Positions 1 to 24,000 of a DNA stretch of 24,000 bases are shown one piece after another. The position numbers and the translations under genes were made by a program. The notes below the pieces were generated by a model. That model saw only the letters and a list, made by a program, of their open reading frames with translations, did no database searches and was not told where the DNA came from. How positions within the stretch are numbered: the stretch's first letter is position 1; each line of letters opens with the position of its first letter. The stretch is from an uncultured Alphaproteobacteria bacterium (GTDB lineage: Bacteria > Pseudomonadota > Alphaproteobacteria > Rhizobiales > Kaistiaceae), in NCBI GenBank assembly GCA_963775235.1, contig CAVZHY010000006.1, forward strand, positions 321,695 through 345,694, written 5' to 3'.

Positions 1-419
1 TCACCTGCATCCTGGCGATGCGTCGCGGAGACCAGATGATCGAAGAGATCGGCGAGCTCGCCGGGCTCGCGCGCACCAATCCGATCATGGCGTTCATGCT
101 TGGAATGCTCTTGTTCTCACTTGCCGGGATCCCGCCACTCGCAGGTTTCTTCGCCAAGTTCTATGTGTTCCTGGCTGCCGTACAGGCAGGACTGTATGTG
201 CTTGCCGTCATCGGCGTGCTCGCCAGCGTCGTTGGAGCGTACTATTACGTGCGCATCGTCAAGGTCATGTACTTTGACGAGCCGGTTGGGGGCTTCCAGC
301 CGATGTCGACTGAGCTGAGAACCGTCCTCGGCATTACCGGCGCATTCGTCTTGTTGTTTGTCTTCCTCGCGGGCCAGATCGGCAGCGCCGCGGAGTTCGC
401 CGCGAAGACTTTTTTCTGA
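1..419 (+). CDS. nuoN: NADH-quinone oxidoreductase subunit N, C-terminal part (5' end lies outside the window)
   Basis: The frame is open from base 3 to the TGA at 417-419. The polytopic hydrophobic sequence SLAGIPPLAGFFAKFYVF...GAYYYVRIVKVMYFDEP is the conserved NuoN/ND2 C-terminus. nuoN followed by birA is the usual alphaproteobacterial order. Confidence 0.9.
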   Translation, partial: TCILAMRRGDQMIEEIGELAGLARTNPIMAFMLGMLLFSLAGIPPLAGFFAKFYVFLAAVQAGLYVLAVIGVLASVVGAYYYVRIVKVMYFDEPVGGFQPMSTELRTVLGITGAFVLLFVFLAGQIGSAAEFAAKTFF

Positions 420-423
420 GGCG

Positions 424-1185
424 ATGGCGAACGCTCTTCCTCAAGGCTACCGCCGGCTGAGTTTCGACAGCGTGGCGTCGACCAACGCAACGGCACTGGC
501 GGCCGCCCGGGATGGTGAGCCGAGCGGTTTGTGGGTGACGGCCGGCGAGCAGACCGCCGGGCGCGGGCGGCGCGGCCGTGGATGGACGACGGGGCGCGGC
601 AACCTGGCGGCCTCGCTGATGCTGGTTGATCCGGCGGCCGCTGACGTCGCGCCGACCCTCTCATTGGTCGCCGCGGTCGCGCTTCATCAGGCCGTGATCG
701 ACGTAGCAGGCCCGGCTGCCGCTGAGCGCCTGGCGCTCAAATGGCCAAACGATCTTCTGTTCGACGGGCTCAAGGTAGCGGGCATTCTGGTCGAGGGGGA
801 ACACCTCAGTCATGGCCGCTTGGCCGTGGCTATCGGCGTCGGTGTCAACTGCGTAGCGCACCCTCCGGCGAGCAACCACCCGGCCACAGACTTTGCCGAA
901 CGCGGGATACCCCTCGCGTGCGAGGCCGTGTTCGCGGCACTGGCCCAGCGCATGGCCGGCGAGATCACGGTGTGGGCCCGCGGCGTCGGAATAGCGGCAA
1001 CGCGCCGGGCCTGGCTCGCGCGCGCCAGCGGCGTCGGCGGGCCAATCCGCGTCAACCTCGGCGGGCGCGTGATCGAGGGTCGTTTCGAGGCCCTGGACGA
1101 GGCCGGCCGGCTGATCGTTGTGAGGGCCGATGGCACGCGCGAGGCAGTCAGCGCGGGCGACGTGTTCCTCCTTGCCGCTGGGTGA
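424..1185 (+). CDS. birA: biotin--[acetyl-CoA-carboxylase] ligase (group I BirA, no N-terminal HTH)
   Basis: The ORF 358-1185 was trimmed to the ATG at 424 (MANALPQGY...). It has the biotin-binding loop GRGRRGRGW and the KWPNDL motif. It lies directly after nuoN. Confidence 0.88.
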   Translation: MANALPQGYRRLSFDSVASTNATALAAARDGEPSGLWVTAGEQTAGRGRRGRGWTTGRGNLAASLMLVDPAAADVAPTLSLVAAVALHQAVIDVAGPAAAERLALKWPNDLLFDGLKVAGILVEGEHLSHGRLAVAIGVGVNCVAHPPASNHPATDFAERGIPLACEAVFAALAQRMAGEITVWARGVGIAATRRAWLARASGVGGPIRVNLGGRVIEGRFEALDEAGRLIVVRADGTREAVSAGDVFLLAAG

Positions 1186-1191
1186 GCCGGG

Positions 1192-2865
1192 GTGGCTGGC
1201 GATCGCGACGACGAACTCGTTTTCCTGCCGCTTGGCGGCGTCGGCGAGATCGGCATGAACCTCGGCCTTTACGGATTCGGTCCGCCGCACCGCCGGACGT
1301 GGCTTGCCGTCGATTTCGGAGTCGCCTTCGCCCACAACGATCTGCCCGGCGTCGATCTCTTATTCCCGGATATCGCCTACCTGGAAGCGGAGCGAACCAA
1401 CCTGGCGGGAATTGCCATTACGCACGCCCACGAGGATCACTTCGGCGCGCTTATCGATCTGTGGCCACGGCTGCGGGTGCCTGTCTACGCCACCGCCTTC
1501 ACCGCCGGACTGCTCAGCGCCAAGCTTGCCAGCGAGCCAGGCGCGACCATCGTGCCGGTCACGCCTGTGGCGACGGGGGATCGCATCAAGATCGGTCCGT
1601 TTGAGGTCGAGTATATCAACGTCGCCCATTCGATACCGGAATCGCATGCCCTCGCCATCCGGACGCCCCTCGGGACCGTCGTGCATACAGCCGACTGGAA
1701 GTTGGACGACACACCGCCGATCGGGCCACCGACCGACGAGGAACGCCTGCGCCAGATCGGCGAAGAAGGGGTGCTGGCGCTCCTTTGCGATTCGACCAAT
1801 GCGTTGCGCGAGGGACGCAGCCCGAGCGAGGCAGAGGTTGCGCGTGAGATCGCGTTGATCGTCGGCGAAGCCAAGGGCCGGGTCGCCTTCACAACATTTG
1901 CCTCGAACGTCGGGCGTCTCAAATCAGTCGCTCTTGCCGCCCAGGCGGCGGGCCGCGATGTGGTGGTGGTCGGCAGGGCCATGCGCAGGGCAATCGACGT
2001 TGCATTCGACCTCGGTCTACTCGACGGCCTCCCGCCTTTTCTCGACGACGAGGCATTTCCCTATCTGCCGCGCGACAAGGTGGTCCTGCTTCTGACCGGT
2101 AGCCAGGGCGAGCCGCGTGCTGCCCTGTCGCGGGTAGCCAGCGCCGACCACCCGAGGATCGAGTTGGTCGCGGGCGACACGCTGGTGTTCTCGGCCCGCG
2201 AAATTCCCGGGAACGAGCTTGCCATCCGCGGGATCATCAATCAGCTGACCGCGACCGGTGTGCGAGTGATCACCGATCGCGACCGCCTTGTACATGTCTC
2301 CGGCCATCCGCGTCGCGGCGAGTTGCGCGAGATGTATGGCTGGATCAGGCCCCGCATTGCAGTTCCCGTCCACGGGCAGGCTATGCATCTTGCCGCCCAC
2401 GCTGACCTCGCGCGGGATCTCGGCGTCGAGACCGTGGTCGTCATCGAGGACGGGATGATGCTGAGGCTGGCTCCGGATCCGGTGAAACAGGTGGACGAAA
2501 TCGATGCCCGGCGGCTGTATAAGGACGGCCGCCTGATCGGAGACCTTGAGGCGATGGGGGTGACAGAGCGGCGGCGCCTCGCGTTCTCCGGTCACGTCGC
2601 CGTATCAATCGTGCTGGATGACAACGGCGACCTGACGCTCGATCCTGAAATCATGACGACTGGTTTGCCAGGCGCGGACGCCGATGGGCGACCGCTGGAG
2701 GAGGCCGTCATGAATGCGGTTCTTGGCACTCTTGAGTCAATTCCGCGTCGGCGGCGCCGCGACCCCGAGGTCGTGCGCGAAGCCGTCCGCCGAACAGCCC
2801 GTGCAGCGGTCCGAGACGCCTGGGGTAAGAAGCCAGTTTGCGCTGTGTTCGTGGCGGTCGTATGA
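1192..2865 (+). CDS. rnj: ribonuclease J (metallo-beta-lactamase / beta-CASP family RNase)
   Basis: 557-aa ORF with a GTG start. It has the HxHxDH motif (ITHAHEDHFGAL), later beta-CASP motifs (HVSGHPRRGEL) and the length typical of alphaproteobacterial RNase J. Confidence 0.88.
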   Translation: MAGDRDDELVFLPLGGVGEIGMNLGLYGFGPPHRRTWLAVDFGVAFAHNDLPGVDLLFPDIAYLEAERTNLAGIAITHAHEDHFGALIDLWPRLRVPVYATAFTAGLLSAKLASEPGATIVPVTPVATGDRIKIGPFEVEYINVAHSIPESHALAIRTPLGTVVHTADWKLDDTPPIGPPTDEERLRQIGEEGVLALLCDSTNALREGRSPSEAEVAREIALIVGEAKGRVAFTTFASNVGRLKSVALAAQAAGRDVVVVGRAMRRAIDVAFDLGLLDGLPPFLDDEAFPYLPRDKVVLLLTGSQGEPRAALSRVASADHPRIELVAGDTLVFSAREIPGNELAIRGIINQLTATGVRVITDRDRLVHVSGHPRRGELREMYGWIRPRIAVPVHGQAMHLAAHADLARDLGVETVVVIEDGMMLRLAPDPVKQVDEIDARRLYKDGRLIGDLEAMGVTERRRLAFSGHVAVSIVLDDNGDLTLDPEIMTTGLPGADADGRPLEEAVMNAVLGTLESIPRRRRRDPEVVREAVRRTARAAVRDAWGKKPVCAVFVAVV

Positions 2866-2872
2866 GCAATCG

Positions 2873-3277
2873 ATGATCGGGCGTCTCAATCACGTCGCTA
2901 TTGCCGTCACCGACCTCGCGGCTGCCGCCGCCCTCTATCGGGACACGCTCGGCGCGACGGTTTCAGAGCCAGTGGCGCAGCCTGACCATGGCGTGACCAC
3001 GGTGTTCGTCGAGCTTCCCAACACCAAGGTTGAGTTGATTTCGCCACTCGGTGCGAATTCGCCAATAGCGGCGTTTCTTGATCGCCATCCCTTCGGGGGC
3101 ATTCACCACATCTGCTACGAAGTCTCCGATGTGGGCGCCGCCAGTCGCGACCTCGCCGCCAAGGGAGCACGGATTCTCGGCGACGGTGAACTGAAGATCG
3201 GCGCACACGGTAAGCCGGTCGTCTTCGTGCATCCCAAAGACTTCCTCGGCACGTTGATCGAACTGGAGCAGGCGTGA
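2873..3277 (+). CDS. mce: methylmalonyl-CoA epimerase (VOC/glyoxalase-fold)
   Basis: The ORF 2714-3277 was trimmed to the ATG at 2873 (MIGRLNHVAIAV...). The ~134-aa protein has RLNHVAIAV, GGIHHICYEV and VVFVHPKDFLGTLIELEQ, as in Mce proteins. The upstream extension overlaps the rnj 3' end. Confidence 0.85.
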   Translation: MIGRLNHVAIAVTDLAAAAALYRDTLGATVSEPVAQPDHGVTTVFVELPNTKVELISPLGANSPIAAFLDRHPFGGIHHICYEVSDVGAASRDLAAKGARILGDGELKIGAHGKPVVFVHPKDFLGTLIELEQA

Positions 3278-3543
3278 ACCTCCTCACGATGGTTGCGATC
3301 TATTTTATTGTCTGGTGGCTGGTGCTGTTCGCCGTGCTGCCGTGGGGCATGCGCACTCAGGAGGAGGACGGTGAAGTCGTACTCGGTACGACCGCCAGCG
3401 CACCGGCGCGTCCCCGACTCCTGCGCACGGTCATCGTGACCACCTTGATCACGTCCATCCTGCTTGGCTTGTTCTGGCTGGCGGTCAACGTTTTCGGCCT
3501 CAGCGTGTGGACGATCGGGGATTGGTTCGATCTTCGCCAATAA
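3274..3543 (+). CDS. DUF1467 family small membrane protein
   Basis: 89-aa ORF. Its GTG start overlaps the mce stop (GTGA); an alternative ATG lies at 3289. It has two hydrophobic helices (VAIYFIVWWLVLFAVLPWG ... ILLGLFWLAVNVF), matching the DUF1467 proteins conserved next to mce in alphaproteobacteria. Confidence 0.75.
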   Translation: MNLLTMVAIYFIVWWLVLFAVLPWGMRTQEEDGEVVLGTTASAPARPRLLRTVIVTTLITSILLGLFWLAVNVFGLSVWTIGDWFDLRQ

Positions 3544-3570
3544 AAAGAGCAAGGCCTGTCGGCCTTGCTC
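3541..3570 (-). terminator. intrinsic terminator oriented for a minus-strand transcript (perfect 10-bp GC-rich stem, 4-nt loop, T5 tail on the minus strand)
   Basis: Plus strand: AAAAA-GAGCAAGGCC-TGTC-GGCCTTGCTC-ACGG. Stem arms are 3547-3556 and 3561-3570. The U-tract exists only when read on the minus strand (GAGCAAGGCC GACA GGCCTTGCTC TTTTT). On the plus strand no T-run follows the hairpin. Confidence 0.6.
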
Positions 3571-3972
3571 ACGGAGTTCCCGCGTCTCAACCCTTCGTGC
3601 AGCACCCGTAGACCCAATAGGCGCTTGGGCCTATTTTCAGAGGTCCTGCGGCAGCGGCCCTGAGGCGCGCGCCTGAAGGGATCTTCCTCCCAAGACTTAG
3701 ACCGCGATGCCTTGTTTTTCGAGGGGCAGCGGTCGCAACGACCGGTCGTCCCACTTATTGGCGAGAGCCTACCTAAACTCTTGGTCGTTGTCACCAATTT
3801 GTCCGGTCGCAGCCCAAAATTTTTGCACCGGATCGACGGGTGGGTGGCAAATCATTACGGGCGCCTGGCATCGTTCGCGTGGTGCGTCTCCTCTCGCGAT
3901 AGCGGGCCTTGTTTTTTCGCGATGGTGCGGATTGACTGGCGCCCTTCAATCCGAGCCGGAGCAGCTCCGACG

Positions 3973-5302
3973 ATGCACCTTTCGCGCTACTTCCTGCCGA
4001 TCCTTCGAGAAACGCCCAAGGAAGCCGAGATCGTTTCCCATCGGTTGATGCTGCGAGCCGGGATGATTCGCCAGCAGGCTGCCGGCATCTATTCCTGGTT
4101 GCCTCTTGGCCAACGCGTCCTTGCCAGGATCGGGACAATCGTTCGAGAGGAGCAAGACCGGGCAGGCGCCATCGAGATTCTCGATGCCCACAATTCAGCC
4201 GGCGGACCTGTGGCGAGAAAGTGGGCGCTATGACGACTACGGCAAGGAGATGCTGCGCATCGCCGACCGGCACGAGCGCGACATGCTGTTCGGCCCGACC
4301 AACGAAGAGATGGTAACGGACATCGTGCGCGCATATGTCACGTCGTATCGGGCGCTGCCGCTCAATCTTTATCACATCCAATGGAAATTCCGCGACGAAG
4401 TGCGACCTCGTTTCGGCATCATGCGCGGTCGTGAATTCCTGATGAAGGATGCCTATTCGTTCGATGTCGACCAAGCGTCTGCCATGGTTGCCTACAACAA
4501 GATGTTCGTTGCGTATTTGAGGACTTTCGCGCGGATGGGCCTCACGGCTATTCCGATGCGGGCGGAAACGGGACCGATCGGCGGCGACCTGAGTCACGAA
4601 TTCCTCGTCCTTGCCGAGACCGGCGAATTGGGAGTTTACTGCGACAAGGCGATTCTCGATGCGGCGGTGCCCGGTGAAGATGTCGACTACGACGCCGACT
4701 TGGGGCCGATTATCGAACCGTGGACATCTTATTATGCAGCGACCGAGGACGTGCACGAGGTCGCTCGTTTCGAACGAGAAGTGCCGGCGGAGCGGCAACT
4801 GGCGACGCGCGGTATCGAGGTCGGGCAGATATTCTATTTCGGCACCAAGTATTCGGTGCCTATGAAAGCAACGGTGTCGGGCGCGGACGGCACAGACAAG
4901 GCGGTCCATGGCGGTTCGTATGGCATCGGTGTGTCACGTTTGGTTGGCGCCATCATCGAGGCGAGCCACGATGAGGCCGGGATCATATGGCCGGACAGCG
5001 TGGCCCCGTTTGAAGTTGGGCTGATCAATCTCAAGGTCGGCGATCGCGCGGTTGATGCTGCTGCGCTCGACCTATACGTGCGTCTCAATAACGCCGGAAT
5101 TTCAGTGCTTTACGATGACCTCGATCAGCGGGCTGGTGCCAAGTTCGCGACCATGGACCTGATCGGGCTGCCCTGGCAGGTGATCATTGGACCCAAAGGG
5201 CTGGAGCGCGGCGAGGTCGAGATCAAGCGTCGGGCGACCGGGGCGCGGGAGGCGCTGAGCCTCGATGGAGTGCTGAACCGCATGGGCGACAGAAAGCGGT
5301 AA
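3973..5302 (+). pseudogene. proS: prolyl-tRNA synthetase (ProRS, short alphaproteobacterial type); reading frame broken by an apparent 1-nt insertion near 4183
   Basis: The N-terminal part starts at the ATG at 3973 ([46 protein letters not shown]...AGAIEIL) and runs into a stop at 4231-4233. Homology continues in the +1 frame from 4184 ([26 protein letters not shown]...). The total of 1330 nt equals 443 codons plus 1 nt. Confidence 0.9.
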
Positions 5303-5307
5303 GCAAA

Positions 5308-6576
5308 ATGGCGGTTCCCGTCGGTACCAGACCCTTTGCCCGATTCGAGTGGATGATTGCCGGGCGGTACCTGCGCTCGCGCCGTCGTGAGGCTTTCATC
5401 TCGGTGATCGCCAGCTTCTCATTTATCGGCATCATGCTGGGCGTTGCCACGCTGATCATCGTCATGGCGGTGATGAATGGGTTCCGCGCCGAACTGATAA
5501 ACAAGATCCTGGGCCTTAACGGTCATCTGATTTTGCAGGCCACGGACACCAAACTGACCGACTATGAGCCGGTGGCGGCGCGCATCGCGCAGGTGCCGGG
5601 CGTGCGCGCCGCGATCCCTTTGGTAGAGGGACAGGCGCTGGCAAGCGGCCAGAATTCGTCAAGTGGCGTGCTGGTTCGCGGTCTGCGTCAGGAGGACCTG
5701 CCCAAGGTTCCCGGCATCTACAACAACGTGCGACTGGGGACACTCGTCGACTTCGACAAATCCGGCGGGGTTGCGATCGGCTCCCGTTTGGCGACCGATC
5801 TCGGCCTTACCATAGGGTCACGCCTGACGCTTGTGCAGCCGCGCGGCACCGTTACGCCTCTGGGCGTCACGCCGAGGATAAAGTCCTATCCGATCGTGGC
5901 GATCTTCGAGATCGGCATGTCCGAGTATGACTCCACGTTCGTCATTCTGCCGTTCGCAGAGGCGCAGATTTATTTCAATCTGGAGGATGAGGCGAGTGCG
6001 GTCGAGATATACCTTGATGACGCCGATTTAGTGGATCGTCTGCGACCGGCGATCGAGCAGGCTGCCGACCGCCAGGTGTTGCTGACCGATTGGCAACAGC
6101 GCAACATGACATTTTTCTCGGCGCTGGAGGTCGAGCGCAACGTCATGTTCCTGATCCTGACTTTGATCGTGTTGGTTGCCGCCCTCAACATCATTTCCGG
6201 CCTCACCATGCTGGTCAAAGACAAAGGCCATGACATCGCCATCCTGAGGACGATGGGGGCGACGCGCGGCACCATCATGCGGGTGTTCTTCATCACCGGT
6301 GCGTCGATCGGCACCGTGGGCACGCTGGCGGGCTTCCTGCTTGGCGTGGTGATCAGTCTCAACATTGAATCAATCCGCCAATTCCTGTCGCAGTTGACGC
6401 AGACTGAGCTTTTCTCGCCGGAGCTTTACTTCCTGAGCCAGTTACCGGCGGACTTGGACGTTCGGGAGACGCTGACCGTCATCATCATGGCCCTGACGCT
6501 GTCGTTTCTGGCGACGCTCTATCCGGCATGGCGGGCGGCTCGTCTCGACCCGGTCGACGCGTTGCGCTACGAATGA
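5308..6576 (+). CDS. lolC: lipoprotein-releasing ABC transporter permease (LolC/LolE family, MacB/FtsX-type)
   Basis: 422 aa. An N-terminal TM helix is followed by a large periplasmic domain and three C-terminal TM helices. The protein ends [13 protein letters not shown]. Its stop overlaps the start of the lolD ATPase gene. Confidence 0.88.
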
Positions 6577-7346
6577 GCTTGCAACCCAAACGATCGGCCA
6601 ACGCGCCGCGCCGTCCGGTCCTGCGGCTCGCCAAGGTCGAGCGGCACTATGGCGACGCCAACGGACGGATCACGGTGCTCGATGGCGCCGATCTCGCGAT
6701 CTATCCGGGGGAGATGGTGGCGTTGGTAGCGCCGTCAGGTGCCGGCAAATCGACGCTGTTGCAGATCGCCGGCCTGCTCGAGCATCCGGACTCGGGCGAT
6801 GTGGTTGTCGCTGGACGCGCGTGCGCCGGGCTCGCGGATGCCGAGCGAACGGCAATCCGCCGGCTCCAGATCGGGTTCGTCTATCAGTTCCACCACTTGT
6901 TGCCGGAATTCACGGCGCTGGAAAACGTGATGATGCCGCAGCTCATCCGCGGCATGAATCGCGGCGAGGCGAAGCGGCGGTCGGTGCAGCTTCTCGCCTA
7001 CATGCGCGTCAAGGAACGGGCGAGCCATCGGCCGCCGGAGCTCTCCGGCGGTGAGCAGCAACGGGTGGCGATCGCGCGGGCGGTCGCCAACGCGCCGCGC
7101 CTTTTGCTCGCCGACGAGCCAACCGGCAACCTCGATCCCCACACCGCCGGCTTCGTCTTCGACGGCCTGATCAGGCTGGTGCGGGCGTCGAAGCTGGCGG
7201 CGCTGATTGCGACGCATAATCACGACCTGGCGGCCAGGATGGACCGGCGGATCACCCTCCGCGAGGGCAAGGTGATCGAGCTGGACTGGCCAAGATCGGC
7301 GACGCGGAAGAGCGTCGTCAGCGACCGGGACGAGGCCACCGGCTAG
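6573..7346 (+). CDS. lolD: lipoprotein-releasing ABC transporter ATP-binding protein
   Basis: The ORF was trimmed to the ATG at 6573, which forms an ATGA overlap with the lolC stop. It has Walker A (APSGAGKST), the ABC signature ([14 protein letters not shown]) and Walker B ([12 protein letters not shown]). Confidence 0.9.
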
Positions 7347-7383
7347 CGCCGAAAAGCGAGGATTCCCTTGGGTTCAGGGCGGA

Positions 7384-7412
7384 TTGACAGGAGAACAAAC
7401 AGAGAACATAAT
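7384..7412 (+). promoter_or_regulatory. sigma70-type promoter, TTGACA-N17-CATAAT
   Basis: The -35 TTGACA is at 7384-7389. A 17-nt spacer covers 7390-7406. The -10 CATAAT is at 7407-7412. It lies in the lolD-dnaE spacer, 36 nt upstream of a small ORF with a Shine-Dalgarno sequence. Confidence 0.6.
7393..7407 (+). promoter_or_regulatory. LexA operator (alphaproteobacterial SOS box, GAAC-N7-GAAC direct repeat) inside the promoter spacer
   Basis: The sequence is GAAC AAACAGA GAAC, with GAAC at 7393-7396 and at 7404-7407. It matches the GTTC-N7-GTTC / GAAC-N7-GAAC operator described for Rhodobacter, Rhizobium and Caulobacter LexA. It overlaps the spacer and the -10 element, a position that would repress transcription. 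Confidence 0.6.
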
Positions 7413-7447
7413 CCGGCGGACAGCTACCGGAAAAGGGGATTTTGTTC

Positions 7448-7546
7448 ATGCGTTACCTGGTCCGCGACGCGGCCGCGCTCGTCGCCATCGGTGCCTTCAT
7501 TGCCATGATTGCCCTGTTGTCGGAAGGGTTGCGGGCCCTGGTGTGA
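7448..7546 (+). CDS. small hydrophobic peptide, 32 aa (MRYLVRDAAALVAIGAFIAMIALLSEGLRALV); candidate SOS-induced membrane peptide
   Basis: The ATG at 7448 is preceded by AAAAGGGGA (GGGGA at 7435-7439, 8-nt spacing). The stop TGA is at 7544-7546. The peptide has a basic N-terminus and one predicted TM helix of about 17 residues. It is too short for the supplied ORF track. It lies downstream of the LexA-box promoter. Confidence 0.45.
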   Translation: MRYLVRDAAALVAIGAFIAMIALLSEGLRALV

Positions 7547-7652
7547 GGCCTGTTGCGGTCGCAGCGGCGCCTGCTGTGGATGGCTGCCCGGATATGTGGA
7601 CACCGGGGGCGCCCATCGCCGACACTTGCCGCGTCAGGGAGAGAGCGGAATC

Positions 7653-10600
7653 GTGAGTCGCACCACCCGTCCGGCCGGGTTTGTCCATCTGAGAGTCCAT
7701 TCGGCCTATTCGCTGCTGGAGGGCGCGCTGCCGGTCAAGCGGCTCGCCGCACTCGCCGCCGCCGACCAGATGCCGGCGCTCGGCATCGCCGACACCGGCA
7801 ATCTTTTCGGCGCGCTCGAGTTCGCTACCACGATTGCGGAGAAGGGCATCCAGCCGATCATCGGCTGCCAGGTGGCCCTCGATTGCGGCGATGGACCGGA
7901 AGCGGCGGCGCCGGGGGCCGCACCGCGCAAGGACCTCGCCGACGTCGTGCTGATGGCGGCCAGCGAGGCGGGGTACTGGAACCTGGTTCGGCTGGTGTCC
8001 GAATTGTTCATGGAAGCGGAAGCGGCGACGCGGCCGCACGTCATGATCGCGCGCCTGGCCGAACTTGCCGGCGGGCTGATCGCGCTTACAGGCGGTCCGG
8101 GCGGGCCGATCGACCGGGCGATCGTGGCGGGGCAGGGCGAGCGCGCCGGCGAGCGCCTCGACCGGTTGAGCGGCATCTTCGGCGACCGGCTCTACGTCGA
8201 GCTCCAGCGCCACGGCCTTGCGGCCGAAAAGGCGGCGGAGCCGGTGCTCATCGATCTTGCCTACAGGCGCGGCCTGCCGCTGGTGGCGACAAACGAGGCC
8301 TTCTTCGCCACCCGCGAAGACTACGAGGCCCACGACGCGCTGATCGCGCTGGCCGAAGGTTCGGTAATCGCCGACGACAACCGCAGGCGGCTTTCGCCCG
8401 AACACTATTTCAAGTCGCGCAACGAGATGGCCGCACTGTTCGCGGGCGTCCCTGAGGCGCCCGAGAACACGCTCGAGGTCGCCATGCGCTGCGCGTGGTG
8501 GCCGCGCGTCTGCAAGCCGATCCTGCCGCGCTTCGCGGAGAACAACGACGGCGACGCCGAAGCGGTTGAGGCCGAGATGCTGGCCGAGGCGGCGCGGGCC
8601 GGCCTGAAACAGCGGCTTACGGTGCACGGGCTCGCGCCGGGTCTCAGCGAGGAAGATTACAACAAGCGCCTGGAATACGAGCTTGGCGTCATCCGGGACA
8701 TGAAATATCCCGGCTATTTCCTGATCGTCGCCGACTTCATCCAGTGGGCCAAGCGGCAGGGCATCCCTGTCGGGCCGGGCCGCGGCTCCGGCGCGGGCTC
8801 GGTGGTTGCATGGTCGCTCACCATCACCGACCTCGATCCGCTGCGCTTCAACCTGATCTTCGAGCGCTTCCTCAATCCCGAACGCGTGTCGATGCCGGAC
8901 TTCGACGTCGACTTCTGCCAGAACCGGCGTGACGAGGTCATCCGCTACGTCGAGCAGAAGTACGGCGCCGACCACGTCGCCCAGATCATCACCTTCGGGA
9001 CCTTGCAGGCGCGCGCGGTGCTGCGCGATGTCGGCCGGGTGCTGCAGATGCCTTACGGGCAAGTCGATCGCCTCGCCAAGATGGTGCCGCAGAACCCCGC
9101 CAACCCGGTGAAGCTCGAACGCGCAATCGCCGACGATCCCCGCTTCGCCACGGAACGTGAGGCCGACGCCACGGTCGACCGCTTGCTGATCATCGCCCAG
9201 AAACTCGAGGGCCTCTATCGCCACGCATCGACCCATGCGGCGGGCATCGTCATCGGCAACCGTCCGCTCATCGAGCTGGTGCCGCTTTACCGCGATCCGC
9301 GTTCGGGCATGCGGGTCAGCCAGTTCAACATGAAGTGGGTGGAGCAGGCGGGCCTGGTGAAGTTCGACTTCCTCGGCCTGAGGACGCTGACGGTGCTCGA
9401 CAAGGCGGTGAAGCTCGTCCGCCAGCGCGGGATCGATGTCGATCTCTCCAGAATCCCGCTCGATGATTCAAAAAGTTATGAGCCGCTGGCGCGCGGCGAA
9501 ACGGTTGGCGTGTTCCAACTGGAGTCGGGCGGCATGCGGCGCGCGGTCATCGACATGCGGCCCGACCGTTTCGACGACCTGATCGCCCTGGTGGCCCTCT
9601 ATCGGCCGGGGCCGATGGCGAACATACCGACCTACTGCCTGCGCAAGCACGGACAGGAGCCGGTGGAATACCTGCACCCGCTGCTCGAACCGATCCTCAA
9701 GGATACGTTCGGCATCATCACGTACCAGGAGCAGGTGCAGCAGATCGCGCGGGACATGGCGGGCTATACGCTCGCCGAGGCCGATCTGCTGCGTCGCGCG
9801 ATGGGCAAGAAGATCAAGTCCGAGATGGACGCCCAGCGCGACCGCTTCCTGACGGGCGCCACCGACCGCGGCATCAACGGGAGCACGGCGAGTTCGATTT
9901 TCGACGCGTGCGCGAAGTTCGCCGAGTACGGCTTCAACAAGTCGCACTCGGCGCCGTATGCGCTGATCACCTATCAGACGGCCTACATGAAGGCCAACTT
10001 CCCCGTGGAGTTCATGGCCGCATCGCTGACGCTGGAGACCGGCAACACCGACAAGATCGCCGAGTTCCGTCGCGAGGCGCTGCGGCTCGGCATCCCGGTC
10101 GAGGCGCCATCGGTCAACCGGTCGGGCGTCGAGTTCGACGTAACGGAGGGGCGCATCCTCTATTCGCTGGCGGCGCTGAAGGGCGTCGGCGCGCAGGCGG
10201 TCGAGCACCTTGTGGAGGTGCGCGGCGAAGCGCCTTTCCGCGACGTCGCCGACTTCGCCCGGCGCATCAATCCCCGGATCATGAACAAGCGCGTGCTTGA
10301 AAGCCTGGTCGCCGCCGGCGCGCTGGACGAACTTGGGCCCGACCGCGCGCGGCTGACGGCCGGTGTCGATCGCATCATGGCCATGGCCGCGCGCGTCCAC
10401 GATACCGTCACGGTCGGGCAGGCAGATATGTTCGGCGCCATCGAAGAGCGCCAGCCGCTGTTGCTGCCGGTGGTGGAACCGTGGCTGGCGGCGGAAAAGC
10501 TCACACGCGAGTACGCGGCGGTCGGCTTCTACCTTTCGGCCCATCCACTCGACGAGTATGGCGCCGTGCTGCAGAAGATGCGGGTGCAAAGCTGGGCCGA

Positions 10601-11105
10601 ATTTTCCGAATCGGTTCGCAACGGCGGCACGGCCGGGCGGCTTGCCGGCACGGTGACCGGCCGGCAGGAGCGGCGCATCCGCTCCGGCAACCGCATGGGG
10701 ATCGTGCAGCTCTCCGACCCCACCGGCTCATACGAGGCGGTGCTCTTTTCCGAGGGACTATCGGAGTATCGCGAACTCCTGGAACCCGGCCGCTCGGTAG
10801 TGGTGCTGGTGGCCGCGGAGGAACGACCGGAAGGGATCAGCGTGCGGATCCAGTCGGTCGAGTCCCTCGATTCTGTGATGGCAGGATTGAAGCAAATCCG
10901 GGTGTTCGTGCGCGATGCCGGACCGCTTGCGAGCGTCGCCAAGCACCTCGGCGCGCGCGGCGAGGGCGAGGCGAGCCTCATCCTCTTGCTTGACGAAGGC
11001 CGCCGCGAGATCGAAATGCGCCTGCCCGGGCGCCATCCGGTGACGCCGCAGGTGGCCAGCGCGCTGAGGGCCGTCAAAGGGGTCGTGCAGGTCGACCTCG
11101 TGTGA
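7653..11105 (+). CDS. dnaE: DNA polymerase III subunit alpha (replicative DnaE)
   Basis: The ORF 7509-11105 was trimmed to the GTG at 7653, which follows GGGAGAGAGCGG. The protein begins VSRTTRPAGFVHLRVHSAYSLLEGA (PHP domain). It has GYFLIVADFI, PGRGSGAGS and PDFDVDF motifs and an OB-fold tail. Length is about 1150 aa. Confidence 0.95.
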   Translation: MSRTTRPAGFVHLRVHSAYSLLEGALPVKRLAALAAADQMPALGIADTGNLFGALEFATTIAEKGIQPIIGCQVALDCGDGPEAAAPGAAPRKDLADVVLMAASEAGYWNLVRLVSELFMEAEAATRPHVMIARLAELAGGLIALTGGPGGPIDRAIVAGQGERAGERLDRLSGIFGDRLYVELQRHGLAAEKAAEPVLIDLAYRRGLPLVATNEAFFATREDYEAHDALIALAEGSVIADDNRRRLSPEHYFKSRNEMAALFAGVPEAPENTLEVAMRCAWWPRVCKPILPRFAENNDGDAEAVEAEMLAEAARAGLKQRLTVHGLAPGLSEEDYNKRLEYELGVIRDMKYPGYFLIVADFIQWAKRQGIPVGPGRGSGAGSVVAWSLTITDLDPLRFNLIFERFLNPERVSMPDFDVDFCQNRRDEVIRYVEQKYGADHVAQIITFGTLQARAVLRDVGRVLQMPYGQVDRLAKMVPQNPANPVKLERAIADDPRFATEREADATVDRLLIIAQKLEGLYRHASTHAAGIVIGNRPLIELVPLYRDPRSGMRVSQFNMKWVEQAGLVKFDFLGLRTLTVLDKAVKLVRQRGIDVDLSRIPLDDSKSYEPLARGETVGVFQLESGGMRRAVIDMRPDRFDDLIALVALYRPGPMANIPTYCLRKHGQEPVEYLHPLLEPILKDTFGIITYQEQVQQIARDMAGYTLAEADLLRRAMGKKIKSEMDAQRDRFLTGATDRGINGSTASSIFDACAKFAEYGFNKSHSAPYALITYQTAYMKANFPVEFMAASLTLETGNTDKIAEFRREALRLGIPVEAPSVNRSGVEFDVTEGRILYSLAALKGVGAQAVEHLVEVRGEAPFRDVADFARRINPRIMNKRVLESLVAAGALDELGPDRARLTAGVDRIMAMAARVHDTVTVGQADMFGAIEERQPLLLPVVEPWLAAEKLTREYAAVGFYLSAHPLDEYGAVLQKMRVQSWAEFSESVRNGGTAGRLAGTVTGRQERRIRSGNRMGIVQLSDPTGSYEAVLFSEGLSEYRELLEPGRSVVVLVAAEERPEGISVRIQSVESLDSVMAGLKQIRVFVRDAGPLASVAKHLGARGEGEASLILLLDEGRREIEMRLPGRHPVTPQVASALRAVKGVVQVDLV

Positions 11106-11111
11106 GCGGGC

Positions 11112-11138
11112 ATGCGACGAGGGTCGTGCGTGTTTTCG
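11112..11138 (+). terminator. weak candidate intrinsic terminator after dnaE
   Basis: CATGCGAC-GAGG-GTCGTGCG is followed by TGTTTTC. The stem has about 6-7 pairs including two G-U pairs and a mismatch, and only four Ts follow. Confidence 0.3.
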
Positions 11139-11492
11139 GCCCTTCGTCAACGGAGTGCACAGCGCTTGCCTTTCCCCGGTGCGGCACACGGTGGTGCACC
11201 CAGACCCGGGGCCCAATCGACCCGTCACAATGAGCCCCGGTTCAGCAGCGCACCACTTCCGTGCTGCGCTGCGCCCGAGACACTTGGCTGCTCAAACGCC
11301 CCAGGTCAGGAGGTCGGCTGTTCGGCTTTGCGCAATTTCGAGTGGCATGCGCGGCCGACACTGGTCGGCCGATCCGAAGGCGCCTAATTTTCGCCAACTC
11401 ATCGCGATTGCGGAGAAGCGTGGCATCGCGCATCGTACGGCGCCGAGCCAGGGGCCGGCGGTGACCGCCCAAGAACCTCAGGAGACGTTCGC

Positions 11493-12773
11493 ATGTTCAT
11501 CTCTTTCTTCCCGCGCCCCAGGCTGTTTTTCATCTCCGCCATGGTGTGGACGGCGATCGTCGTCGCTGTCTGGTACCTGTTCGGCGCCGACATGGCCGGT
11601 GCGTTCGGCGTTCCGATGTCGCCTGAGGGCGTGGAACCCGTAATCGGCGTGCAGGTCTTCTGGACCCCGGAATTTCTGCTCTTCTATGCGTATTTCGGCG
11701 TCGCGGTCGCCCTGTTCGCGGTCTTCTGGCATTTCTATGCCCCCCACCCCTGGGAAAACTGGTCGATCCTCGGCTCGGCGCTGATCATGTTCACGACCTA
11801 CTTCCAGGTCCAGGTGAGCGTCGCGGTCAATGCATGGTACGGACCGTTCTACGACATGATCCAAGCGGCGCTGGGCAAGACCCGCGTCGTGACGACCGGA
11901 GAATTCGTCGGTCTGCTCCTGACCTTTGCCGGAATCGCCTTCGTTGCGGTGGTGGTTGGCGTTCTCACCCGCTTCTTCGTCAGCCACTACATCTTCCGCT
12001 GGCGCACGGCGATGAACAACTTCTACATGGAGAACTGGCAGCGGCTGAGGACCATCGAGGGCGCTTCGCAGCGCGTCCAGGAAGACACGATGCGGTTTTC
12101 GTCGACGCTGGAAATATTGGGCGTCAGCCTCGTTGATTCGGTCATGACGTTGTTTGCCTTCCTGCCGGTGCTCGTGCACCTTTCGCAAAACGTCGCCGGT
12201 CTGCCGCTGATCGGCCAGGTGCCCAATGCCCTGGTTTGGGTGGCGATCGTCTGGTCCCTGTTCGGGACGGGATTCCTGGCGCTGCTCGGCATACGCCTGC
12301 CGGGACTGGAATTCCGGAACCAGCGGGTGGAGGCGGCGTACCGCAAGGAACTGGTCTACGGCGAGGACGACGCGGCCCGGGCGCAGCCGCCGACGGTGGC
12401 CGAACTGTTCAGCGATGTGCGCCGCAACTATTTCCGCATCTATTTCAACTACATGTATTTCAATGTCGGCCGCATCGTGTACCTGCAAACCGACACCATC
12501 ATCCCGTACGTTGTGTTGATGCCATCGATCCTGGCCGCCACGATCACACTCGGCATCATGAACCAGATCCTCAACGCCTTCGACCAGGTGCGCGGCTCCT
12601 TCCAGTACCTTGTCAATTCATGGACGACGATCATCGACCTGATCTCCATCCAGAAGCGGCTGAAGGCGTTCGAGTCGACGCTGTACCACCACCCGCTCAA
12701 CCCGATCGAGAAAGAGGTAGAATCCGCGGCGCAGGCGACGCTGCGGACCAGGGAGGTCGCTTCCGGCGGCTAG
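11493..12773 (+). CDS. bacA: SbmA/BacA family peptide transporter (inner membrane)
   Basis: 426 aa, colinear from memory with E. coli SbmA and Sinorhizobium BacA. Shared motifs are MFxSFFPxP at the N-terminus, [51 protein letters not shown] and [11 protein letters not shown]. An AGGAG Shine-Dalgarno sequence lies 7 nt upstream. Confidence 0.9.
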
Positions 12774-12873
12774 TTCGACTTTTTGCGAAGCCGATCTCCG
12801 GATTGGGCCTCAAGGGAGGTTGGCCATCGGGCGAACCCACGGTCGGGAACCCGGACAGGCCGGCTTTGGTGCC

Positions 12874-12902
12874 TTGCGTTCCGGCAGATGTCCCCATATA
12901 AG
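12874..12902 (+). promoter_or_regulatory. possible promoter for rpsB-tsf (TTGCGT-N17-TATAAG)
   Basis: TTGCGT is at 12874-12879 and TATAAG at 12897-12902, separated by a 17-nt spacer, about 130 nt upstream of rpsB. This is a pattern match only. Confidence 0.25.
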
Positions 12903-13031
12903 CCCCGTCATCTCACACGCGGGGCCGGGCTCGCGGGCCAGATTGGCCTGCGATCCCACCGGTGCCCGAAAGGGCTTGTGGCTTGGCCACGTCCCCCGCG
13001 GCGGCAGAACCGGTGAAGGAGACAGGTAGTC

Positions 13032-14129
13032 ATGGCACTGCCCGATTTTACCATGCGCCAGCTGCTGGAGGCCGGCGTCCATTTCGGCCACCAGAAGCAC
13101 CGCTGGAACCCGAAAATGACGCCGTATCTCTACGGCGTGCGCAATAACATCCACATCATCGACCTCGCCCAGACGGTTCCGATGCTTTATCGGGCGCTGC
13201 AGGTGGTGAGCGATACGGTCGCCGGCGGCGGCCGCATCCTTTTCGTCGGCACCAAACGCCAGGCGGCCGAGCCGCTGACGGCGGCGGCGAAGCGGTCGGC
13301 CCAGTATTACGTCAACGCCCGCTGGCTCGGCGGCATGCTGACCAACTGGAAGACGATCTCGCGATCGATCCAGCGACTGCGCGAGCTGGAGCAACTGCTT
13401 GTCGGCGAAGCGCAGGGCCTGACCAAGAAAGAACGGCTGACGCTGACGCGCGAGCGGGACAAGCTGGAGAAGGCTCTCGGCGGCATCAAGGACATGGGCG
13501 GGGTCCCCGACCTCCTGTTCGTCATCGACACCAACAAGGAGGCGATCGCCATCCAGGAGGCCAACCGGCTCAACATCCCGGTCGCGGCGATCGTCGATTC
13601 CAATTGCGACCCTGACCACATCACATTCCCGATCCCCGGCAACGATGACGCCGGCCGGGCGATCACGCTCTACTGCGACCTGATCGCCAAGGCGGCAATC
13701 GACGGCATCTCGCGCGGCCAGGGCGCGGCCGGCATCGACATCGGCGCGCAGGAAGAGGTGCAGGAACCGGCGATCCTCGAGGCGGCGCCTTCGGTCGCGG
13801 CCGACTCCGTCGGCGAGGAGGTCAGCATGGAGGCGGCCGAGGCGCTGGAGCCGCAGGCGCGGCGCGCTGGTGGCGCTGCATCGGTGGCGGAGCCGGTCGA
13901 GCCGCTGTTCGCCACACCGATGGGATCGGCCGACGACCTCAAGAAGATCACCGGTGTCGGCCCAGTGCTGGAAAAGAAGCTCAATGCGCTCGGCATCACC
14001 CGGTTCGACCAGATCGCCGAGCTCAGCGATGAAGACATCGCCAGGATCGACATGGCCCTCAACTTCAGGGGTCGCATCAGCCGCGACGACTGGATCGGCC
14101 AGGCGCGCAGCCTGACGGTCGGCGCCTGA
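13032..14129 (+). CDS. rpsB: 30S ribosomal protein S2 with a long C-terminal extension (365 aa)
   Basis: An AAGGAG Shine-Dalgarno sequence precedes the start. The N-terminus [29 protein letters not shown] and the S2 core reach to about residue 255 (...[17 protein letters not shown]). An acidic, Ala-rich linker and a [22 protein letters not shown] module follow. Confidence 0.93.
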
Positions 14130-14171
14130 GGGCGCCGCCGCGAGCCACACTTCACCGAAGGGATTAGGGCA

Positions 14172-15104
14172 ATGACCGTTTCCGCCGCCATGGTCAAGGA
14201 GCTGCGCGACAAGACCGGCGCCGGCATGATGGACTGCAAGTCGGCGCTGACGGAGACCTCCGGCGACATCGAGGCCGCGGTCGACTGGCTGCGGACGAAG
14301 GGTCTCGCCAAGGCGGCGAAAAAGGCCGGCCGCGTCGCCGCGGAGGGCCTCATTGCCATCGCCGGCGGCGGCACGCGCGCCGTCATGGTCGAGGTCAACT
14401 CGGAGACCGACTTCGTCGCCCGCAATCTCGACTTCCAGACGCTGGTGCGCGGGGTCGCGGAGGCGGCGCTGGGCACCGACGGGTCGCTGGAGGCGGTGCT
14501 TGCCGCTCGGATGCCGGGCGGCGCCGGCGACGTCGACAGCGCGATCAAATCGGCGATCGCCACCATCGGCGAGAACATCACGCTCCGCCGCGTGGCGATG
14601 GTCTCCGTCGGCAGCGGCGTCGTCGGCACCTATGTCCACGGCGCGGTGGCGCCAGGGCTCGGCAAGATTGGCGTGCTGGTCGGCCTGGAATCGACCGGTG
14701 CCGCGGGCAAGCTGGAGCAGATCGGCAAGCAGGTGGCGATGCACATCGCCGCGGCGAGCCCGCTTGCCGTGCGCCAGGACGAGCTCGACCAGGCGGTGGT
14801 GGAGCGCGAGCGGGCTATCTACGCCGAACAGGCGCGGGAATCCGGCAAGCCGGAAGGCGTCATCGACAAGATGGTCGAGGGTCGGCTGCGCAAGTTCTAC
14901 GAGGAGGCGGTGCTGTTGGCGCAGGCCTTTGTCGTCGACACCGAGAAGACGGTGGAGAAGGCGGTGCAGGCAGCGGCGACCGAGGCCGGGGCTGATATCA
15001 GTGTGACCGCGTTCGCGTGCTTCCGGCTGGGCGAGGGCATCGAGAAGCCGGAGACGGACTTCGCAGCCGAGGTAGCGGCCGCGGCGGGCACCGACCAAAA
15101 GTGA
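14172..15104 (+). CDS. tsf: translation elongation factor Ts
   Basis: 310 aa. It has the N-terminal UBA-like motif [19 protein letters not shown]. It follows rpsB directly, as in the conserved rpsB-tsf operon. Confidence 0.95.
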
Positions 15105-15158
15105 CAGGCCGGAGGTCATCGTGTATCCGGATGGCCGATTTCCACTGATCGAGTTGGG

Positions 15159-15884
15159 ATGATGGAGCCGACGCGCCGCTTCCAGAGGGTGGTCCTCAAG
15201 CTTTCCGGCGAGGCGCTCCTCGGCGATCAGGCGTTCGGCATCGACACCAAGATGGTCGAGCGGATCGCCGGCGAGATCGGCGAGGCGGTCGCGCTCGGCG
15301 TCAAGGTCGCGGTGGTTCCGGGCGGCGGCAACATCTTCCGCGGCATGGCGATCGCCCAGGCCGGCGGCAGCCGGGTCGCCGGCGATCACATGGGCATGCT
15401 CGCGACCGTGATGAACGCGATCGCGCTGCACGAGGGGCTGGAATCCAGAGGCATCGAAGCGCGGGTGTTCTCGGCGGTGCCGATGCCGACGATCTGCGAG
15501 ACGTTCACCTACCAGCGCGCCGAGCAGGCATTCGAGCAGGGGCGTGTGCTGCTGCTCGCCGGGGGCACGGGAAACCCGTTCTTCACCACCGATTCCGGGG
15601 CGGCGCTCCGGGCCGCCGAGCTCGGCTGCGACGCACTGTTCAAGGGCACCCAGGTCGATGGCGTCTACTCCGCCGATCCCAAGCGCGACAAAAACGCCCG
15701 GCGTTTCGAGCGGTTAAGCCACGCGGACGTGCTGGCCAAGGGTCTCCAGGTGATGGATGCCGCCGCAGTCGCGCTTGCCCGCGATAACCGTATTCCGGTA
15801 ATCGTCTTTTCGATCCTGCAAGCTGGCGCTTTCGTTGATATTCTGAAGGGGCAGGGCCGGGCAACGGTAGTCGCCGACGCCTGA
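15159..15884 (+). CDS. pyrH: UMP kinase
   Basis: 241 aa, with tandem ATG codons at 15159 and 15162. It has [19 protein letters not shown] and [11 protein letters not shown]-like motifs. It follows tsf in the conserved order. Confidence 0.93.
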
Positions 15885-15984
15885 TCGGCGCAGGCATTTC
15901 GCAGGATGGCGATTCCGGTGCCCGCGACGCGGCGGCGCCAGACTCACTTCGGCCGCGATCGCGGAGCAACTATTAGAGGAGCCG

Positions 15985-16533
15985 ATGGAAATCTCTGACC
16001 TAACGCCCCGGATGCGCGGAGCGATCTCGGTTCTCAAGAACGAACTGTCGGGGCTGAGGACGGGGCGTGCCTCCATCAGCCTGCTTGAGCCCATTCACGT
16101 GGATGCCTATGGCTCGGCCATGCCGATAAACCAGTTGGCGACCGTCAGCGTTCCGGAGCCGCGCATGCTGTCGGTCCAGGTCTGGGACAAGGCCAATGTG
16201 CAGGCGGTCGACAGAGCGATCCGCGAAGCCAATCTTGGCCTCAACCCGATCGTTGAGGGTACGCTGTTGCGTGTCCCGATCCCGGATCTCACCGCGGAGC
16301 GACGCCAGGAACTGGTCAAGGTTGCGCACAAGTACGCGGAGCAGGCGCGGATAGCGGTCCGGCACGTGCGGCGGGACGGCATGGACCAACTGAAAAAGGA
16401 AGAGAAGGACGGTCAGATGGGCCAGGACCAGCAGCGTCATCTCGCCGACGAGATCCAGCAGATGACCGACGAAACGATCGCCGAGATAGACCGAATGCTG
16501 TCGGACAAGGAATCCGAGATTACCCAGGTCTGA
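15985..16533 (+). CDS. frr: ribosome recycling factor
   Basis: 182 aa. It has [35 protein letters not shown] and NLGLNP motifs. An AGAGGAG Shine-Dalgarno sequence precedes the ATG. Confidence 0.93.
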
Positions 16534-16555
16534 CGCGGCAGAGCCGAGCGAACCG

Positions 16556-17317
16556 ATGACCATCCTTGCCAATCCAGGCGCGATGGCGGTGACGCGGGGG
16601 GGCGGCGACGCCCCCGGTCACGTGGCCATTATCATGGATGGCAACGGCCGCTGGGCGGCCGAGCGGGGCCTGCCGCGCGGCGAGGGGCATCGCCGCGGCG
16701 TGGAGTCGGTTCGCCAAACGGTCCGTGCCGCGTACGAACTCGGCATCCGGCATCTGACGCTGTTCAGCTTCTCGTCGGAGAACTGGTCGCGGCCGCAGTC
16801 GGAAGTGGACTTCCTGTTCGGCCTCTTTCGTCGCTACGTGCGGCGTGACGTCACCGAGCTGCACGCCCAGGGCGTGCGCATAACCGTGATCGGCAAACGC
16901 GAGGGACTTCCGGCCGACATCCTCGGCATGATCGAGGAAAGCGAGGCCTTGACCAAGGCGAACAACAACCTGGAACTCATTCTGGCGTTCAATTACGGCG
17001 GCCGCGACGAGATCGCGCGTGCCGCGCGCGCCATGGGACGCGCAATCCGGGGCGGCGTGCTCGATCCCGAAACGATCGACGAGAAGACTTTCGCCTCCTA
17101 CCTCGATACGGCGGGATTTCCCGATCCCGATCTGCTGATCCGCACGAGCGGCGAATTCCGGTTGAGCAATTTCCTGCTGTGGCAATGCGCCTACGCCGAG
17201 TTGGTGTTCCTCCCGGTGTACTGGCCCGATTTCGGCAAAGAAGACCTCCGTGGCGCCGTCGCGGAATTCGCGCGGCGGTCGCGACGCTACGGCGGGCTCG
17301 CCGGGCGCGGCGCATGA
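16556..17317 (+). CDS. uppS: isoprenyl transferase / undecaprenyl diphosphate synthase
   Basis: 253 aa. It has [22 protein letters not shown] and [16 protein letters not shown] motifs. Confidence 0.93.
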
Positions 17318-18150
17318 ACGCCGGCCGTGCGGCCGGCGGCGGCGAAATGCCCGTGCTTGGGGCCGATCTCGGTTTGCGGCTCGGTTCGGCCGCGACAGTC
17401 GGCGTACTGGCGCTGGCCGGTGCGTGGTTCGGTGGCTGGATCGCGGCGCTCGCCGTTGTCGCGGCGATGGTGATCGTTCACCTCGAATGGATCGGACTGA
17501 CGGAAGGGAAGACCAGACCGGTTGTTGCGTTCACTGTCTTGCTCGCCCTCGGCCTGATGGCAGCGGCTGCAGGGGCACGATTGGCGGGCCTCGGGCTGAG
17601 CGCGGTCGCCGTCGCGGCCGCCGCCGTTACTGGCGGCGGGTGGCGGGCGCTTGGCGTCGTCTACGCGGCGGTCCTCGGCTTTGGCCTGGTTGCCCTGCGG
17701 CTGGCTCCGGACGAGGGCTTCGCGGCAATTGTCGTGCTCTTTGCGGCGGTATGGGGGACCGACACAGGCGCGTTTTTCGCCGGCCGCCTGATCGGCGGTC
17801 CGAAATTGTGGCCGCAGATATCGCCGAACAAGACCTGGGCAGGCGCGGTCGGCGGTCTTGCGGTCGGCGTGGCGGCGGGCACGCTCGTCGCGGCCGCCCT
17901 CGGCCTTCGGGTGAGTGCGATCCTCGTGCTGGTGATCGTCGTCCTGTCGGTTGCCTCACAGGCGGGCGATCTTTTCGAATCGGCGGTGAAACGCCGGTTC
18001 GGGGCAAAGGATTCGGGCACCCTTATTCCCGGCCACGGCGGGCTTATGGACCGGGTTGACGGGCTGACGTTTGCTGCCGGTGTCGGGGTCGTAATCGGCG
18101 CGCTCCACGGCGGGGCGGGCAATCTGGCGGCAGGGCTCGTGCAATGGTGA
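17314..18150 (+). CDS. cdsA: phosphatidate cytidylyltransferase
   Basis: The ORF 17179-18150 was trimmed to the ATG at 17314, which forms an ATGA overlap with the uppS stop. It is a polytopic membrane protein with the CdsA signature [28 protein letters not shown]. Confidence 0.88.
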
Positions 18151-19367
18151 CCCGCCGGGCCGCCGCCATCAACCGGCCTGCCGCAGCCCAGGTGCTGCGG
18201 CGCATCACAATACTCGGCGCCACCGGCTCGATCGGCCGCAGCACCGTCGACGTGGTCGCGAGCCGGCCCGATGCCTACGCCGTTGAAGCGGTGACCGCCA
18301 AGACCAGCGCTGCCAAGCTTGCCGAAATCGCGCGCCAGACCCATGCGCGACTGGCCGTGATTGCCGACCCTGCTTCGTACCGGGAGCTCAAGGAGGCTCT
18401 GGCCGGAACCAGGATCGAGGTGGCGGCGGGGGACGAGGCAGTGAGGGAGGCGGCGGCGCGCCCGGCCGATCTTGTGGTCGCCGCGATCGTGGGCGCCGCC
18501 GGGCTTGCGCCCACGTACGCCGCGCTCACGGCGGGGACGCGCGTCGCCCTCGCCAACAAGGAATGCCTGGTATCGGCGGGAGACGTGTTCATCCGGGCCG
18601 CGGGCGCGGCGAATGTCGCCATTCTGCCGGTCGATTCGGAACACAACGCGATCTTCCAAATCCTCGACCGACGCCGGATGGACGATGTTGCGCGCATCAT
18701 CATCACCGCATCCGGCGGTCCCTTCCGCGACTGGCCGCGCGACGCGATGGCAGCGGCGACGCCGGCCGAGGCGCTGAAGCATCCCAACTGGTCGATGGGG
18801 CCCAAGATCACGATCGATTCGGCCACGATGATGAACAAGGGCCTGGAGTTGATCGAAGCGCATTACCTCTTCGGCGCCTCCAGCGAGCAGCTCGACGTCG
18901 TCGTGCACCCGCAGTCGGTCGTGCACGGCATGGTGGCCTTCCGGGACGGGGCGCTGATCGCCGCCATGAGCGCACCCGACATGCGCGGCCCGATCGCCCA
19001 TTGCCTCGCATGGCCTGAGCGCAACCCGGTCGAGGCGGCCAGCCTTGACCTCGCCGCGCTCGGCGGGATCACGTTCGAGCGGCCGGACAGGACGCGGTTT
19101 CCGGCGTTGCGGATAGCGCTCGCGGCCCTTGCCGCTGGCGGGTGGGCAACCAACATCCTGAGCGCGGCCAATGAGGTCGCGGTCGAGGCCTTTCTTGCCG
19201 GGAAGATCGGATTCCTTCAAATTGCCGAAATAGTGGAGGAAACGATCGAGCGGGCCGGCTCCACGGTTTCGGGACAGACGCCCGCAACAATCGAGGATGC
19301 GATTGCTCTTGACCGCGAGGGGCGGCGTATCGCCGCGGCCCAGGTCGATCGGGGCTCGTTGGCCTGA
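18144..19367 (+). CDS. dxr: 1-deoxy-D-xylulose 5-phosphate reductoisomerase
   Basis: 407 aa. The start overlaps the cdsA stop. It has ILGATGSIGRST, LANKE, DSEHNAIFQ and HPNWSMGPKITIDSATMMNKGLE motifs. Confidence 0.93.
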   Translation: MVTRRAAAINRPAAAQVLRRITILGATGSIGRSTVDVVASRPDAYAVEAVTAKTSAAKLAEIARQTHARLAVIADPASYRELKEALAGTRIEVAAGDEAVREAAARPADLVVAAIVGAAGLAPTYAALTAGTRVALANKECLVSAGDVFIRAAGAANVAILPVDSEHNAIFQILDRRRMDDVARIIITASGGPFRDWPRDAMAAATPAEALKHPNWSMGPKITIDSATMMNKGLELIEAHYLFGASSEQLDVVVHPQSVVHGMVAFRDGALIAAMSAPDMRGPIAHCLAWPERNPVEAASLDLAALGGITFERPDRTRFPALRIALAALAAGGWATNILSAANEVAVEAFLAGKIGFLQIAEIVEETIERAGSTVSGQTPATIEDAIALDREGRRIAAAQVDRGSLA

Positions 19368-19407
19368 GGGCCGGAAGGAGAATGCATGGGCCTCAATACC
19401 GTGTTGA

Positions 19408-20532
19408 ATGACGTGGGCTCGACGGTCACCGGGATATGTGGTGCCGTTTCTGTTCGTCCTGACCATCGTCGTATTCTTCCACGAACTCGGCCATTTCCTG
19501 GTCGCCCGCTGGTGCCGCGTGGCCGTCAAGGTCTTTTCGATCGGCTTTGGCCCGGAGATCGTAGGCTTCAACGATCGCACGGGTACCCGCTGGCGGCTGT
19601 CGCTGATCCCGCTCGGCGGCTACGTCAAGTTCCTCGGGGACGAGAACGAGGCGAGCCTCGGCGACCGTTCAGTGCTCGAACGCATGACGCCCGAGGAACG
19701 CAAGTCGGCGTTTGCCGGCAAGGGCGTGGCCGCGCGGGCTGCGATCGTGGCGGCAGGCCCAGTGGCCAATTTCGTGCTGGCGATTGCCATTTTCACCGCC
19801 GTCTTCAGCATCCACGGCCGCGAAGTGATGACGCCGCGGGTAGATAGCGTCGTGCCCGACAGCGCCGCCGCGCAGGCCGGCTTCCAGCCGGGGGACATCA
19901 TCGAATTGATCGACGGCAAAGCGATCGATAATTTCACCGATCTGCAGCGCATCGTCTCCATGAGCGCCGCGGACAAGCTCACCATCGTGGTGCGCCGAGG
20001 CGACAGGGACGTGACGCTTTCTGCGGCGCCAAGGCTGGAAAACGTTCCCGATCAATTCGGCAACGATCACCGCGTGGGGGTGCTCGGCATCGCCCGCAAC
20101 ACCACCAGCGCCGACATCGTCACCGAACGCTATTCGGTGCCGCGCGCAGCGGTGCTGGCGACGCAGGAAACCTGGTTCGTGGCGACGCGCACGTTATCCT
20201 ACCTGGCCAACGTCGCCACCGGGCGCGAATCGGCCGATCAGCTTGGCGGCCCGCTTCGGGTGGCGGAAGTATCGCACGACGTCGCCACCCTCGGCTTTGT
20301 GGCGCTGATCAACCTTGCCGCGATCCTTTCCATCAGCATCGGGCTGATCAACCTGTTCCCCATCCCCATGCTCGACGGTGGTCACCTTTTGTTCTTTGCC
20401 TTTGAGGCGGCGCGCGGGAAGCCCCTCAGCGAACGAGTCCAGGAGATCGGTTTCCGCATCGGGTTCGCGGCGGTGGTGATGTTAATGATTTTTGCAACCT
20501 GGAACGACATTATTCATTTGAGTTCGCTGTGA
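19408..20532 (+). CDS. rseP: RIP zinc metalloprotease RseP (site-2 protease); 5' end uncertain, see findings
   Basis: 374-aa ORF. It has HExxH (FHELGHFLVARW), a PDZ region (GFQPGDIIELIDGKAI) and the NLFPIPMLDGGH motif. The in-frame ATG at 19408 has no Shine-Dalgarno sequence. A strong SD plus ATG at 19386 is in another frame. Confidence 0.88.
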   Translation: MTWARRSPGYVVPFLFVLTIVVFFHELGHFLVARWCRVAVKVFSIGFGPEIVGFNDRTGTRWRLSLIPLGGYVKFLGDENEASLGDRSVLERMTPEERKSAFAGKGVAARAAIVAAGPVANFVLAIAIFTAVFSIHGREVMTPRVDSVVPDSAAAQAGFQPGDIIELIDGKAIDNFTDLQRIVSMSAADKLTIVVRRGDRDVTLSAAPRLENVPDQFGNDHRVGVLGIARNTTSADIVTERYSVPRAAVLATQETWFVATRTLSYLANVATGRESADQLGGPLRVAEVSHDVATLGFVALINLAAILSISIGLINLFPIPMLDGGHLLFFAFEAARGKPLSERVQEIGFRIGFAAVVMLMIFATWNDIIHLSSL

Positions 20533-20707
20533 AATAAGGCTTCCATGCGTGTCGCGAGCGCAACGCGAAGCGAGATTCGCGACGGGGATTCGGGGCGCGC
20601 CTTGCGGGGATCAAAAAAGGCTGTAAACCTTCGAGTCTGGGCATTTGGGGGCGAATTTGTCCGTGGATACGCGGGCGGGCGAAGCAGGCAATAGGCATCA
20701 AGATCAC

Positions 20708-23088
20708 ATGCATTCATTTGTGACTTTCGCCCGGAGGGTGGCTTTCGCGGTTGTCCTGGCGGTGACAGCAGCCGCTCCGATGCTGGTGGCGTTGTCGGTG
20801 GTGGCGCCCCAGTCGGCAGAAGCGGCGGTTGCCTCCAGCATCTCGGTGCAGGGCAACCAGCGGATCGAAGCCGATACCATCAAGACCTACCTCACGATCA
20901 AGCCGGGCAAGTCATACACCGCCGAGGACATCGACACCTCGGTCAAGGCGCTCTACGAGACCGGCCTTTTCTCGGACGTTGCCATCGCCCAGCACGGCAG
21001 CGTTCTGGTTGTCACGGTCGCTGAAAATCCCGTCATCAATTCGATCGTCTTCCAGGGCAACAAGAAGATCAAAAGCCGCGATCTGATGACGATCATCACC
21101 CTCAAGGTCCGGGGCGTGCTGACGGATGCCAAGCTGCAGACCGACATCACCAACATCAAGAGTTACTACTCGACCAACGGGCGCAGCAACGCGTACGTAA
21201 CCGCGAAAGCGACACCGCTCGGCGACAATCGGGTCGATGTCGTGTTCCTGATCGACGAGGGCGAGAAGACCGGCGTGGCGGCGGTCACGTTCGTCGGCAA
21301 CAATGCCTTCTCCGCGTCCCGCCTCAGTCACGTGATCCTGACGCGCCGGACCAACTGGCTGAGCTGGCTGAACCGCAAGGACATCTACAGCCAGGAGAAG
21401 CTGCAGGCGGACGAGGACGCGCTCAGGAGCTTCTATCTGGCGCACGGCTATGCCGACTTCCAGGTGCTGGACGCGCACGCCGATTTCGACGATGCCACGG
21501 GCAAGTACTACGTCACGTTCACGCTCGACGAGGGCGCCAAGTACAAATACGGCGACGTCGCCGTGGACTTGTCCATACCGGGCGTCGATTCGGCGACGCT
21601 GAATGCGTACTTGCGGACGAAATCCGGCAAGGTCTTCGACGCGGATGACGTGCAGAAGACGGTCGAGGACCTGACGGTCGAGCTGTCGCGCCTCGGCTAT
21701 GTCTTCGCGGTGGTGTCGCCGCGCGGCGACCGCGACTACACCAACCATATCATCGGGATCACCTACACGGTCGACGAAGGAGCGCGCGCCTATATCGAAC
21801 GCATCGAGATTCACGGCAACACCAAGACCCGCGACTATGTCATTCGCCGCGAGTTCGAGATCGCGGAAGGCGATGCCTACAATCGCGTGCTGATCGACAA
21901 GGCGCAGCGAAACCTGCAAAACCTGGGCTTCTTCAAGTCGGTGAGCATAACCGCACACCAGGGCTCCGCGCCGGACAAGGTGGTGGTCGACGTTGACGTC
22001 GTGGAGCAGTCGACCGGGTCGTTCTCCGTTGCGGCGGGCGTATCGACGACGGACGGCGTGATCGCCGAGGTGGCACTGGAAGAAACCAACTTCCTCGGCC
22101 GCGGCCAGAATCTTCGGATTGCCTTCGGCGGCGGAAAGAGCGACCGGACGTTCAATGTCTCGTTCACCGACCCGTATTTCCTCGGGTATCACATGTCGGC
22201 GGGGTTCAACGTCTACCGGAACACGTCGACGCCCACCCATCTGCGGCCGCTGGGGAGCACGAGCACCGGCGGCGGCCTGACGGTGGGCCTGCCGATCACC
22301 GACCACTTCTCGGGGTCGCTCACGTATCGGATCGCCCAGAACCAGCTCACCGGCATTGCGGCGTGCGATCCGGGCGGAGCGGGTACGGTCACCGGCTGTT
22401 ATTACCCGTCAAGCCCGAAGGGAAACAGTACCCGCCTGACTTCGGCGGTCGGATACTCGCTGCAATACTCCACGGTGGACAATTACAACGATCCGCACGA
22501 CGGCGTATTCCTTCGCTTCACCCAGGAATTCGCCGGTGTCGGCGGCAACGCCCGGTTTGTTCGCAGCACCGGCGATGCCCGCTATTACCATACGTTAGGG
22601 GACAAGACCGACATCGTCGGGTTCGTCCATCTGTCGGGGGCAACATCACGGGCATCGGGCAGCCGGTGGCGATCGCCGACAATTTCTATAAGGGCGGCGA
22701 GACCGTCCGGGGCTTCGCGCCCCTGGGCTACGGTCCGCGCGATCAGACCGGTTGTGCCGGCGCGGGCTGCGGCATGTCCATCGGCGGCAAGAACTTCTGG
22801 GGGGCGACGGCAGAGGTGCAATTCCCGCTGCCAGTGCTTCCCCAGGACCTCGGACTCCGCGGGGCGGTCTTCGCCGACGCCGGCATGTTGTGGGGCTTTG
22901 ACGCGGGCGCAACCGCCGGGCTGGGCGAAAACCCCGTGAGCGACACGATGCTGCGTTCCTCGGTCGGCGGGTCGATCATGTGGGCGTCGCCGATCGGCAA
23001 TCTGCGGCTGGACTGTGCCGCGGTGCTGACCAAGGCCAGCTACGACAACATGCAGGTTTGCCGGATCGGGGCAGGCGCCACCTTCTGA
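20708..23088 (+). pseudogene. bamA: outer membrane protein assembly factor BamA; reading frame broken by an apparent 1-nt deletion in a G5 run at 22636-22640
   Basis: The ATG at 20708 is followed by a signal peptide (...APQSAEA). POTRA repeats and barrel strands run to ...DIVGFVHLSG. The frame then degenerates into Arg/Ser/Ala-rich sequence ending at 22939. The conserved barrel C-terminus continues in the -1 frame (GNITGIGQPVAIADNFYKGGETVRGF...NMQVCRIGAGATF, stop at 23086-23088). The terminal Phe is typical of outer membrane proteins. Confidence 0.9.
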
Positions 23089-23310
23089 CATTTCCAACGG
23101 ATCGTTTTGATCGACCTGCAGCGGAAGGTTGCAGGATCGTTCGGCTCGTGGCGCGCCGCCGAGCTCTCGCGATGATCGACAATCCCGGCAAGATCGTTCA
23201 AAAGGTTGCCTGGCTCGCCCGACCAACGCGGTGAGGCGGCGGGCCACTATTGCGGCGTGCGCCGGTGGCGAACGCCCGGCCTGGCAGAAGCGACGAAAAG
23301 GGGATGACCG

Positions 23311-23781
23311 ATGGATGGCAAGACGACGGCCCTGCAGTCGTTCGACATCCAGCGGATCTTTCAGTTGCTGCCGCACCGTTATCCGTTCCTGCTGATCGAC
23401 CGCATCATCGACGTGGACGGCGACAACGCCGGCGTGGGCATCAAGTCGGTGACTGTTAACGAGCCTTACTTCGTCGGACATTTTCCGGGCATGCCGATCA
23501 TGCCGGGCGTCCTGCTGATTGAGGGCATGGCGCAGACGGCAGGCGCCATATGCGCGGCGAATCTCGGTCTGACGAAGCCGTCCGCCGTCTATTTCATGAC
23601 CGTCGATCAGGCCAAGTTTCGCAAGCCGGTCCATCCCGGCGTCACCGTCGCATACCACGTCCAGAAGGTGCGAAACCGCGGGAATATCTGGCGCTATCGC
23701 GCTGAAGCGCGGGTCGACGGTGTCAAGGTTGCGGAGGCGGTGATCAGCGCAATGATCGGCGACGAGATGCCCACCGCATGA
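23311..23781 (+). CDS. fabZ: 3-hydroxyacyl-ACP dehydratase FabZ
   Basis: 156 aa. It has [14 protein letters not shown] and [26 protein letters not shown] motifs (hot-dog fold). Confidence 0.93.
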
Positions 23782-24000
23782 AACGCGTGCATCCGACTGC
23801 GATCGTCGAAGACGGCGCGCGTCTCGGCGAAGAGGTCACGATCGGTGCCTATTCCCAGATCGGCAGTGACGTCGTCATTGAGGACGGGGTCGTTTTGCAG
23901 TCGCACGTCATCGTCAGCGGGCGCACGACCATCGGCGCCCGAACCCGCGTGTCGCCATTCGCCGCCATCGGTGGCGAGCCGCAGGATCTGAGCTACAAGG
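23778..24000 (+). CDS. lpxA: acyl-ACP--UDP-N-acetylglucosamine O-acyltransferase, N-terminal part (3' end outside window)
   Basis: The ATG at 23778 forms an ATGA overlap with the fabZ stop. My translation is [74 protein letters not shown]. It shows left-handed beta-helix hexapeptide repeats and the PQDL(K/S)Y motif of LpxA. It is absent from the ORF track because the frame runs off the window. Confidence 0.85.

Follow-up and report, generated by a model that had tools for sequence, protein, structure and literature searches.

The 24,000-nucleotide stretch of DNA analysed here (the window) comes from a Bauldia-like soil bacterium, and the best match of its DnaE, at 72%, is a Bauldia sp. MAG. 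Its dnaE gene is preceded by a 300-nt intergenic gap that contains a promoter-like site, a putative binding site for LexA and an open reading frame of only 32 codons. The question raised by this locus is whether the reading frame is a gene and, if it is, what its product does when LexA repression is lifted. A sequence-only reading had proposed an SOS-induced membrane peptide, either a division inhibitor resembling SidA from Caulobacter or a toxin-like effector resembling TisB and DinQ from E. coli. The features of the region are:

4106-5302: proS, upstream of lolC/E (Pfam tRNA-synt_2b)
5308-6576: lolC/E, between proS and lolD (Pfam MacB_PCD/FtsX)
6528..7346, plus strand: lolD-type ABC ATPase, the upstream neighbour (Pfam ABC_tran); the start of the listed ORF is probably too early
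7384..7389, plus strand: -35 hexamer TTGACA
7393..7407, plus strand: putative LexA operator GAACAAACAGAGAAC, a GAAC-N7-GAAC (GTTC-N7-GTTC) direct repeat
7407..7412, plus strand: -10 hexamer CATAAT
7435..7439, plus strand: Shine-Dalgarno sequence GGGGA, 8 nt 5' of ATG 7448
7448..7546, plus strand: conserved ORF, candidate gene for a 32-aa SidA-like peptide, MRYLVRDAAALVAIGAFIAMIALLSEGLRALV followed by a stop codon
7547..7652, plus strand: 106-nt spacer between the peptide ORF and dnaE; the half next to dnaE (about 7573-7652) shows conservation in L095, the nearest relative
7653..11105, plus strand: dnaE, replicative DNA polymerase III alpha subunit, starting at GTG 7653 (Pfam domains)

The two hexamers, 17 nt apart, score 11/12 as a pair and form the sole promoter-like site on either strand between positions 7000 and 8000 (shuffled sequences: 0.1). 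The putative operator lies across the promoter spacer and extends onto the first base of the -10 hexamer. These elements and the Shine-Dalgarno sequence, with its spacing to ATG 7448, are present exactly where the sequence-only reading had placed them. The definition of the alphaproteobacterial LexA motif is cited in PMC3323433; the lexA gene itself lies outside the window. Taken alone in 24 kb the box is not significant: the window contains a single match where 0.77 would be expected, and shuffling produced at least one match in 54 of 100 sequences. It gains significance because it lies inside a near-consensus promoter within the 300-nt intergenic gap and is conserved across genomes. Standard sigma-70 geometry would put the transcription start near 7419 and leave a 5' UTR of approximately 28 nt, for which folding gave a minimum free energy of -3.7 kcal/mol, weaker than that of shuffled sequences, and no significant structure. 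The promoter begins 37 nt after lolD with no terminator in between, so read-through could yield some LexA-independent expression of the peptide.

The ORF at 7448-7546 reads as had been claimed. Its product begins with a short basic/acidic segment (R2, R6, D7) and continues as one hydrophobic helix with a top 15-residue Kyte-Doolittle mean of 2.83, and the AlphaFold model is a single helix covering residues 2-31 (pLDDT 94.7). The product is thus a predicted single-helix membrane peptide. Searches against Pfam gave no match for either this peptide or SidA, even at E<=10. The proposal that the gene escapes standard ORF calling is only partly true: many pipelines do call it, as a 'hypothetical protein', and the exact peptide sequence is already present, from a 684-kb contig, in a public protein collection from NCBI/ENA. 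Across sources the family is annotated as 'hypothetical' or even as 'diacylglycerol kinase'.

We examined conservation in a genome-collection scan of the 80 closest DnaE loci, a sample in which Rhizobiaceae, Brucellaceae and other alphaproteobacterial orders are not represented. Of 81 Hyphomicrobiales dnaE loci, 74 carry an ORF at the same position, and in 68 of them it is exactly 32 codons long. Counterparts of SidA, by position and remote sequence similarity, occur in Bauldia, Xanthobacteraceae (Ancylobacter, Rhodoplanes, Pseudolabrys) and Roseibium/Labrenzia, and in numerous metagenome bins from soil. Homology searches, run from alignments headed by mis-called versions of the peptide 40-42 aa long, reached wider: a collection of 1.84 billion proteins contains 569 representatives with E<=0.001. 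Entropy by codon position was 1.13/0.75/1.49. In the reading frame pN/pS was 0.59, and the two off-frame values were 0.98 and 1.39; compared with L095, the ORF in the window had nine synonymous and four conservative codon changes. Judged by its pattern of substitution, the ORF is a real gene under purifying selection. F17 and W24 are near-invariant in the family; W24 is shared by more than 90% of its members but replaced by L in the window peptide.

The LexA box is conserved together with the peptide. The exact box is present in 67 of the 80 related loci, and a box with no more than one mismatch lies within 160 nt 5' of the peptide ATG in 72 of the 73 peptide loci, compared with approximately 5.6% by chance. 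The related boxes sit 2-4 nt past a TTGAC-type -35 hexamer (TTGAC[ATCG] in most loci) and abut the -10 hexamer, and 56 loci have a second, inverted box. GGAGG- or GGGGAG-type Shine-Dalgarno sequences precede the peptide ATG by 5-9 nt. Between the window and L095 the half-sites are conserved and the N7 between them differs. The five loci without the peptide also had no box within 1 kb of dnaE. Box and peptide are thus lost together (Fisher p = 2.8e-7).

The downstream gene is dnaE1 because the ORF starting at GTG 7653 encodes PHP, DNA_pol3_alpha, finger, HHH and OB domains. The spacer in front of it ends with the dnaE Shine-Dalgarno sequence GGGAGAGAG, folds no better than shuffled sequence (z = +1.2) and contains no intrinsic terminator-like site on the plus strand, as the sequence-only reading had noted. 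Among related loci the distance from peptide to dnaE ranges from 37 to 500 nt, and weak terminator-like sites occur in only 5 of 73 spacers. This layout suggests that part of the dnaE transcription probably starts, together with that of the peptide gene, at the LexA-box promoter.

The arrangement closely resembles that of sidA in Caulobacter. In Caulobacter-type loci (L082-L092), which were retrieved by means of the Caulobacter boxes, the order is boxes, 15 nt, ATG, a 29-aa SidA, 23-36 nt and dnaE, and the upstream order is proS-lolCE-lolD, as in the window. The peptides of these loci carry the names SidA, SIDA_CAUVN and CC_1927; Caulobacter sidA and dnaE are also designated CC_1927 and CC_1926. 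The suggestion of a conserved syntenic locus thus holds. So does the suggestion that sidA neighbours dnaE in Caulobacter: in the supplements of PMC12700426, sidA (ccna_02004) and dnaE (ccna_02003) are neighbours in a single transcription unit of 3557 bp, which has two LexA boxes and a LexA ChIP peak of 2008 rpm. These supplements also give induction by mitomycin C of approximately 10.7-fold for sidA (log2FC 3.42) and 2.3-fold for dnaE (log2FC 1.18), and a log2FC of 1.45 for dnaE upon deletion of lexA. That sidA and dnaE form one LexA-bound unit in Caulobacter supports, by comparison, the proposal that the promoter in the window may also feed dnaE.

Similarity between the peptides themselves is remote but specific. 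The window peptide is 24% identical to SidA (7/29), and hhalign of the family against SidA gave a probability of 83.6% (P = 8e-6, 25 columns). When the family HMM was run against 4,899 small ORFs, SidA ORFs were the next-best matches (13-18 bits), followed by a drop to 5 bits, and the reverse search of the same ORFs with a SidA HMM agreed, making the two groups reciprocal next-best matches. Of two bridging peptides, P0431 has 37% and P0444 34% identity with the window peptide; P0431 was confirmed to lie upstream of dnaE. A joint profile recovers both the family and SidA at 42-55 bits. The model NF033228 (div_inhib_SidA, cutoff 35 bits) had no match to the window peptide at E<=10, placing the latter outside the equivalog family as curated; a Xanthobacteraceae member scored 13.5 bits (E 0.052) and Caulobacter SidA 72.3 bits. 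Much of the similarity to SidA falls within the hydrophobic helix, where composition inflates scores; this counts against the link, as do the low identity, the L in place of W24 and the longer, more polar C-terminus of the window peptide.

Several other explanations of the locus were weighed against these data. Spurious small ORFs are common at high GC, with 79 ORFs of at least 25 aa overlapping positions 5000-12000, and the ORF could be one of these in a GC-rich intergenic region beside a LexA-regulated dnaE promoter. We give this scarcely any probability since frame, length, start codon, Shine-Dalgarno sequence and amino-acid pattern are kept across 74 loci, with off-frame controls, and hundreds of relatives exist in databases; the conserved ORF, its coding periodicity and its pN/pS effectively refute a chance origin. 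A cis-acting leader peptide, the translation of which tunes dnaE while the product has no function, would fit an ORF that directly precedes dnaE and probably shares its transcript, no terminator lying between the two. However, the amino-acid sequence itself is under purifying selection, the length is fixed at 32 codons, the spacer shows no favoured fold and the homologue SidA acts in trans. The variable length of the spacer, which is also poorly conserved, argues against translational coupling or attenuation, and a leader peptide is very improbable.

A type I toxin of the TisB or DinQ kind would also be induced through LexA, but would depolarise the membrane to bring about dormancy and normally be controlled by an antisense RNA. 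The size class, the single hydrophobic helix and the LexA operator fit such a toxin. Against it stand homology and synteny with SidA, which blocks division via FtsW, and predicted co-transcription with an essential gene. The minus strand has no promoter-like site between 7000 and 8000 and Rfam has no family at this locus or anywhere in the window, so that no antisense or antitoxin RNA was found by these two approaches, which a non-canonical RNA could escape. A minus-strand hairpin at 7412-7431 was flagged but is absent as a conserved feature in L095. The mere 37 nt from lolD to the -35 hexamer leave no room for a divergent antitoxin RNA. The leaders of the TisB and DinQ mRNAs are long, structured and dependent on processing, whereas the one predicted here is approximately 28 nt long and unstructured. 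The toxin-like alternative offered by the sequence-only reading therefore finds little support, and we regard it as quite improbable. Closer to SidA is the possibility of a SidA-related SOS membrane peptide that acts in Hyphomicrobiales on some other target, for instance a different peptidoglycan synthase complex, the machinery of polar growth, or a replication or repair factor associated with the membrane; linkage to dnaE would then reflect a replication-related role. The low identity to SidA, the lack of a match to NF033228, the family's own near-invariant residues (F17, W24) and the longer C-terminus favour this, and a pure division role does not explain why two orders keep the gene so tightly linked to dnaE. 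However, the best-conserved segment in common with SidA (R6-[DE]7-x-x-A-L-V-S/A-...-F17-...-M20) spans the N-terminal two thirds of both peptides, FtsW, FtsI and FtsN are universal in these bacteria and no sequence feature indicates another partner. We consider a change of target unlikely.

Based on the conserved box architecture, purifying selection and remote homology to SidA, which together support the proposed LexA-controlled, SidA-type single-helix peptide, we consider it likely that 7384-7546 is a distant orthologue of sidA, promoter included, which encodes an SOS division inhibitor and has stayed in its ancestral place directly 5' of dnaE. The most likely function is SOS-induced inhibition of division through FtsW, FtsI and FtsN, with partial SOS read-through into dnaE. 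In undamaged cells LexA would occupy the GAAC-N7-GAAC operator; as the operator takes up the spacer of a promoter that is strong and of the sigma-70 type, bound LexA would block RNA polymerase. After damage, RecA-stimulated self-cleavage of LexA would free the promoter, and the short unstructured leader and good ribosome-binding site would allow fast translation of the 32-residue peptide. The peptide would then enter the inner membrane as a single helix and, by homology with SidA, bind the late divisome complex FtsW/FtsI/FtsN. SidA binds FtsW and FtsN in two-hybrid assays, is suppressed by ftsW and ftsI mutations and blocks division via FtsW, not by depolarisation, acting in trans (PMC4211646). 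Septal wall synthesis would be kept inactive and division delayed, with the FtsZ ring intact, until repair is complete. As the peptide gene has no terminator behind it, a share of the transcripts would run on into dnaE, giving a modest SOS boost of the replicative polymerase above its basal level, as measured in Caulobacter.

SidA has so far been treated as a Caulobacter protein, and the model that assigns its name recognises Caulobacteraceae sequences only. Searching the literature for homologues of SidA brought up only a fungal siderophore enzyme that bears the name SidA but is unrelated, and a search on rhizobial division inhibitors returned nothing relevant. The peptides described here are concrete candidates for an SOS division inhibitor in a large order for which, as far as we found, none has been described. 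They also re-assign the 'LexA site upstream of dnaE' of earlier comparative genomics, which would belong primarily to the small gene that was overlooked there, and raise the question of why the peptide and the replicative polymerase stay one SOS-controlled unit over a long evolutionary distance. On a wider reading, the 32-aa peptides would be a branch of the SidA family that spans the order and has gone unrecognised, and an operon of a LexA-controlled peptide and dnaE would be ancestral to at least Caulobacterales and Hyphomicrobiales. The linkage would be functional, with the peptide and the SOS boost of the polymerase joining replication restart and division block in one module, or else the Hyphomicrobiales branch would have a different membrane target. 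We put this forward tentatively and think it rather unlikely as a whole.

Among known systems, SulA of E. coli imposes an SOS-induced division block like that proposed for the window peptide, yet it is a cytoplasmic 18-kDa protein with no membrane helix that inhibits FtsZ polymerisation, and it does not occur in alphaproteobacteria (PMC4211646). YneA (B. subtilis), SosA (S. aureus), ChiZ (M. tuberculosis), DivS (C. glutamicum) and DidA (Caulobacter) follow a common logic in which a damage-induced small membrane protein blocks a late step of septal wall synthesis and FtsZ is not dismantled (PMC4211646; PMC13396833). The sequences of all five are unrelated to that of the window peptide. They are larger and have extracellular domains such as LysM, and DidA is SOS-independent, being activated by DriD, and binds FtsN. 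TisB (with IstR-1) and DinQ (with AgrB) are likewise LexA-repressed, hydrophobic inner-membrane peptides of approximately 27-30 aa. They have no sequence relationship to the window peptide, the gene for which is linked to dnaE and has a short unstructured leader, and the nearest relative of the window peptide is a divisome inhibitor rather than a pore-former.

That relative, SidA, shares with the window a LexA-box promoter, a predicted single-helix peptide of approximately 30 aa directly 5' of dnaE and co-oriented with it, the proS-lolCE-lolD neighbourhood and the lack of a terminator ahead of dnaE. The two peptides have the N-terminal pattern M-x-x-x-x-R-[DE]-x-x-A-L-V-...-F17-...-M20 in common. 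They differ in length (32 aa against 29 aa in Caulobacter), and the C-terminus of the window peptide (SEGLRALV) is three residues longer and more polar than that of SidA. The window has one operator within the promoter spacer where Caulobacter has two or three tandem boxes, and 106 nt rather than 23-36 nt separate the peptide gene from dnaE. In the window lolD is directly adjacent, whereas in Caulobacter an opposite-strand nucleoside hydrolase gene intervenes. The window peptide is a new member of the known SidA-type system and not a new kind of system.

The peptide gene and its surroundings in the window comprise the following features.

7384-7389, + strand: -35 element TTGACA, read from the sequence
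7393-7407, + strand: candidate LexA operator GAACAAACAGAGAAC, which occupies the 17-nt spacer between TTGACA and CATAAT and touches the -10 element
7407-7412, + strand: -10 element CATAAT, read from the sequence
8 nt 5' of the ATG, + strand: Shine-Dalgarno sequence GGGGA
ATG 7448 to 7546, + strand: peptide ORF, product MRYLVRDAAALVAIGAFIAMIALLSEGLRALV
GTG 7653, 106 nt past the peptide ORF: start of dnaE, 1150 aa with the full replicative polymerase DnaE domain set (Pfam)
upstream of the promoter and peptide: RNase J, proS, lolC/E, lolD
downstream of dnaE: bacA/sbmA, an 873-aa ORF (- strand), then pyrH, frr, uppS, cdsA, dxr, rseP, bamA, fabZ

All elements from the promoter to the gap before dnaE were found where the sequence-only reading had placed them. 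The TTGACA-17-CATAAT pair matches the sigma-70 consensus at 11 of 12 positions and is the sole promoter-like site in 7000-8000 on either strand (shuffles give 0.1). The exact box occurs once in the 24 kb against 0.77 expected; on its own it is unremarkable, and its weight comes from its location and from comparative data. Gene content indicates that the neighbourhood is chromosomal housekeeping. No Pfam domain was assigned at E<=0.001 to the 873-aa ORF (12810-15431, - strand), which separates bacA/sbmA from the pyrH-frr-uppS-cdsA-dxr-rseP-bamA cluster.

We compared the window with the 80 genome loci, all Hyphomicrobiales, that come closest to it in the DnaE N-terminus (best match a Bauldia sp. 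MAG, 72%). Counting the window, 74 of 81 loci have a like ORF flanked by a LexA box and dnaE. These ORFs begin with ATG behind a GGAGG-type Shine-Dalgarno sequence and 68 have exactly 32 codons, with 37 to 500 nt separating them from dnaE. Entropy at codon positions 1, 2 and 3 (1.13, 0.75 and 1.49) shows coding periodicity, and raw pN/pS is 0.59 in frame versus 0.98 and 1.39 in the two other forward frames. Stop codons interrupt the +1 frame in 57 of 68 sequences and one of the three reverse frames in 50 of 68; the remaining alternative frames are interrupted in only 19-24 of 68. The closest relative found, locus L095, encodes a peptide 88% identical to that of the window, and the codon differences are nine synonymous and four conservative (V/I, A/V, L/V, L/V). 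This comparison indicates that the window ORF is a real gene. A chance ORF is excluded by the comparative survey, the codon periodicity and pN/pS with its off-frame controls.

At E<=0.001 a family profile matched 569 representatives in a set of 1.84 billion proteins; searches of a 5.8-billion collection gave 877 clusters. All are unnamed or 'hypothetical' save a Roseibium 'diacylglycerol kinase'. The 32-aa SidA-like peptide of Roseibium album / Labrenzia (MFHIARDFAAFASLVFFCTTLAVWGDVLLAAS) bears that name in some NCBI entries, which looks like an annotation error, and many entries of the family are wrongly extended at the N-terminus by 40-100 aa. The exact window peptide is already present in a public protein collection, so some pipelines do call the gene. 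AlphaFold with the family alignment predicted a single unbroken helix over residues 2-31 (pLDDT 94.7). The family conserves an acidic residue at 7/8, A10-L11, F17 and W24, the last replaced by L in the window peptide.

GTTC-N7-GTTC is the established LexA motif of alphaproteobacteria. Exact GAAC-N7-GAAC was found 5' of dnaE in 67 of the 80 loci, and a box with at most one mismatch lies within 160 nt of the ATG in 72 of 73 peptide-bearing loci versus about 5.6% expected (median distance 38 nt). A TTGAC[ATCG] hexamer precedes the box by 2-4 nt and ATA.T or TATGTT follows directly 3', an architecture that is fixed across related loci. In 56 loci, mostly Xanthobacteraceae, a second box (GTTC-N7-GTTC) is present in inverted orientation, generally offset by 18 nt; in the window, as in Bauldia and Roseibium, there is just one. 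The window and L095 have identical GAAC half-sites, -35 and -10 elements, while their N7 and 5' UTR have diverged. Five Hyphomicrobiales loci without the peptide (L011, L024 (Methylocella), L069, L077 (Ca. Tokpelaia) and L079) lack any box in the 1 kb before dnaE (Fisher p = 2.8e-7 for joint presence/absence). In these lineages peptide and box apparently either disappeared as one unit or were never acquired. Since the box is absent where the peptide is absent, the operator belongs first to the peptide gene, with dnaE secondary. PMC3323433 cites the GTTC-N7-GTTC motif and lists dnaE itself as LexA-regulated in alphaproteobacteria from earlier comparative genomics; the known 'dnaE LexA site' in fact belongs to SidA-like peptide genes.

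Caulobacter sidA does neighbour dnaE, as the sequence-only reading had suggested. The supplements of PMC12700426 handle the adjacent genes as one transcription unit of 3557 bp with LexA boxes at two positions, 49 and 15 bp from the coding sequence, and a LexA ChIP peak of 2008 rpm, among the highest listed. They give log2 fold-changes of 3.42 for sidA and 1.18 for dnaE after 40 min of mitomycin C, and a dnaE increase of 1.45 log2 in a lexA sidA double deletion. A pattern search with both published boxes retrieved 12 Caulobacter-type metagenome loci with the layout GAACATCTTGTGAAC, 19 nt, GAACAAAACAAGAAA, 15 nt including GGAGG, then ATG and a 29-codon ORF (with variants among loci) whose stop lies 23-36 nt from the dnaE start. 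Exact look-up named these peptides 'cell division inhibitor SidA', SIDA_CAUVN and CC_1927. One such locus, L090, has proS, lolC/E and lolD upstream, plus an inserted nucleoside hydrolase gene on the opposite strand, so its extended gene order matches the window. Across the Caulobacter-type loci L082-L092 the 19-nt gap between the two boxes holds a third, degenerate direct repeat (GAACAAAACCGGAAT), and the Caulobacter sidA promoter may carry three tandem operators spaced 16-18 nt.

By curated definition the window peptide is not SidA: the equivalog model NF033228 (NCBIfam, cutoff 35 bits) gives Caulobacter SidA 72.3 bits, a Xanthobacteraceae family member a sub-cutoff 13.5 bits (E 0.052) and the window peptide no match. 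Alignment of the Hyphomicrobiales and SidA alignments with hhalign gave 83.6% probability (P = 8e-6, 25 columns). When the family HMM was run against 4,899 six-frame ORFs of 20-70 aa from all fetched loci, the 11 complete SidA ORFs all ranked directly behind family members (13-18 bits, E 3.5e-4 to 1.5e-2; next match 5.4 bits), and the reverse search with SidA behaved the same. Aligned ungapped from M1, the window peptide and SidA share R6, D/E7, A10, L11, V12, F17 and M20, with 7/29 (24%) identity. A joint profile gave overlapping scores to named SidA (Caulobacter, Phenylobacterium, Caulobacteraceae) and unnamed 32-aa peptides, and yielded the bridging sequences P0431 and P0444, 37% and 34% identical to the window peptide. 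P0431, of 30 aa, is encoded 5' of dnaE, preceded by TTGACA and a pair of degenerate boxes. On its contig (L094) the stretch from the SidA-like gene to dnaE contains, at 2690-2790, two copies of a ~26-nt motif (ACCGTAAAATACGGTG[G]ATTTACGGTG). Given the HMM, hhalign, register and bridging evidence, we regard the window gene as a remote, positional sidA orthologue, outside the curated family and inside the same kind of system.

This homology and synteny with SidA disfavour a type I toxin like TisB or DinQ, as do the short leader, unstructured on folding, the insufficient space for an antitoxin gene and a search that found neither an antisense promoter in 7000-8000 nor an Rfam RNA in the window. 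A cis-acting leader peptide for dnaE is likewise disfavoured, for selection acts on the amino-acid sequence, the peptide-dnaE spacer is highly variable among loci and it folds no better than shuffles. That the peptide is related to SidA yet acts on another target, as the low identity and the family-specific W24/F17 pattern would allow, we consider unlikely.

Sequence and comparison provide a strong promoter with the operator as its spacer, a good Shine-Dalgarno sequence and a conserved single-helix peptide. LexA would repress this promoter until DNA damage relieves repression. SidA binds both FtsW and FtsN without disrupting Z-rings, and ftsW/ftsI alleles suppress it (PMC4211646); by analogy, the window peptide would insert into the inner membrane and keep FtsW/FtsI/FtsN inactive. 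Part of its transcript would continue into dnaE: no terminator-like site was found on the + strand before dnaE in the window, nor a terminator in 68 of 73 relatives, and read-through is suggested by the Caulobacter induction of 2.3-fold for dnaE versus 10.7-fold for sidA. LexA-independent dnaE expression must also exist. The distal spacer (~7573-7652) is well conserved between the window and L095, whereas the peptide 5' UTR and a hairpin just past the stop codon, where L095 has a 12-nt deletion, are not. The conserved spacer, with two TGTGGA motifs (CTGTGGATGG, ATGTGGACAC) resembling partial DnaA boxes, may serve as a promoter or regulatory region of dnaE itself. No terminator was found between lolD and the LexA-box promoter, so read-through from lolD is possible. 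In several Xanthobacteraceae loci (L007, L009, L010, L021, L022, L038, L053) a second conserved small ORF or block, 'MDSAA(R/C)DPASSPLAESP.ASI', ends at the dnaE start and lies ~20-90 nt before the point where the dnaE match begins; this might represent a conserved element or uORF distinct from the SidA-like peptide.

The family-level finding, hundreds of unannotated SidA-like genes across Hyphomicrobiales, is modestly interesting and would not surprise a specialist. Remote homology and shared gene order support the proposed SidA-type, sidA-dnaE-syntenic interpretation, and with it the placement of the window locus as a new, divergent member of the known SidA-dnaE SOS module.
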